DNA from: Candidatus Berkelbacteria bacterium
GTDB taxonomy: Bacteria; Patescibacteriota; UBA1384; XYA2-FULL-43-10; 1-14-0-10-43-13
NCBI GenBank assembly: GCA_037140515.1
Contig: JBAXEI010000004.1
Coordinates: 8,453 to 72,452 of the forward strand
Length of the DNA stretch: 64,000 bases
Reading direction: 5' to 3'
Positions 1-64,000 of the stretch are shown piece by piece. The position numbers and the translations under genes are program-made. The notes beneath the pieces are model-generated. The model was not told the DNA's origin, ran no database searches, and saw only the letters and a program-made list of their open reading frames with translations. The stretch's first letter is position 1; each line of letters opens with the position of its first letter.

Positions 1-37
1 TCCCGCAATTTCTTGTTAGAAATTACGGGAAATGTAA

Positions 38-706
38 TTATTTTTTGCTACTGGCTTGTTTGAACCAGTAGTCCTCAGGCGCCCATTCGTATCTTATCGA
101 TACATGGGCAGTGTCTGGTGAACTTTTTATCCACCAATCACCAACTGGCACATATCCGTGCTCTTTGCAGATTTGATCCCGCAGCGCAATTAATTCTGCG
201 ACGGAGCCGTTCTTGTAGTGAAGTTCACCGCCATTGGTTGCCCAAGGACGATAGCTTTCAATAGTGAATTCACCTCTAAGTTTCGGGTCCAGAAAGACTT
301 TTTCGACTTTCTGAATCTTCGACATGAAGATGACATGATTGATTCCGCGCCAGATTCCTCCCACGAGGACGATCAAGGCGACAACGATCATGGTGCCAAT
401 TTGCACCTTATCATTGGCTCGTATCCCTAAGAACGCGAAGCCAACGATGGACACTATGCCACAAAGCGCGGCTAAAGCGATAATACCTACGGTGTAAAGT
501 AGCTCCACACGGTAGAGAATCATCATTGCCACAATGGCGATAATACCGACAACAGCCAGAATTTTTTTAATCTTTCTGCCGCTGCGTTTTTTTGATACTG
601 TATTCATTTTCAATCCCCTTTTGCCACAATGCTTACTACGATTAAGCGAATTGTTAAATATATTATACTCTCTTTTTTGATATTTGTCAATAGAGTGATG
701 TAGCAA
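38..706 (-). CDS. Hypothetical membrane protein (N-terminal TM helices, C-terminal soluble domain)
   Basis: The ORF is 222 aa. Hydrophobic segments (ILAVVGIIAIVAMMILY and VGIIALAALCGIVSIVGFAFLGI) are followed by a Trp/Tyr-rich C-terminal domain. No family was recognised. Confidence 0.4.
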   Translation of the reverse strand: MLHHSIDKYQKREYNIFNNSLNRSKHCGKRGLKMNTVSKKRSGRKIKKILAVVGIIAIVAMMILYRVELLYTVGIIALAALCGIVSIVGFAFLGIRANDKVQIGTMIVVALIVLVGGIWRGINHVIFMSKIQKVEKVFLDPKLRGEFTIESYRPWATNGGELHYKNGSVAELIALRDQICKEHGYVPVGDWWIKSSPDTAHVSIRYEWAPEDYWFKQASSKK

Positions 707-873
707 TGCCTCGATGGTTGGTGTTTTTTAGCGGTTTATTATCTCCTAGCCGAGATAATTTAGCCAAACGAATACAGGCTTCAGCTATCCACTGATTCTT
801 GTTTACATTGATTCATATTAGATGATAAAATATATAAAATAGCTATTATTATAATTAATTTGCGAGACTACTT

Positions 874-1227
874 ATGAGCCAAGCACTAAACCAAACGATT
901 AAAGACGTCATGGAGAGCGATATTTTTGTTTATCTGAAACTCGAAGAAATGCCAGAAGATGATAAGGCAAAAATGATCGAAAACGTTCTAAGTTCTTTGA
1001 AAAGCCGCGTTATGCTTCGTGTCGCAGATTATCTTGAAGAACAGGGCAAATTTGAAGAATTCAAATCAATATTAAACGAAGATACACCAAGCGACGAGAA
1101 GATCAACACATATCTTACCGACAACAAGGTGCCAGTTGATGTTTTCACCGCCGAAGAATCAATTATACTAAAAGCAGAAATTATGGGCCTTAAACCACAG
1201 ATTGCTGGAGGAAAAGATGCTAGGTAG
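874..1227 (+). CDS. Small acidic helical protein, translationally coupled to the downstream giant gene
   Basis: The ORF is 117 aa and Glu/Asp-rich. Its stop codon (TAG, 1225-1227) overlaps the ATG at 1217 of the next gene. A TATAAT-like box lies at about 850-855. Confidence 0.4.
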   Translation: MSQALNQTIKDVMESDIFVYLKLEEMPEDDKAKMIENVLSSLKSRVMLRVADYLEEQGKFEEFKSILNEDTPSDEKINTYLTDNKVPVDVFTAEESIILKAEIMGLKPQIAGGKDAR

Positions 1228-4200
1228 TTATGAATCAAGCATGGGCTCAGCAGATGAAGAGGCAATGAAGTTCAAGGCCACACCCGATCATGATGAGAAG
1301 ACCCCAAAAGCTCCATACGAGGAGGCAGTGGATACAGTAGATCCCGTAATGAAGTCATACGAATCAGGAAAAACTCCTTATGAGCCAACTCTCGCCCCAG
1401 ATCCAATCACTCCATACGAACCTGGCGAGACTCCATACGAGCCGACTATAGCTCCGTACGAACCTGGCAAGACTCCATACGAGCCGACCCTAACCCCAGA
1501 TCCAATCACTCCATACGAGCCTGGATTGACTCCATATGAGCCGACTGTTGCACCAGAAACTCTTGATTTTCGTGCAGAAGCACTCAAACTGATAAATGCG
1601 CTTTCGGAAAGAGATAATGCAAGAGCCTTAGAGAGATACGCCGGCCAAAAGCCTCTTGGCGCTCTTTCTAGCGCACTTCGGCTTTTTAGATTGAGAAACC
1701 AAGCAGCATGGGTTGACAAAACCATCAATGATCCCATCTCTCGCGGACTAGCACCAATATATACTTTTCTAGATCGAGTCGGTGAAAGATCCATCTCAAA
1801 CGATGCAGAGCTTACAGTCGACGAGAACCTGGAAAATGCTGGCAAATACACCAAAACGCCTTGGTGGCGCAAAGCACTAAAAATCGGCGCAAAAGTCGCT
1901 GGTGGAATCGGCGTAGCAGGCGCAATGGTGATGACTGGTGGAGCCGGCATTGCCACTTCCCTCCTCTGGGCAGGTGGTTTGAAGGAAGCATACGATGGTG
2001 CCGCACAGACGATAGAACAGATAGGCTGGGGAAATAAACGAGCTCAAGCCGAGCTTGGTTGCCAAGCAGAGCTTACAACGCTTACCGACGCTCTAAAAGC
2101 GCGTGTTATGAACGAAGCCGAACCACTCACGCCTGAAGAATTTAGCGCGATGGTACAGAATATCCTTGAGACCGAAGCTACTCTGATGGCACAGCAAGAG
2201 AAAAATGCTTGCGGCGAAGCTAAAGGCAAAGTGATCAGATCTATTGCGACCTCAGCCGCGACACTAGGCACTGGTCTCCTTGCAGGCGTTCCTGTCGGCG
2301 AGGTCAACTATGATAACAACAACACCGCACTCGCCGAATCGCTCCACTCTGCAACCGGCGATCAAGCGCTAAAAGCAATGGACGAATCCCATAGAGTTTT
2401 TTGGAGTGCACTTAAGGGTGGACAATTTGCCTACAACCATACAGAAGGAATCTCTGGTGCGATCAATGATTCACTAAATGGAGCCACAGCTACTGGGGCA
2501 GAGATAGACAAAGTCAATAATTTAGTAAATTGGCTAAACGTGACTATGAAGGGCGAATTTGGATCATTTAGCCTTGCAACCACAGACACATACGGCCAAA
2601 CTGCTCATGAACTTGGTAGAACCCTAGCAAATCTTGACTGGACAAAAATTGGCGCCGCTGGTGCATATCTGATTGGAGAGATGTTTTCACATGGCAAGAA
2701 GAAGAAAGAGCCAACACCTTATGAACCTGACGTTGTTCCATACGAACCAGATGTCGTTCCTTATGAGCCAGACATTGCCCCAGATGAACCAGACAAGAAA
2801 AAGAAAAGAGAAACAATAGGTGATGATGGTCCTGCAATACGCGCTCCTGGAACATATGAGCCTGGCGACGCAGAAGAAGATCCTGATGAAGAAAAAAGTG
2901 AGGACATAAGTGAGGACATCGAAAAATACGTTGACAAAGAGAAGAAGGCCACGGACAAATACTTCGGGAGAATGACAGAAGAGTACAAGAAGACAGTTGA
3001 AGCTGTCGCTGAAGATCTGCCACCAATGAAAGATGAGTGTCGCTTCTCTGTTTGCGTCCCAGCTGCCTATTCTGAGCATCATGTCATCTACGGCTATCTC
3101 GATTCATTTTTGGGACAGGAAAACCAAGATGGCACGCCGCTCAATCCAGATTCCTATGAGATAAATATCTTCGTGAACGGCACCGTCGACAAAGCCGCGG
3201 ACATTGCTGCTACAGTTGCCGAAGTTAATAAATTCAAAGCCGCTCATCCAGAGATAAACGTAAATGTCATTAGCAAGGGCTACGAGGAAAGAAAACCTCT
3301 TGGATATTTACGAAAAGTAGTAAACGACCAAGCACTTTTGCGAGCTAGCCAACGTGGAAACTCTGAAGGGCCAGTCTACTTGGTCTCTCATGATGCTGAT
3401 GTCCGTATGAGCGACAAAAACTATTTTGCAAGAGCGATGAAACTCGATCAAAATTATGAAGTCAAGGTTCTAGCTGGCAACATCGACTATTCCAAAGAAG
3501 TAAAACAAAAATATCCTTTCCTCTGGGTCGCCAGAAGACTGTGGCAATATCTTGATTTGGTCCGCACTTCAGTCCCTGGAGAAGTTAGTTTTCAACGAAA
3601 AGCCGTCGGCGCTAATACATTTGTTCGTGGCGAATCATACGCCAACGTCAACGGATTTAATTCGCTCGATAGAGTTGCAGAGGATTTGAACTTGGCTGCA
3701 AAGATCAAAAATCGCGAGGGCTTCAAACCTTCCGCAAAAAATACTATTGATGGTATGGATGTCCGTCTAGATGTGTCTGAAAGAAGAGACATCGATCAGC
3801 TCGCAAAAGGCGAGACGTTGATCAGAGGATATGACAAGTTTGAAGAGAACGATCATGTCAGAGAGAAATACAAAATTGATGAGGAAAAGCTAGGTGAAAT
3901 AAATCCCGACAATGAAGAAATGTTCAAGAAATACTTAGAAAGAGAGCTATCAGAGCAATACACTCATCTTTTTCGAGATATCTTTACCAGAGTTAGCGAC
4001 AGAGAGCCTGAGATGAAAGCAGCTATTGATAGAGGTGCACCAAAATCTGAAAGAGTAGTAATAGAGAATAAAAATCTGAAAAGTAAGATTGGCACGGACG
4101 CTATCGCCCAGGCAAATCAGGTAGCAAAGAGAGCGTGCGGATTTCTTGGCATCAGCTTCACGGCAGCGCCAAGCCCAGATGGCGATAGATATGTATGCAC

Positions 4201-4258
4201 TATAACTGATTGGTCAAAGCTCAAGAACGATCTCAAAGAATCACTTGGCAAAATGTAA
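1217..4258 (+). CDS. Giant repeat protein with Pro-rich TPYEPT/PYEPG tandem repeats, a glycine-zipper hydrophobic segment and a C-terminal GT-A (GT2-like) glycosyltransferase domain
   Basis: The ORF track opens the frame at 1202 (a TTG reading). An ATG at 1217 preceded by GGAGGAAAAG is the more plausible start. The sequence TPYEPTLAPDPITPYEPGETPYEPT is repeated, and a second block reads PYEPDVVPYEPDVVPYEPD. A hydrophobic glycine-rich stretch reads KIGAKVAGGIGVAGAMVMTGGAGIATSLLWAGG. The C-terminus reads FSVCVPAAYSEHH...YEINIFVNGTVD...VYLVSHDADVRMSD, which is laid out like a GT2 domain with a DxD motif. Confidence 0.6.
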   Translation: MLGSYESSMGSADEEAMKFKATPDHDEKTPKAPYEEAVDTVDPVMKSYESGKTPYEPTLAPDPITPYEPGETPYEPTIAPYEPGKTPYEPTLTPDPITPYEPGLTPYEPTVAPETLDFRAEALKLINALSERDNARALERYAGQKPLGALSSALRLFRLRNQAAWVDKTINDPISRGLAPIYTFLDRVGERSISNDAELTVDENLENAGKYTKTPWWRKALKIGAKVAGGIGVAGAMVMTGGAGIATSLLWAGGLKEAYDGAAQTIEQIGWGNKRAQAELGCQAELTTLTDALKARVMNEAEPLTPEEFSAMVQNILETEATLMAQQEKNACGEAKGKVIRSIATSAATLGTGLLAGVPVGEVNYDNNNTALAESLHSATGDQALKAMDESHRVFWSALKGGQFAYNHTEGISGAINDSLNGATATGAEIDKVNNLVNWLNVTMKGEFGSFSLATTDTYGQTAHELGRTLANLDWTKIGAAGAYLIGEMFSHGKKKKEPTPYEPDVVPYEPDVVPYEPDIAPDEPDKKKKRETIGDDGPAIRAPGTYEPGDAEEDPDEEKSEDISEDIEKYVDKEKKATDKYFGRMTEEYKKTVEAVAEDLPPMKDECRFSVCVPAAYSEHHVIYGYLDSFLGQENQDGTPLNPDSYEINIFVNGTVDKAADIAATVAEVNKFKAAHPEINVNVISKGYEERKPLGYLRKVVNDQALLRASQRGNSEGPVYLVSHDADVRMSDKNYFARAMKLDQNYEVKVLAGNIDYSKEVKQKYPFLWVARRLWQYLDLVRTSVPGEVSFQRKAVGANTFVRGESYANVNGFNSLDRVAEDLNLAAKIKNREGFKPSAKNTIDGMDVRLDVSERRDIDQLAKGETLIRGYDKFEENDHVREKYKIDEEKLGEINPDNEEMFKKYLERELSEQYTHLFRDIFTRVSDREPEMKAAIDRGAPKSERVVIENKNLKSKIGTDAIAQANQVAKRACGFLGISFTAAPSPDGDRYVCTITDWSKLKNDLKESLGKM
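1369..1552 (+). repeat. In-frame tandem DNA repeat (about 57 bp units) encoding KTPYEPTLAPDPITPYEPG
   Basis: Two near-identical 57 bp units lie at about 1369-1425 and 1469-1525, with shorter related units between them. A second, smaller repeat block lies at about 2703-2790. Confidence 0.7.
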
Positions 4259-4259
4259 T

Positions 4260-6140
4260 CTAACTTAATCTCTTCACGCCAGCAATCGCATTTCTGTTTT
4301 CTTTATCAATCTGAAGCGCTTGCTGGTACATCTTGAGAGCCTCTTCTCTACTGTCTATTTTCTCTAAAGCAATCCCTAGATTTGAATAAATCCAGGAACC
4401 TTTGGGGTATAGCTCTACACATTCACGCAAAAGCGGGATTGCTTTATCGTATTGTTCAATATGCATTAAAGTGGCAGACAAATCTGCTTTTGCCCTAAAT
4501 GTAATATTGTTGTCTTTTGAGGTCGAGATAACGATATTAAAACAGTCAATCGCCTGATAAAATTTCCTTGCTTTAACTAGCTTCACAGCTAAAACATAAT
4601 TATCTTTTGGATCAAGTAAAATTTCTCTTGATTCAGTATTTGTGTCATCTAGCTCAATAGCACGATTATATGCGCGAAGTGACTCAGGATAGCTGCCGAG
4701 TCGACCGAGTATTTTTGCTTTTAGAGCTTGAAAAGAAGCATTCTCAGAAAGATCAGTTTCGATATCCTTGATCATTTGAGCAGCCTCCACCAAATGAGCT
4801 TCTGTGCCGATACCAAGCTTCGCCAAAACTTTGTCATAGGTAAACCAAGGATCGCGAACTGGATGGTCCTGTTCGAACTCTTCTAACAAGCGCAACGCTT
4901 TTTGCGACTTACCCATCGATAGCAAAACCACTGCTTCTTTCTGCCTCGTATCACCATCTTCAGTCCCTTTGAGCTCTTTGGCCTCTCTACGATTATTTGT
5001 CTTCTCGTAGACAAGCTTGGCATCTGTATCTTGCAATGAAGACATTTCCTGTTTTTTTAGTGGCAAATTTAGATTTTCTTTTAGGACAGCTACATTGATT
5101 GCTCTTTTTTCTGGGTTTGCTGACGAAATATGGCGCTGGTGATAACAAAAGCCACCTGTGTTTGGTATTACAAAGTTACCGAGCGAGATCAGTCTAGCAG
5201 TCAGATCTTCGTCTTCTGCACCGTAGCCAATATATCTATCATCATAACCAGCATATGTTTGAGCAAAATCCTCACGTTTTCCACTAACAGACATTCCCCA
5301 AGCTATCGAATAGATTCGCCAATCGTAGGCGTCGTCGCCGATATCAATAGGAAGCTGTTTATTGTGGCCACTAAGTTTGAGCCACTGACTATCCTCCATA
5401 CCACGATTAGCTACCCGAGGATCATTACCAATCTTTTGGGGCAACTGTGCAAGCGATCCCTCTGCTATGCTTTCTGGTGATAGCCGTGAGTCGTTACTGT
5501 CAATCTCGTCACGGAAGCCAAACATAACTACATTATCAAGAACTTCATGACGCTTCATATACTCTTCAATCATTGTAGGCGTATACACGACGTCTGGATC
5601 AGTCATTATAAGTATATCTCCAGAGCTTCTGATTGCACCGGAATATCTAGCTTTTGCAGCTCGGCCGTTGCTCTGGCGAAAAACTTTGATATTTAGATCC
5701 GACAAGCCAAGAGCTTCTATCTCTTCACCGATATTCTCGTCTGGAGATCCATCATCTACTACAACAACTTCTAGCTGCTGAGGGTATTTCGCGTTAAAAG
5801 TGCTTGCCTGTATCGAAAGCAAACTCTGTTTGAGACGGAGAAAATTATTATATGCAGGGACAACGACAGAGCAAGTTTTTGTGATCGCGATATCGTGTTT
5901 TTCTGATTCATATGGATCAGAAATAAGTTCACAACCCGTTTTTTTTTGATATTCTATTTCCGCTGAAGTATAGTCATTATCAAAAAACTCCAAAGTTTCA
6001 TACACGCTACGACCTTCCTGACGCATTTGTTCAGAAATGGCACGACGTTCACCAGAAATCTTCTCAAATTCAGTTTTTTTCTCGACTTGCGGATCTTTAA
6101 TTACCTCAACTTCAGATCTTTCACTCACAATACTCCTCAT
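4260..6140 (-). CDS. Family 2 glycosyltransferase fused to a C-terminal TPR-repeat domain
   Basis: The GT2 signature reads VVVPAYNNFLRLKQSLLSIQ and VVVVDDGSPDEN. The C-terminal 250 aa carry TPR-like repeats (AYNRAIELDD and ALKMYQQALQIDKEN). The gene is convergent with the giant repeat protein with no spacer. Confidence 0.7.
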   Translation of the reverse strand: MRSIVSERSEVEVIKDPQVEKKTEFEKISGERRAISEQMRQEGRSVYETLEFFDNDYTSAEIEYQKKTGCELISDPYESEKHDIAITKTCSVVVPAYNNFLRLKQSLLSIQASTFNAKYPQQLEVVVVDDGSPDENIGEEIEALGLSDLNIKVFRQSNGRAAKARYSGAIRSSGDILIMTDPDVVYTPTMIEEYMKRHEVLDNVVMFGFRDEIDSNDSRLSPESIAEGSLAQLPQKIGNDPRVANRGMEDSQWLKLSGHNKQLPIDIGDDAYDWRIYSIAWGMSVSGKREDFAQTYAGYDDRYIGYGAEDEDLTARLISLGNFVIPNTGGFCYHQRHISSANPEKRAINVAVLKENLNLPLKKQEMSSLQDTDAKLVYEKTNNRREAKELKGTEDGDTRQKEAVVLLSMGKSQKALRLLEEFEQDHPVRDPWFTYDKVLAKLGIGTEAHLVEAAQMIKDIETDLSENASFQALKAKILGRLGSYPESLRAYNRAIELDDTNTESREILLDPKDNYVLAVKLVKARKFYQAIDCFNIVISTSKDNNITFRAKADLSATLMHIEQYDKAIPLLRECVELYPKGSWIYSNLGIALEKIDSREEALKMYQQALQIDKENRNAIAGVKRLS

Positions 6141-6194
6141 TTTTATACATCAAGTATACCATGACAGGGGGAGGCGCCACAACGAGCTTGTTAT

Positions 6195-6236
6195 TAAAAA
6201 AATCACTAATATCTTTACAGATGTTAGTGATTTTTT
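6195..6236 (-). terminator. Rho-independent terminator downstream of tRNA-Asp
   Basis: A perfect 8 bp stem (ATCACTAA / TTAGTGAT) is flanked by an A-run and a T-run. Coordinates are approximate. Confidence 0.5.
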
Positions 6237-6237
6237 A

Positions 6238-6314
6238 TGGCGGGATCGGCCGGACTCGAACCGGTGACCTCCACAGTGACAGTGTGGCGTTCTAACCAAC
6301 TGAACTACGACCCC
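6238..6314 (-). tRNA. tRNA-Asp (GTC)
   Basis: The reverse complement folds as a cloverleaf with acceptor stem GGGGTCG/CGATCCC, anticodon loop CTGTCAC, T-loop GGTTCGAGTCC and an encoded CCA. Confidence 0.85.
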
Positions 6315-6381
6315 ATATAATCAAATGAGATTGTATCAATTTTTACGAGAAAAATCAATATTCAGCTGGCAGACAGAGAAA

Positions 6382-6864
6382 CTAACGTCTTCGCTTCTTT
6401 CCCTTACCTAATTTGATAAATTTTACATAGCCTAAAATCATAACAATTATGAGGCCAACCGTCACAAGTGCGAAGCGATACATACTATTATCACTCTCAA
6501 AACCACGAATTATAGCATAGAGCAAGGTTAGGAGCCCGCCAAGCAAGAAGCCATCGGTCACGATTGCTGTGTTCAGCAATAATGTCAGACTAAGTACGAG
6601 GAGCAGAACTGCAGCCACAACAGCGATCATTGAGACGTTTCTGCCATGAATTGCGGCTACTTTTTGATAATCAGCCATCTTTTTATCATAATCTTTTTGG
6701 ATTTGTTTATCTTCTGCAGACATTTGAACAGGTGTTTTCTCGCTATACTGGAGCTCAATAGGGTATTCCGGTGCCTTTGGGCTGTTGTAAAAAGCTTCGA
6801 TTCCGAGACCGACAAAAAAGGCAAGAATCACACCGAGAAAGAAAATGTACAGGAACTTTAACAT
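6382..6864 (-). CDS. Hypothetical membrane protein
   Basis: The ORF is 160 aa with 3-4 predicted TM helices and a central hydrophilic loop that carries a KQIQKDYDKKMADYQK motif. Confidence 0.4.
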   Translation of the reverse strand: MLKFLYIFFLGVILAFFVGLGIEAFYNSPKAPEYPIELQYSEKTPVQMSAEDKQIQKDYDKKMADYQKVAAIHGRNVSMIAVVAAVLLLVLSLTLLLNTAIVTDGFLLGGLLTLLYAIIRGFESDNSMYRFALVTVGLIIVMILGYVKFIKLGKGKKRRR

Positions 6865-6971
6865 AGCCCTCCTTTATTTATTTTCTATATTATACAACTT
6901 CTTGTAAAGAGCAGATACAAAATATTAGTTTTTTGCAATGATATACAGTGGATTATTTTGTCTAGAACTAG

Positions 6972-7310
6972 CTAAAGGGGATAAATGGCGACAACAGCCA
7001 TAACGCCGTCTTGCATAATACCCTCTACCCGGACTTGCTGGCCAAGAAAAGAAGCAAACTCTATCGATGGGGAATTACTAATCAGGACAACATTATTTAA
7101 GGAAACTAGGGCAACGCCACTCGTAACTTGAGAATCGCGTAGCTCAAAGACATCGACATTTTTCGTGACAACTCCTCGAGCGATAGTAATACCTGATTCG
7201 ATGGCGGTGTCTGCGTGATATCCATGCAATGATAAATACCTAACAAAAAAGCCTGCCGAGAGGCCAGTTACAAGGATCAAGCACAAAGTAACAACATCTT
7301 TTTTTCTCAT
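6972..7310 (-). CDS. Hypothetical exported protein
   Basis: The ORF is 112 aa with an N-terminal signal or anchor sequence. Its start overlaps the stop of the upstream M23 peptidase gene by 4 nt. Confidence 0.4.
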   Translation of the reverse strand: MRKKDVVTLCLILVTGLSAGFFVRYLSLHGYHADTAIESGITIARGVVTKNVDVFELRDSQVTSGVALVSLNNVVLISNSPSIEFASFLGQQVRVEGIMQDGVMAVVAIYPL

Positions 7311-8086
7311 GATTTTGGTATATTAAATGATTTTGGCAGTAAAAAATCTTCTTGTTGGTCAGGGTCAGTCAGACTAGGTTTGAAGAAACGATTTGCGGGA
7401 TAATCAGGCACAACCACTTTTTTCCAATCAGTTTGAATGAGCTTGCGCGGATTTATCGCCCAAGTTCCGTCTTCAACATATCGACGTAGTTCAAAGTGGA
7501 GATGAGGATTTACTGTGCCAGTTCGGCCTACGGAACCGATAACCTCCCCTTTTTTTACGTTTTGGCCCTCGATTACATCTACTTCTGATAGATGACCGTA
7601 AACCGTCTCATACCCCTCGATGTGTCTTATTGAAACAGTCCGTCCGTAGAGCTCACCAGCAAAGTATACAATGCCATCAGCTGCTGCTACAACAGGAGTA
7701 CCTTCTTTTGCGGAAAAATCTATGCCCTGATGACGGTTCTCTAGAGCAGGATATTTGTTGGCGTTGGTCTTGTTCAACTCAATAGCGCCAAACCAACCGT
7801 AGACAAACCATGTGTCACCGCTTCCAGCAACAAAGGCATTGTTTTTAGGGGTGAAGTTTGACCAACGCGATTCAACGTTGAATGGCAAGCTAAGAGTCAA
7901 TGTTGTGGGTGAATTTGGCTTTTCTGCCTTAACTAGCAGCTTATTCGGAAAAAAGTAAGCAGCTGAAAAAGCTAAAATAAAAGTCACAACATACAAAGTA
8001 TTTCTAAATAGTTTATTCATGATTGCTTCAATTATACGGCCAATAAAAATGGAAATCAAACTTTCCCAAAAAGCTATTAGAGACAA
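7307..8086 (-). CDS. M23 family metallopeptidase (LytM domain)
   Basis: The conserved block reads HQGIDFSAKEGTPVVAAADGIVYFAG...GRTVSIRH...YGHL...GSVGRTGTVNPHLHFEL. An N-terminal TM anchor is present. Confidence 0.8.
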   Translation of the reverse strand: MSLIAFWESLISIFIGRIIEAIMNKLFRNTLYVVTFILAFSAAYFFPNKLLVKAEKPNSPTTLTLSLPFNVESRWSNFTPKNNAFVAGSGDTWFVYGWFGAIELNKTNANKYPALENRHQGIDFSAKEGTPVVAAADGIVYFAGELYGRTVSIRHIEGYETVYGHLSEVDVIEGQNVKKGEVIGSVGRTGTVNPHLHFELRRYVEDGTWAINPRKLIQTDWKKVVVPDYPANRFFKPSLTDPDQQEDFLLPKSFNIPKS

Positions 8087-8165
8087 TATTTCTAGCCTTG
8101 AAAAATGAGTGTAAAAGCTGGTAAGATTTGAGCTGACAATATTTAATAAAAAACAAATTTAATAG

Positions 8166-9455
<1,290 letters not shown>

Positions 9456-9466
9456 TCTAAATCTAA

Positions 9467-10999
9467 TTGAAATACTCTATGGCAAGTAGAAACAAGGTTC
9501 TTTTGATCGTGCTCGATGGCTGGGGACATCGAGAAGAACGAGAGCACAACGCGATAGCAGAGGCTGAGACGCCCTATTTTGACCACTTGTGGACAACTTA
9601 TCCACATGCACTTCTGGAAGCCAGTGGCGAAGCGGTAGGTTTGCCTGAAGGCCAAATGGGTAACAGCGAAGTTGGCCACACCACAATTGGTGCTGGCAGA
9701 GTTATTTATACTGACTTTGTCAAAATCTCCAAATCGATCAGGGAGGGCACTTTTGGTCATAACGAGGCGATTATTACTCTTTTCGACCATATCAAGGAGC
9801 ACAATTCGACCTTACATCTGCAAAGTTTGATCGGTCCTGGCGGTGTCCATAGTCACATCGACCACCTCTACGCGGCCCTACGAGCCGCTAAGGCAGCAGG
9901 GATTACGAAGGTGGCGATTCATGCCTTCTCAGATGGCCGCGATACCCCACCACAGAGTGGAGCCGGCTACCTTTCTGATCTTGAGTCCATGATCGAAGAT
10001 CTTGGCATTGGCTTCATCGCTACGGTTACCGGCCGTTTCTATGCTATGGACCGCGACAACAACTGGGATCGCTTAAAGATCGCAGAAGACGCAATTTTTA
10101 AAGGAATTGGCGTTTCGAAAAAGATGAAGCCATCTGCAGCCTTGCATGAGCTTTATCGCGAAGATATTGTCGACGAGCACATCAAACCGATCATCTTTCT
10201 TGATCAAGACGATAAAAGTTGGCAAATAGAGCCAAATGATGGCATTTTTATGCTAAATTTCCGTTCAGATCGTGCTCGAATGCTTGCAAAAAATTTGATA
10301 GAGAAACAAGAAGAAATGAATCTAGCGATTGTAACCATGACAGAATATGACAAGAAATTTAATTCTCTGGTCGCTTTTATGCCTGAAGAAGCGGAAACAA
10401 CTCTTGCGCAAGAGATAGCTGAATCTGAGCTAACTCAAGAACATATCGCCGAAACGGAAAAGTTTGCACATGCAACATACTTTCTAAATGGTGGAGAAGA
10501 AACACCGCACCGACACGAGAAGCATACTCTCGTCAAAAGCCGAAAAGATGTGGACACTCACGACTTAGCGCCGGAAATGAAGGCTGCTGAAATCACTGAG
10601 AAAACGCTTGAGAGCATAAAGGATGGTACGGATTTAATTTTTGTTAACTACGCAAACCCAGATATGGTCGGCCACACCGCCAACAAAGATGCGTTACTTC
10701 AGGCAATCAGCTTCGTTGATCAGCAACTCAAACAGGTGACTGATGCTGCGCTAGAAAATAGCTATGCTGTACTCGTGACTGCAGACCACGGAAATGCTGA
10801 AATATATTTTGACAAAACAAATAATGAGAAGCATACCGCACACACGATAGATCCTGTGCCCCTCATTTTGGTTTCGAACAAAATCCAAGTCAAGAAGATC
10901 GACTCTGGCAGTCTACGCGATATTGCACCAACTATACTTAGTATCCTAGATCTAAAAGTTCCCGACACCATGACAGGACAAAACTTAATTAAAAAATAG
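9467..10999 (+). CDS. gpmI: 2,3-bisphosphoglycerate-independent phosphoglycerate mutase
   Basis: The N-terminus reads VLLIVLDGWGHREE. The protein is 510 aa with an iPGM domain layout, and the gene is adjacent to eno. Confidence 0.9.
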   Translation: MKYSMASRNKVLLIVLDGWGHREEREHNAIAEAETPYFDHLWTTYPHALLEASGEAVGLPEGQMGNSEVGHTTIGAGRVIYTDFVKISKSIREGTFGHNEAIITLFDHIKEHNSTLHLQSLIGPGGVHSHIDHLYAALRAAKAAGITKVAIHAFSDGRDTPPQSGAGYLSDLESMIEDLGIGFIATVTGRFYAMDRDNNWDRLKIAEDAIFKGIGVSKKMKPSAALHELYREDIVDEHIKPIIFLDQDDKSWQIEPNDGIFMLNFRSDRARMLAKNLIEKQEEMNLAIVTMTEYDKKFNSLVAFMPEEAETTLAQEIAESELTQEHIAETEKFAHATYFLNGGEETPHRHEKHTLVKSRKDVDTHDLAPEMKAAEITEKTLESIKDGTDLIFVNYANPDMVGHTANKDALLQAISFVDQQLKQVTDAALENSYAVLVTADHGNAEIYFDKTNNEKHTAHTIDPVPLILVSNKIQVKKIDSGSLRDIAPTILSILDLKVPDTMTGQNLIKK

Positions 11000-11020
11000 A
11001 GCCACTCGGCTCTATTTTTT
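10998..11020 (+). terminator. Rho-independent terminator after gpmI
   Basis: The hairpin AGAGCC-ACTC-GGCTCT is followed by TTTTTT. Confidence 0.5.
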
Positions 11021-11157
11021 AATATTTGTATATTTATCTGATTTCGTTTTCTTGGCGTGTTGGCTGTTCGTCCGCACTTCCAACCCAGCTCCATACGCTC
11101 CAAAGTGCGAGCACAATAGCGGCGATTGCCAAGACAAAAATCAGGGTCTTTTTGGTA

Positions 11158-12195
11158 TTATACCGCATAGAACTTCAAGATAAGACTTTTCTTCTTTATG
11201 CTATCGATCCAATCAGTAAATTTCTCCTCGATCGAACCACTTTTTGATTCGACTAGAATAAGATGCCAGCCGTATTCAGTTCGAACAGGGGCAGACACTT
11301 GGCCTGCTTTAGCAGAAAAAGCTGCATCGGAGAAAGCATCTACCATTTCACCTTTAGCAAATGGAGCTAGTAATCCACCATTTGTAGCACTGGAGGTATC
11401 TTCTGAATATTTCTTGGCCGCATCAGCAAAGCTTAGCCCGGCACTAATCTCAGCGGCAATCGCATCGATCTTGGTTTTGGCAGCGGCTACGGCATCTGGA
11501 GTTGCTGAACTATCAGCGAGAATCAATATATGACTTGCAGTTACACGAGTGATCACAGCTTTGTCCAAGCCTTCACGGACAAGACGAACGTGCACGAGTT
11601 TGCGGAACTGTTTTGGTGTAAGTCCGTACATATCAGTCAAAGCTTTCTCAAATTTGTCTTGGCCACCGGCACCTTCAATGATCGCATTGATTGCAGCATC
11701 CTCATCAGCCTTTGTCACTTTGACATGGTGAATGATTGCTTCGTAGTTGACTATTTTGTTAGAGACCAAATCATCATAAATCTGCTGATCAATCTGAGTA
11801 TAATCCTCGATGCCTGCTTGCGCATAATTGTAGTAATGATGAACGTAGCCAACCTCATGAGTAAGCTCAGCATAGGTGACCGCATCATAGTTAACAAGTG
11901 TGACTGGATATGGAACTACTTTTGCAACTGCTTTCACATCAGCATCTTTTGACCTGTAACCGTAGATAAGCACCGCAAAATAGGTTATAGCGATCATGAT
12001 GATGATTGCAACAACATTTAAAGTTTTCACAAAAACCTTGAAACCAGAGCTTTCTGAAAGGTTTTCACAATATTCGCGTGAACTTTTATGAATGTCTTTT
12101 GTCTTTGATGCCAAATTCTTCGTGGCAGCGTGCACTTTTGATAAATCAACCTTCTTGATTTTCAAACCAGCAAGATTTACTTTTTTAATATCCAT
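11158..12195 (-). CDS. Membrane-anchored parvulin-type peptidyl-prolyl isomerase (PrsA/SurA-like)
   Basis: The C-terminal rotamase motif reads GGLLAPFAKGEMVDAF...YGWHLILVE. An N-terminal TM helix (VAIIIMIAITYFAVLIY) is present. Confidence 0.7.
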   Translation of the reverse strand: MDIKKVNLAGLKIKKVDLSKVHAATKNLASKTKDIHKSSREYCENLSESSGFKVFVKTLNVVAIIIMIAITYFAVLIYGYRSKDADVKAVAKVVPYPVTLVNYDAVTYAELTHEVGYVHHYYNYAQAGIEDYTQIDQQIYDDLVSNKIVNYEAIIHHVKVTKADEDAAINAIIEGAGGQDKFEKALTDMYGLTPKQFRKLVHVRLVREGLDKAVITRVTASHILILADSSATPDAVAAAKTKIDAIAAEISAGLSFADAAKKYSEDTSSATNGGLLAPFAKGEMVDAFSDAAFSAKAGQVSAPVRTEYGWHLILVESKSGSIEEKFTDWIDSIKKKSLILKFYAV

Positions 12196-12242
12196 TTTTA
12201 CTCCTGATCTTAATTAGATAGATTATAGTTCAATAAATTATT

Positions 12243-12815
12243 CTAGACAAGGCCACCCCAGCTAGAGGTCAGATAAACAAGGACGATAGCGACAAAAGTA
12301 AAAACAACATAAGTGATAAAGCTATTGTCGGTGTGCTTCGCAAGAATCGTATAACAAAAACCAACAAAAAGGTAGCAAATCGCCGAAATAATAAGGCTTT
12401 GACTGATCGGATTAATCAAAAAATAGCTTAAAATCAGGAATGCTTCAAGAACAATTAACGAAAAAAGTACTAGATAAATTGTCCTTTTCTTGCCCAAAAT
12501 TCCAATGCGGTGCTCGGTGTAGGAAAAAAGATAGCCAAAGATGAGCAAAATCGCAAGCATCACAATCCAAACTGGTAGCGCGAGCTGAAAGAGAAATATG
12601 TAAAGAGCATAAGAAACAATGAAGGACATCAGGATCAATATAAAAATTGCAGAGCTCTCCCGCCAAATTGAAACAAGGCCGACTAAGGAGATTATGGAAA
12701 TAAGGACAATCAGGGTTGTGACCCCACTGTTCTGTAAATAAAAAGTAAGAAATCCCCAAGCCAAAATCAGTGTAAGAATAATTTTTCGGACGACTGGATT
12801 GTGAAAAAAGGTCAT
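12243..12815 (-). CDS. Hypothetical polytopic membrane protein
   Basis: The ORF is 190 aa with about 6 hydrophobic helices. No family was recognised. Confidence 0.4.
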   Translation of the reverse strand: MTFFHNPVVRKIILTLILAWGFLTFYLQNSGVTTLIVLISIISLVGLVSIWRESSAIFILILMSFIVSYALYIFLFQLALPVWIVMLAILLIFGYLFSYTEHRIGILGKKRTIYLVLFSLIVLEAFLILSYFLINPISQSLIISAICYLFVGFCYTILAKHTDNSFITYVVFTFVAIVLVYLTSSWGGLV

Positions 12816-12820
12816 GTAGC

Positions 12821-14242
12821 CTACTTTTCAGACAGTGCTTTGTAGTCGCTGCCAATAATTAATTGAAGGTCTGGCCCTTCAGCGGATGATTTTGTTTTTA
12901 AAACAACACTACAATTATACTTGGCCATAAGCAAAGCAATTGCTTCTTTCTTGGCGTTGTTTGAATAATCATAAATTACGGTTTTATCGACAACTTCTTT
13001 GCTATTGCCGACCGATGTGATTGTCAGTGTTTTTTCCAATTGTAGATCCTTCGAAACTGTTGAGGCTAGGCCAACGGTTTTAGTACTGTTCAGAATCTCA
13101 AGCTTAGCCGGCGTTTCAACTTTGACAACTGTCGAGCCCGAAGTCAAGCCAACAGAAAAGATGTTCTTTAGCTCCTCTTGGATGTGAAGGAAATTGCCAT
13201 CTTTTGGCTTCAAATAGTAAAGCTTATCCGTAGGATCAGTGAAATCGATCAAATCACCATCAGGACTGTTTGATAAGACTTTTGAAATCGTATTTTCGCT
13301 TGAAATATCACCCATGGCGCTAATGACTGCTTTTAGCTCAGCTGGCGACAAATCGGTTCTGACGCTATCGCTAAGTGCGCTTATGATATCTAACAACTTT
13401 TTTGGATTAGCTATCAAGCCAGATTTCATGGCTTTATCTTTGATTGCAGATATGATTTTCTGTTGTCTAGCCGCGCGATCGAAATCAGAAGTTGATTCAC
13501 GAGAGCGTGCATACTTTAGCGCAGTTTTACCATCAAAATGCTGATCACCAGCCGCTACCTTGAAAGTGACGAAATCAACCATGTTGTCGGCAGGGAAATT
13601 TTTGTCAACTATCGCTTTGTCGACATGTACGTCAATGCCACCGAGCTGATCGATGATTTTCTCAAAGCCTGTAAATTCAACAGTTGCAGTGTAGTGGATT
13701 GGCATGTTCAGAGTTTTGGAAATAGTATCAGCGGACAATTTCGCTCCAGCAGCAAGTGCTTCATCCTTGCACTTTGCGGCATTTTTCGTATTACAATTTT
13801 TCGTCATGTATGCGTTGTAACCATCGGCAAAAGCTGCGTTGATCTTCTGATTTCCGTAGCCAGCAATTGAAACCTGCAGATCACGAGGAATTGAGATCAT
13901 GGCCGCTTTCTTATCGGCTTTTTTCACGCTCAGGATTATGATTGAGTCGGAGAGCGTACCGCCTGGATGATTTGTTCCACCCATTCCCAAAAACAAAATA
14001 TTAGTACGTCCATCAGTTTCCTTGAGATCCTGCTGACCGTATAAAGTTTTTAGTATTCCCGTGCCAGTGATTCCATTTTGAAAAATTTTCGAACCAGAGA
14101 ACATCGCGCTAGCGAGAAAGTAGGCAAGAGCAATGATGATTACGCCAAGAGAGATAAATGTAATTTTTCCGGCTTTAGTCTTGTAAAAACGAGTCTTCTT
14201 TGGTGTCTGAGACATATCTTTAGGTTCCATTATTTGATCCAT
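12821..14242 (-). CDS. LytR-CpsA-Psr (LCP) family cell-envelope polymer ligase
   Basis: An N-terminal TM anchor is followed by the LCP core NILFLGMGGTNHPGGTLSDSIIILSVKK...MISIPRDL. Confidence 0.8.
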   Translation of the reverse strand: MDQIMEPKDMSQTPKKTRFYKTKAGKITFISLGVIIIALAYFLASAMFSGSKIFQNGITGTGILKTLYGQQDLKETDGRTNILFLGMGGTNHPGGTLSDSIIILSVKKADKKAAMISIPRDLQVSIAGYGNQKINAAFADGYNAYMTKNCNTKNAAKCKDEALAAGAKLSADTISKTLNMPIHYTATVEFTGFEKIIDQLGGIDVHVDKAIVDKNFPADNMVDFVTFKVAAGDQHFDGKTALKYARSRESTSDFDRAARQQKIISAIKDKAMKSGLIANPKKLLDIISALSDSVRTDLSPAELKAVISAMGDISSENTISKVLSNSPDGDLIDFTDPTDKLYYLKPKDGNFLHIQEELKNIFSVGLTSGSTVVKVETPAKLEILNSTKTVGLASTVSKDLQLEKTLTITSVGNSKEVVDKTVIYDYSNNAKKEAIALLMAKYNCSVVLKTKSSAEGPDLQLIIGSDYKALSEK

Positions 14243-14276
14243 AGTAATTCTGAGATTAGTTTAGCAAATTAGTTAG

Positions 14277-14660
14277 TTACAGTCTAGCTTTTGGCTTAGT
14301 AATAAGCGGTTCACGCTCGTAATATGGTATTGCGGGTGCTCCAAAAGAACCCTCTTTGAGCCCGATAAAATTAATGCACTCACCTATTTTATACCCTAAA
14401 ATCGGAATATTCAAAGAGAACGCCATCGAATTTGCTATAGTTACGCCAACTCGAACTCCTGTGTAAGAGCCAGGGCCAATGCAAACAACGATTCCGCGAA
14501 TAGAGTGTAGTTTTTCACCAACAATTTCATCAATCCAAGAAAGCATAATTTCTGACTCATTTCGAGCCATCGTCTTCTCATGCTTATCAGTAATCTGAAA
14601 TTTTTCATCCAAAATTTCAATTACATTTTCATTGCTAGTTGTATCTATTTTCAAATACAT
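14277..14660 (-). CDS. tsaB: tRNA t6A37 threonylcarbamoyladenosine biosynthesis protein TsaB (short form)
   Basis: The GIVVCIGPGSYTGVRVGVTIANSMAFSLNIPILG motif is typical of YeaZ/TsaB. The ORF is only 127 aa, which is a truncated form. Confidence 0.6.
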   Translation of the reverse strand: MYLKIDTTSNENVIEILDEKFQITDKHEKTMARNESEIMLSWIDEIVGEKLHSIRGIVVCIGPGSYTGVRVGVTIANSMAFSLNIPILGYKIGECINFIGLKEGSFGAPAIPYYEREPLITKPKARL

Positions 14661-14662
14661 CT

Positions 14663-15091
14663 CTAAGCTACTTCCGTTATTTTACGTTCTGTCTCTGAAA
14701 TATATTCAAACTCTAGGAGTTGAACTTTATTTTTCAAGATTGAAATGACAGTCTCTGGCCATTCAACCACAATAAGATTTTTTGAATCATCAAGAAACTC
14801 GAAGAAACCAATCGACTCCAAGTCTTCTGGTGATGATAATCGATAGCAATCGATATGAATAAGCTGATTAAATCTGTCTGACTTTAATATTGGATATTTT
14901 TTTAAGATCACAAATGTAGGACTAGTCACGATCTTTTCGACGCCAAGAGCAGCTGCCAAATATTTCGTAAAAGTCGTTTTGCCACTACCCAAGTCCCCTT
15001 TCAACGCCAAAATCTGACCAGGTTTTACCATCTTGGCAAAGTTCTCGGCAAATTCTTTTGTTTCTTCTTCGTTGTGAGAAATAAATTCCAT
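14663..15091 (-). CDS. tsaE: tRNA t6A37 biosynthesis ATPase TsaE
   Basis: A Walker A motif reads GDLGSGKTTFTK and is followed by SPTF, as in the YjeE family. The gene is adjacent to tsaB. Its 5' end overlaps the upstream ORF by 67 nt, so the true start may be further downstream. Confidence 0.75.
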   Translation of the reverse strand: MEFISHNEEETKEFAENFAKMVKPGQILALKGDLGSGKTTFTKYLAAALGVEKIVTSPTFVILKKYPILKSDRFNQLIHIDCYRLSSPEDLESIGFFEFLDDSKNLIVVEWPETVISILKNKVQLLEFEYISETERKITEVA

Positions 15092-16692
15092 ATTATAAAG
15101 AGTAATGACGAAATAATTAATACTACTTTTTCATCTCCGCCCGCGACAGGCAAAATGCCCGATCCCGTGTAGTCTGAAGTTGAAATTGTAACATCTTCCG
15201 CCCTAAATGGCAATATTCTGTACTCATTTTTGTATAAAGAAACGATCCCGGCGACCTTGAAGATATCACCGACTTTCATCGGAGGCTTATCGATACCGGT
15301 CGATTCACGAATTAAAATCTTAATCTCCGTGGCACTTACCAGATCTGCCACATAGAATGTGTCGCCAGAAGTTTTTGAAATTCGACCTTGAATTTGGACA
15401 TATTGATCCGTGTATCTCTCGCCGATATCTGATATCGATAGCAATATTGGGGAAACAGGAATTTCGCCAGACTTCAGATTCACAGCGCTACTTGAGCTAA
15501 TCTTTATTCGATTAGCCGCCGTGAGTGAGCCAGAGACGCTGACCGAATCACCCTGTTTCAGCTCTGGAAATTCACCATAGTAATTGTATATTTCATAACC
15601 CTTTGACCCAGTAGACAGATAGAATATCTGATCAGAAAGAACACCCGGCCATGCCGTCACTCTCCCGTCAACTGTTGTGGCGCCATTTGTGCTAGCGATG
15701 CTGGCAGATGAAGGACTGGATCCTGAGCTAATAGCAACGACAGCTTCCTTGTATTGATTTTCATTTCCCGGTGTCGGCTGCGCTGTCCATCTCCAGCTTC
15801 CATCAAATAGCGCATATCCGAGATCTTTCTTCGCTTTATCATAGGTCACAGACGATTTGAGATCTCCATTTGGATCAAGAAGACGAGCACTGTCGGTGTC
15901 GTTATTTAAGAATATTCCGGTCATACTATGATAAAATGCCAGATAACCGTTTGGCTCAATCCGAACTCCTTTCGGTATAGTGTAGCCACTGCTACCGCCC
16001 TCCTCATCATCAACAACCCAGCCACTTAGATCAACGGCGATGGCGGTTTTATTATGAAGCTCAATAAATTCTTCTCTTGATTCATCAGCAGGATATGCCA
16101 AAACCTCAGAGAGCTCAACGCTATCCAAGTAAGTGGGCTTTTCATACTTTGCAAATGGGGACGGCACAGGAATCTCAACAAAATCAACTGAACAATCATC
16201 GGAATCGAATCCAAGAATCTTTCGTTCAAGCGAATGACCAGTTTTGACAACTTTGCTTGAAATGATACCCGGGTAAGCTGAGTTGCCCCACGCTATAGAA
16301 TCTATTTCGGCTCCTGCAGGGTCCAAAAGTACCACATAGTCACCATCGTTTGAGAGATTAATTGTCATTGCCTCTATACTAGGATCAAGATCATACAAAG
16401 TATGAAAACCTGCGGTATTTCTGGCAATAACAAAAAATGATTTGGCCTTTATTGTTCCGGAGACAATGATGAAAGGAGCAGGCTCATTTGATTTGAGTTC
16501 ATACCCCGATAAATCGAGATCTAGATCAGTCGGATTGTACAGCTCGATCCATTCCTCTTTGGAGTCAGTTCCAACAGTATCATAATAGACTTCGTTGATC
16601 TGCAAACCAGCCGTTGCAGCATGGACAGAAAAATTCGGACTTAGACTACAAAACAGAGCCACCAGCAGAATCAGGACATAAACCTTCTTCAT
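15025..16692 (-). CDS. Secreted lamin-tail-domain (LTD) protein with C-terminal TM anchor
   Basis: A signal peptide reads MKKVYVLILLVALFCS. Two LTD-like repeats are present: LQINEVYYDTVGTDSKEEWIELYN and SEVLAYPADESREEFIELHNKT. The C-terminus is hydrophobic and followed by KKKQK. Confidence 0.7.
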   Translation of the reverse strand: MKKVYVLILLVALFCSLSPNFSVHAATAGLQINEVYYDTVGTDSKEEWIELYNPTDLDLDLSGYELKSNEPAPFIIVSGTIKAKSFFVIARNTAGFHTLYDLDPSIEAMTINLSNDGDYVVLLDPAGAEIDSIAWGNSAYPGIISSKVVKTGHSLERKILGFDSDDCSVDFVEIPVPSPFAKYEKPTYLDSVELSEVLAYPADESREEFIELHNKTAIAVDLSGWVVDDEEGGSSGYTIPKGVRIEPNGYLAFYHSMTGIFLNNDTDSARLLDPNGDLKSSVTYDKAKKDLGYALFDGSWRWTAQPTPGNENQYKEAVVAISSGSSPSSASIASTNGATTVDGRVTAWPGVLSDQIFYLSTGSKGYEIYNYYGEFPELKQGDSVSVSGSLTAANRIKISSSSAVNLKSGEIPVSPILLSISDIGERYTDQYVQIQGRISKTSGDTFYVADLVSATEIKILIRESTGIDKPPMKVGDIFKVAGIVSLYKNEYRILPFRAEDVTISTSDYTGSGILPVAGGDEKVVLIISSLLFIIWNLFLTTKKKQKNLPRTLPRW

Positions 16693-16711
16693 GCACCCTC
16701 CGATTTATACG

Positions 16712-17776
16712 TCAGATAATTATCATTGCATCGCCGTACGAGTAAAAGCGATATTCATTCTTAATAGCTTCTTGATAAGCTGCTTTGATGTTGTCGGAAC
16801 CGGCAAATGCAGATACAAGCATGATTAGAGTTGATTTTGGCAAGTGAAAATTTGTAACAATCCCATCAACAATCTTAAACTTGTAGCCCGGATAAATATA
16901 AATGTCCGTCCAGCCTGAAATTGTACTTGCAGAAGATTCATTCAACGAACCAAGGATCTTTTCATCAGAAAAAACATACTCCAACACTCGTGTCGACGTT
17001 GTCCCAACGGTAACGATTCGGTGGCCAGTCTTCTTGGCTAAAATCAGTTTTCGGACAACATCCTTTTGGATTGAGAAGAACTCGCGATGAATTTGATGCT
17101 TTGTAATGTCATCGACTTTGACTGGTGCAAAAGTTCCAAGCCCAACATGAAGCGTCAGTTCCTCGACGTCAACGCCACGCTCGCGAAGATCAGAAAAAAC
17201 TTTTTCAGTAAAATGAAGCCCAGCAGTAGGTGCAGCAACACTTCCGCGCTCCTTGGCATAGACGGTCTGATAATTTTCTTTGTCTGCCTTCTTACGAATA
17301 TCGCTAACATCTCGTTTACTCTCAATATATGGAGGAATTGGCACGTTGCCGATCTTTTCGACTTCATCAAAAAAAGGTTCGCAATCGAGATTGAATTTTA
17401 CCGTATAACAATTATCATTTTGCGCGTTGACGACGCATTCGAGCAAAGAGCCGTCAAAAACGATTGTTGCCCCAATTTTCAAACCTTTACCAAGGACTTC
17501 CCACTCGCCGTCAATGAGTTCGTGATTTAGTAATATTTCGACTTTTCCGCCAGTTTCCTTCTTTTGCCCTACAAGTCTGGCCGGGTAAACCTTGGAATTA
17601 TTCAGGACCAAAATATCTCCCGCCCGGAGATATTTGCTTAGATTAAAAAACTTATCATGCACAATTTTGTGGTTAACTTTATCAAGAATCAAAAGTCTAG
17701 ATTCGTCTCTTGGTTCAGCGGGGTAATCGGCTATCAGTTTTTCTGGCAGTTCGTAATCGAAATCAGAAAGATTCAT
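16712..17776 (-). CDS. queA: S-adenosylmethionine:tRNA ribosyltransferase-isomerase
   Basis: The N-terminus reads MNLSDFDYELPEKLIADYPAEPRDESRLL. The protein is 354 aa, a size typical for QueA. Confidence 0.9.
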   Translation of the reverse strand: MNLSDFDYELPEKLIADYPAEPRDESRLLILDKVNHKIVHDKFFNLSKYLRAGDILVLNNSKVYPARLVGQKKETGGKVEILLNHELIDGEWEVLGKGLKIGATIVFDGSLLECVVNAQNDNCYTVKFNLDCEPFFDEVEKIGNVPIPPYIESKRDVSDIRKKADKENYQTVYAKERGSVAAPTAGLHFTEKVFSDLRERGVDVEELTLHVGLGTFAPVKVDDITKHQIHREFFSIQKDVVRKLILAKKTGHRIVTVGTTSTRVLEYVFSDEKILGSLNESSASTISGWTDIYIYPGYKFKIVDGIVTNFHLPKSTLIMLVSAFAGSDNIKAAYQEAIKNEYRFYSYGDAMIII

Positions 17777-17784
17777 CCATTTCC

Positions 17785-18651
17785 TTATTTTAAATCAACT
17801 TCTTTCCCCTCGGTTAGTTCACCCTCTTCTATTTCGTTATTATTCAAATCAACCTTTTGCGGTGCGACGGCTGGAGCTTCGCCACTCTTCGATACCACCT
17901 TAGCCTCAGTTGGTGCTGCATCCCTACTGGCAACAAATGAGCCTGGTGCAGGCACCGTTAGATTTGACTGTACAAGTCCGCCACTTTTTAGCCTATCTGC
18001 CATAGTCGTCTGACTGAGCAGCTCTCTGGCCTGAGATTCAATATCATCAATGTCCATGCCCCGATCAGGCTCAGCCTGCTTACTGATATCGGCTGCCTCT
18101 GGAGCTGGAGCACCCTCCTCGGTCAATGGCTCAATATGGGCTTCATGAAGATTAATGATCTGCTTTGCAACTGTATAAGGATTTGGTATTGCCGAAAAAA
18201 TAAAATTTTCTCGCTCCCCTGCTGTTTGAATATTTACATCGCCAAAGTGTAATAGCGTTGCAAAAATCCCCTTAACCTGCGCATTCACGTCCTGAACTTG
18301 ATGAAGATGTAGCTCAGAAATTTTGCGATTAAATAATCCTGCTTGGTCAATATCCACAATCCGATGATCTGTGACGATATAAACATCAAGATAATAGCTA
18401 ATAAAGCCAATAAGCTGGACAGACAAAATAAACATTGTATAGATCGTAAGGCCGCCGATGATCAGAGTACCAGTCTCATATGGAATATCAGCAGAATTCG
18501 CGGACCAATACATGAAAACTGCAATAATTGGCAAAATCATCAGTATTCCAGTAATCGCAAAAGGAATATAATTCCACCAATGTTTGCGGACTAGCAAAAA
18601 TACTTTCTCGCCCTTTTCCTGACTTGGAAAGTACTTGTCTTGTGTTGGCAT
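17785..18651 (-). CDS. Membrane protein with bacterial PH-like (YdbS/YdbT-type) domain and acidic C-terminal tail
   Basis: The N-terminus reads KVFLLVRKHWWNYIPFAITGILMILPI with two TM helices. A C-terminal low-complexity Ala/Glu/Pro-rich tail follows. Confidence 0.45.
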   Translation of the reverse strand: MPTQDKYFPSQEKGEKVFLLVRKHWWNYIPFAITGILMILPIIAVFMYWSANSADIPYETGTLIIGGLTIYTMFILSVQLIGFISYYLDVYIVTDHRIVDIDQAGLFNRKISELHLHQVQDVNAQVKGIFATLLHFGDVNIQTAGERENFIFSAIPNPYTVAKQIINLHEAHIEPLTEEGAPAPEAADISKQAEPDRGMDIDDIESQARELLSQTTMADRLKSGGLVQSNLTVPAPGSFVASRDAAPTEAKVVSKSGEAPAVAPQKVDLNNNEIEEGELTEGKEVDLK

Positions 18652-18852
18652 TTATCCTCCAAAAGCTCTAAAGCTGATAATGACGACGGAGGTAACAACT
18701 ACCGCCAAGGAAACAACAGAATATATAACAATAATGATTTTTGAAAGATCGCCAGAGTACCCAAATCTCCATAAATGGTAAATACCCGCTACGCTAAAAA
18801 TAATGAAAGCTAAAATAAAAGCAGTATAAAAACCAACGTATACACTATTCAT
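18652..18852 (-). CDS. Small hydrophobic protein (66 aa)
   Basis: Two TM helices are predicted. The gene is tightly packed between queH and the bPH-domain gene. Confidence 0.3.
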   Translation of the reverse strand: MNSVYVGFYTAFILAFIIFSVAGIYHLWRFGYSGDLSKIIIVIYSVVSLAVVVTSVVIISFRAFGG

Positions 18853-19436
18853 TACTCAAGTCTCCTTTCTTTTTTCGACTCAGCACAGCCACAAAATGAC
18901 GATACATAGACTGAGTGATTTCTTGCATAATTTCGCCCCATCCAAAATCCTTTGCGAAAATCTTGATAATAAAAATTTAGGTTATAATCCAGAGCTTTCT
19001 CATTTGCCACCTCGATAATCTCATCATGATTCTTGTATGGTGAGCAAAGCATTGACGTCGTAAAAAAGCTGGCTTTCATCTTTTTCGCTTGTTCGATCAT
19101 CCTCTGTATCAACAAAGAGTTACATAATTGGCAACGTCTTCGCTGGTAACGATCATGATCAGAAATATATTTCAGTGACTCTTTGTCCTTGTATGGAGCA
19201 ATCGAATTAGTAAATTCCGCAATTTCATGCTCAGGGATTATTAGCTTAATCTCGTTCTCTTCGCAATATTTCTCAAGGTCCCATAGTCTCTTCGCATACT
19301 CTTCCAAGCTATCAATCTGTGGATTATAAAACCAAGCAATAGGTGTGAATCCCGCCTTTGTGAGCTCAGAAAAAACGTGGCTAGCGCAAGCCGTGCAACA
19401 GGTATGGACCAAGATTTTTTTGTTTTCAGACACCAT
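18852..19436 (-). CDS. queH: Epoxyqueuosine reductase QueH (DUF208)
   Basis: The Cys-rich N-terminus reads ILVHTCCTACASHV and C-terminal Cys residues read SFCGCAES. The protein is 194 aa and lies two genes from queA. Confidence 0.6.
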   Translation of the reverse strand: MVSENKKILVHTCCTACASHVFSELTKAGFTPIAWFYNPQIDSLEEYAKRLWDLEKYCEENEIKLIIPEHEIAEFTNSIAPYKDKESLKYISDHDRYQRRRCQLCNSLLIQRMIEQAKKMKASFFTTSMLCSPYKNHDEIIEVANEKALDYNLNFYYQDFRKGFWMGRNYARNHSVYVSSFCGCAESKKERRLE

Positions 19437-19443
19437 GTAGTTA

Positions 19444-20538
19444 TTAAAAAAGAGTCGTTTGATTTCTCGAGTCTTTAATCGCCAAATGTTTATATGCCGA
19501 ACTTGTAATTATTCTACCACGATTTGTTCGATTGATAAAGCCGAGCTGAAGTAGGTAGGGCTCAATCACATCTTCAATTGTATCACGATCTTCAGATAGC
19601 GCTGCTGAGATAGTTTCGAGGCCCACTGGTCCGCCAGCAAATTTCTCGATAATCATCATCAGATAATCTCTGTCAGTACGATCTAGGCCGATCGTATCAA
19701 TATTAAGCTTTGAAATTGCATCTTCGGCAATTTGCTTATCAACTTTGCCCGAGTGCTTAAACTCAGCAAAATCACGAACTCGCTTCAGGATCCTGTTGGC
19801 AATTCGCGGAGTTTTGCGTGATCTAGTAGCGATCTCCGTCATCCCACCATCGTCAATTTCGATATTTAAGATACGAGCTGAGCGATCAATGATTTGAGAA
19901 AGCTCTGCTTCACTGTAGAATTCTAGACGATGGACCACAGCAAAGCGATCGCGAAGTGGCGAAGAAAGCGCCCCAAACTTGGTCGTCGCGCCGACAAAGG
20001 TGAAGTGTGGTAAGTTTATCCGCATGCTCTTGGCCGATGGACCTTTACCGAGAATAATATCAACAGCGTAGTCTTCCATCGCCGAGTACAAAACTTCCTC
20101 TAAATTTCTATTTAGTCTGTGAATTTCATCAATAAATAAGACATCCCCTTCACTCAGATTAGTAAGAAGAGAGACCAAGTCCCCTGCTCGCTGAATAGCT
20201 GGTCCCGAAGTAATGCGCAGATTGGTGCCAAGCTCGTTCGCGATGATATGGGCAAGCGTCGTTTTTCCTAGTCCTGGAGGACCATATAGCAAAATATGCT
20301 CGACTGGCTCACCACGTTTCTTGGCTGCCCCAAGAAAAATCTCGAGATTTTCACGGATTTCAATTTGCCCGACATAGTCCGTCAGCTTCTTTGGTCGCAG
20401 AGAATTGTCGAGATTATCGTCTTCCTCAATCTCGTTCACCGTACTCAAGCTCTCAATATTTTCCGTCGCCAAATCAACCTCAAAATTCTCATCTTTGTTT
20501 GATTTCGGAGCTTTTTTCTTGTAGTTGGTGTTCGCCAT
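19444..20538 (-). CDS. ruvB: Holliday junction branch migration ATPase RuvB, with about 45 aa acidic N-terminal extension
   Basis: The conserved block reads [12 protein letters not shown]...[23 protein letters not shown]. The sensor and arginine-finger regions are conserved. Confidence 0.9.
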
Positions 20539-20634
20539 AGGGCAATTATATCAAAAAGAGTTCACAATACTAGCCTTGGGTACAAATACCAAAAAATCCC
20601 CTTGCGAGGATTGATTGGTCAAATGATTAATTGT

Positions 20635-21393
20635 TTACTGAACAAATGCAAAAGTTGATAATATTTTTCTGTCGACAGCCATATTTGCCTTCATCTCGTC
20701 TTCATGATCTTTTGCGCCAATGTATCTTAATTGCGCGCGATAGAGATTGGTGCCATTTACAAAGAAATAATCCTCGGTATATTCAACACCCTCCTTATTC
20801 TGCTCAACATAATATGATGCAAGCCTAGAGTAACCAAGTACATCTCCGACTGTTACAGACTTAAAAACTGTATTAGATATTTTTTGAAATTTCGAGGACG
20901 GAACTAAAGCACGAATCATTCCTAATGGATCAGTCTCACCCGCAGGAAGATTAAAATCAAAAATCATACCACCTAATTTTATCTCAATAGCGTTTGTTGT
21001 AGTTTTTTGATCGAGATACAAACTATTTAGATTCAACCCATCGTTGTCAGTCCTTGTAGCACAGAGCTGATCGTACTTGGTAGCGCCCACTCCACATTCA
21101 AACTCGACATTATATTCTGCGGGAGCGTCGACTGTATAGCCATATTTCTGATTAAAATAGTTTTTCCAACCAGCTATTGGATCAGCAGCCGTTGTTCCAC
21201 TCGTCACCGCTATTCCACTAGTCGCAGCTTCATCTGCAAGTCTCTGATTTAGAGTGTCGAGCTCTGTTTGTAACTTATCCTTGTCCTTCTTTGCATGGCT
21301 ATCGATCAGATACCAAGTTCCGCCGCCAACAATCGCTGCTGTCGCCACCGCAGTGATGACAATAATCCAGATTCTTTTCATTTTCCCTCGCAA
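20635..21393 (-). CDS. Hypothetical membrane-anchored exported protein (TM + coiled coil + globular domain)
   Basis: The ORF is 252 aa. Its N-terminus (IWIIVITAVATAAIVGGGTWYL followed by a coiled coil) is paralogous to the adjacent 61 aa ORF. Confidence 0.4.
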   Translation of the reverse strand: MRGKMKRIWIIVITAVATAAIVGGGTWYLIDSHAKKDKDKLQTELDTLNQRLADEAATSGIAVTSGTTAADPIAGWKNYFNQKYGYTVDAPAEYNVEFECGVGATKYDQLCATRTDNDGLNLNSLYLDQKTTTNAIEIKLGGMIFDFNLPAGETDPLGMIRALVPSSKFQKISNTVFKSVTVGDVLGYSRLASYYVEQNKEGVEYTEDYFFVNGTNLYRAQLRYIGAKDHEDEMKANMAVDRKILSTFAFVQ

Positions 21394-21413
21394 GTTATTA
21401 ATTTAAATTTCAT

Positions 21414-21599
21414 TTATTTTACGGTGCTTCCAGTAGTGACTTGATTCAGCTCATTTACCTGCTTGCCTAGATCATTTACCTGCTTTTCGAGATCCTTTGT
21501 GAGTCGGCCAGAATATTGGTTCATCAAATATTGAGTCCCAAAGCCAAAAACAGCCGCCGTGATAGCGATGGTAATCAAAATTATTACAGTAGATCTCAT
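21414..21599 (-). CDS. Small TM plus coiled-coil protein (61 aa), N-terminal paralogue of the neighbouring gene
   Basis: The sequence is MRSTVIILITIAITAAVFGFGTQYL followed by KDLEKQVNDLGKQVNELNQ. Confidence 0.3.
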   Translation of the reverse strand: MRSTVIILITIAITAAVFGFGTQYLMNQYSGRLTKDLEKQVNDLGKQVNELNQVTTGSTVK

Positions 21600-21668
21600 T
21601 TTCCCTCCTAGCTAATAACAGACAATATATTAATTATACACGAAAATAGATATGCGAAATATACAAAA

Positions 21669-22250
21669 TTATTTTGCCAAGTTTTTGAGGCAACACTTCA
21701 TCTTGTCTTCGAGAGTTTCGGCAGTAGACGGGATTTTGCCAATCACAGACATGATTTCTGCCTGTTTGTAGCCAAGAGATTGTAGCGCTTCAGTCAGGTC
21801 TTCGCTTGCCGAGTCGCCAGAAAGAATATTGACGCTTCTATCTCCAGAAAGCTTAGATTTGAGATCAAGAATTATCTTGGCAGCTGCTTTCTTGCCGATG
21901 CCAGAGATCGCGGTAAAGAAACCGAGATTGTCAGAGATGATCGCGCGCACGATCTCATCTGCCTTGCCTGAGCTCATGATCGCCATTCCCGCCTTCGGGC
22001 CGACACCATTTACCGAGATCAATCTTTCGAAAAGCTCCAGCTCTTCATAGGAAATAAAGCCATAAAGATCATCGGCATCTTCGCGGATATGTTCGTGAAC
22101 AAAAAGCTCGATCGGCTCCTGCAGATCGACAATGTTTGGCTTGATCTCAATCTGTGGGCTGACGATCACCTTGTGACCGACGCCGCCAGTCTCAACGATC
22201 AAGACGCCCCATCGAGCCAAAACAACTTTTCCTTTTAGATATGAAATCAT
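21669..22250 (-). CDS. ruvA: Holliday junction DNA helicase RuvA
   Basis: The N-terminus reads MISYLKGKV. The helix-hairpin-helix region reads LISVNGVGPKAGMAIMS. The protein is 193 aa. Confidence 0.85.
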   Translation of the reverse strand: MISYLKGKVVLARWGVLIVETGGVGHKVIVSPQIEIKPNIVDLQEPIELFVHEHIREDADDLYGFISYEELELFERLISVNGVGPKAGMAIMSSGKADEIVRAIISDNLGFFTAISGIGKKAAAKIILDLKSKLSGDRSVNILSGDSASEDLTEALQSLGYKQAEIMSVIGKIPSTAETLEDKMKCCLKNLAK

Positions 22251-22258
22251 TGAAATTA

Positions 22259-23194
22259 TTAAAGTTTAATTTTTTCTAGCTCAGCGAGACAGGCTTCTAG
22301 TAAGTGCGAAATTTCATCTTTTGTCATATGACCGCTACGATATATTTCTGATTTATCATTCTTGATCATGATATTTAGATTACAGATAGTGTCTGCCAAA
22401 TAGTAGAAGACGTAAAAATGGAAAAATGGCAATTCTTTAGCAGCTATATTAAGTTTTTCAACGAATCTCTTCTGCCATTCGGGATAAAGAATACTGCACA
22501 CATACACGTCTGCAAAGTCACGCCAACGGCTGTCGTAGCAAGAAAGTTCCCAATCAATGATGCCAGTGACTTTGTCATCCTGATAAATAATATTGCCCGG
22601 ATTCATATCAGCATGAGAAAGTCCGATATTTTCTTTCAAATAGCCTTCCAGATTGCTGTTCGCAAAGCTCTTCCATTTATCTAGTACAGTAAAATCATTG
22701 TTTGGCCACTCTGCTTTGAAATGATCATATCTTTTGTTATAAAAATCAAAGGCTTTGTAGGGGCGCTCTGTAAGGCTCGGCTTTGCCGCAAAGAATGCGT
22801 CAAAAATCGGAACTAACTTGGCAGGATCAATTTTGTCTATAAAATCCTGAGTGAACTTAAAGGAAGTACCTGCCTTATCGCCAGGGACAAGAGTTTGAAT
22901 AATCCAAAGTTTCTCTGCGCTACAGTCCAGCACTCGAGGCTGATGAGATGACCCAACGGACTCTAGAGCTCTCAGGATTGATATCTCGTTAGCAAAGTTT
23001 ATGTAGTCTCCTGGATTGACCTTCAGCACATATCGTACCGTAATGTCTTGTCCGCCTAGCTTACCTCGGATAACTGCCCGATGGTATTTTTGTTCGGCCT
23101 GTTTTCGAACGTCAAGAATATCGTATCCACTTAGATCTTTTCTTGATTTCAAAAAATTCTCTACTTCTGCTATCTTTTCAGACAACTCATCCAT
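22259..23194 (-). CDS. APH-fold (aminoglycoside/choline/sugar kinase-like) phosphotransferase
   Basis: The catalytic region reads HADMNPGNIIYQDDKVTGIIDWELSCYDSRWRDFADV, with the HxDxxxxN and DWE motifs. The substrate is unknown. Confidence 0.6.
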   Translation of the reverse strand: MDELSEKIAEVENFLKSRKDLSGYDILDVRKQAEQKYHRAVIRGKLGGQDITVRYVLKVNPGDYINFANEISILRALESVGSSHQPRVLDCSAEKLWIIQTLVPGDKAGTSFKFTQDFIDKIDPAKLVPIFDAFFAAKPSLTERPYKAFDFYNKRYDHFKAEWPNNDFTVLDKWKSFANSNLEGYLKENIGLSHADMNPGNIIYQDDKVTGIIDWELSCYDSRWRDFADVYVCSILYPEWQKRFVEKLNIAAKELPFFHFYVFYYLADTICNLNIMIKNDKSEIYRSGHMTKDEISHLLEACLAELEKIKL

Positions 23195-23220
23195 TGTAAC
23201 CCCAAGATTATATTTAATAA

Positions 23221-24144
23221 TTATCTACTAATTACCTTTGCTACTTCCGCAAAACCAGCTTGACCAACTTTTTCAATGTTACGAATATTTGAAGGCAATA
23301 CTTCGGGAACTTTTGTCGAGCCACTCAGCAGAAAACCCTTGTCACATACCTGCAAAAAACTGACATCGTTTGGAGCATCGCCGACACCGTATGTAATTAT
23401 TCCGGGTGCAATTTGCTTTACGATATTAATAAATAATTTTACTGCCGATCCCTTGTCCTGCTTGATTGAGATATGAGCGAAACGACCACCACGATGATAG
23501 TGAAGACCGTGATCAGTGATTATCTGCTTCGCAAAATCATAGTCTGCATCCAGACCGTTTTCGATATAAAATGGCTCGTCGCAATCTCGTTTTTTTGACA
23601 GCGCAGCCTGCTCAAGAGTCAGACCTGTCAGCTCGGATAGTGCTTGATCGGAAAAATCTCCAAAGCCATAAACTATCTTTCCTATCCTTGGTTCAACCTC
23701 TTTTTTTAAAACACTTCGGAGGCTAGAATAGTCAGCACGGCCAAAGCTCAGGATAATGTAGCCTAAATAGTCTTTTCTCGAGACCTCATCATATTTGTCT
23801 AGATCTACCTGATCAGCAACCTCCTCTGACAAATATATTGCAGCACCATTCTCAACAATAAATGATAATTTTCTTTTCAAACCCTTTTCTTTGAGAGCAG
23901 AAAAAAGGGCAAAAACCTCTGCTGCTGTCTTGCTTGTTACAAAAACCACTTCGTTGCCTTGCTCAAGAAAGGTGTTCAGAGCTTCATATGATCTCTCAAA
24001 CGAGTAATCATGATGGTCAAGAAAGGTCCCATCTAGGTCGCTAAAAAGTATTTTCGAAGTTAAATTATTCATGCAACTTCGCCTTATCAATCGGCCAGCG
24101 GGGCTTACGATCAGCAAATTTCTCCCGATATTCTGCAACTTCAT
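23221..24144 (-). CDS. HAD-IIB phosphatase, mannosyl/glucosyl-3-phosphoglycerate phosphatase-like
   Basis: The N-terminus reads ILFSDLDGTFLDHHDYSFE, as in MPGP-type HAD enzymes. A C-terminal GVGDAPNDVSFL motif is present. The gene overlaps the upstream GT gene by about 80 nt. Confidence 0.65.
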   Translation of the reverse strand: MKLQNIGRNLLIVSPAGRLIRRSCMNNLTSKILFSDLDGTFLDHHDYSFERSYEALNTFLEQGNEVVFVTSKTAAEVFALFSALKEKGLKRKLSFIVENGAAIYLSEEVADQVDLDKYDEVSRKDYLGYIILSFGRADYSSLRSVLKKEVEPRIGKIVYGFGDFSDQALSELTGLTLEQAALSKKRDCDEPFYIENGLDADYDFAKQIITDHGLHYHRGGRFAHISIKQDKGSAVKLFINIVKQIAPGIITYGVGDAPNDVSFLQVCDKGFLLSGSTKVPEVLPSNIRNIEKVGQAGFAEVAKVISR

Positions 24145-26254
24145 TGATCGCAGGTAGCTGAGATTCTAGGATTTTGATACTTTTGAAAGTATAGATATCA
24201 TCCTCAGACACAGGCTCATCAAGCAAACGCACCTTACCATGTATGTGAAGGCGATTGAAAACAGCTTGCATGATACCAAAGGATAGCTTACTCAAGCTCG
24301 CAAGCGACTGATTTCGATGAACACGAATCTTCAGATCAGACTGAGCAATGATGTCCAAACCATATTTTGTATAAATATCGATCATCATACATGTTTCAAG
24401 CGCATAATTGATACAAAAAGGAATAGACTCGAGAACTTCTCGTCGACCAGCGTACTCCCCTGAAAGCGGCTGAATAAGTTTGGATAGCTCAGGATAGAAA
24501 GTATTCAGAAGTGGTCTAACAGTAAGCTCAGTGACACGTCCCCCACCGCTGCTGTTCAGACTATCACCAAGTTGTAGAGGTCTTCGGTAGAAACCCTTCA
24601 CAAAGCCAATCTCATCGTTCGTGAGAAGCGGACCGAGCAAGCCATAGATAAATCTCGGATCGAAATTTCGAATGTCTGTATCAACCCAACAAATAATATC
24701 CGATTTGACGATAAAGAGACTTTTCCAAAGGTTATCGCCCTTACCCCAACCACCAGCGCTCCTATCTGTCGAGATAGGCACGTCCTTTGTTTGATATATT
24801 GGGACTCCAAGTTTTTCTACGATATCAATCGTACCATCAGTAGAACCGCTATCAATAACGATAAACTCGTCAATCAATTTATTTTTTGTAATAAAATTTT
24901 CCTTGATCATTTCGACAATGTAGCCGATGGTTTCAGCTTCATTTTTTGTTGGGAGAGCTACAGCAATCGTTAGCTTCTTCTGCTCTTTCAATTTAACAAG
25001 CTTGGCAATGTGCGAAAACGTACTGTAATGGAAAGTATTTCGCTTGAACCAGTCAAGATTAGATTCTTTGATACGAAGCCATCTCTTTAGCATATATGGC
25101 AGCTGAACTCGGAACTCTGCTGCGATTTTCTGCGTATGTTCCTCTGCTTGTGCGGAAGTCATATCTTTCACCTCCAGAGAATACCCGGCGACTCGACCAT
25201 AATAGAGAACAGTGAATACACTCATCAGCTCATCTTTGCTGATTGGACTTTGATTATATTTCACTGCGAAATCAAAAACCATTTTCACCCAAAATTTGAT
25301 CGGAAATGCAAACGTTGCAGGCTTCTGATTTGCGATTCGGTACAGCTCCTCAAAGTCCTCTTTCAACAACAAATCAAGATAAACCTTCCGATATCTTTTG
25401 ATACCCCGACGAAATTCATGAATAAGGTTGTTCGTATTTATTTTTATCGGAGGGACATCAAGTGTAATGGGCATATTGACGATTGGTACTGGATGGATTC
25501 TTTTTCCCTTTTTCCAGACATCCTGATATTGCCCAACAAGTTCAAAAACAACACTAGCAACCTGAGAAAGCATCGGCCCTAGGCCTCTAGGATCCTTCGG
25601 GTCATGAATTTTTGCTCCAAGATTTGCTTGGCCAATCTTGAACCCCTCACAAATCGCCGTTGTGGTTAAGAAAATATCGATTCCGTACTTCGCCACATTT
25701 GTTTCCCAAACATCTTTTGCCAAAATCGTTTCAGCGTATCGGAGAGAAAATGCAAAATCGCCACCAATTGGCTGGTGTATGTCCCCACCAAAAAGAGAAT
25801 TTGTCATTGGGTAAACTAAATTTCTGGTAATAGTACCATCGTATTTATCACGAAGATAGTTTGGGGAAATATAGTGATACTCCTCATGAACAACAGGGTC
25901 CAACAAGTATTTTGCCCATTCTGGCGTAACACTTCTGATATCGGCGTCAATGATCATGCCAGCGCCCGCTTGTTCAGCAACAATCTGCTTCAATATTTCT
26001 CTTATCGCATCCCCTTTGCCAGAAATGACAACATGCTCGATAGAGATTTTATCAACATTCGCTGGCGTTTCGACAGCGTTAAAGTTTTTGACAGTGTCGT
26101 CTATCGAACCTCCATCAGAATTCGCAATTGCACAATTCAGGTCGGGGAAATATTTCCCAAGCCCTTGTGCGATTTGGTCAACAACAAATCCGATAGTTTT
26201 AGCGTTATTATAGCTAGGAATTCCTATCAAGATGTCATATTTTTTGCTTTGCAT
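24065..26254 (-). CDS. Two-domain glycosyltransferase; C-terminal half GT81-like (glucosyl/mannosyl-3-phosphoglycerate synthase-like), N-terminal half a second GT-A domain
   Basis: Domain 1 reads ILIGIPSYNNAKTIGFVVDQ...IIDADIRS. Domain 2 reads IAVALPTKNEAETIGYIVE...IVIDSGSTDGT...CWVDTDIRNF...VKGFYRRPL...GGGRVTELTVRPLL...QPLSGEYAGRRE. This second domain is strongly reminiscent of GpgS/MpgS-type GT81 enzymes. Confidence 0.6.
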   Translation of the reverse strand: MQSKKYDILIGIPSYNNAKTIGFVVDQIAQGLGKYFPDLNCAIANSDGGSIDDTVKNFNAVETPANVDKISIEHVVISGKGDAIREILKQIVAEQAGAGMIIDADIRSVTPEWAKYLLDPVVHEEYHYISPNYLRDKYDGTITRNLVYPMTNSLFGGDIHQPIGGDFAFSLRYAETILAKDVWETNVAKYGIDIFLTTTAICEGFKIGQANLGAKIHDPKDPRGLGPMLSQVASVVFELVGQYQDVWKKGKRIHPVPIVNMPITLDVPPIKINTNNLIHEFRRGIKRYRKVYLDLLLKEDFEELYRIANQKPATFAFPIKFWVKMVFDFAVKYNQSPISKDELMSVFTVLYYGRVAGYSLEVKDMTSAQAEEHTQKIAAEFRVQLPYMLKRWLRIKESNLDWFKRNTFHYSTFSHIAKLVKLKEQKKLTIAVALPTKNEAETIGYIVEMIKENFITKNKLIDEFIVIDSGSTDGTIDIVEKLGVPIYQTKDVPISTDRSAGGWGKGDNLWKSLFIVKSDIICWVDTDIRNFDPRFIYGLLGPLLTNDEIGFVKGFYRRPLQLGDSLNSSGGGRVTELTVRPLLNTFYPELSKLIQPLSGEYAGRREVLESIPFCINYALETCMMIDIYTKYGLDIIAQSDLKIRVHRNQSLASLSKLSFGIMQAVFNRLHIHGKVRLLDEPVSEDDIYTFKSIKILESQLPAINEVAEYREKFADRKPRWPIDKAKLHE

Positions 26255-26274
26255 TTGTTGCCTTGTTTTCTATA

Positions 26275-27303
26275 TTAAACTATCATTTCATAATACAATT
26301 TTTCATAGCCGTCAATCATTTTGTCTAGGCTGAAATTATTATCCACCCAAACTCTGCACTCACGTCTAGAAATCTTATCGATATCCTTCAGGCGAAGTGC
26401 AGCTTCCTGCCAGTCTTTTACAACATAGCCGCTCACACCGTCGCTGACAACCTCCGGCATAGCACCTCGTCTTGTAGTGATAACTGGCGTGCCGCAGGCC
26501 ATGGCCTCAACAGGCACCAAGCCATATGGCTCATCCCAATTTATCAAATTGAGCAGAGCCTTTGCATCTCCTAGAAGCTTTGATTTTGCCTGATCATCAA
26601 CTTCACCAATAAACTTCACTTTTTCACCATCAATTAAAGGTTTGATTTGCTGCTGATAATACTCCTCGTCTTCCTTGTTTATTTTTCCAGCAAGGATTAT
26701 ATTTTCACCAGCTTCTTTCGCTGCAAGAATGGACTCTTTGGTGCCTTTGATATAAGAAATTCTGCCGAGCCAGACAACATAATCAGATTTTGGCTTCTCA
26801 TTGCAATAATACAATGAAGTATCTACGCCATTGTGTATTACCGTTGCATTTGCCATGTTTGAAACTTGCTTCTGATTTTCAGATATAGCAACGTATTCCA
26901 CGTTATTACACAGATCAAAAAGCTCCTTCATTTCTTTTGCAACCTCCAAATGGAGAGTATGAACCATCGGCGTTTTGATAACTTGACTCAGGATCAGAGG
27001 CTCATAAAAAGTATGATCATGTATTACGTCAAAATCTCCGTGCATGTCGAGAAGTTTTTTGAGCATCAGATAATTATATGCCTGCGGTCTCTTGACCGTA
27101 GTATCGCGGAATAGCGCAACTGGGCAAACCGAAACCAAAGGAAATTCCTTTGTGGAGTCGCCTGATGCGAATAAAGTAACTTCGTGACCACGCTTCGAAA
27201 GACCTTCGAGCAAATTATAAACAATTCTTTCAATTCCACCGTATAGTTTCGGTGGAACTGATTCCCAAAGTGGTGCGTATTGGGCTATCCTAAGCTTTTT
27301 CAT
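26275..27303 (-). CDS. GT4 family glycosyltransferase (GT-B, glycos_transf_1)
   Basis: The C-terminal motif reads EPYGLVPVEAMACGTPVITTRRGAMPEVVSDG. The gene is a paralogue of the adjacent gene. Confidence 0.8.
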   Translation of the reverse strand: MKKLRIAQYAPLWESVPPKLYGGIERIVYNLLEGLSKRGHEVTLFASGDSTKEFPLVSVCPVALFRDTTVKRPQAYNYLMLKKLLDMHGDFDVIHDHTFYEPLILSQVIKTPMVHTLHLEVAKEMKELFDLCNNVEYVAISENQKQVSNMANATVIHNGVDTSLYYCNEKPKSDYVVWLGRISYIKGTKESILAAKEAGENIILAGKINKEDEEYYQQQIKPLIDGEKVKFIGEVDDQAKSKLLGDAKALLNLINWDEPYGLVPVEAMACGTPVITTRRGAMPEVVSDGVSGYVVKDWQEAALRLKDIDKISRRECRVWVDNNFSLDKMIDGYEKLYYEMIV

Positions 27304-28327
27304 TTTTTATACCTGCCATTTTTTTATAAACTGCTTCATAATTATCCACCATTTTCTCAATGGAAAATTTCTCTTCAACAAATTTGCGACATTTGGCTCG
27401 ATCAATTTGGCTGATTTTTCCAACCGCTTCGATCGCACTTTCAGGCGAACCATCAGTAATGAAACCGTTTAAGCCATCCTCTACTAGCTCAGGGAAGGCG
27501 CCACGTGGATTTACGATCACAGGTGTACCACAAGCATTTGCCTCTGGTACCACTAAGCCAAAAGGCTCATCCCAATTAATCAAAGAGACGAGAGCTTTTG
27601 CATTTTTCAATAGCTCAACCTTCTGTTTGAAATCTACCTCGCCAATATAAACTATTTTCTCATTATCGATTTTTGGCTCAACGTATTTTTTGAAATATTC
27701 TTCGTCCTCGATTTTCGCGGCCATGACCAACTTTTCGCCAGTCGCAAGAGCAAGGTCAATCGCCTCTCTCGCACCTTTGATATTATCAAAACGGCCGAGA
27801 AAGCAAAGATATTCCCCAGACTCGCTCGAGAATTCATAATCATTTACTGGAACACCGTTGTAAACGGTATCTATATAGTTGAGATCAGGATAATCTTTAC
27901 GTTGATTGTCAGAAATCGATGCAAGATAAAAATTATCTTTTACCTGCTCATAAAGCTTAGCACGACACCTTGTAACTGGCGTGTGTAAAGTGGTCAAAAC
28001 TGGAGTCGAAGTCAATCGCGAGAGGACAGTCCCATAGGGCCCCAAGTGTTCATGGATGACGTCATACTTCTTCCCACTATCGACTAGCTGATAGAGCATC
28101 GAGAGACAACACGAAGGTATATCTTTAAAATCCTGCGTATTCCACAGACCGGTAGGAACAACTCCGACTAAATTCGCTGATGTTTTGGAGTCACCAGTCG
28201 CATACAAATCGACTTCGTGCCCACGCTTCACCAGCTCTTCTGTCAAGTAGTACACAACGAATTCGCTTCCACCATATTTATCCGGCGGAATTTTGATTGC
28301 GATTGGAGCAACTATAGCAATTTTCAT
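27290..28327 (-). CDS. GT4 family glycosyltransferase (second paralogue)
   Basis: The C-terminal motif reads EPFGLVVPEANACGTPVIVNPRGAFPELVEDG. The N-terminus is similar to that of the previous gene. Confidence 0.8.
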   Translation of the reverse strand: MKIAIVAPIAIKIPPDKYGGSEFVVYYLTEELVKRGHEVDLYATGDSKTSANLVGVVPTGLWNTQDFKDIPSCCLSMLYQLVDSGKKYDVIHEHLGPYGTVLSRLTSTPVLTTLHTPVTRCRAKLYEQVKDNFYLASISDNQRKDYPDLNYIDTVYNGVPVNDYEFSSESGEYLCFLGRFDNIKGAREAIDLALATGEKLVMAAKIEDEEYFKKYVEPKIDNEKIVYIGEVDFKQKVELLKNAKALVSLINWDEPFGLVVPEANACGTPVIVNPRGAFPELVEDGLNGFITDGSPESAIEAVGKISQIDRAKCRKFVEEKFSIEKMVDNYEAVYKKMAGIKNEKA

Positions 28328-28355
28328 TTTTTGTTCTCCTATTAGGAATCATCTA

Positions 28356-29423
28356 CTACTCTTTGTTCAACTTTTTTAAATCTTGGTATATAGCCTCTTC
28401 ACCACAGCTATAGTGTTCTTTCTGACTTTTGATCATTTCTGCTCTTTTCTCTTCATCGTAGAGCAAGGACTCGATAGTCTTATACATCAGATTCACGTCA
28501 TCATCATAGAAATGCATCTTGCAAAGGCCAGCCTTCACAAAAGGCTGAATCTCCCACGAATGTGCATGAATTTTCTCTTCTGGAGCAGGTGTAGCTACGT
28601 TTGCTACAACAGGAATTCCAGCAGAGATACATTGTTCAAGCGTTCCTAATCCTTGATGCTGAAAAACCATATCAGAAGCAGCCAATAATTGATAGAACAC
28701 ATCACTATTTGTTTTGATTTTTAGATGCTGAATCCAAGGTTTCTCTGGCTCCTCGCCGCTCAGGAATAAAACTTTTACCTTATCGCCATGTCGCAGATAA
28801 ACTTCATCCATAACCGCGATATACTTATCATAGAAATCTTTGCGCAGAGTAACCCCACTACCAATATATGAAAAAATGAGCTTTTGATCTTCAGTAAGGC
28901 CAATTTCTTTACGAAGATTTAAGAGCACGGCTTCTTCTGGCTTCTTGTATGAAGGAACCAGGCCAATCGGCAAAATCTTTTTTGAAACCTCTTCAGGAAT
29001 GGTATAGTTCCCGCCATTTTCAACAAGACCATTTTTGTATACATCAAGCGGAAAATTCAAATATATCTTGTCTATCCACTGTATATATGGAAACCTATCC
29101 GGCTGATTGAACAACCAATTAGAGTCAAGAGAAACGACATAAGGCTTGTTTTGAGGGGCTTCGGTGCGAAATTTCTCATCTTTAAACATCGCCTTGGAAT
29201 TACACAAAATCACTACGTCAAAACCTCCCTCTGAAATAATTGATTTCACCTCATCGCCATTGTTTGTCACCCAAAACGGGCAAGAAAGATTATTGATGAA
29301 ATGTCGATTCTCTTCTAGCAGAAGAATGAAGGAAACATCTTCTTTCTTTTCCAATAAATGTTTTCCTATTGCGGCGCCTTGAGATGTCTCGCCAGGGCCC
29401 ATAGTGATGATCAAAAATTTCAT
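28356..29423 (-). CDS. GT-B fold glycosyltransferase (GT1/GT28-like)
   Basis: The ORF is 355 aa with an N-terminal Gly-rich loop (IITMGPGETSQGAAIG) and a C-terminal nucleotide-sugar binding-like region (HQGLGTLEQCISAGIPVV). The family assignment is uncertain. Confidence 0.45.
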   Translation of the reverse strand: MKFLIITMGPGETSQGAAIGKHLLEKKEDVSFILLLEENRHFINNLSCPFWVTNNGDEVKSIISEGGFDVVILCNSKAMFKDEKFRTEAPQNKPYVVSLDSNWLFNQPDRFPYIQWIDKIYLNFPLDVYKNGLVENGGNYTIPEEVSKKILPIGLVPSYKKPEEAVLLNLRKEIGLTEDQKLIFSYIGSGVTLRKDFYDKYIAVMDEVYLRHGDKVKVLFLSGEEPEKPWIQHLKIKTNSDVFYQLLAASDMVFQHQGLGTLEQCISAGIPVVANVATPAPEEKIHAHSWEIQPFVKAGLCKMHFYDDDVNLMYKTIESLLYDEEKRAEMIKSQKEHYSCGEEAIYQDLKKLNKE

Positions 29424-29425
29424 AT

Positions 29426-30424
29426 TTAACCTTTCAAGTAATGAGTAGCCTCTTCTGGTGGCATAGTATTAATAATAACTTCGCTTCCAAGTTCAAATCC
29501 ACCATAGCGAGAAACTCGCGGAACAATTTCAAGGTGCCAGTGAAAAGAAGCCGAGGCTTCGATAATCGTTGGTAACGTATGAACAAAAAAGTTTAATGGT
29601 GGATTCTCAAGTGTCTTATCGATCATGCGCAGGACTTCCCAAAGCGCGTCCGAAAATTCCGTCATACTTTCTCTGGTTGTCAACTCAAACTGGCTCTCAT
29701 GTTTTTTCGGCAGAATCCACGTTTCGAAGGGGAATCTAGATGCATAAAAATTTATAGCAATAAATTTGTCATTTTCAAATACTATTCTAACCTTTTCCAT
29801 CTGTTCGTGCGCAATCATATCGCAATACACACAGTTACCCGCGACGCCGTAGTAAGTATCCGCGCCCTCAATCTCGCGTCCGACAGTATTAGAAACAATA
29901 CCAGAGGCAAAAATCTGAGCATGAGGGTGGTCGATAGAAGCACCCGCCTCAGCACCGTGATTGTATATTGGCATGATTGAAACTACCTTTTCGTGCTCTT
30001 TCATCCAGATATAGCGGCTGCGAATCACTTCCATCATTTCGTTCAAAATAAGTTTTGGGATCTTGAATAATGGCGTGTCGTGATCTTCCACAACAATAAC
30101 TTCATGGTCTCCGACAGAGGCTCTGGCACGATAAAAGCCACTCTCAGGATAAAAACTTCTGACGCTCTTCTCTGTGTCATCCATGACAAAAGCTGGATAT
30201 CTGTTTTCGATCACATAGACATGAGGCGCCGTATGCATACGAATTTTCTCGTTTGCTTTGTAGCCATCTGTCCCAACACAGAATGGACATTTGGATTTAT
30301 CCGCAATCTTAACACTTTTTGGAATTACGAAATCGCGAGGACGCTTTGCACGCTCAGGCGCAACGACGACCCAGTCGCCAGTGATAATATTTTGTCTTAA
30401 CTCAGGCATAACCCCTCCGTTCAA
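29426..30424 (-). CDS. galT: Galactose-1-phosphate uridylyltransferase-like HIT-family nucleotidyltransferase
   Basis: A zinc motif reads CPFCVG and the active-site HPH motif reads DHPHAQIF. The protein is 332 aa, a typical GalT length. Confidence 0.7.
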   Translation of the reverse strand: MNGGVMPELRQNIITGDWVVVAPERAKRPRDFVIPKSVKIADKSKCPFCVGTDGYKANEKIRMHTAPHVYVIENRYPAFVMDDTEKSVRSFYPESGFYRARASVGDHEVIVVEDHDTPLFKIPKLILNEMMEVIRSRYIWMKEHEKVVSIMPIYNHGAEAGASIDHPHAQIFASGIVSNTVGREIEGADTYYGVAGNCVYCDMIAHEQMEKVRIVFENDKFIAINFYASRFPFETWILPKKHESQFELTTRESMTEFSDALWEVLRMIDKTLENPPLNFFVHTLPTIIEASASFHWHLEIVPRVSRYGGFELGSEVIINTMPPEEATHYLKG

Positions 30425-30538
30425 ATTTTGTAATTTAGTAATTGCGAAATTTATTCATTTATTGATAAATTTTATAATTGCTAAATTAATTAAATAAATA
30501 TTAAAATTTCAAATTGTAAAAATAATTAAATTTCAAAA
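30425..30538. promoter_or_regulatory. Extremely AT-rich intergenic region with direct AAATTTCAAA repeats upstream of the glycosyltransferase operon
   Basis: The region is 114 bp and almost all A/T. It reads aaatttcaaattgtaaaaataattaaatttcaaaatt, and a TATAAT is present. Confidence 0.35.
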
Positions 30539-31030
30539 TTATTGTAATTTTGAATTTGTTTGTCCATGGCAGATTGCAATCGCAATCGCGTCTGCGGCGT
30601 CATCTGGCTGTGGGCATTCTTTTAGCCCACAGATCACGCGAACCATTTCCTGCATCTGTTTCTTGTCGGCACGGCCGTATCCAGTCAGCGCTTGCTTGAT
30701 CTGAAGTGGCGTGTACTCGAAGACAGGAATGTCGAATTGTAATGCCGCGACAATCGCTACGCCTCTCGCCTCAGCGACCGAAATCACTGTGGTCTGGTTC
30801 TTGAAAAAGAATAGCTCTTCAATAGCTACCTCATCTGGTTTGTTCTTCTCTATTATATCAGAAAGCGAACGAAAAATGTGAATAAGCCGATCCATCTTGG
30901 GATGGTTTGCCGGCGTCCTGACACAGCCATATTTCAGTGGCGTGACCTTCTGCCCATTTACTTCGATCAGGCCCCAGCCAAGAATGCCAGTGCCCGGATC
31001 AATTCCCAGAATTCTTCTAGCCATAAGCAT
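30539..31030 (-). CDS. ruvC: Crossover junction endodeoxyribonuclease RuvC
   Basis: The N-terminus reads ILGIDPGTGILGWGLIE. The catalytic Asp and Glu residues are in the expected positions. The protein is 163 aa. Confidence 0.85.
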   Translation of the reverse strand: MLMARRILGIDPGTGILGWGLIEVNGQKVTPLKYGCVRTPANHPKMDRLIHIFRSLSDIIEKNKPDEVAIEELFFFKNQTTVISVAEARGVAIVAALQFDIPVFEYTPLQIKQALTGYGRADKKQMQEMVRVICGLKECPQPDDAADAIAIAICHGQTNSKLQ

Positions 31031-31043
31031 TAACTCCGATAAT

Positions 31044-31114
31044 TGTCATTCCCGACCCGATCGGGAATCTATATATTCCGCCTGGATCCCAGCCTTCGCT
31101 GGGATCCAGAATAG
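31044..31114. repeat. Intergenic nested-hairpin repeat, copy A
   Basis: The sequence reads TGTCATTCCCGACCCGATCGGGAATCTATATATTCCGCCTGGATCCCAGCCTTCGCTGGGATCCAGAATAG. It contains two perfect hairpins, and its modules are shared with copies at 31945, 42484, 56164 and 63151. Confidence 0.75.
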
Positions 31115-31124
31115 GCCATATTTG

Positions 31125-31856
31125 CTACAAATTTGCGTTTGAGTACACATTATTCACATCATCAAGATCGTCGATCAAATCAATTATCGTTTCGATCTGC
31201 GCAACCTTGTCGGCTGGCACATCGTTATAGACCATAGCTTGATGAACAATCTCAGCACTATCGATTTTGATGCCAGCGGCCTCGAGATTTGTCTTTACTT
31301 TATTTAGCTCTGTAAAGCCACAAGTAACGATGATCAGCCCATCTTCAATAGAAAAATCATCAGCACCAGACTCGATAATTGCCATTTCCATCTCTTCGCC
31401 CTTGAGCGTATTCTTGGCCTGTTCGATAAGCAGCTGACCAACTTTTTTGAACAAATAATTCACGCTGTTGCTAGAGGCAAGCGTTCCACCTTTTTTGTTC
31501 AAGATCGCGCGAATTTCGCCGATCGCTCGATTCTTGTTGTCCGTCAGACACTCGATGAGTATCGCCGTGCCACCTGGGGCGTATGCTTCGTAGATGACTT
31601 CCTCTAGCATCGCGCCGCCTTCTGCGCCGCCAAGACCTTTTTTGATCGCACGATCAATATTTTCCTTTGGCATGCTCGCGGCCTTCGCATTATCAACTGC
31701 AAGACGCAGCCCTGGATTCATCATGACGTCGCCGCTCTTACCATCCCTGGCTGCGATTGTGATCAGCTTAGCTGCCTTAGTGAAGAGCTTTGCGCGCTTC
31801 GCATCAATCCCCGCTTTTTTTCTCTTAGTGGTCGCCCATTTGCTATGTCCGGACAT
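31125..31856 (-). CDS. yebC: YebC/PmpR family DNA-binding transcriptional regulator
   Basis: The N-terminus reads MSGHSKWATTKRKKAGIDAKRAKLFTK. The protein is 243 aa. Confidence 0.9.
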   Translation of the reverse strand: MSGHSKWATTKRKKAGIDAKRAKLFTKAAKLITIAARDGKSGDVMMNPGLRLAVDNAKAASMPKENIDRAIKKGLGGAEGGAMLEEVIYEAYAPGGTAILIECLTDNKNRAIGEIRAILNKKGGTLASSNSVNYLFKKVGQLLIEQAKNTLKGEEMEMAIIESGADDFSIEDGLIIVTCGFTELNKVKTNLEAAGIKIDSAEIVHQAMVYNDVPADKVAQIETIIDLIDDLDDVNNVYSNANL

Positions 31857-31944
31857 GTTGCTCCTTACAATTTAGAATTTTTCTTTTTAGGATTACTCTT
31901 TTTATATCAAACAAATGCGACAAAAGCGAGGAATGGAATAAATC

Positions 31945-32033
31945 TGTCATTCCGGACTCGATCCGGAATCCAGAATACAATTTGAAGGAAAGCTTCCTGG
32001 ATTCCACCTCTCAAGCTTACAGGCTGGAATGAC
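31945..32033. repeat. Intergenic nested-hairpin repeat, copy B
   Basis: The sequence is TGTCATTCCGGACTCGATCCGGAATCCAGAATACAATTTGAAGGAAAGCTTCCTGGATTCC, ending GGAATGACG. The terminal inverted repeats are GTCATTCC and GGAATGAC. Confidence 0.75.
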
Positions 32034-32041
32034 GTGCTAAA

Positions 32042-32962
32042 TTATTCTGGGAAAACACCATCCTTATTCAATATAAATCTGACAGTGCCATTTTGATCAG
32101 TCCGATGAATAATCAGGCCATATTCTTTTAATAATGTTAGTGCCGCCTCATGCGGATGACCAAACTGATTATTGAGCCCGACGGAGATGACTGCATGGAT
32201 TGCTTTCACATTTTCCAGCAAATTTTCACCTGTGCCGTTTTCCGAGCCATGGTGCGCGACTTTCAGAATCTGCGCCTGCAACTCACTTAGTTTGTTTTCC
32301 TTCATATAATATGCAATCATCTCCTCTCGTTCGCCGACCTCCATATCGCCGGTAAATAAAGCACAGCTATCGAAGGTACAGAATCGAAATACTTCAGAAG
32401 AATTATTCAGATTATCGATCTCTTTCGACAAATAAGTGTCTCCAGGCCACAAGAAATCAATTTTGCCGTCCGCAAAAGGTGCAATCTCATCACCGACTTT
32501 TGGCACCTTGAAAGGAATCTTCTTATTCTTAGTCTTAGTCTTAATTTTATCCAAAAATTCTAAATACAAGCTCGAAGTTGAGACAACGCCAGTCGAGATC
32601 ACCTCGCCGACTTCATAGCGCTCCAATACCTGGTTCAATCCTGTAATATGATCAGCGTGTGGATGGGTTAGAATCATGTGCTCGATCTTGCGATCGCCTG
32701 CTGGCATCACACTACCAAGCTCGGCCAAAACTTTGTCATCTGGACCACCATCTATCAAAATTTGCTGATCTCCCTCCTGGATTAAGGCTGCATCACCCTG
32801 CCCAACATCAAAAAAGTAAATCTGAACTCCAGCAATTGCTGGCTTCTTGGAAATTTCGGTAAATATTAAGACGCAACAAACTAACAAAAAAACCAAAATA
32901 AACTGCGTCAGCTTCTTCATTTGACCACCTGATAAAAGGCCATCGGCAAACGAGCCAGCCAA
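32042..32962 (-). CDS. comEC: ComEC C-terminal metallo-beta-lactamase-fold domain protein (stand-alone, membrane-anchored)
   Basis: The MBL motifs read IYFFDVGQGDAALI and ILTHPHADHITG. An N-terminal TM helix is present. A likely alternative start (MKKL, at 32920) forms an ATGA overlap with the stop of the upstream ComEC N-terminal ORF. Confidence 0.7.
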   Translation of the reverse strand: MAGSFADGLLSGGQMKKLTQFILVFLLVCCVLIFTEISKKPAIAGVQIYFFDVGQGDAALIQEGDQQILIDGGPDDKVLAELGSVMPAGDRKIEHMILTHPHADHITGLNQVLERYEVGEVISTGVVSTSSLYLEFLDKIKTKTKNKKIPFKVPKVGDEIAPFADGKIDFLWPGDTYLSKEIDNLNNSSEVFRFCTFDSCALFTGDMEVGEREEMIAYYMKENKLSELQAQILKVAHHGSENGTGENLLENVKAIHAVISVGLNNQFGHPHEAALTLLKEYGLIIHRTDQNGTVRFILNKDGVFPE

Positions 32963-34362
32963 TTTACGATGACGATGATGTACTCGAGAAATGGCCAGAG
33001 CAGAAGTGCGGCAATCTTACCAAGTGGATAATAAATCATCGAAGAAACGCCGACCCAAAATGTCATAATCATTGCATATGGGACGATGAAAACCACGAGC
33101 AGGTTCGCCGCTGGCGAGATGAAGGAAACAGTGCCAAATTGTAATAATATGAGGGGAGCGACGGCCAGCTGAGCTCCAAGCGTCTCGGCCAAGCTGTGCT
33201 TCCAGAAATCTGAGATAACTCTGTGACCATCGAATTTGTCGATAATTTTCTCAAAAATTGGTGAAAAGTAAATCAGACCCGCGAAAGCCAGAAACGAAAG
33301 CTGGAAGCCAAGATCTGAGCGAATGATAAACGGATTCGCAAGCACCATCGCGACAGCCGCCACCAACATCAAGTTGGTCTGATCCCCTCTTCGCCCGATC
33401 GTCTTGCCAAAAATCAGCATCATTGAGAAAATCGCCGCCCGAACCACACTCGAGCAAGCACCAGTCATGACAACAAATGCCAAGATAAATAGAAGTCCGA
33501 GCCAAAAAGACCTCTTCTTTCCCAAGTAAACGCAGACCAGATTCATGAAAATGGCGATGATGATCGTCACATTGAAGCCCGAGAGCGCAATGATATGAGT
33601 GAGACCAGTTTTTTGCAACGAAGACATGAAATCGTCAGAGATATTTCGCTTGATGCCGAGCAAGATTCCTGCCGCGAGTGACGCTTGCGGCTCAGGAATT
33701 ACTCTGTTTAATGCCTGCTCGAAATATGTCGAGGTTTCATACAAGGCTTCGGCAATTTTCCAGCCGAAGCCAGAGTTTGCGGCCACAAATGTGACGTTTG
33801 CGGGATTACGCACCGTGCCTGTGACCAGCTTCCCCTTAAGATAGCCGGCGTAGTCGAAGCCATCGAGAATCACGGGCTGCTCGACCACGGCGGTGATTTC
33901 CAATTTCTCGCCAAAATGGTATTGTGGAAACCTTGGCAAAGTCACAAGCAGCTTTGCTGATTGATTTCGCTGGGTCGTAGCATTGAAAATTTCTGTCTCG
34001 AAAACGAGCTTTTGCTGTTTGTAATCAATCTCGGGCTTCGTGACGATTCGTCCAGTAAATGTGATTTCGCCATTACTTGTACAGGGCGGAAAACCTTGAT
34101 CAAAATGAGCGTAGTACGCCATCGCTCCAAGCAAAATAACTAGTCCTAGAGAGAACAAAGCGATAAATTTGTTCTTTAGTAAAAAATTGATAAAAGCGAC
34201 CAGAATGAGACCAACCGCCCCAAATACGAAGATTGGCCAAGAGGCCACGAGATCAATATTTACGAACGAGGCGAGAAGTGTGCCTGATAAGAAAAGACAT
34301 GAGATCAGGGTGAAGATCCGAAATGGAAAATAAAGATTTTTCCAGCTTAATCTCTTGAACAT
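32917..34362 (-). CDS. comEC: ComEC/Rec2 N-terminal part (DUF4131 plus polytopic competence channel domain)
   Basis: The competence-domain motif reads QKTGLTHIIALSGFNVTIIIAIF. The protein is 481 aa with many TM helices and lacks the MBL domain, which is encoded by the next ORF. Confidence 0.7.
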   Translation of the reverse strand: MFKRLSWKNLYFPFRIFTLISCLFLSGTLLASFVNIDLVASWPIFVFGAVGLILVAFINFLLKNKFIALFSLGLVILLGAMAYYAHFDQGFPPCTSNGEITFTGRIVTKPEIDYKQQKLVFETEIFNATTQRNQSAKLLVTLPRFPQYHFGEKLEITAVVEQPVILDGFDYAGYLKGKLVTGTVRNPANVTFVAANSGFGWKIAEALYETSTYFEQALNRVIPEPQASLAAGILLGIKRNISDDFMSSLQKTGLTHIIALSGFNVTIIIAIFMNLVCVYLGKKRSFWLGLLFILAFVVMTGACSSVVRAAIFSMMLIFGKTIGRRGDQTNLMLVAAVAMVLANPFIIRSDLGFQLSFLAFAGLIYFSPIFEKIIDKFDGHRVISDFWKHSLAETLGAQLAVAPLILLQFGTVSFISPAANLLVVFIVPYAMIMTFWVGVSSMIYYPLGKIAALLLWPFLEYIIVIVNWLARLPMAFYQVVK

Positions 34363-34428
34363 AATTTCTCGAAATGTTATTTAAGGTTATAATAACATAA
34401 ACAATAGAATTCATAACAAAGGAATAAA

Positions 34429-34944
34429 ATGAAAAACAATACCGAAGAGCAAGTACAGCCTGAGCCAAAGAAGAAAAATGTAAAAATTGATCCGAAATAT
34501 GTTGCCGAGCTGGAACAAAAAGTCAGCGAGCTATCTTCTGGCTGGCTTCGAACCCAAGCCGATTTTCAAAACTTCCGTCGGCAAACCGAGGAAGACCGAA
34601 AGAAGCTCATCAAGATGGCGAGTAACGATCTCATGATGGAGATCTTGCCTGTGCTGGATAACTTTCAGCTTGCAGCCAAGCACGTCCCAGCTGAACTTGA
34701 GAGTAACAATTGGACACAGGGCATCAAACAAATCGAAAAACAACTTGAAAATATACTAGAGAGCGAAGGTCTGACACGAATTCAAACTGTTGGCGCAGAG
34801 TTCAGCCCACACTTCCACGAAGCAATCGAACACGTCTCTTCAGATCAGCCAGAGGGCACAATCACGGAAGAAATTTCAGCTGGCTATGAATTTGACGGCA
34901 ATGTCATCCGCCCAGCTAAGGTCAAAGTCTCAAGCGGAAAATAG
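34429..34944 (+). CDS. grpE: Nucleotide exchange factor GrpE
   Basis: The conserved region reads LRTQADFQNFRRQTEEDRKKLIKMASNDLMMEILPVLDNFQLA. An AAAGGA ribosome-binding site and a TATAAT box (34388-34393) lie upstream. Confidence 0.85.
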   Translation: MKNNTEEQVQPEPKKKNVKIDPKYVAELEQKVSELSSGWLRTQADFQNFRRQTEEDRKKLIKMASNDLMMEILPVLDNFQLAAKHVPAELESNNWTQGIKQIEKQLENILESEGLTRIQTVGAEFSPHFHEAIEHVSSDQPEGTITEEISAGYEFDGNVIRPAKVKVSSGK

Positions 34945-34965
34945 ATTTTTGGCATAATTAAAACA

Positions 34966-34985
34966 GACCGCCCATTCGGGCGGTC
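34966..34985. terminator. Bidirectional hairpin terminator between convergent grpE and 34998-35348 genes
   Basis: A perfect 8 bp GC-rich stem (GACCGCCC ATTC GGGCGGTC) has an A-run on one side. Confidence 0.5.
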
Positions 34986-34997
34986 CGTCGATACATA

Positions 34998-35348
34998 TTA
35001 CTTAATTTGTCCAATGGCCTTAGCTTGCTCTATGACTTCCTTGGCAAATTCTTCAGGGAATATTGCCGAAGCGATTCCACCAATTAGACTGCTCAACACC
35101 GCGTATGCTACTGGGCGGCAGCCAACGTATTGACTTTGGATTGGCTTACCGTCGACATCACTTATACCCGTCTCCATATCATGAAGTGTCGTGGCGTAAG
35201 TCATTACAAATCCTATCGGGTATAGCTCAGGATTCAGCCGATCAGCCAGTAGTCTACCAAAATCATAGAGGATCTCCTCTTGATTAGGTATGTATTGGGC
35301 AAGGTTACGAAGCTTCTGCTTAGCTTCATCTGTCGAAATCAGTATCAT
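34998..35348 (-). CDS. Hypothetical protein (116 aa)
   Basis: The ORF lies between grpE and dnaK on the opposite strand. No family was recognised. Confidence 0.35.
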   Translation of the reverse strand: MILISTDEAKQKLRNLAQYIPNQEEILYDFGRLLADRLNPELYPIGFVMTYATTLHDMETGISDVDGKPIQSQYVGCRPVAYAVLSSLIGGIASAIFPEEFAKEVIEQAKAIGQIK

Positions 35349-35458
35349 GATAATCCTCCTTAGGGATAACCATATGGTTCAGAATATATTTATATTACCA
35401 CATTTTGTAACGTCTGTCAATATTAGAACGATATTTTTCACTGTATTAAGCATAGGTC

Positions 35459-35496
35459 TTGACAAAATGTAAAGTCTGCTTTACATTTAGTATATA
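35459..35496 (+). promoter_or_regulatory. Putative dnaK promoter (TTGACA-N17-TACATT) with embedded palindrome TGTAAAG-N5-CTTTACA
   Basis: The -35 box TTGACA lies at 35459-35464 and the -10-like TACATT at 35482-35487. The inverted repeat spans 35468-35486 and overlaps the spacer and the -10 box. No CIRCE element (TTAGCACTC-N9-GAGTGCTAA) was found. Confidence 0.4.
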
Positions 35497-35591
35497 TTGG
35501 ATTGGAGCAAAAGGTCGTTGCACCCCCTCCGCACCGACTTCTGCTCCACCGATATACAACATTTTATAAACAATTAGTTAGAAGGAGTATT

Positions 35592-37472
35592 ATGGGAAAA
35601 ATCATTGGGATTGACCTCGGTACAACAAATTCCGCTGTCGCTATCATGGAAGGTGGCGAAGCAAAAATCATCGCCTCATCAGAGGGCGGTAGAACTGTTC
35701 CATCTATTGTCACAGAGACCAAAAAAGGCGATCGCCTTGTCGGTCAGCTTGCCAAGAGACAGGCAGTTACAAACGCTGAAAATACTATTTTTTCAGTCAA
35801 ACGTTTCATCGGCCGAAGCTTCGACGATGCAGACGCTCAGGCAGATTTGAAGAAAATGCCTTATGGCAGCAAAAAAGCTTCTGACGGCTCGATCCGTGTA
35901 GTTATGAATACGAAGGATTATAGCCCACAGGAAATCTCAGCTTTCATCTTGCAAAAGCTAAAAGCTGACGCTGAGACCTATCTTGGCGAGACAGTTACCG
36001 AAGCTGTAATCACTGTTCCTGCTTATTTCAACGATGCACAGCGTCAAGCAACAAAAGATGCTGGTAAAATCGCTGGCCTAGAAGTAAAAAGAATCATCAA
36101 CGAGCCAACGGCTGCAGCTCTTGCATATGGCTTGGACAAAAAGAAAAATGAAAAAATCGCTGTTTACGACCTTGGTGGTGGTACATTTGATATCACAATC
36201 TTGGAGCTTGGCGATGGCGTATTTGAAGTAAAAGCAACCAACGGTGATACTCACCTTGGTGGTGACGACTTCGACCAGATCATCATGGACTTCATCATTG
36301 ATGAGTTCAAGAAAGATCAGGGAATCGATCTTCACACTGACAAAGCGGCAATTCAGAGAGTCAAGGAAGCGGCCGAAAAAGCCAAAATCGAGCTCTCAAC
36401 AGCTGTTGAGTCCGAGATCAATCTACCATTTGTCACTGCCGACGCTTCAGGGCCTAAGCATTTGCAAATGACGATTTCTCGCTCCCAGATGGAGAAAATG
36501 ATCGCGGCTCTAGTAGAAAAAACTCTAAAGCCATGCGAAAAAGTACTCAAAGACGCGAAGATGACGATCAAAGACATTGACGAAGTCATCCTAGTCGGTG
36601 GTATGACTCGTATGCCAGTCGTTCGAGAAGCGGTCAAGAAATTCTTCGACAAAGAGCCAAATCACTCTGTAAATCCTGACGAAGCTGTCGCTATCGGCGC
36701 TGCTGTTCAGGGCGGTGTGCTTACTGGTGAGGTCAAAGACCTTCTTCTGCTCGACGTGACTCCACTTTCTCTCGGTATCGAGACTTTGGGCGGCGTTTCG
36801 ACTAAATTGATCGAGAGAAACACAACCGTTCCAACTTCAAAATCACAAATTTTCTCTACAGCAGCTGACAATCAGACTTCTGTTGAGATCCACGTTTTGC
36901 AGGGCGAGCGCGAATTTGCTGCTGACAACAAAACTCTAGGCAGATTTATCCTAGATGGTATGCCACCAGCACCTCGCGGCGTTCCACAGGTTGAAGTCAC
37001 ATTTGATATCGATGCCAACGGCATTGTAAATGTAAAGGCGACAGACAAAGCTTCTGGCAAAGAGCAACGAATCACGATCACTAGCTCATCTGGGCTTAGT
37101 GAGCAGGAAATCGAGCGAATGCGCAAGGAAGCCGAAGAGCACGCTGACGACGACAAGAAGAAAAAAGAAATCATCGAAGCTAGAAATATGGCTGACAGCC
37201 TCATTTACACTGCTGAGAAATCAATCAAGGATGCTGGCGACAAAGTCGACACAAACTTGAAATCAGATGTAGAAGAAAAAATCAAAACGCTTAAGGATGT
37301 GAAGGACACTGACAACGCTGAGGAGATCAAGACTCAGACGGAAGCTCTAAGCACTTCCCTGCAGGAACTTGGCAAGAAGATGTACGAACAAGCTGCCAAA
37401 GAACAGCCAAAAGAGGAAGCTAAGGAAGACGAAAAAAAAGATACAGAAGAGCCAAAAGAAGAGACTAAATAA
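35592..37472 (+). CDS. dnaK: Molecular chaperone DnaK (Hsp70)
   Basis: The N-terminus reads [22 protein letters not shown] and is preceded by a GAAGGAG ribosome-binding site. The ORF track opens 30 codons upstream (35502). Hsp70 signatures DLGGGTFD and [11 protein letters not shown] are present. Confidence 0.95.
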
Positions 37473-37490
37473 ATTCTAACGGCGAAAGAT

Positions 37491-37520
37491 TATGGGCAAG
37501 GCAACGCTGCCTTGCCCATA
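37491..37520 (+). terminator. Strong hairpin after dnaK
   Basis: A perfect 13 bp stem (TATGGGCAAGGCA ACGC TGCCTTGCCCATA) is present. The downstream T-run is weak. Confidence 0.5.
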
Positions 37521-37617
37521 ACTTATTTACTTCAGTTCCGACATAGCGTAAAATTTAATTGTAAATAGATAGCTATTTCAATTAAAAGGAGGGCTCCAGC
37601 ACACTGGGGTTAAATAT

Positions 37618-38274
37618 ATGAATTTTTTTAAACAACCGATTTTTTTGGGCATCTTAGCTGTCGCTCTGGTAATCACGATAATATGGAGCTTCATTGCAAA
37701 CAAAAACTCCGCCTCAAGCACTACTACTCAACAAACAACAACGGGTAGCACGGTCCAAGCAACAACTTCAGACCTAACAAATGCAACACCAAGTGATTTC
37801 GACAATACGGTCAAAGATGAGGTGACTGCTGCGACAAAGTTTGCTCTAGAGTTTAATCCTGAATTCAAGCTTTCGGTAATAGAAGTGGTAATCGGCAGTA
37901 ATTTACAACAAAGCTCTATCGTCACCCGATATGCCTTCTCGACAACAAAGGATGTGAGAAACAACTGGGTGTATACGACCAACCAAAGCGATGGCTCATT
38001 TATCCGAGCACTAATCCCAAAAGCTGATTATCTCGGCGATATCGTCCCTATCAACGCTAGCCTCTGGAAGTACAATTACATTTCAGCGCTACAACAAGCC
38101 GAAAAAAGCGGCGGCTCAGATTGGAGAAGTAAGAATACCCTGCTAGACGTAACCCTTACGCTAAAAGAATCAGCTGATTTGAAAAAGCTTTATTGGACAA
38201 TTTCATACAGAAGTGCTGACAGCACGGATACTATAGTGATAGACGCAACAACGCTAGAGGTCTCTCAGCAATAA
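37618..38274 (+). CDS. Hypothetical exported protein with Ser/Thr-rich linker
   Basis: An N-terminal TM or signal sequence (IFLGILAVALVITIIWSF) is followed by a low-complexity stretch (SSTTTQQTTTGSTVQATTS). Confidence 0.4.
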   Translation: MNFFKQPIFLGILAVALVITIIWSFIANKNSASSTTTQQTTTGSTVQATTSDLTNATPSDFDNTVKDEVTAATKFALEFNPEFKLSVIEVVIGSNLQQSSIVTRYAFSTTKDVRNNWVYTTNQSDGSFIRALIPKADYLGDIVPINASLWKYNYISALQQAEKSGGSDWRSKNTLLDVTLTLKESADLKKLYWTISYRSADSTDTIVIDATTLEVSQQ

Positions 38275-38351
38275 ATATATACTTGCAAGCAGATATAAAC
38301 TCAGGTAATGTAATCTAGGACTAAACAATTGGACTAGTTATAACTTTTATT

Positions 38352-38987
38352 ATGGCAACAGATCACTACAAAACATTGGGCGTTTCAAAAAACGCTACTG
38401 CAGAAGAAATAAAAAAGGCTTATCGCAAGCTTGCTTTGAAGTATCACCCAGACCGTGGTGGCGACAAAGAAACTGAAAAAAAGTTTAAAGATGCAAATGA
38501 AGCTTACCAAATACTCTCTGACCCAGAAAAACGTCAAATGTACGATCAATACGGCGACTCACCTTTTGCAAATGGCGGACAGGGACAAAGCCGAGGTGGT
38601 GATCCTTTTGGTGGATTTCAAGGCGACTTTTCTGGCTTTGGTTTTGGCGGCGGTGGACTTGGAGATATTTTTGAAGAATTTTTTGGCTCTGCTATGTCTC
38701 AAATCCAAGCCGAAATTGGTATCTCCCCTGCCCAAGCCGTGCTTGGCGATACAATCTCAATAAATGTAAACAGGGAAAAAGTAGAATTTGCTCTCCCAGC
38801 TGGCACTCAAGCAGGTACCTCATTTCGCTTCACTGGCAAAGGCAAAGTTTATCGTGGAAACCAAAGAGGCGACCTGATCCTCACAATAAAAATTGAAATG
38901 CCACGACATATAAATGCCGAACAAAAAGAACTCTGGCAGAAGCTCAAAGAATCAGAACAACAAAAGAAGAAGTGGTGGGGCGCTTAA
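38352..38987 (+). CDS. J-domain co-chaperone (short DnaJ/CbpA-like, lacking zinc-finger domain)
   Basis: The J domain reads [35 protein letters not shown] and is followed by a G/F-rich region. The protein is only 211 aa and has no CxxCxGxG repeats. Confidence 0.8.
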
Positions 38988-38997
38988 TATAGAAAAA

Positions 38998-39024
38998 AGA
39001 CTCTGAAAAACAGGGTCTTTTTTT
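38998..39024 (+). terminator. Rho-independent terminator after the J-domain gene
   Basis: The hairpin AGACTCTG-AAAAA-CAGGGTCT is followed by TTTTTTT. Confidence 0.55.
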
Positions 39025-39047
39025 GACAGATATTTTGGGTAAATTTA

Positions 39048-39076
39048 TTGACTTATTTTTCGCTTTGACCGATAAT
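39048..39076 (+). promoter_or_regulatory. Sigma70-like promoter (TTGACT-N17-GATAAT)
   Basis: The -35 box TTGACT lies at 39048-39053 and the -10 box GATAAT at 39071-39076. This sits about 60 nt upstream of the 39137 ORF, which has a GGAGGGG ribosome-binding site. Confidence 0.45.
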
Positions 39077-39136
39077 GATAAGAAGGAATAGTTAGTCCCA
39101 GTTTTGTAATTACGAACCTATGGAGGGGTTTAGATA

Positions 39137-39664
39137 ATGCAATTGACACAACTTCCAAGCGTGGATGTCTTCATCGGGCTCTTTTTTCTACTAGGCACTG
39201 CCTACGCTTTTATTCTCCAGCGAGAGAAAACGATCACGACACTTTGCTCGGTATATATCGGGCTTGTCGTTGCAACTCAATTTTCTGAATCTTTATTCAA
39301 ATTTTTCAACGGCAACGCTTTTCTCATGAATCAGATTTGGGTAAAGAGTAACATCTCTAGCTCCACGATTGCGATCGGTCTTTTCTTCCTAACCATTATT
39401 ATGGTCTCCGCCTCGATAAATTCTAAATCGAAAAGATCAGATGAAATCTCGATCATTGAAGTCTTGGTCTATAGCGGCCTCATGGTTGCCTTGATCTTAT
39501 CTTCAGTGCTTGATTTTTTGCCAGAGGCACTCAGAAATCACTATATCGAGGTCTCAGTCGCCGCAAAATATTTGAATAATTTTGGGACTTTCTTTGTCGT
39601 CTTGCCACCAGTCATGTTTGTGCTCCTTGGTCGCAAGAAAAAAGAACGTTCATATAGCAGATAA
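39137..39664 (+). CDS. Hypothetical polytopic membrane protein
   Basis: The ORF is 175 aa with 4-5 TM helices and a basic C-terminus. Confidence 0.4.
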   Translation: MQLTQLPSVDVFIGLFFLLGTAYAFILQREKTITTLCSVYIGLVVATQFSESLFKFFNGNAFLMNQIWVKSNISSSTIAIGLFFLTIIMVSASINSKSKRSDEISIIEVLVYSGLMVALILSSVLDFLPEALRNHYIEVSVAAKYLNNFGTFFVVLPPVMFVLLGRKKKERSYSR

Positions 39665-39673
39665 GGAATTAAT

Positions 39674-40012
39674 ATGATTTTCTTGCGTTGGATCTTGAAT
39701 ACACTAGTATTGTTGATGGTCGCCTATATTGTGCCCGGTGTTAGCTTCACTGGCTTCTGGGCGGCGCTTATCACCTCTGTAGTACTTGGATTATTGAATG
39801 CCCTTATCCGCCCCCTAATACTGCTACTAACGCTACCAATCAACCTGCTCACCCTTGGAATTTTTACCCTTGTGATCAACGGCTTTATGTTCTGGCTTGC
39901 CAGCAATATTGTCAAAGGCTTCGATATTTCAAACTTCGCTGCCGCCTTTTGGGGCGCCGTTGTTTACGCCGGGATCACGATGATAATCAATTATTTTTTA
40001 GAGAAAAAATAA
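39674..40012 (+). CDS. DUF360 / 'phage holin 4_2'-family small membrane protein
   Basis: The ORF is 112 aa with 3-4 TM helices, and the sequence reads LGLLNALIRPLILLLTLPINLLTLGIFTLVINGFMFWLAS. No other phage genes are nearby. Confidence 0.55.
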   Translation: MIFLRWILNTLVLLMVAYIVPGVSFTGFWAALITSVVLGLLNALIRPLILLLTLPINLLTLGIFTLVINGFMFWLASNIVKGFDISNFAAAFWGAVVYAGITMIINYFLEKK

Positions 40013-40083
40013 AATTAGTATAGGAATTGACTTTTTACCGATTTTTCGGTACTATTTTCAGAGTAATCTTATCTGATTCATGT

Positions 40084-40158
40084 GGGCCGTTAGCTCAATG
40101 GTAGAGCAGTGGCCTTTTAAGCCATTGGTTCTGGGTTCGATCCCCAGGCGGCCCACCA
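40084..40158 (+). tRNA. tRNA-Lys (TTT)
   Basis: The cloverleaf has acceptor stem GGGCCGT/GCGGCCC, anticodon loop CTTTTAA, T-loop GGTTCGATCC and an encoded CCA. Confidence 0.85.
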
Positions 40159-40163
40159 AAAAA

Positions 40164-40190
40164 AGTTTCCAAATATTGGAAACTTTTTTT
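40164..40190 (+). terminator. Rho-independent terminator after tRNA-Lys
   Basis: A perfect 9 bp stem (AGTTTCCAA ATA TTGGAAACT) is followed by TTTTTTT. Confidence 0.65.
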
Positions 40191-40263
40191 GTAGAGTCGT
40201 CTGGGGATGGGGTCGGGAAACGGGATTTTTTTGTGAATATTCTAACGAAAATTTTGCAATTGA

Positions 40264-40533
40264 TTAGTTCTGGACCCACTCAACATTTTTGAACTGATGT
40301 TTCGTAGCAATCAAGATAATATCGATAATATACCAAATTCCGAAGCCACCACCAGTGATAAGCTTCAAAATGCCCAAACCAACTTGTCCCATGATGAATC
40401 TGTCAACTCCGATAGTACCAAAGAAAATCGACATCAAAAGAGCCAAGACCCAATTAACCTTCTTCTTTTCCACTTTGCCTCCACTAATTATTGATATACA
40501 GATATTGTATAAACTTCCACCACCCAGTGTCAA
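40264..40533 (-). CDS. TM2-domain small membrane protein
   Basis: The sequence reads NWVLALLMSIFFGTIGVDRFIMGQVGLGILKLITGGGFGIWYIIDIILIA, which gives two TM helices with the conserved DRF motif. Confidence 0.55.
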   Translation of the reverse strand: MTLGGGSLYNICISIISGGKVEKKKVNWVLALLMSIFFGTIGVDRFIMGQVGLGILKLITGGGFGIWYIIDIILIATKHQFKNVEWVQN

Positions 40534-40544
40534 CAGTTCGCTTC

Positions 40545-40585
40545 TATAAAAAATCCTCCGATCAGATTGAGCAGAGGGATTTTTT
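40545..40585 (-). terminator. Rho-independent terminator downstream of lepA
   Basis: The hairpin AATCCTC...GAGGGATT is followed by a T-run on the minus strand and an A-run on the plus strand. This makes it a bidirectional-type terminator. Confidence 0.5.
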
Positions 40586-42382
40586 TTATTCGTTTCTTAG
40601 CACTTTGATGAAGACATCTGATGGCACTTCCACTCGGCCGATCGATTTCATCTTCTTCTTGCCCTTTTTCTGCTTATCTAAGAGTTTATTTTTTCGTGTG
40701 ATATCACCGCCATACAGACCAACAATCACGTCTTTGCGATATGGGGAGATCTTCTCTGATGCGACTACTTTTGCCCCGATCGCTGCCTGAATCTTGATCT
40801 CAAAATTTTGTCTTGGGATTAGTTCCTTCAATCTTTCGGTGATGCGGCGGCCCTCGGTCATAGTCTTGGATTTATGAGTAATGAAGCTAAGCGCATCAAC
40901 CTTGTCTAGGTTGATAAGAATATCAACTTTTTCCAAGTCTGAAGAGCGATATCCAGTTGGCTCATAGCTCATCGAAGCATATCCCTTGGAAACACTTTTT
41001 AGCTGATCGTATAGATCAATAATAACCTCAGCAAGAGGGATATCGTAACGAATAATTGCTCGAGATTCATCTAAGTATTCAATATTTTTGTACTCAGCTC
41101 TTTTCTTCTGGACCGCTTCCATACATGAGCCGACATAATCTTTTGGCGTAAATATTTCGAGCGAAACCCAAGGCTCAGAAACTTCACGATAGGTGCCAGG
41201 CTCAGGCAGGTCCCCTGGTTTCTCGATCTCGACAACTTCGCCGCCAAGCTTAACGACTTTGTAACGCACGGATGGACTAGAGATAACAAGCGAAAGATTG
41301 TACTCACGCTCTAGTCGCTCACGGACGATATCTAAGTGCAGAAGTCCAAGAAAGCCACAACGAAAGCCGAAGCCAAGCGCGTCAGAGCGCTCAGGCTCAA
41401 AGGCGAGAGAAGCGTCATTCATTTTCAACTTTTCAATCGCCTCTTTTAGCTCTGGATAGTCATCGCCGTCTGTACAGTATATAGAGGCAAAAACAGATGG
41501 AGCGATTTGTTTGTAGCCAGGCAAAGGGGACTCGGCTGGTTGTGATTTTGAGGTGATAGTATCACCAACGCGAGCCTCAGCAACACTGCGAAAACCTGTA
41601 ATGATGTAGCCAATTTCGCCAGTAAGAAGGGGAGTATGAGGAAAATATTTTGGCTTGAAGTAGCCAGTTTCGATGATTTCGCCATCGCTTTTTGTTTGCA
41701 TTAGAAAAAACTTTTCATTTTTCTGGACCTGCCCATCGACGATACGGACAAAAGCAACGACGCCACGATATGGGTCATAAACAGAGTCAAAGATGAGGGC
41801 CTTCAAACGATTGTCGGTCCCCCCTTGCGGACATGGAACTTTTTCGATTATAGCATCTAGGATTTCAGCGACGCCCTCCCCTGTCTTGCCAGAGGCAAAA
41901 AGAATGTCCTCGCGTTTGCAGCCAACGACTTTCATAATTTCTTCGGATACTTCCTCTGGTCGGGCGGCAGGGAGATCGATCTTGTTGACCACAGGAATGA
42001 TTGCAAGGTTGTTTTCGATAGCAGAATATAAGACGGAGAGTGTCTGCGCCTCGATGCCCTGAGAGGCATCCACGAGCAAAATAGCACCCTCGACAGCGGC
42101 TAGAGAACGCGAGACTTCGTACTGAAAATCGACATGGCCAGGAGTGTCAATCAAATTCAAAACTTGACCCTTCCAGTCCATCCGTACTGGGGCCAATTTG
42201 ATCGTAATACCACGCTCACGCTCAAGATCCATTGTGTCCAAAAGCTGCTCTTTCATAAGCCTTTTTTCGACAGTACCAGTGATCTCAAGCATTCGGTCAG
42301 CCAAAGTCGACTTACCGTGATCGATATGAGCGATAATACAAAAATTTCTGATTGTGTTTATATGATTTTCCATCAAGAGCAA
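40586..42382 (-). CDS. lepA: Elongation factor 4 (LepA)
   Basis: The N-terminus reads IRNFCIIAHIDHGKSTLADRMLEITG. The protein is 598 aa and carries the LepA-specific C-terminal domain. Confidence 0.95.
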   Translation of the reverse strand: MLLMENHINTIRNFCIIAHIDHGKSTLADRMLEITGTVEKRLMKEQLLDTMDLERERGITIKLAPVRMDWKGQVLNLIDTPGHVDFQYEVSRSLAAVEGAILLVDASQGIEAQTLSVLYSAIENNLAIIPVVNKIDLPAARPEEVSEEIMKVVGCKREDILFASGKTGEGVAEILDAIIEKVPCPQGGTDNRLKALIFDSVYDPYRGVVAFVRIVDGQVQKNEKFFLMQTKSDGEIIETGYFKPKYFPHTPLLTGEIGYIITGFRSVAEARVGDTITSKSQPAESPLPGYKQIAPSVFASIYCTDGDDYPELKEAIEKLKMNDASLAFEPERSDALGFGFRCGFLGLLHLDIVRERLEREYNLSLVISSPSVRYKVVKLGGEVVEIEKPGDLPEPGTYREVSEPWVSLEIFTPKDYVGSCMEAVQKKRAEYKNIEYLDESRAIIRYDIPLAEVIIDLYDQLKSVSKGYASMSYEPTGYRSSDLEKVDILINLDKVDALSFITHKSKTMTEGRRITERLKELIPRQNFEIKIQAAIGAKVVASEKISPYRKDVIVGLYGGDITRKNKLLDKQKKGKKKMKSIGRVEVPSDVFIKVLRNE

Positions 42383-42483
42383 TATACCAGATCCGAGAGC
42401 AAAAAACTACTCTCCTTAATATGTCATCCTTGGGGAGGACGAGCTGCTACATATTTAATTTAACAGAAAAGCGAGCCATAACC

Positions 42484-42548
42484 CGAGGATCCAGAATACA
42501 ATTCAGAATAAGGCTTCCTGGATTCCCGATCGGGTCGGGAATGACAGA
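42484..42548. repeat. Intergenic nested-hairpin repeat, copy C (inverted orientation)
   Basis: The segment GATTCCCGATCGGGTCGGGAATGACA is the exact reverse complement of the copy A hairpin. The segment CCAGAATACAATTCAGAATAAGGCTTCCTGGATTCC matches copy B. Confidence 0.75.
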
Positions 42549-42558
42549 GGGAAGGGCT

Positions 42559-43428
42559 CTACTTCCTTCCAAAAAGTGCAGAGAGAAAACCATTTTCCTT
42601 ATGATGACGCTTCAGAGCTTTCAAAAATTCTGCGGCGTGAGCCTCGGCATAGTCTTCACCAATCGCTCGTATCTCTACCATTTTTGTAAAATGAAACCAG
42701 CTAAATGTTTCGACAGGTGGTGTGAAAACGTAATCACATTTCTTCATCTCATAACGCGCAAGTTCTTTTTGCATTATATCGATCGAGCGAAGCGTTGAGA
42801 GCAGTCGTCCTGGCTCTTTACCCTCCACATCAAATTTATCCATCACTTCAATGTTATAGAGAGACGAACCGATAATGAAATCCATGCCCTTTTTGCGCAG
42901 TATTCCCGCAGGAAGATTACGACTAATACCCCCGTCAATCAAGCTTTTACCGTCAATATCTTGAGCAGGAAATGCACCAGGAAAAGCAGAGGAAGCCATA
43001 AGAGCGCTGACAAGGTCACCACTTTCTAGGTAAACAGGATTGCCTTCAGCAAAGTGCGTTGCTACACAAACAAAATTGATATTTAGATCATAAAATTTTT
43101 CAGGCAAATGTTTTTGTAGTGTTGTGCGAATAGTTTCAAAAGTTTTATCAGGAAGACCGCCGAAGATCAGATTGGCACGAGAAAACACGCCTTGTTTCTC
43201 AAGATCGGCAAGAAATGCTTCAATTCGGGCGACGCCGCCAGCCGCAAAAAGTGCACCGATGATCGCCCCAGCAGAAGTCCCTGAGATATATTTGATCGGA
43301 ATTTTCTCTTTCTCGATCATCTTTAGTACACCAATATGAGCTACACCGAGTACTCCACCACCAGAGAGGGCTAGACCGATTTTCATTTTACCTCCATACT
43401 TTTCAAAAGCTTGATCTCCTCTGCCCAA
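42559..43428 (-). CDS. Patatin-like phospholipase
   Basis: The N-terminus reads KIGLALSGGGVLGVAHIGVLK with the GTSAG nucleophile elbow. A catalytic Asp in a DGG motif is present. Confidence 0.8.
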   Translation of the reverse strand: MGRGDQAFEKYGGKMKIGLALSGGGVLGVAHIGVLKMIEKEKIPIKYISGTSAGAIIGALFAAGGVARIEAFLADLEKQGVFSRANLIFGGLPDKTFETIRTTLQKHLPEKFYDLNINFVCVATHFAEGNPVYLESGDLVSALMASSAFPGAFPAQDIDGKSLIDGGISRNLPAGILRKKGMDFIIGSSLYNIEVMDKFDVEGKEPGRLLSTLRSIDIMQKELARYEMKKCDYVFTPPVETFSWFHFTKMVEIRAIGEDYAEAHAAEFLKALKRHHKENGFLSALFGRK

Positions 43429-44240
43429 GTCGATGATTCCTGTGGAGTTTCGAGAATGCCAAAGCAGTGTTGCAGTTTTGGATGATTGATTATGAAGCGA
43501 AATGTTTCAAGGCCAATCTCCCCTTTGCCCAGATCTGCATGCCGATCACGCTTCGAGTCTAGGACTGTTTTCGAATCATTTAGATGGAAGCCAACAAGCT
43601 TATCGATCCCAATCAGTTGATCAAATTTCTCCACAAATTCATCTACCTGTTTCTCTGTGCGAAGATCGTAGCCGGATTCAAAGGCATGAGCTGTATCGAT
43701 GAGAACTCGAACTCGAGGTGAATCAACCGCTTTCATAACTAATAAAATTTCTTCGAGTGTATCTCCTATAATATTGCCAGCGCCTGCGGAGTTTTCGATG
43801 ATAAATAGTGTTTTCTCGTCTGTAGCGGCAAGCACTTGCTTCACTGCTTCAGCAACTTTCACGAGAACCTCGCTCATCTCCTTGCCCTTTGTCGAGCCAA
43901 GATGCATATTGGCACCAAGCGCGCCGAGCTTTGTGGCTTTGTTCATATCGTCGATCAGAGATTTGATTGACTGTTCATAGAAAAACGGGTTTTCGCTCGC
44001 AAGATTAACCAAATAAATACTATGAATAATCACCGGCGAGATTTTCGCTTTTTCATTTAGCTCCAAATATCTCTTGATCTCACTTTCTGGGATTTCGGTC
44101 GGATTCCAACGTTGCGGAGCATTTGCAAAAATCTGCATACACTCACAGCCAATACTCTCTGCACGCGTGATCGCGTCAGAAAATGGTTTTGCAGTCGAAA
44201 TATGTGCGCCAATTTTCATTAGTTTCCCTTCTTCATCCAC
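43383..44240 (-). CDS. nfo: Endonuclease IV (AP endonuclease family 2)
   Basis: The N-terminus reads MKIGAHIS. Metal-binding His and Glu/Asp residues are in conserved positions (HLND and IENSAGAGN). Confidence 0.85.
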   Translation of the reverse strand: MDEEGKLMKIGAHISTAKPFSDAITRAESIGCECMQIFANAPQRWNPTEIPESEIKRYLELNEKAKISPVIIHSIYLVNLASENPFFYEQSIKSLIDDMNKATKLGALGANMHLGSTKGKEMSEVLVKVAEAVKQVLAATDEKTLFIIENSAGAGNIIGDTLEEILLVMKAVDSPRVRVLIDTAHAFESGYDLRTEKQVDEFVEKFDQLIGIDKLVGFHLNDSKTVLDSKRDRHADLGKGEIGLETFRFIINHPKLQHCFGILETPQESSTWAEEIKLLKSMEVK

Positions 44241-44731
44241 GCCGCGACATTACCCACTCGATTGTCTTGCGGTTGAATAATATTCATTGGACTTGCTGTC
44301 AGTTTTTTATCGAAATATTCACCAAACAGCTGGGGATAATAATACTCAGCAAAGTCATCTACAGTCAAAGATTCCGCTTCCTCAGCACCCATCCAATGAA
44401 ATTCTGAGGCTTCGGTTTCTTCATCAATTTTTCCATCACCGCTATGCTCTGCCAAGAATACTAGATGAAAAACATTCTTCTCTGGCATCAAGATATCAAG
44501 AACTTTTACCAATCCCTTCAGCTCTACTTCTAGCCCGATTTCGGTCTGAATTTTTCTTTTCAACCCTTCTTCGATTGTCTCGTTAAGAAACAATTTTCCG
44601 CCTGGCAGGCTCAATCTATTGGGCATCCACTCGTTTGTAGCCGGCTCTCTGAGAAGCAAGAGCTTGTCATTTTTATAAACTAAAATTTTTACAGCAACAA
44701 TAGTTTGATAATCATAACGCTCGTTTTTCAT
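44219..44731 (-). CDS. NUDIX hydrolase
   Basis: The Nudix box reads GGKLFLNETIEEGLKRKIQTEIGLEV. The substrate is not assignable. Confidence 0.75.
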   Translation of the reverse strand: MKNERYDYQTIVAVKILVYKNDKLLLLREPATNEWMPNRLSLPGGKLFLNETIEEGLKRKIQTEIGLEVELKGLVKVLDILMPEKNVFHLVFLAEHSGDGKIDEETEASEFHWMGAEEAESLTVDDFAEYYYPQLFGEYFDKKLTASPMNIIQPQDNRVGNVAAWMKKGN

Positions 44732-44753
44732 GGCTTCCTTAAGTCTAATATTA

Positions 44754-45167
44754 TTAACTTATCTTTGATAAATCACCGTTGATTATTGTAGGCTTCATCG
44801 CTTCAATCTCTGACTTATAGTAGTCAATTTCAGGGATTGGATTGATGAGAAAAATTTTCTGATCAAGCACGTGGGCAAAACCGATCTCCAAAAAAGTATT
44901 GCCGCCAATATAATTTTTTATATTCTTTCGATCATAATTTGCAACCAAGACAGCGTCAGCTCCCTGCATCGCGCGCCAAAATTCACGAATCGCATCCTGA
45001 TCATTTTTTTGCATTATTTTGATAACTTCCTTCTCTTCGTCAGATTTACCGACGAAAGGAGCTGCCAAGCTCGTGACGAATGCATCGTGGCCAAGAGCTA
45101 GAAGTTGATCGCGAAGATCTATCATTTTTTCGGTCAATTGCATGCTTCCGATGACGCCTATTTTCAT
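44754..45167 (-). CDS. Nucleoside 2-deoxyribosyltransferase-like (Rossmann, DNPH1/NDT-family) protein
   Basis: The N-terminus reads KIGVIGS and a C-terminal motif reads NTFLEIGFAHVLDQKIFLI, which resembles the NDT-family active-site segment. The protein is 137 aa. Confidence 0.5.
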   Translation of the reverse strand: MKIGVIGSMQLTEKMIDLRDQLLALGHDAFVTSLAAPFVGKSDEEKEVIKIMQKNDQDAIREFWRAMQGADAVLVANYDRKNIKNYIGGNTFLEIGFAHVLDQKIFLINPIPEIDYYKSEIEAMKPTIINGDLSKIS

Positions 45168-45808
45168 TCTATCTCCTTAATTTTACTTGGTTCACGGAAC
45201 TGACCAAATTCTACACTCAAATTTTCTAAATCCATTATAGCATAGAAACCGCTTTCTAGAGGAGCAAGCTTCACGATCTTAGTCGTGCCAAGATAAGCTA
45301 CACCCCAAGTGTGATGAATATGCCCACAAATATGCACTTTTGGTACGTCTGAGAGCTTCTTGCTGGTTGGTGAATAATTATCAAATTTTTGATAATTATG
45401 CGCTCCTGGTGGTGGCACATGAGAAACAAATATTGTACCAGCGATCTTCTTTCGATCGATCATCGTTTCTCCACTGTATTGACCAGCCCACGAAGCAGGC
45501 GAGCCACCAACGCCTGTAAACTTCTGGCCTTCGAAATCAACAATCTTCCCTTCTAGAGAAGGAAATTTTGCTTTTAGACGAAAAAAGCCCATGCCGAAAT
45601 CGTTATTCCCTGGCACCCACAAAAGCGCAACATTTAGGCGATCAAGCACACCAAGAAATTGCTGTGCGAAGCCAACGGGCTCACCCATATTTAAAAGATC
45701 ACCAGCAAAGATAATTGCACCAATTTCTGGATGATCATGAATATAATCTTCCATATTTGCGAGCTGTTTGTAGTTCGTATGGAGATCAGAAAATACAAAG
45801 GCTTTCAT
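45164..45808 (-). CDS. Calcineurin-like metallophosphoesterase
   Basis: The motifs DLH, GDLLNMGEP, GNNDFG and ICGHIHH are present. The stop codon overlaps the next gene's start. Confidence 0.75.
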   Translation of the reverse strand: MKAFVFSDLHTNYKQLANMEDYIHDHPEIGAIIFAGDLLNMGEPVGFAQQFLGVLDRLNVALLWVPGNNDFGMGFFRLKAKFPSLEGKIVDFEGQKFTGVGGSPASWAGQYSGETMIDRKKIAGTIFVSHVPPPGAHNYQKFDNYSPTSKKLSDVPKVHICGHIHHTWGVAYLGTTKIVKLAPLESGFYAIMDLENLSVEFGQFREPSKIKEIE

Positions 45809-45829
45809 GTATTGTCTCCAAAATTATTC

Positions 45830-46465
45830 TTAATTTACCGGTACTTCTGCTGCGACTTTTTCACCTTCGATACGCAGAAAACCTTGCATAGAGTAAACAT
45901 TAGTCAGTTTGAGATGAGCATTTTTTGGCAATAAGTTTGCAAAAATATAATCAATTTTTGGAGTAATCAGGTCAGTCACCTTTGGTGGCGCTTGTACACC
46001 AGACGCTTCAATTTTTATAATATCGAAGGAGACGGCATCGTCCTTTATTATTGGTTTCAAAGTGATTTTGACAGTCATGAAATCCCATATCTTGTCGGTC
46101 ATTTTACCTTCGACTTCAACACCAGCGGGAACTATTTTCAAACTAGCCTTTTTTAGCGGGAAAGATGATTTTGTTACAGCAGCGGCCTCAGCAAGCTGCT
46201 CTTCTGTAACTTTCATCTCAACTTTGTTGCTAGCAGAATCAGAGTTTGCCTTATCGTTGAACATTGAGCGCAGATCAACCTTTTGGACCTTGATACCTAT
46301 TTCATACCAATCAGCCAAAGGTGAGAAATTGCTATAGCGAAACCAGATCATGAAAGTAACAAAAATTAGGAATAAAAAAGCCATATATCCAAGCACCGCT
46401 CCGACTGAGATTGTCTTCTTAGGGCCGGCAACAATCTGCGAATTCTGATCGCTATTTCTGGTCAT
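45830..46465 (-). CDS. Hypothetical membrane-anchored protein
   Basis: The ORF is 211 aa with a single N-terminal TM helix. It overlaps the murJ 3' end by 14 nt. Confidence 0.35.
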   Translation of the reverse strand: MTRNSDQNSQIVAGPKKTISVGAVLGYMAFLFLIFVTFMIWFRYSNFSPLADWYEIGIKVQKVDLRSMFNDKANSDSASNKVEMKVTEEQLAEAAAVTKSSFPLKKASLKIVPAGVEVEGKMTDKIWDFMTVKITLKPIIKDDAVSFDIIKIEASGVQAPPKVTDLITPKIDYIFANLLPKNAHLKLTNVYSMQGFLRIEGEKVAAEVPVN

Positions 46466-48053
46466 TTATTTTCCTTGTTAATGCCCACCTCATCTCCTTG
46501 ATGTCAAATAAGAAGCCAAGTAGGAAAAATACTATTAATCCGAGGAGAAGAGATATGGAGGCTTGCGAAAGAATTCCCCAAAAACGTGTCATATCGAAAT
46601 AGCCTGCGAAGATTTGATTCGATTGACGGATAACGACGCCCATAAGTAACGAAATCATCATGATCTTTAGATATGAAATCAAAAGATCATGATCAAGGAG
46701 TCCCTTATACTGCTTTCGAAGATAGTAGATTAGCGCACCGACATTGAAAAAACTGCCAATAGAAAACGCAAGAGCAAGGCCGGCAACCGAAAGTGCGACT
46801 CGCGTATCGCCTATCACGATAGTAGTTCTCGCAAGAGGTAAGGCAATAACGATACTGACTATGACCGTCGCAATAGAAACGTACATCGGCGTCTTGGTGT
46901 CTTTGAGAGCGTAAAAGGCTCGAGAAAGTAAAGGAATCAAACCTTGAGCCAAAATAGACAAAGAAAATGCCCCAAGAGTAAGTGCCGTCATCGTCGTATC
47001 ATCCCAGCTAAATTTACCAGATCCAAGGATTAGGCGGACAATATGAGCACGTAAAAGAAAAATGATAACTGTGGATGGAATTAACAAAAAGCCAATCGCA
47101 CGCAAAGCTTTATTCAAATACGCCGAAAATTCTTTGTCTTTACCCTCGGCAATTTTGGAGGCGAGGGTCGGGAAAATCGCTGTGGCGAAGGAGGTGCCAA
47201 GGACAACAATCGGTACAGTCTGAATGTTGTTGGAGAGATTGAAAGCTGTGATTGATCCGGCTGCCATGGCTGAAGCAAGTGCGGTATATACAATAAGCAT
47301 TACCTGGCTCGAGCCCATGCTGATCGTGCGAGGAATCATCAGCTTGATAATCTTCTTGATAGTAATGTCGGAGAACGAGATTACAGGCGCCCAGCGATAA
47401 CCAAGCCTCATTGCCGGAATGATCTGGACGAGAAGATGGAGAACAGAACCAGCAACTACCATATAGATAACCCCAGATAAACCGTATCGCGGTGCCAAGA
47501 CGGCAGCCCCGATGATAATGGCTAGGTTGTAGAAAAGAGGTGCCAACGAATATGCCAAGAATCTCTTGTAACAATTTAATATTCCACCAGTAATGTAGGA
47601 AAGAGAGAAAAATATCGGCGTCAGCATTAGGATACGAGAGTATTTGACGGCGTCTGCCATTCTCGCCATATCAAAGCTTGGTACAATCAGCTTCATCAAA
47701 TATGGCATTGTGAAGAATAAAATGATAGCAGAGACGACCATAAAAAGAAGAGAAATATTCACGAGGATATTTGCAACTCGAAAGCCCTCTTTCTCCTTTT
47801 TTTTCGCAATAAAGTCGGCGAAGACAGGGATAAAAGCTGAAGTGATCGCACCGAGAATAAGAAGATTGAAGATGAGGTCAGGAATTCGGAAGGCGGCATA
47901 ATAAACATCCAGGTCGGAGGTAGCAATATTTTTTGTGAGATATCTGTCACGAAGTAGGCCAAGAAGATTGCTGATTGCGAGAGTCACAATCAGAACAATA
48001 CTAGCGGCACGTACCGAATTTTCGGCAGATAGTTTGACAAAAAATTTCTTCAT
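46452..48053 (-). CDS. murJ: Lipid II flippase MurJ (MviN)
   Basis: The N-terminus reads SIVLIVTLAISNLLGLLRDRYLTKNIATSDLDVYYAAFRIPDLIFNLL. The protein is 533 aa with about 14 TM helices. Confidence 0.85.
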   Translation of the reverse strand: MKKFFVKLSAENSVRAASIVLIVTLAISNLLGLLRDRYLTKNIATSDLDVYYAAFRIPDLIFNLLILGAITSAFIPVFADFIAKKKEKEGFRVANILVNISLLFMVVSAIILFFTMPYLMKLIVPSFDMARMADAVKYSRILMLTPIFFSLSYITGGILNCYKRFLAYSLAPLFYNLAIIIGAAVLAPRYGLSGVIYMVVAGSVLHLLVQIIPAMRLGYRWAPVISFSDITIKKIIKLMIPRTISMGSSQVMLIVYTALASAMAAGSITAFNLSNNIQTVPIVVLGTSFATAIFPTLASKIAEGKDKEFSAYLNKALRAIGFLLIPSTVIIFLLRAHIVRLILGSGKFSWDDTTMTALTLGAFSLSILAQGLIPLLSRAFYALKDTKTPMYVSIATVIVSIVIALPLARTTIVIGDTRVALSVAGLALAFSIGSFFNVGALIYYLRKQYKGLLDHDLLISYLKIMMISLLMGVVIRQSNQIFAGYFDMTRFWGILSQASISLLLGLIVFFLLGFLFDIKEMRWALTRKINDQK

Positions 48054-49889
48054 TTATTTCTTCTCTTTGGCTTCTTCCTTTGATTCTGTCTTTGTTTTGG
48101 CAAAATAATGCTCAAATTCAGTTGCATTTAATGTTTCCTGCTTGAGCAAATCTTCAGCAATTTGATCGATAACTTTTTTGTGAGTTTTGATAATTTCGTC
48201 AGCTGTTTTCTTACCACTTTTGATAAGAGCCGCAACCTCTTCGTCTATCAATCTAGCGACGTCTTCACTATAGTTTCTCTGTTCGTTGTAGCTTTTACCC
48301 AAGAAAGGCATTTCTTCTCTATGACCATAAATCTGAGCGCCAAGCTTCGTACTCATGCCATAATCAGTAACCATACGACGAGCGATTTCTGTTGCTCTTT
48401 TCAAGTCGTTAGAAGCGCCAGTTGTGACATTGTCATACCCGAAGAATTCTTCTTCAGCAACTCGTCCACCCATCAGCGTTGCAATCTCATCCAAGAAATG
48501 TGCCTTGGACTCAAGCCTTCTCTCCTCAGTTGGCATATTCCATGTATAGCCAAGCGCCATACGTCGAGAAATGATCGATATTTTGTGAACTGGGTCTGCG
48601 TTTGGCAAGATATGGCTGACGACAGCGTGACCAGCCTCATGAATAGCGGTAATTTTTCGTTCCTTCTCGGACATTGCTCGAGATTTTTTCTCTGGCCCCA
48701 TCATAACCTTTTCGATAGAGTCAGTCATGTTTTCCTGTGAAACAGTCTTCTGACTATTTCGAGCAGCGGAAATTGCAGCTTCGTTTGTAAGATTACGAAG
48801 ATCGGCACCAGAGAATCCTGGAGTCGAGGCAGCAATCTTTTCTAGATCAACACCGTTTTCTATAGGCTTACTCTTTGTGTGAACTTTCAAGATTGCAAGA
48901 CGTTCTTTTCGATCAGGAAGATCGATGTAAACTTGACGATCAAAACGACCCGGACGAAGTAGAGCAGGGTCGAGGACGTCTGGTCTATTTGTTGCCGCTA
49001 CAACAATGACATTGTCCGAAGTTTCAAAACCGTCCATCTCAACCAAAATTTGATTTAGAGTTTGCTCGCGTTCATCATGAGAACCGCCAAGACCAGAGCC
49101 ACGTTGTCGTCCGATTGCGTCAAGCTCATCTACAAAGATAATTGCAGGCGAATTGCGCTTTGCTTTTTGGAAAAGATCTCGAACTCGAGATGCACCAACA
49201 CCGACAAACATTTCGACAAATTCTGAAGCTGAGATTGAGAAAAAAGGTACACCAGCTTCGCCAGCGACTGCCTTAGCCATCAGAGTTTTACCGGTTCCGG
49301 GTGAGCCTACAAGCAAAACGCCTTTTGGAATCTCAGCACCAAGTTCCTGATATTTTTTTGGATTTTTCAAGAAATCGACAACTTCAAAGAGCTCCTGCTT
49401 GGCCTCTTCGGCGCCGGCAACATCGTTAAAAGTAACTTTTTTGTCCCCAGTGAAAAGCTTTGCTGTGGATTTACCGAAGCTCATTGCCTTCGAGTTTGCC
49501 CCTTGTGCAGATCTCATCATGAAGAAAATAAATGCGCCAATGAGGAGTATTGGCAAAACAATGGATAGAATCGCAACCCAAGAAGCTGATCCGGAAGTGT
49601 CTTTGACGTCAATCTCAACTTTGTCGGGTGTAATACCGTAGTCCTTCAAGCCGATACCGGCTTCCTTGCTAGCCTGCTCAATTTTACCATCCTTGAGGGT
49701 GGCCTTGACTTGATTATCCTTGATCTCAATCTTTTTGACACTACCCTTCTCGACATCGGACGAGATCTGAGAAATGTTCGTCATCTCGATCTTCTGAGTA
49801 GATTTGTTAAAATAGCTTGATACAAGAAAAAGTCCAAGAACGATCAAAATAATGTAAATCGCTGTTTTGCTTTGGTTTGGTTTCATCAT
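48054..49889 (-). CDS. ftsH: ATP-dependent zinc metalloprotease FtsH
   Basis: The Walker A motif is GSPGTGKT, the second region of homology is present, and the zinc site reads HEAGHA. An N-terminal TM helix and periplasmic domain are present. Confidence 0.95.
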
Positions 49890-50884
49890 TACCTTTGTTT
49901 ATTTATATTCGATAGGATAATTTTACCAGCATCAAGCTCAATCCGCAATGAGTGGGGGAGAGTCTTATATTTTTTTGATTCATTTTTTTCGATTAGCGTG
50001 AGTACTTCTTTAATATGAGTAGAATCGATGTCGATCAGGCTGTCTAGCTTTTCGATCGCTAATCGCAAAATCATCTTTTGCTGAGGAAAATGTAATTTTC
50101 GAAATAGTTTCGCGTCGAGCACAATCTTACTCTCCGATTCGGCGACCAATACTTTTTGATAAATGTCACGAAGATCAGAGTGAAGGAAATCGTAGTCTTC
50201 CTTTAGCTGATTTGCTGTATTTGCAAGAGTACCAACAATATTTGGATTGATCTCTGCAAGTAACGGCAAAACAGTGTGACGAATCTTGTTGCGAGTATAG
50301 GCGAGATCGGAGTTTGACTCATCTGTCCGATAGTCTTGATTTTCCAATGATAAATATTCTTCAATCTCAGATCGAGAAATTTCTAAAAGTGGACGAATGA
50401 AACTTTCACGAGACAGGGGAATGGAAGAAAGTCCGCGAAGACCAGCGCCGCGGATCAGGCGCATGAGAAGAGTCTCGGCAAAATCATTTAAATTGTGGGC
50501 GATTGCAATTTTGTCGGCCGTCCCCTCTTCAATTATACTTTGGAAGAACTTGTACCTCGCTGCCCTGGCTTCTTCCTCATTTTTAAAGGACGAATCACGC
50601 AATGGTTCGCTGTAGACGTGCTCGATCCCCTCTTGCTTACAAAAATTTCTGACAAATTCTGCATCGGCATTACTTGCCTCCCCTCTTAGTCGATGGTTGT
50701 AGTGACAAGCCAAAATAGTACAGTGATATTTATCACGAATTTCAAGCAAGATTTTCGTCAGACAGATAGAGTCCGCTCCTCCGCTCAGTGCTACCATGAT
50801 TTTATCACCGTCTTCAATCAGGTGATTCTCACGAATAGTTTTCAGTACCTTACCGACAATAGATTTTTGTGTATGTTTTGGCAT
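49889..50884 (-). CDS. tilS: tRNA(Ile)-lysidine synthetase
   Basis: The PP-loop reads KIMVALSGGADSICL. The conserved tilS-ftsH gene pair is present. Confidence 0.85.
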   Translation of the reverse strand: MPKHTQKSIVGKVLKTIRENHLIEDGDKIMVALSGGADSICLTKILLEIRDKYHCTILACHYNHRLRGEASNADAEFVRNFCKQEGIEHVYSEPLRDSSFKNEEEARAARYKFFQSIIEEGTADKIAIAHNLNDFAETLLMRLIRGAGLRGLSSIPLSRESFIRPLLEISRSEIEEYLSLENQDYRTDESNSDLAYTRNKIRHTVLPLLAEINPNIVGTLANTANQLKEDYDFLHSDLRDIYQKVLVAESESKIVLDAKLFRKLHFPQQKMILRLAIEKLDSLIDIDSTHIKEVLTLIEKNESKKYKTLPHSLRIELDAGKIILSNINKQR

Positions 50885-51023
50885 ATTATAACAAAAAACG
50901 AGCCCTCACGCTCGATTTATTTCTTTTCTATTTTGTAAAAATATTTCATCTTATATAATTTATTCGCTAAACGATATCAATGCATTGAGTGGCCTGCCAT
51001 CCGTAGTCCCGAAGGGCGAAGGA

Positions 51024-51100
51024 TGGTAGCAGGAGAGAGATTCGAACTCTCGACCCCAGGCTTATGAGTCCTGTGCTCTAACCAACTGAGCTACCCTGCC
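51024..51100 (-). tRNA. tRNA-Met elongator (CAT); tRNA-Ile2 is not fully excluded
   Basis: The reverse complement reads GGCAGGGTAGCTCAGTTGGTTAGAGCACAGGACTCATAAGCCTGGGGTCGAGAGTTCGAATCTCTCTCCTGCTACCA. The D arm, GGGGTC and GTTCGAATC match elongator tRNA-Met. Confidence 0.7.
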
Positions 51101-51160
51101 ATATTGTTAAAACAACCAAAGCCGACGATTCTGTCGGCTCTCCGACCGATAGCGTCGGAG

Positions 51161-51175
51161 CTGAGCTACCCTGCC
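51161..51175 (-). repeat. 15 bp direct duplicate of the 5' end of tRNA-Met, flanked by two perfect hairpins
   Basis: CTGAGCTACCCTGCC occurs at 51086-51100 inside the tRNA and again at 51161-51175. The hairpins GCCGAC-GATTCT-GTCGGC and CTCCGAC-CGATAGC-GTCGGAG lie between the two copies. Confidence 0.6.
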
Positions 51176-51223
51176 AAGAGATTGCAACGCTACCAGAAGT
51201 TTTGAAATTGAATTAAAAACTTT

Positions 51224-51300
51224 TGGTAGCGGGGGTTGGATTTGAACCAACGACCTTCTGGTTATGAGCCAGACGAGCTACCGGACTGCTCTACCCCGCA
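51224..51300 (-). tRNA. Initiator tRNA-fMet (CAT) with U1-U72 mismatch
   Basis: The reverse complement reads TGCGGGGTAGAGCAGTCCGGTAGCTCGTCTGGCTCATAACCAGAAGGTCGTTGGTTCAAATCCAACCCCCGCTACCA. It is near-identical in layout to enterobacterial tRNA-fMet, with an unpaired 1-72 position. Confidence 0.75.
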
Positions 51301-51354
51301 ATACATAATGTATGTTACCACAGAACTCGACTTTATTCAAGATAAAACTGCCTT

Positions 51355-51855
51355 TTACGCAACTTTTTCATTTATCACTTTTTCAATCTTCTTTGCTGTT
51401 TCCGTCCTTCCAAGATTTCTATACTCTTTCAGCTCTTGCTCCAAGGAGAGGACAGGAATTCTGCTAGAGCCAAGATTAATAAATTTCGTAGGATGATAAT
51501 GATTTATTTCGGACCATTCCCCATTCTGTAAGCGATATTGAAAATTTGCCATTACTTCGACTTTTACACCGCCTATCTCATAGACTCCGAAATATGATCT
51601 GTATTTTTCTGTTTCAGAATACTCAGATTTTTTAATTTGATAATTCTGAAGTAGCTCGTCAATCAGAACAGCAGAATCAATATCTGTCAAAATGTCTATA
51701 TCATTTGGCGCAATTGCTACTCCTTGCAAATACAAAGAAGTACTTCCGGACAATATCCAGAAGACTCCTTTTGACTCAAATTGTTTTGCTAAATTCTGTA
51801 AAACCTTTTCACTAACCATCGCTGTTCCTATTTCTTCGTAAAGTATTCCCACCAC
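51355..51855 (-). CDS. Nucleotidyltransferase-fold (Pol-beta/MNT-like) protein
   Basis: The NTase signature reads WILSGSTSLYLQGVAIAPNDIDILTD, which gives the GS...DxD pattern. The protein is 166 aa and sits next to the tRNA genes. Confidence 0.5.
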   Translation of the reverse strand: MVGILYEEIGTAMVSEKVLQNLAKQFESKGVFWILSGSTSLYLQGVAIAPNDIDILTDIDSAVLIDELLQNYQIKKSEYSETEKYRSYFGVYEIGGVKVEVMANFQYRLQNGEWSEINHYHPTKFINLGSSRIPVLSLEQELKEYRNLGRTETAKKIEKVINEKVA

Positions 51856-52238
51856 AGGCGATAGTTTGGCACTGTGATCTTCTGCTCGACAACACCGCTG
51901 TCTGAAATTTTTTCTTCAGGAGTGTCGATAGGTAGACTCAAGACACTCTCGCCCGTTGCCTTATACCCAAGCTTAGCCCTAGCCTCTTTTTCCTTATATG
52001 ACTGAGTCTGGTAATAATTATTTTGATCTTCCATATATGCTATGTCCGCTTCCATTTGAGCAAGCTTGGCCTCTTCTTTGTCCGTCTCACCGTTGGCAGC
52101 ATAATTTGCGAGAACCGTTTTCCCAACGATAATCATCATGTAGACAACAACAGCAAAAAGAAACAAGCTTGTGAGGCTCATGGGGATAATTCTCTCAATT
52201 CCTTCTTTAATTTTCTTTAGCATATTCACATCATACAA
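51828..52238 (-). CDS. Septum formation initiator FtsB/DivIC-like
   Basis: An N-terminal TM helix is followed by a coiled coil and a C-terminal AREKARAKLGYKATGESVLSL motif. Confidence 0.55.
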   Translation of the reverse strand: MYDVNMLKKIKEGIERIIPMSLTSLFLFAVVVYMMIIVGKTVLANYAANGETDKEEAKLAQMEADIAYMEDQNNYYQTQSYKEKEARAKLGYKATGESVLSLPIDTPEEKISDSGVVEQKITVPNYRLWWEYFTKK

Positions 52239-52239
52239 A

Positions 52240-52272
52240 AAAATCCCCCATTTTGAAACGGGGGATTTTTTT
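52240..52272 (-). terminator. Rho-independent terminator after the 921 aa surface protein gene
   Basis: A perfect 7 bp GC stem (ATCCCCC ATTTTGAAAC GGGGGAT) has T-runs or A-runs on both sides. Confidence 0.6.
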
Positions 52273-52285
52273 ATCTAGTATCTGA

Positions 52286-55051
52286 TTACCATCTTTTTGT
52301 TTTCTTATGGTTTTTCTTGCTCGCCATCTGAACAGGCTTTGCAACTTGTACCTTCTTCTCTGGCTGAACAACCTGCTTTACAGTTTCCTTTTGTTTCTCA
52401 ACTATTTTTGCTGGTTCTACTGTCTTTCCCTTCGCCTTATCCTTTACCGTTACTGCAACTTCTGGCTTGTCCGAGAACCAGTAGAAATATCCACCGGTCG
52501 CAGCGCCTGCCAATAGTATTAGGACGAAAAGAATAATCCAAGGCGTCCAATTATTTGCATCGTCAGTGTTTGACTCCTCACCTTTAACAATACCAGCGTC
52601 GTCATCTTTCGGTGTTTCAACTTTTTTCTCCTCTGGAGCAGCGGCTTTTGCCTTGGCCGGAGCAACTGATGTGGTTGGTGCTGGAGCACTAACAGCTGGA
52701 GTCGTGATAACTTCAGGCTGTGGTACGACTACTGTAGCTGGCACGCTTACTGTCGTAGCAATATTATTAATAGACTGAACATTATTTTTCACTGCGATTA
52801 CCGACACAACATATTTTATTCCTTCAAGAACTTTTAGACTTGAATTATATGAAAGATTTGTGTCATTTGCGTTCCCCGTAATCGTGGAGATAAGTACGTC
52901 ATTTACCTTTATCAAGTATGAATCCGCGCCCGTCCCCTTCCAATTAATATCGAGATACTTAGCGCTATCTTTGCTTACAACCGTAGCTGTAAATACTGGA
53001 ACGGTAACCAAAGTCTGAGTGTAAGTCACAAACTTGGTGAAATGTTTTGTCCAGATTACAAGGTCAGCACCTGCATCAATCTTACAGTCACCTTCGGCTA
53101 ATAGTGCATCGCCAGCAGCCTGAGTATCAGCAGCACAAACTGCATTGATTGGTGTGAAAACATCTGATCTGGTATAGCCGACTGATCTACCGGCGCCACC
53201 AGGAATCAAAATTCTAACTGCCTTATCAAATATTAGCTTAACATCTGGCATACCGATTTCGATCGAAGCGACATTTGTTGGATAATTCCCAGAATTTACT
53301 GTTACTGAAGTTGGATTTACCGTAACCTCTGGAAGTTTCACAACGCCATCCCAAGTCGCAGGGCCAGTAACCGTTGTTCCGCTTGCAACATTGACTACAA
53401 TAGTGTTACCAGATGAAATTTCTGCACTGATTTTTGTTGCACCTTCCATCTTCGCAGATTTGTTTGCAACGCCCGCTGCGTCCTTGCCATCCTGAAGAGA
53501 AGGGGCCAAATTTAGCGTCGTGCCACCAGTTGTAACCTTAATATCCATATTTTCCGCATAACCTTTTGGCACTACGATTTCAGTTGGTGTAGTCACTGTC
53601 ATTCCCGAAGTCGCAACAGCCTGTGTAGGTTTCGCAGCAAGGACTTTTACAGTTCGTACAACGGTAACAGCTTTATTTGAAGCAAGGTCGATCGCATCGT
53701 AAGAGATTGTATAATCCCCTTCTTTCGTTGTGTCGACTGTTCCCGAAGCAACAACTTGGACAGTTGCGTCAAGATTATCTGTGACTGTAGCGCCCGCGTC
53801 AGTATATGTCGAGCCAAAATTAACAGTTTGGATAGCATCTCCTGCCAATATAATCACAGGAGAAGTTTTATCGTATACGATTGTTGTCGAGACTGAGTCA
53901 GCATTTGAATTTCCAGCATCATCAGATATGGTTCCTGATGTTAATTCAACAACTACGCTTCCTTCAGCAGTAGGAACCACATCAAATGTGAAATCTTTAT
54001 GATCTGCAGTTCCAAGATTCGAAGCTGTACCATTTGTAATCTTTAGCTTTGAAATATCCAAGCCAGCAACTGCCTCGCTGCACTTTAGTGTGAGTTTCAG
54101 CGGATTCTCACTTGTTGCAACTGGATAGCTGCTAGAAAGTGTTGCTGTCGGGGCAATTTTATCAACTGTAAATATCTGAGATGCAGCTTTGACAATACGA
54201 TTGCCTGCCATATCCATGATGCTATAGCCCCAGGCGTCAACAAGATAGTCACCACTTAGTAAATCCGAATTATAAACTATAGTTAGGACGTTACCGTTCA
54301 ATACTGCAGTATTGATTTGATTGACCTTAACATTCGTATAATCACCGGTACTCTTATCATAATCATAGATTCCAAGCAAAGAAGATGTTAACGCTGTGAC
54401 TGCACCGTTATTTTGATCAATCAGCTGAACTGGCTCACTAAATGTATAAGTAATGGTTTTAGTGGTCTCGTCCAAGGTAGCCGTTGCAGTTGGAGATTCT
54501 ATGTCAGAGAGAACTGCGCCTTCAATTTTAATGTCATCTATTCCAACTCCATCGCCAGACACTGCATTTTTTGTCTCAAACTTGATCAAAACTTTTTGGC
54601 CGTTGTAAAGAGAAAGGTCAATCGGATCTTGAAGAGTCAGAACATTATCTAAAGGAGTAACAGTCTTTATTAGCGACCAAGTCCCACCGTTGTCCGTCGA
54701 TACAGAAATGTCTATAGCGTTCCGTGGTGCCTGAATTGTCCCGTAAGTCCGAGCGCTAAAAACCAATTTTTCACTGTCTGTCGGTAAAAAGTTCATCGGC
54801 GGTGAAATCAACGATGATGTTGCCTTAGTCATGACTATATAGTCGTTGCTAGCAGCAGTTTGTTGAGTACAGTCGGTGCAAACCCAGGTTGTCTCAGCGG
54901 CAATATTGCCAATGTTCGACGCAATACTAGTCGGAACAAATGGCGCCGCCATTGCCGTTTCGGCTGTTAAGTAGCTTGTAACTAGCCATGACGGGACCAC
55001 CAGAACTGCGGTGATCAGGTAGACTAGAAACTTGCGAAAAAATAGTTTCAT
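52286..55051 (-). CDS. Large cell-surface protein with Ig-like/beta-sandwich repeats and C-terminal TM anchor plus Lys/Pro-rich tail
   Basis: The ORF is 921 aa. A signal peptide reads LVYLITAVLVVPSWLV. Long Thr/Val/Ser-rich beta-type repeats are present. The C-terminus reads TPWIILFVLILLAGAATGGYFYWF and is followed by a KPEV/KAKGK-rich tail. Confidence 0.55.
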   Translation of the reverse strand: MKLFFRKFLVYLITAVLVVPSWLVTSYLTAETAMAAPFVPTSIASNIGNIAAETTWVCTDCTQQTAASNDYIVMTKATSSLISPPMNFLPTDSEKLVFSARTYGTIQAPRNAIDISVSTDNGGTWSLIKTVTPLDNVLTLQDPIDLSLYNGQKVLIKFETKNAVSGDGVGIDDIKIEGAVLSDIESPTATATLDETTKTITYTFSEPVQLIDQNNGAVTALTSSLLGIYDYDKSTGDYTNVKVNQINTAVLNGNVLTIVYNSDLLSGDYLVDAWGYSIMDMAGNRIVKAASQIFTVDKIAPTATLSSSYPVATSENPLKLTLKCSEAVAGLDISKLKITNGTASNLGTADHKDFTFDVVPTAEGSVVVELTSGTISDDAGNSNADSVSTTIVYDKTSPVIILAGDAIQTVNFGSTYTDAGATVTDNLDATVQVVASGTVDTTKEGDYTISYDAIDLASNKAVTVVRTVKVLAAKPTQAVATSGMTVTTPTEIVVPKGYAENMDIKVTTGGTTLNLAPSLQDGKDAAGVANKSAKMEGATKISAEISSGNTIVVNVASGTTVTGPATWDGVVKLPEVTVNPTSVTVNSGNYPTNVASIEIGMPDVKLIFDKAVRILIPGGAGRSVGYTRSDVFTPINAVCAADTQAAGDALLAEGDCKIDAGADLVIWTKHFTKFVTYTQTLVTVPVFTATVVSKDSAKYLDINWKGTGADSYLIKVNDVLISTITGNANDTNLSYNSSLKVLEGIKYVVSVIAVKNNVQSINNIATTVSVPATVVVPQPEVITTPAVSAPAPTTSVAPAKAKAAAPEEKKVETPKDDDAGIVKGEESNTDDANNWTPWIILFVLILLAGAATGGYFYWFSDKPEVAVTVKDKAKGKTVEPAKIVEKQKETVKQVVQPEKKVQVAKPVQMASKKNHKKTKRW

Positions 55052-55474
55052 AAACCTCTCCTAAATTAAAATTATTTATAAGTTGAAAACACTCATTTCT
55101 AACATCAATCAAACTGACCTTATTATAGTAAGGCAGAATTGACTTTAGAAATGATTATTCCCTCCCAATTTCTCAGATACACAGCACGAAAATATAGAAT
55201 TGCCCAAAGCAATAAGTACATTTTAGATACAAACTAAACGATTTTTGTGTTTTTTGAGCTTCCCAAACTATAAGAGCTTAAGAAAATGTCTTTGTTTTTT
55301 TGTTAGAAAAATTGTGTAACCCATAACTTTCATACTTCGTCATACATTGCCATAGGTAAATCGATCTAACGTGATATTAGTATATAGCAAGAGTGATTAC
55401 TGTCAACAAAAAAATAAGCTCTTTCCTAGAGCCAACAATTAGAACTTATCCACAGCGAAGCTACATAAATAGTA

Positions 55475-56104
55475 TTAATTTATGTTGAAAAATCCAGCAA
55501 TATTATTTATTAAGTTGTCGAAAGCCTCAACAATAGCAGGTTTCTTACGACCAAACATGTTGGTAACGAGAATTGTTTCGTGGGCTACATTGTTTTCGAC
55601 ATAGGTGCCTTCAGAGACGCCAATACCCATATCCTCATAGTCAGGATTCAAAATATTTTCACGATGCTTTGGAGAGTTCATCCAACCGTTCACCGTGCCC
55701 TCGGCTGTATCAAAATCCATTGCAAGATTTTCACCAGCATAGAGGTATTTGTAGCCAGATTTGTTAATAAAATCCCATGGTGTCATACCAAAAGCGAAAT
55801 GTTCAAAATAGTTTTTTGTAAGCATGTCAGACGACTTGCTAGTCGCAGCAGCATTTAAATTTAAGTCAACGTTCAGAGGCTGTAAGCCATTTTCGATACG
55901 TTTTTGATTTACCAGATATGAGATATTCTCAGTAGTAATGTCAGAAGCAAAAATTGGTGTAGCACTCGACAAAGATAAAACACAAGCAAAAAACAAGATG
56001 GCTAATTTCTTTTTTGTAGACTGCATATTTGGTTTTTGGTGTGATTTGTTCATACTTGTTTTTTTAAATTGAATAAGTATATCATTTACAACATACTTTG
56101 TCAA
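55475..56104 (-). CDS. CAP/SCP/PR1-like (YkwD-type) secreted protein
   Basis: A signal peptide is present. The CAP motifs read YFEHFAFGMTPWDF...GENLA...NGWMNSPKHRENILNPDYEDMGIG. Confidence 0.65.
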   Translation of the reverse strand: MTKYVVNDILIQFKKTSMNKSHQKPNMQSTKKKLAILFFACVLSLSSATPIFASDITTENISYLVNQKRIENGLQPLNVDLNLNAAATSKSSDMLTKNYFEHFAFGMTPWDFINKSGYKYLYAGENLAMDFDTAEGTVNGWMNSPKHRENILNPDYEDMGIGVSEGTYVENNVAHETILVTNMFGRKKPAIVEAFDNLINNIAGFFNIN

Positions 56105-56163
56105 TAGCAGAATCGATATATTTTGTGTTTTAATATGTATTTGATCGTAAATTATCAGTTTGT

Positions 56164-56216
56164 TGTTCCCGCGAAGTACGAAATCTATACTTAGCCCCGA
56201 TCCCAGCCTTCGCTTG
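56164..56216. repeat. Degenerate copy (E) of the intergenic repeat family
   Basis: The sequence CCCGCGAAGTACGAAATCTATAC...CCCGATCCCAGCCTTCGCT shares the CGCGAAG / GAATCTATA and GATCCCAGCCTTCGCT modules with copies A and D. Confidence 0.5.
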
Positions 56217-56298
56217 AATATTAAAATTACAAAGCCCTAATAGCCCGCTCATTGATTAATCACAGTCATTTTGATAGATTAGATCTAGACCAATATGA

Positions 56299-56374
56299 GG
56301 GCTCGTAGCTCAGTGGTTAGAGCAGGCGGCTCATAACCGCTTGGTCGCAGGTTCGAACCCTGCCGGGCCCACCA
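56299..56374 (+). tRNA. tRNA-Ile2 (CAT, lysidine-modified; TilS substrate)
   Basis: The sequence is GGGCTCGTAGCTCAGTGGTTAGAGCAGGCGGCTCATAACCGCTTGGTCGCAGGTTCGAACCCTGCCGGGCCCACCA. It closely parallels known tRNA-Ile2, including the GGCGG anticodon stem and the TTGGTCGC variable loop. Confidence 0.7.
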
Positions 56375-56380
56375 CTATAA

Positions 56381-56408
56381 AAATACTCAGCGATATGAGT
56401 ATTTTTTA
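56381..56408 (+). terminator. Rho-independent terminator after tRNA-Ile2
   Basis: A perfect 8 bp stem (AATACTCA GCGATA TGAGTATT) is followed by TTTT. Confidence 0.6.
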
Positions 56409-56467
56409 TTTGCCAAGGCCAATCGCTATAATGTATAATTACATATATAAAAAATAACAAAGAATCT

Positions 56468-57880
56468 ATGACAAAAAACAAAAAGCTTGTGCTCTGGTCC
56501 ATTATTTCTATTCTCATCTTGATCTTGATTGCAGCAGCGGTGCTCTTCACCTACCAAAAAGCTTATGCAGGCAAAATTTATCCAAATGTATCATTCGGTG
56601 GCGTAGATTTATCAGGTAAGACCAAGCAAGAAGCACAGACGATTCTTGAAAATAAATTTCAAAGCACTCTCGATAAGGAAATTACCCTCACTGCAAACGG
56701 CCTAGAAGCAAAAGCGAAGCTTGCCGATACAGGGCTAACTTTTGACTTCAGCAAAATAATTAATCAAGGATATGATATCGGCAGAGAACCGGACTTCTTC
56801 CAGAATATCATTTCCTCGACAAAGACTTTCTACCAAACAAATCAGGTTGAGGTCACGCCATATCTTAATCAAACGAAGTACAACACCTTTGTACAAATTG
56901 TTGTTGATCAGCTGAACACAAAGCCTGAGGACGCAACATTGAAAATTGAAAAAGGTGAGATTCAAACTACGGCTAGCAAAATTGGACAAACTGTCGACAC
57001 TGCGAGCTTGATTGATGAGATAATTGCAACGATTAATGACAACACGAGCACAATTGAATTAAAAACAGTATTAGCTTATCCAACTGTTGAAAACGCTGAT
57101 TTTGCGCCAGCACAAAGCAAGGCTCAAGCATATTTGGACAAAAAGATTACATTTACTTATACCGATAAGACATATGCACCATCCAAAAGCGAGATTGGCG
57201 CTTGGCTTGACTTCGCTGCAGCAAAAGACAGCTACGATGTTAGTTTGAATGAGGGCAACATCAAAGCATACTTGAACAAAATCGCGGTAAACTTCGAGGT
57301 GAAGAAAGTCGATCGCAAGATCAATTCTCTGACAAACGAAGTTATCACCGAAGGCAAACAGGGCGTATATCTCGACAAAGACCAAACCGTCAAAACCTTG
57401 CTTGGCGCAATTGGTGGACAAACTGTCGACGTTGCCATGACCGTTACAACCGAAGATCCTGTAGAAATCAAGATCATCCCTGCTGAGGGAATTGTGCCTG
57501 GCAAATTTACTGGTAAATATATCGATGTCGATCTGACGAATCAGAAGCTGTGCCAAGTTGACGGAAACGCTGTCGTTGCATGCCATGTTATTTCTTCAGG
57601 CAAAGCTTCAACACCAACACCAATAGGAACCTTCGCAATACAAAACAAGGATCCAAGAAGATGGTCAAACGCCTCAAGCCTTTGGATGCCATGGTGGGAA
57701 CAATTCGCTGACGGTGGCTATGGTCTTCACGAACTCCCAGAGTGGCCAAATGGCTACAAAGAAGGTCAGGCACATCTTGGTACGCCTGTCTCACATGGTT
57801 GCGTTCGCCTTGGTATCGGTGAAGCTGAACAGGTTTACAACTGGACCGAGATCGGCACACCAGTCTATATCCACAAGTAA
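56468..57880 (+). CDS. L,D-transpeptidase (YkuD domain) with N-terminal TM anchor and VanW/PG-binding-like repeats
   Basis: The C-terminal catalytic block reads HELPEWPNGYKEGQAHLGTPVSHGCVRLGIGEAEQVYNW and contains the SHGC motif. Confidence 0.8.
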   Translation: MTKNKKLVLWSIISILILILIAAAVLFTYQKAYAGKIYPNVSFGGVDLSGKTKQEAQTILENKFQSTLDKEITLTANGLEAKAKLADTGLTFDFSKIINQGYDIGREPDFFQNIISSTKTFYQTNQVEVTPYLNQTKYNTFVQIVVDQLNTKPEDATLKIEKGEIQTTASKIGQTVDTASLIDEIIATINDNTSTIELKTVLAYPTVENADFAPAQSKAQAYLDKKITFTYTDKTYAPSKSEIGAWLDFAAAKDSYDVSLNEGNIKAYLNKIAVNFEVKKVDRKINSLTNEVITEGKQGVYLDKDQTVKTLLGAIGGQTVDVAMTVTTEDPVEIKIIPAEGIVPGKFTGKYIDVDLTNQKLCQVDGNAVVACHVISSGKASTPTPIGTFAIQNKDPRRWSNASSLWMPWWEQFADGGYGLHELPEWPNGYKEGQAHLGTPVSHGCVRLGIGEAEQVYNWTEIGTPVYIHK

Positions 57881-57905
57881 TCAACAAGTACATATACACA
57901 AAAAA

Positions 57906-57932
57906 AGTGATCCGAACCTCGGGTCACTTTTT
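57906..57932 (+). terminator. Rho-independent terminator after the L,D-transpeptidase gene
   Basis: The hairpin AGTGATCCG AACCT CGGGTCACT has one mismatch and is followed by TTTTT. Confidence 0.55.
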
Positions 57933-58025
57933 AATATACGTATTTATTGTTCAAGTCTATGCAGCAGGTGAAAAACTATTATTTTTACTTCTCAACCCGC
58001 TAGCTTCACGGAGTCGAAGAATAAA

Positions 58026-60527
58026 TTATTTAATCATTTCAAGCGTAATCTGATATTTGTCGCCTTCCTTCAGCTCGCCTCTTAGAACTTTATCGGCAAG
58101 AAGGTTCTCTAGCTTCTCCTCTATAACCCGCTGCATCGGACGAGCGCCCATTTCTGGGTCAAAGCCTAGCTCGGACAGATAAGCGATGGCGTCCTCGGCT
58201 ACAGTGATCTCAATGCCTTGTGTTTCCTGAATAGTTTTCTTGAGCGTGTCGATCATCAACTTCGCGATTTGTACAATCTCTGCTTGACTGAGCGGAGCAA
58301 AAGCAATAACCGCGCTAAAACGATTTAGTAGCTCAGCACGAAATAAATGCTGATCAACAATATAGCTAGTCAATTTTGCGGACACCTTACTGAAATCGAT
58401 ACCCTCTTTGATCGACTGATAAATAAGCTCGGAACCAGCATTTGAGGTAGCAATGATAATTGTATTAGCGAAGGAAACTTTTTTGCCTTCACCATCGGTC
58501 AGAAGTCCCTCATCAAGAATTTGTAAGAATAAGTTTAGGATATCAGGCTCTGCTTTCTCAATTTCATCAAAAAGTAAAAGCGAAAAAGGATTTTCCCGAA
58601 CTGCAGTCGTGAGATTCCCCTGCTCTGTACGGCTACCTATCAAGCGATATATGTCATCTTTATTTTGATACTCGCTCATGTCATATCTAATCATTTTGGC
58701 TTCCCCTCCAAAATAAACGTTTGCTAGCGCCTTTGCAGTAGCAGTCTTGCCGACACCTGTTGGGCCAAGAAAAAGAAATGAGCCGATAGGTTTGTGTGTA
58801 TCAGTGACCTTCGCTCGAGCACGACGGAGAGCATTCGCGATAGAATCAACAGCCATTGCTTGTCCGATTACAAGTGCGTGCATTTTTTGTTCAAGATTTA
58901 GTAGAATCTCCTGTTCCTTTGCTGCGACATCGCCAGTAGGTAAATCATACTTCTCAGCAATATAGCTTTCGATGTCTGCTGGGAGGATAATTGTTTCGCC
59001 TCTAGCCGCCACTGCTCTCGTCACCGCACCGTCAATAAGGCCTATAGATTTCTCAGGATTTGGCTGATTCAAGATATATTTGCTAGCCGCTTTGATCGCA
59101 GCTTTAATCGCTTCATATGAAACGATAGCTTTTGTTTGATATTCAATAGTAGGTATAGTGTCTTCAAGAACAGAAACCATTGCCTTGTCATCTGGCTCTC
59201 GCACGGTAACTTTCACAAAACGTTTTGCTAGAGCTCCATTTGGCAATATTGTGTTATTGTAGCCAGCAACGTCGCAAGAGCCAACAATGTGAATTTCATT
59301 GCTATCTAGATATGGCAAAATTACTTCTGACAAATTCGCTTTGCCGACAGTGTCACCGGAGAAAAGATTATCAATGTTTTCAATATATAGAATGACATTT
59401 CCAGCGCTGGCAGTCTCACTAAAAACTCTGCCGACCTTCTCCATCAGGGCACCCGGATCGGCTTCACCAGAAAGTAACGATTCTATATCGAGCTGAAATA
59501 TATGTCGTTTATTAAGAGTCGGATTGAGGTTTCCATTAACCAAATTCTTGACAAAGCCTAAGATTATTGTGCGCTTGCCAATCCCCGCATCGCCAACCAT
59601 GATCACGTTGCCGTTTGCCTGGCTCAAAAGTGCTTCTTCGATCTCACGAATCTCCTTTTCTCTAGCAATCACTTCAAGACTTAGACCGTATTCGCGAATC
59701 GATTCTGTAAGATCCATAGAATACATTCTAAGAAAGTTAGTATAACCAAAAACCCAATCTCGGCCTATGCCACCTGTCATTTTGAAACGACGATAATTGA
59801 ACACTCCCTCATTTTCGTCGACCTTATCATCTAGGGTCGCCTGCCAATGAACAATATTTGCGATGTCATCTGCGTTTAACCTTAAGTTTTTTAAGATTCC
59901 TTGGAAAAAAGCGTCGGAATCACAGAAAGCCCAAAAAACGTCCACGGCGGATATTTCTTTTCGATTTGCAATGATGGCCAAATCCAGAGCGTGCGCTATG
60001 AGATTGGTAGTTGATGTCGAAGAAGGATAGTTGCTGGTAATAATATTTATAATGTCTTCTTTACCCAAGCCAAGACGCAAAAGGATGAAGTTTATTTCAC
60101 GCGTATCCATGACCGCAAGTGCAAGGTTCTGCATTGTTTCAGAAACAGCATCTTTGCTGCCATACATTTTTTCCGTTGAGGCAGCAAAATCATAAGAAAA
60201 AAGAGCGTAGAGATTGACGATTTTACCCTCTGCAATGCGCTTTTTTGCCTCGGACAAAGATATCCTAGGCCTTCTGACTTTAGCAATAAAAAATTTTCTA
60301 AAAGCTAGATATACCAAGAAAACTGCAAGCAAAAGCAGGCAAAGACCGATAATTCTAAGATCAAAATGGTATAGAAACGAGCTTCCCAATACCAAGATCG
60401 AGCAAACACCCAACAACCAAACTGCAAAGAAAATAATGCGGAAGATAAAATTGGAGAAATATTTCGTCAAAACAACAGCTTTGTGAATAGTTGTCCCCGC
60501 AGGCCTAATGGTGATTTCAGTTTGCAT
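58026..60527 (-). CDS. Membrane-anchored Hsp100/Clp-family AAA+ ATPase (ClpC/ClpB-like) with degenerate first nucleotide-binding domain
   Basis: Two N-terminal TM helices are present. A Clp-N-like repeat region follows. D1 has Walker A GDAGIGKRT and Walker B YIENID, both degenerate. D2 is intact (GPTGVGKT, LLLFDEIEKA, ARPM). Confidence 0.8.
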   Translation of the reverse strand: MQTEITIRPAGTTIHKAVVLTKYFSNFIFRIIFFAVWLLGVCSILVLGSSFLYHFDLRIIGLCLLLLAVFLVYLAFRKFFIAKVRRPRISLSEAKKRIAEGKIVNLYALFSYDFAASTEKMYGSKDAVSETMQNLALAVMDTREINFILLRLGLGKEDIINIITSNYPSSTSTTNLIAHALDLAIIANRKEISAVDVFWAFCDSDAFFQGILKNLRLNADDIANIVHWQATLDDKVDENEGVFNYRRFKMTGGIGRDWVFGYTNFLRMYSMDLTESIREYGLSLEVIAREKEIREIEEALLSQANGNVIMVGDAGIGKRTIILGFVKNLVNGNLNPTLNKRHIFQLDIESLLSGEADPGALMEKVGRVFSETASAGNVILYIENIDNLFSGDTVGKANLSEVILPYLDSNEIHIVGSCDVAGYNNTILPNGALAKRFVKVTVREPDDKAMVSVLEDTIPTIEYQTKAIVSYEAIKAAIKAASKYILNQPNPEKSIGLIDGAVTRAVAARGETIILPADIESYIAEKYDLPTGDVAAKEQEILLNLEQKMHALVIGQAMAVDSIANALRRARAKVTDTHKPIGSFLFLGPTGVGKTATAKALANVYFGGEAKMIRYDMSEYQNKDDIYRLIGSRTEQGNLTTAVRENPFSLLLFDEIEKAEPDILNLFLQILDEGLLTDGEGKKVSFANTIIIATSNAGSELIYQSIKEGIDFSKVSAKLTSYIVDQHLFRAELLNRFSAVIAFAPLSQAEIVQIAKLMIDTLKKTIQETQGIEITVAEDAIAYLSELGFDPEMGARPMQRVIEEKLENLLADKVLRGELKEGDKYQITLEMIK

Positions 60528-60928
60528 TAGAAGAGTCCTAAACTATATTTAAGTCCGAAGTAAATCAAGGCAACAATTATTAGCGGAAAAAATATCCAAA
60601 ATATTATGTATGCAGACATAAGAACAAAGAATATTGCTATCATGATCAGATAGGTCAGAAGTGTGCCAAGCTTGACACAAAAGCCAACAATAACAGACGC
60701 CAAATTCAGAACCATCGACTCAAACATCGCTTTGATATTGAAGCCAGGTCCATCGTAAGTGACCGTGTCCCGTCGCCAAACAGAAAACAAGGTAGTCAGA
60801 CAAATCTTCACAGAAAAAAAATCATAAAGATATGCAAGCAGATGTTTAAAATAGCTAAAAGTGGCAGTAAGCATTTCGCCATACCACCAACTTATAAACA
60901 TTAGGCTTAAGTCTTTCCCCTCAGTCAT
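60527..60928 (-). CDS. Hypothetical small polytopic membrane protein, coupled to the Clp-like gene
   Basis: The ORF is 133 aa with 3 TM helices. Its stop codon overlaps the start of the Clp-like ATPase gene at 60527. Confidence 0.35.
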   Translation of the reverse strand: MTEGKDLSLMFISWWYGEMLTATFSYFKHLLAYLYDFFSVKICLTTLFSVWRRDTVTYDGPGFNIKAMFESMVLNLASVIVGFCVKLGTLLTYLIMIAIFFVLMSAYIIFWIFFPLIIVALIYFGLKYSLGLF

Positions 60929-60943
60929 AACTTTTTTGCGATA

Positions 60944-61201
60944 TTATTCTTCTTCTGGTTTGTCGTCTTTGTTTGAATCTAGAACAGAAATTGCAGCAAC
61001 CGGGCAGCTTGCAACGGCTTCGTCTATTAGGTCAGCATCTTCTTCCTTGTATGGTGCGATTGCATTGGCAAGGCCGTCTTCAAGCTGAAAATAATCAGGT
61101 GCAACACCCTCACAAGTTCCGCAACCAATGCAAACATTGTGATCAACTACAATTTTCTTAGTGCTTTTCTCTTCATCTTTTTCGCCCATAATACTCCTCA
61201 A
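60944..61201 (-). CDS. 4Fe-4S single-cluster ferredoxin
   Basis: The cluster motif reads CIGCGTCEGVAP, with a distal Cys in SCPVAAI. The protein is 85 aa and acidic. Confidence 0.8.
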   Translation of the reverse strand: MRSIMGEKDEEKSTKKIVVDHNVCIGCGTCEGVAPDYFQLEDGLANAIAPYKEEDADLIDEAVASCPVAAISVLDSNKDDKPEEE

Positions 61202-61254
61202 ATAATTATTTGTTTACGTTCACATTATAATAGAAAGATTGGCCGCTTGCAATC

Positions 61255-61291
61255 AAAAAAATACCTCCGCATTGCTACGAAGGTATTTTTT
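61255..61291 (-). terminator. Hairpin terminator downstream of the RRM gene
   Basis: The stem ATACCT...AGGTAT is flanked by AAAAAAA and TTTTTT. Confidence 0.45.
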
Positions 61292-61306
61292 ATAGTTTCG
61301 AGAATA

Positions 61307-61612
61307 TTATTCTGCGTCTCTATCTTTTTTTGGTCTTGCAAAGTCAACTTTGATTGCGCGGCCAGCAATTTCTTTGCCGTCCATGCCTTCTTTTGCTGCT
61401 GTTGCTTCTTCGACGGTCGCAAATTCGACGAAAGCGAAGCCCTTTGATCGGCCGGTGTCTGGGTATTTAACAACTGATGCAGAAACGACCTCACCAAATG
61501 CTCCGAAAGCAGTTTGAAGGTCCTCATCAGTAGCAGCCCAAGCTAATCCGCCAATAAAAAGTTTTTGATTTGGCTCTGCAGGGGTTTCATCCCTGTCTGT
61601 AACATTGTCCAT
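61307..61612 (-). CDS. RRM-type RNA-binding protein
   Basis: RNP-2 reads KLFIGGL and RNP-1 reads KGFAFVEF. The protein is 101 aa. Confidence 0.8.
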   Translation of the reverse strand: MDNVTDRDETPAEPNQKLFIGGLAWAATDEDLQTAFGAFGEVVSASVVKYPDTGRSKGFAFVEFATVEEATAAKEGMDGKEIAGRAIKVDFARPKKDRDAE

Positions 61613-61805
61613 TGTACTTATTTAGATTTAATTAGTAGTCAAAAACCCTAAATTCACAAATCAGCTGAATTAACGCTAGCACTCTAATCTAAATCTAACC
61701 TCGTTAAACTTCTAATTGATTCAGCTCTCGACCTATAGCTTAATCAAATGATAGAGGAATTTAGAAAAAAAATCCATATACTTTTGGAAATATCATCATT
61801 TATTG

Positions 61806-62420
61806 TTAGAAAAGATGGACAAAAATTTGAGGATATATTTTCACAGACTGATAAATCACATATACCAGTAAAATATTGACAAGTGGATAAAGAAGCAGGT
61901 TTTCAAACCATTTTCCTGTCTTGATTCGCATCTTCTCGAAAGGGTCTGGCGGAATACCAAAGTGGTAGCCAATCGGAAAAAGGATTGGAACGCCAGCCTC
62001 AGTCAAGGAGTCAGCGAATAAATGCGAAAAGTAGCCGATCACAAAGGCGAGAATCGCGTTGTGCATATCGAGAGATGGATAGAAGCCAAAGATTAATTTA
62101 GCTAACAGATAGAAGAGAAAAGTGAATATCGCCATGCCAAGAATTGAATGAGACAAGTGCCTATGGCCGCCGAGAAAAGCAGGGTGAATCAAGCGACCGA
62201 TGAAGGAGCCAGCGGGAATCTTGTGCCAAAGCTCCCCAGTCGGTGTATCGAGATCCGGCGCACTCGCCCCGAGCCATGTAGAGAGAACTAAAGTCAAAAT
62301 CAACGCAGGCGAAAACAGAAGACATGATTCTCCATTTGCGCCACAACGAGCGGACATAATTAGCAAAAAGAATGTCGCTGAGAAAAGCATGCCGGTAGAT
62401 AAATGTGTTTTGTAAGTCAT
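61806..62420 (-). CDS. DUF457/YdjM-like membrane-bound metal-dependent hydrolase
   Basis: The N-terminus reads MTYKTHLSTGMLFSATFF. Several conserved His residues lie in TM segments. The protein is 204 aa. Confidence 0.45.
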   Translation of the reverse strand: MTYKTHLSTGMLFSATFFLLIMSARCGANGESCLLFSPALILTLVLSTWLGASAPDLDTPTGELWHKIPAGSFIGRLIHPAFLGGHRHLSHSILGMAIFTFLFYLLAKLIFGFYPSLDMHNAILAFVIGYFSHLFADSLTEAGVPILFPIGYHFGIPPDPFEKMRIKTGKWFENLLLYPLVNILLVYVIYQSVKIYPQIFVHLF

Positions 62421-62451
62421 AGAGCTAATTATACCCGAAAAATATTTATCT

Positions 62452-62492
62452 GCATAAAAAAAGGAAGCCGACTGTCACTGTCAAGCTTCCTT
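62452..62492 (-). terminator. Rho-independent terminator overlapping the 3' end of the 62481-63059 gene
   Basis: A perfect 8 bp stem (AAGGAAGC...GCTTCCTT) is followed by a T-run on the minus strand. Confidence 0.55.
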
Positions 62493-63059
62493 ACGGAATG
62501 TTTTGATAAGATAATCCATCTTATCTGGAGTTGAAATTTTATCCCAAAATTGTCGGATAAAATCATAAGCCCAAGCATTTGCTTCGATATTCGCTAAGCG
62601 AATAATCTCAGCGTTATGAGCACGCATCAACTTCTCGTTGAAACTATCAACCGGTGTAATAACACGTCTTTTCACGACGTTTCGCTCGCCTTCAAGCTGA
62701 AGCAAGTTGCACCAGTGATGAGCGGTGATAAATGCTATAAACAGCGGATGCGAGATATCGCTCATCGAACAACCAAAATGATTTTGCGCAAACGAATTGT
62801 ATGCGACTAAAGACGAATCATGTTTTTTCTCGATTGCCCAATCACTATCTCTGGCAAGCAGAGTGATGACTGGCCTGTAATCATGAATTGGATCACCAAA
62901 CGACTTGTTTGGCTCAGCTGAAATTTTGCAAGCGCCAATTTCAACTTTCAAAGCACTGATCTTCGCAAAAGGATGTTCATCCTGAAGCAAAAGAAGTGTT
63001 CTAGCGACTACTGGCGTTTGACCGCCAGCATGCAGGTAAAGCGAAGAAATGTTTGTCAT
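62481..63059 (-). CDS. Hypothetical protein (192 aa)
   Basis: No family was recognised. The protein is His/Cys/Trp-rich and sits two ORFs downstream of nrdG. Confidence 0.35.
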   Translation of the reverse strand: MTNISSLYLHAGGQTPVVARTLLLLQDEHPFAKISALKVEIGACKISAEPNKSFGDPIHDYRPVITLLARDSDWAIEKKHDSSLVAYNSFAQNHFGCSMSDISHPLFIAFITAHHWCNLLQLEGERNVVKRRVITPVDSFNEKLMRAHNAEIIRLANIEANAWAYDFIRQFWDKISTPDKMDYLIKTFRKEA

Positions 63060-63150
63060 ATTCTTCTCCTCCGTTTTGTAGCGGTATCAACTATGAATAA
63101 CACAAAACAGCGCAAATAGATAGTCTCTGCGCTGTTTTTACAAAATGTTT

Positions 63151-63242
63151 TGTCATTCTCGCGAAGGCGGGAATCTATATAATGACTTGGATCCCCAGGC
63201 ATCACTCTCAGAGCCACATTGCGGATCCTGAGGATGACAAAA
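63151..63242. repeat. Intergenic nested-hairpin repeat, copy D
   Basis: The sequence is TGTCATTCTCGCGAAGGCGGGAATCTATATAATGACTTGGATCCCCAGG, ending GAGGATGACAA. The module CGGGAATCTATATA is shared with copy A. The terminal inverted repeats are TTGTCATTCTC and GAGGATGACAA. Confidence 0.7.
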
Positions 63243-63263
63243 AGATTTGTCGCCAAAAAGTTC

Positions 63264-63983
63264 TTATCTTATACCGACTTCTCCGACGTAACCCTCCATG
63301 ATCTTCTTGGCTTCGAGCAGATCATCTTTCGAAAGTGGCAAATATTCTTTAGTTGAGTTTACATGTTTGGACTGGACAAAATTTTGTAGAAAATAGCGTT
63401 TGGCCCCTTTGATCATCTTCCCTAGCTCTTCGAAATCCGCAACTTCATGTATCGGCTTGCAAACAGTCGTTCGAAATTCGTAATCAATCCCCGACTCCAT
63501 CACTAGCTTGATGGATTTTTTAACGTCGGCGATTTTGATCTTCGTCCCTGCGGCGGTAGCATATTTATCTGGCGAAGCTTTGATATCCATCGCGATATAG
63601 TCCACATCGCCGTCTTTGATGATCTTCTCAAGCATGTCTGGGTAAGAACCATTTGTATCCAATTTAACATCAAAACTTAGTGCTTTTAGATGAGAAATGA
63701 ATGTGTCGATGTCTGGCTGCATCAGAGGCTCGCCACCCGTGATACAAATCCCCGTCAGCTTGCCATAGCGAGTTTCTAGAAAATCAAAAACTTGTTGCTC
63801 GTCAAGAAGTGCGCTGTATTTCTCTGGCAAGACCAGCTCTGGATTGTGGCAAAAAGGACAACGAAAGGAGCAGCCACGAGTAAAAATGGTCGCGGCCACA
63901 TGACCAGGGAAATCGACTAAAGTAATTTTTTGAATTCCGGCTATCTGCATATTTTCCTTATAAAAATCAAAGGGGCCTCCCAT
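63264..63983 (-). CDS. nrdG: Anaerobic ribonucleoside-triphosphate reductase activating protein (radical SAM)
   Basis: The radical-SAM motif reads VDFPGHVAATIFTRGCSFRCPFCHNPEL, which gives the CxxxCxxC cluster, and a glycine-rich SAM motif reads ITGGEP. nrdD is expected beyond the window edge. Confidence 0.75.
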   Translation of the reverse strand: MGGPFDFYKENMQIAGIQKITLVDFPGHVAATIFTRGCSFRCPFCHNPELVLPEKYSALLDEQQVFDFLETRYGKLTGICITGGEPLMQPDIDTFISHLKALSFDVKLDTNGSYPDMLEKIIKDGDVDYIAMDIKASPDKYATAAGTKIKIADVKKSIKLVMESGIDYEFRTTVCKPIHEVADFEELGKMIKGAKRYFLQNFVQSKHVNSTKEYLPLSKDDLLEAKKIMEGYVGEVGIR

Positions 63984-64000
63984 TTGTACTCGAGAGGCCC

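Follow-up and report, generated by a model that had tools for sequence, protein, structure and literature searches.

The Berkelbacteria (candidate phyla radiation) locus described here suggests a membrane machine, driven by ATP and not described before: the elements with which Clp/Hsp100 proteins thread, disaggregate and dock to proteases are missing from its membrane-anchored Clp/Hsp100-type ATPase, which is consistently paired with, or in relatives fused to, a small orphan membrane protein. The locus lies within a 64-kb stretch of DNA (hereafter the window) and consists of two overlapping genes:

58026..60527, minus strand: whole gene of the membrane-anchored, class-I Clp/Hsp100-derived ATPase, 833 aa (open reading frame; Pfam and NCBIfam matches; AF2 model with pLDDT 84; Foldseek matches to ClpC/ClpB/ClpA)
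60527..60928, minus strand: polytopic membrane partner of an orphan family, 133 aa (open reading frame; AF2 model with pLDDT 92)

Membership of the 833-aa protein in the Clp family, as proposed in the preliminary description, was borne out by Pfam (AAA_2, 5e-44; ClpB_D2-small, 1e-23; AAA_lid_9), NCBIfam and structural superposition, which agree with each other. Two tandem AAA+ modules and a C-terminal D2-small domain place it in class I of the Clp/Hsp100 proteins, and its predicted structure superimposes on ClpC, ClpB and ClpA protomers with approximately 3.2 Å over approximately 570 residues (Foldseek; TM 0.88 and rmsd 3.2 Å for ClpC protomers). Every NCBIfam equivalog cut-off, on the other hand, lies far above its score: 430.6 bits were obtained for ClpB/Hsp104 (TIGR03346; curated cut-off 1232.1) and 427.8 bits for ClpA/ClpC (TIGR02639; curated cut-off 993.15). 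The M41 zinc-protease domain is absent from the protein by Pfam. Databases name members of this family 'ATP-dependent Clp protease ATP-binding subunit' ClpA/ClpC, and for this family these names are probably misleading.

The region that precedes the AAA+ modules comprises a membrane anchor, an N domain and a linker:

60450..60527, minus strand: residues 1-26, conserved cytosolic N-terminal peptide with the consensus I..xGTxIxxAVxL (family consensus, sequences)
60276..60449, minus strand: residues 27-84, transmembrane helical hairpin (helices 27-50 and 57-84, six-residue loop) followed by a basic stretch (family hydropathy; AF2 helices)
59811..60257, minus strand: residues 91-239, all-helical N domain, a divergent Clp_N double repeat by sequence (canonical Clp N-domain HMM; AF2 helices)
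59739..59774, minus strand: residues 252-263, family-specific GGIGRDW..GYT linker motif between N domain and D1, with W258 invariant (invariant and near-invariant columns)

The two N-terminal transmembrane helices that had been proposed as an anchor were recovered by topology analysis, both in the AF2 model (pLDDT 85-92 for helices 27-50 and 57-84) and in family hydropathy, with hydrophobic N-terminal segments consistent with an anchor predicted in all members of the ATPase family. The hairpin is preceded by the 26 conserved cytosolic residues and followed by RKFFIAKVRRPR. A cleaved signal peptide was ruled out given two helices from residue 27 onwards, the basic stretch after the second of them and the family-wide hydrophobic N-termini. 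The N domain is, judged by profile similarity, a divergent homologue of Clp_N: an HMM of canonical Clp N domains matched 136 of 149 family members at E<1e-3 (best 4e-15), while the window protein itself reached only E 2.4e-3 with this HMM and gave no Clp_N match in Pfam. In the linker to D1 (conservation 0.64), the GGIGRDW..GYT motif is a candidate contact for the partner or a substrate.

Motifs of both AAA+ modules were compared residue by residue with E. coli ClpB, and the family pattern was drawn from 81 homologs and 70 species-representative Patescibacteria genomes. The features of the first module are:

58938..59717, minus strand: residues 271-530, D1 AAA+ module, putative pseudo-ATPase (motif alignment to ClpB, family alignment)
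59568-59594, minus strand: D1 Walker A, GDAGIGKRT (ClpB alignment)
59376-59393, minus strand: D1 Walker B, ILYIEN (ClpB alignment)
59445-59471, minus strand: D1 pore loop, lacking the tyrosine (ClpB alignment)

In D1, GEPGVGKTA of the ClpB Walker A is replaced by GDAGIGKRT (threonine to arginine), FIDE of the Walker B by YIEN, and KYRG of the pore loop by ADPG, with loss of the tyrosine. Across the family GK[ST] hardly ever occurs in the D1 Walker A, which has the form G[KR]x[ST] instead; the D1 arginine fingers are often lost, and only 16 of 174 D1 columns are conserved at ≥90%. ClpB/Hsp104 proteins are distinguished by two competent nucleotide-binding domains, whereas here, at the sequence level, GKR and EN take the place of GKT and DE in D1. 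Its ATP site thus appears degenerate, and D1 would be a pseudo-ATPase.

The second module shows the opposite pattern:

58293..58895, minus strand: residues 545-745, D2 AAA+ module, predicted active motor (ClpB alignment, family motifs)
58743-58766, minus strand: D2 Walker A, GPTGVGKT (ClpB alignment)
58563-58577, minus strand: D2 Walker B, LLFDE (ClpB alignment)
Within D2: sensor 1 N696, arginine finger R736 and sensor 2 GAR, all present (ClpB alignment)
58614..58637, minus strand: residues 631-638, GSRTEQGN, remnant of the D2 pore-1 loop (ClpB alignment; family pattern)
58050..58292, minus strand: residues 746-826, ClpB_D2-small C-terminal domain (Pfam PF10431, 1.3e-23)

Walker A, Walker B, sensor 1, arginine finger and sensor 2 of D2 are all intact relative to E. 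coli ClpB. The module is the best conserved region of the ATPase (81 of 201 columns conserved at ≥90%), and its catalytic residues (Walker B glutamate, sensor 1 asparagine, arginine finger and sensor 2 arginine) are invariant across approximately 70 species. In the D2 pore-1 loop, however, GAPPGYVGYEEGG of E. coli ClpB aligns with GSR------TEQGN, a six-residue deletion that removes the tyrosine of GYVG. The tip of this loop is deleted in almost all family members, and a tyrosine is found at neither pore-loop position across the family. Approximately 70 species-level Patescibacteria genomes display the same motif pattern as the window ATPase.

These alignments uphold the preliminary description where it reported a deviant D1 Walker A (GKR) and Walker B (EN), which are common to the family, and where it proposed D1 to be catalytically degenerate and D2 to be the active ATPase, a division that the deviant D1 and invariant D2 motifs favour. 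The segment which it had noted before the D2 Walker B, with SRTEQGN in place of PPGYVGY, turns out to be the D2 pore-1 loop with its six-residue deletion. Its statement that D2 is fully canonical holds for the ATPase site but not for this loop, the tip of which is deleted; neither this deletion nor the additional loss of the D1 pore-loop tyrosine had been recognised.

Two further elements of known class-I proteins are missing. The M domain, which couples ClpB-type disaggregases to Hsp70, is absent: against the ClpB reference the alignment shows a gap of approximately 100 columns, with no insertion after D1, and the AF2 model of the ATPase contains no coiled coil. A ClpB-type disaggregase was ruled out on the absence of this domain. 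A search for a ClpP-docking loop after D2 sensor 1 ([IVLM]G[FLM], covering the IGF/VGF type suggested for inspection) found none in 69 of 69 family members. The ClpC and ClpA references carry LGF and MGF in this region; the family has the loop length of ClpB and lacks the eight-residue insertion of the ClpC reference. A ClpP partner was ruled out on the absence of the loop.

The partner is encoded immediately upstream. As had been noted, it ends where the ATPase starts, and stop and start codons overlap by one base (TAATG, base 60527 shared), with AGGA 8 nt upstream of the ATPase ATG. NCBI annotates the partner as 124 aa, starting at Met10 (60901). One conserved loop of the partner, TLFSPWRRD, is predicted to be cytosolic. 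Its family comprises at least 1,488 clusters at 50% identity. It has no relatives in Pfam (also when 88 members were scanned at E≤1), NCBIfam or PADLOC, nor in the PDB as searched by sequence profile and by Foldseek. A homologous small gene lies directly upstream of the ATPase in all six loci examined at 35-49% ATPase identity. Scanning GTDB species genomes with a partner profile returned 80 loci. In 75 of them the next gene downstream, on the same strand, is a Clp of this family, and the remaining five are truncated by a contig end or lie near one. Among the 75, the two genes are fused in 6, overlap in 19 and are separated by 0-10 nt in 20, so that fusion concerns approximately 8% of species; further fusions are P0078, P0081, P0275 and P0358. 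The fusion types imply conflicting parity for the membrane passes of the partner. The window locus shares with these 75 of 80 species loci a transmembrane-anchored Clp, a degenerate D1, a D2 without pore loop and an adjacent or fused partner. The coupling to an upstream membrane protein suggested from the window, together with the co-occurrence proposed as a check on it, is therefore matched at species level, and this genomic pattern supports a functional link between ATPase and partner that is real and stronger than translational coupling.

Other genes of the window provide context:

60944..61201, minus strand: single-cluster 4Fe-4S ferredoxin, 85 aa (Pfam Fer4_13, Fer4_15)
48054-49889, minus strand: FtsH (motifs including RPGRFD)

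The ferredoxin gene lies 15 bp upstream of the partner, the best promoter-like site is at 61252-61224, and the two genes are probably co-transcribed. A ferredoxin occupies the same position in loci L001 and L003, but it is probably not part of the machine, because it adjoins the partner only in the Berkelbacteria-like clade. FtsH is indeed encoded elsewhere in the window, as had been stated, and so is DnaK; no ClpP or ClpX motif was found within the 64 kb. Gene neighbourhoods hint weakly at the cell envelope or division, although the dcw-cluster signal may be mere shared ancestry of Parcubacteria loci. A known defence system was ruled out, since PADLOC returned only generic D2-domain matches (DolB, PDC-M37B) for the ATPase and no match for the partner. 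The full-text literature searched on Patescibacteria/CPR and Clp/Hsp100 contained no description of the ATPase/partner family.

We propose that ATPase and partner, the products of the overlapping genes, are the two subunits of a membrane AAA+ machine specific to the Patescibacteria lineage. The ATPase would be hexameric like its relatives, with the face of the ring formed by N domain and D1 lying against the cytoplasmic face of the membrane and attached to a ring of partner subunits; hexamer formation, partner contact and stoichiometry are inferred. D1 would be a structural tier without ATP hydrolysis of its own, and hydrolysis in D2 would drive a conformational change in the partner or a membrane-embedded assembly rather than threading through the axial pore, a mode akin to that of Torsin with its transmembrane cofactors or of the non-threading membrane AAA protein Bcs1. 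Threading-type unfolding is unlikely on the sequence evidence, because the tyrosines of both pore loops are lost, the D2 tip is deleted, and M domain and ClpP loop are missing. That the locus encodes a D2-powered, probably non-threading, Torsin-like machine acting on or through the partner is a reading to which we give an even chance. The retained Clp_N, usually a module for substrate or adaptor binding, runs counter to a non-threading mode, and the arginine finger that D2 keeps for itself makes the analogy with Torsin a partial one. More tentatively, and with considerably more doubt than belief, the pair may embody a bacterial version of the Torsin principle, in which an Hsp100 unfoldase became a non-threading, D2-powered machine with a dedicated small membrane subunit for a lineage-specific envelope task. 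The machine could, for example, remodel the membrane or the septum, or gate or energise a channel that serves an episymbiotic lifestyle. If true, bacterial AAA+ machines would gain a new functional class, and this reduced-genome radiation one of its defining components.

The most serious alternative is that of an unfoldase or extractase tethered to the membrane, a counterpart of FtsH or Msp1 that lacks a protease. By threading through the ring it would remove mislocalised or damaged membrane proteins from the bilayer or dissolve membrane-bound aggregates, with the partner as adaptor or entry gate. FtsH-like geometry, with N-terminal transmembrane helices and the AAA+ ring towards the membrane, would suit this role, as would the intact D2 ATPase and the Clp_N-type substrate or adaptor domain; the W/Y-bearing GGIGRDW..GYT loop atop D1 could have taken over substrate contact as a substitute grip. 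We nevertheless consider it improbable by a clear measure, given the family-wide absence of the D1 pore-loop tyrosine, the outright deletion of the D2 pore-1 tip in nearly every member, the lack of an M domain for Hsp70 coupling and of a ClpP loop, and the presence of FtsH and DnaK in the same window. The same losses weigh against the functions first suggested for the protein: an unfoldase for membrane-protein quality control or for disaggregation at the envelope is disfavoured by the missing tyrosines of both tiers, the deleted D2 tip, the missing M domain and the ClpP loop absent from all 69 members.

Degenerate D1 and lost pore loops would also be expected of an ATP-binding scaffold or regulator resembling the plant ClpB-like proteins SMAX1/D53, in which Clp_N tethers or sequesters a client at the membrane and the nucleotide state acts as a switch, and a PDB sequence search gave a weak D2 match to SMAX1 (5.6e-8). 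This reading has a slim chance, since all D2 catalytic residues are invariant across approximately 70 species and no other part of the protein is as well conserved as D2, a signature of selection for hydrolysis beyond binding. A membrane-bound ClpC/ClpA serving as ATPase component of a ClpP protease, as suggested by the database names and by an overall length and missing M domain that resemble ClpA, is highly implausible in view of the IGF/IGL/VGF-type tripeptide found in none of 69 members, the missing eight-residue ClpC insertion, a NCBIfam ClpA score of 428 against a cut-off of 993 and the lack of a ClpP motif in the window. An artefact, be it a pseudogene in decay or an error of sequencing or assembly, for which the unusual motifs alone would speak, was ruled out for practical purposes, and the deviant D1 motifs were found to be real as first reported: the reading frame is intact, the identical protein occurs on three independent contigs (NCBI, JGI, ENA), orthologs with 83-88% identity carry the same motifs, and the deviations are not errors because they are common to the family, recurring in hundreds of homologs whose D2 is invariant.

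Threading of polypeptides by means of pore loops has its textbook case in the Hsp100/Clp proteins. A large and well-conserved Patescibacteria clade that combines a perfect D2 ATP site with a deleted pore loop, an apparently inactive D1, a membrane anchor and an orphan partner would show the Hsp100 scaffold repurposed for different mechanical work. It would also provide a simple prokaryotic model in which to study how membranes are acted on by Torsin and other cofactor-dependent AAA+ proteins that lack pore loops. The orphan membrane-protein family now has a context, and a widespread, lineage-specific machine is flagged in Patescibacteria, a group with largely unexplored cell biology.

With the class-I Clp/Hsp100 proteins ClpB, ClpC and ClpA, the window ATPase shares tandem AAA+ modules, the D2-small domain, a Clp_N-type domain and a D2 ATP site identical in all key residues. 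It differs from them by its transmembrane hairpin and obligate membrane partner, by degenerate D1 Walker motifs, the loss of both pore-loop tyrosines and the deleted D2 loop, and it lacks the M domain, unlike ClpB/ClpC, and the ClpP loop, unlike ClpA/ClpC. FtsH is likewise a bacterial AAA+ protein with two N-terminal transmembrane helices and a ring towards the cytoplasmic membrane side, but its single classical AAA module bears an aromatic pore loop and is fused to a zinc protease (HEXXH), whereas the window ATPase has neither protease nor pore-loop aromatic.

Bcs1 and the Plasmodium PTEX complex HSP101-EXP2 share with the window system, as proposed here, an AAA+/Hsp100 ring coupled to a membrane-embedded assembly that does work at a membrane; the partner has no sequence relationship to EXP2 or Bcs1. 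In HSP101, which threads its substrates, the pore-loop tyrosines are retained, and Bcs1 is a single-tier, non-threading heptamer.

Torsins are Clp/Hsp100-related proteins without aromatic pore loops that are membrane-associated and controlled by transmembrane cofactors (PMC5425593). Torsin with LAP1/LULL1, of the eukaryotic ER and nuclear envelope, resembles the window system by functional analogy in lacking aromatic pore loops and in having a transmembrane partner. Torsin is luminal and eukaryotic, consists of a single Hsp100-D2-like AAA+ module and receives an arginine finger from its cofactor; the window ATPase, by comparison, is two-tiered and cytoplasmic and has its own invariant D2 arginine finger, R736. 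In contrast to the Torsin cofactors, the partner is a small polytopic protein without an AAA-like fold, and the resemblance between the two systems, drawn by analogy, is functional only.

The 833-aa membrane-anchored, Clp/Hsp100-derived ATPase, with its first and second AAA+ tiers D1 and D2, is encoded directly downstream of an orphan-family membrane protein, hereafter the partner. The following features of the window, the first two from the ORF listing, were considered:

58026-60527, minus strand, ATPase ORF (833 aa)
60527-60928, minus strand, partner ORF (133 aa)
60944-61201, small single-cluster ferredoxin gene, 15 bp ahead of the partner
48054-49889, FtsH
35502-37472, DnaK

The junction DNA of the two genes reads ...ctTCTAATGcaa, with AGGA located 8 nt upstream of the ATPase ATG. 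Base 60527 is common to this ATG and the partner TAA stop, in agreement with the preliminary description, in which the partner ended where the ATPase started. The best promoter-like site of the region (TTGCAA-17-TATAAT) lies just upstream of the ferredoxin gene; given this and the 15-bp spacing, ferredoxin, partner and ATPase may form one transcription unit. The same description placed FtsH elsewhere in the window, where we indeed found it; LepA is likewise encoded there, and no ClpP or ClpX signature was found within the 64-kb window. Three contigs carry an identical 833-aa protein under the database title 'AAA family ATPase [Candidatus Berkelbacteria bacterium]', which assigns the window to a genome of the Patescibacteria (CPR).

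Pfam searches with the ATPase returned a strong D2 match (AAA_2, 5e-44) plus ClpB_D2-small and AAA_lid_9, only weak generic P-loop matches for D1, and no Clp_N match. The protein scored 431 against the NCBIfam ClpB equivalog (cut-off 1232) and 428 against that of ClpA (cut-off 993), and was likewise far under each cut-off for ClpV, ClpG and ClpK. Residue-level alignment to E. coli ClpB bore out the deviant D1 Walker motifs: Walker A GEPGVGKTA is replaced by GDAGIGKRT and Walker B ILFIDE by ILYIEN, while the Arg pair ERRF reads AKRF and the pore loop AGAKYRGEFEER reads SGEADPGALMEK, without its Tyr. D2, previously called fully canonical, is so in its catalytic motifs (Walker A, Walker B, sensor 1 Asn, Arg finger and sensor 2 GAR are the same as in E. 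coli ClpB) but not in its pore-1 loop, where GAPPGYVGYEEGG is shortened to GSR------TEQGN by the clean loss of 6 residues, the GYVG tyrosine among them.

The AF2 model, for which 59 family sequences were used (pLDDT 84, pTM 0.73), comprises, in order, confident helices at 27-50 and 57-84, an all-helical domain at 91-239, D1, D2 and D2-small. By Foldseek, D1-D2 superposes on ClpC, ClpB and ClpA protomers (~3.2 Å over ~570 residues). The domain following the transmembrane helices is a divergent Clp_N: with an HMM built from canonical Clp N-terminal domains, 136 of 149 family members score E<1e-3 there, the best at 4e-15, and the window protein only 2.4e-3. No M-domain insertion was present relative to the ClpB and ClpC references. 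The stretch after D2 sensor 1 has a ClpB-like length in the family, and none of 69 members carries there the ClpP-docking [IVLM]G[FLM] tripeptide, in contrast to the ClpC and ClpA references (LGF and MGF). The ATPase clearly belongs to the Hsp100 superfamily, and the defining tests for ClpA, ClpB, ClpC and FtsH exclude it from each of these.

A homology search yielded approximately 80 full-length relatives (820-850 aa, 31-88% identity). All those with a named organism are Patescibacteria, under varying labels (ClpA, ClpC, 'AAA family ATPase'), and N-terminal hydrophobic segments consistent with a transmembrane anchor are predicted in essentially all of them. Sequencing errors as the source of the deviant motifs were ruled out, as these traits are common to the family. 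In the closer clade (homologues P0001-P0069) D1 Walker A is GxGK[R/K/H]T and Walker B hhhhEN; more distant ones have degenerated in other ways, for example to GxGRKS together with loss of the Arg fingers, and a few members retain D1 DE or even GKT. This variety indicates relaxed selection on D1 catalysis with retention of the fold. Degeneration took different routes in different branches, since a canonical D1 Walker A (GKT, GKS) is kept at two loci, L035 (a fused form) and L082, and a canonical Walker B (DE) in P0070 and P0071. Essentially all members lack the pore-loop Tyr at its aligned position in D1 and in D2, and any aromatic within the loop segment occurs in 14/71 (D1) and 7/71 (D2). The D2 catalytic motifs are invariant, and columns conserved at ≥90% number 81 of 201 in the D2 large domain versus 16 of 174 in D1. 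From these patterns we assign D2 as the motor and D1 as a structural pseudo-ATPase. The Clp_N-D1 linker carries a family-specific GGIGRDW..GYT motif, in which W258 is invariant.

The partner had no match in Pfam, NCBIfam or PADLOC. Its AF2 model is confident (pLDDT 92; helices 7-37, 40-45 and 65-129) and gave no significant PDB match by Foldseek; neither profile searching of PDB sequences nor scanning 88 members against Pfam revealed any relatives. Profile searching detected at least 949 homologs; among the matches listed all are ~125-136 aa long, and the named ones are 'hypothetical protein' of Patescibacteria. When 1.84 billion cluster representatives were searched exhaustively with an HMM, 1,488 clusters matched at E≤1e-3. 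The residues W14, F38, T46, W51, G82, W111 and P115 are invariant, the last two lying within a final hydrophobic stretch of 43 residues; TLFSPW[RK]RD is a conserved motif predicted to be cytosolic.

Linkage of the two genes was evaluated from both sides. Six diverse loci were fetched via their ATPases, which are 35-49% identical to that of the window. Each has a partner homologue of 126-146 aa directly upstream: in five the two genes overlap by 4 nt or are 1-7 nt apart, and in the sixth they are separated by 129 nt; the remaining neighbours differ. Conversely, scanning one genome per GTDB species with the partner profile yielded 80 loci; the scan recovers only part of the family, and counts relate to loci recovered. 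Of these 80 partner genes, 75 are immediately followed by a same-strand Clp of this family according to tblastn; the remaining five are cut by, or lie within ~1.1 kb of, the ends of short contigs. The 75 comprise in-frame fusions (6), overlaps of 1-23 nt (19), gaps of 0-10 nt (20), 11-200 nt (24) and >200 nt (6, one with an intervening gene). This intervening gene (L008, a Parcubacteria locus, 6394-7539) encodes a membrane protein of 381 aa whose C-terminal part is a long coiled coil. Named lineages among the 80 are Berkelbacteria, Nealsonbacteria, Paceibacter/Paceibacterota, Moraniibacteriota, Staskawiczbacteria, Portnoybacteria, Gribaldobacteria and Parcubacteria, together with many TPA MAGs labelled 'Saccharibacteria' and one 2.6-kb contig labelled Omnitrophota. 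L010, L011, L016 and about 30 others are titled 'uncultured Candidatus Saccharibacteria bacterium', and their Clp proteins group with Berkelbacteria or Parcubacteria types; this title may be no more than a placeholder for Patescibacteria in general, rather than evidence for the module in true Saccharibacteria.

In the independent fusions P0078, P0081, P0275 and P0358 the partner domain is N-terminal and replaces part or all of the ATPase's own anchor. It is joined directly to the cytosolic Clp_N in one type (P0078, P0358) and followed by one more hydrophobic helix, matching ATPase TM2, in the other (P0275, P0285). As the two types imply opposite sidedness of the partner C terminus, its last hydrophobic stretch may be a kinked or re-entrant element. 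Strict adjacency and recurrent fusion are strong evidence that partner and ATPase work as one complex. At 20 loci (e.g. L021, 2523-2864; L008, 5644-5997) the gene directly preceding the partner, in the same orientation, encodes a protein of ~113 aa with two predicted transmembrane helices. This protein has no Pfam match, is absent from the window locus, and may be a third component in Parcubacteria.

We then clustered the flanking ORFs of the 75 loci carrying this two-gene module. About 1.3 kb downstream, MraZ occurs in 33 and RsmH in 28; together with the FtsL-like gene of 13 loci and the PBP of 11, this sets the dcw cluster beside the module. Many Parcubacteria loci (L017-L089; e.g. L049, 8001-8603, and L084, 8881-10014) have the module directly upstream of the dcw cluster. 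One variable gene, for a DUF4015 glycosidase-like or a 410-aa secreted protein, lies between the two, directly downstream of the module, and an MltG-like gene lies upstream in 8 of the 75. Genes for a YkuD L,D-transpeptidase and for a CAP-domain protein lie downstream of the module on the opposite strand, both in the window and in close relatives. These neighbours point weakly to envelope or division biology, the loci being mostly from related Parcubacteria in which shared synteny is inseparable from functional linkage. Between the CAP-domain and YkuD genes lies a tRNA-Met (CAT; 56299-56374, plus strand); a 77-aa ORF listed opposite it is spurious. A 921-aa predicted surface protein (52286-55051, minus strand) has an N-terminal signal or anchor, repeated Ig-like regions, a C-terminal transmembrane helix and a lysine-rich tail; in relatives its position is held by Big_13/Ig-like or NosD/beta-helix proteins. 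The small single-cluster ferredoxin and an RRM RNA-binding protein precede the module in the window (60944-61612, minus strand) and in L001, L002 and L003 of a Berkelbacteria-like clade. A CsoR-type metal repressor also precedes it in Berkelbacteria-like relatives and a ZIP metal transporter lies nearby in two such loci, surroundings that represent local synteny.

Functional statements on the two proteins rest throughout on sequence and structure prediction. If the ATPase hexamerises as its relatives do, the N-domain/D1 face of the ring would lie against the inner membrane face, held by 12 transmembrane helices and the partner subunits, and D2 hydrolysis would move this membrane-held assembly. 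The polypeptide-gripping elements are gone from both tiers, while selection is strongest on the ATPase site; this is most economically read as a machine for non-threading remodelling or gating, which would act on or through the partner. The main alternative, the membrane-tethered unfoldase originally proposed, or an extractase, appears less likely: the pore-loop Tyr is lost in both tiers, the M domain and ClpP loop are absent, and such an activity would have to grip its substrate by other means, for instance through the linker motif with its W and Y.

In the full-text literature searched, we found no description of a transmembrane-anchored Hsp100 or of the partner family. Lying within the Hsp100 superfamily and outside ClpA, ClpB, ClpC and FtsH, the ATPase is rated here as a variant of that superfamily with an orphan second subunit. 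In function, the proposed non-threading machine comes closest to Torsin, a membrane-associated relative of Clp/Hsp100 that has no aromatic pore loops and is controlled by transmembrane cofactors (PMC5425593). The analogy is partial, because D2 of the ATPase keeps its own Arg finger.
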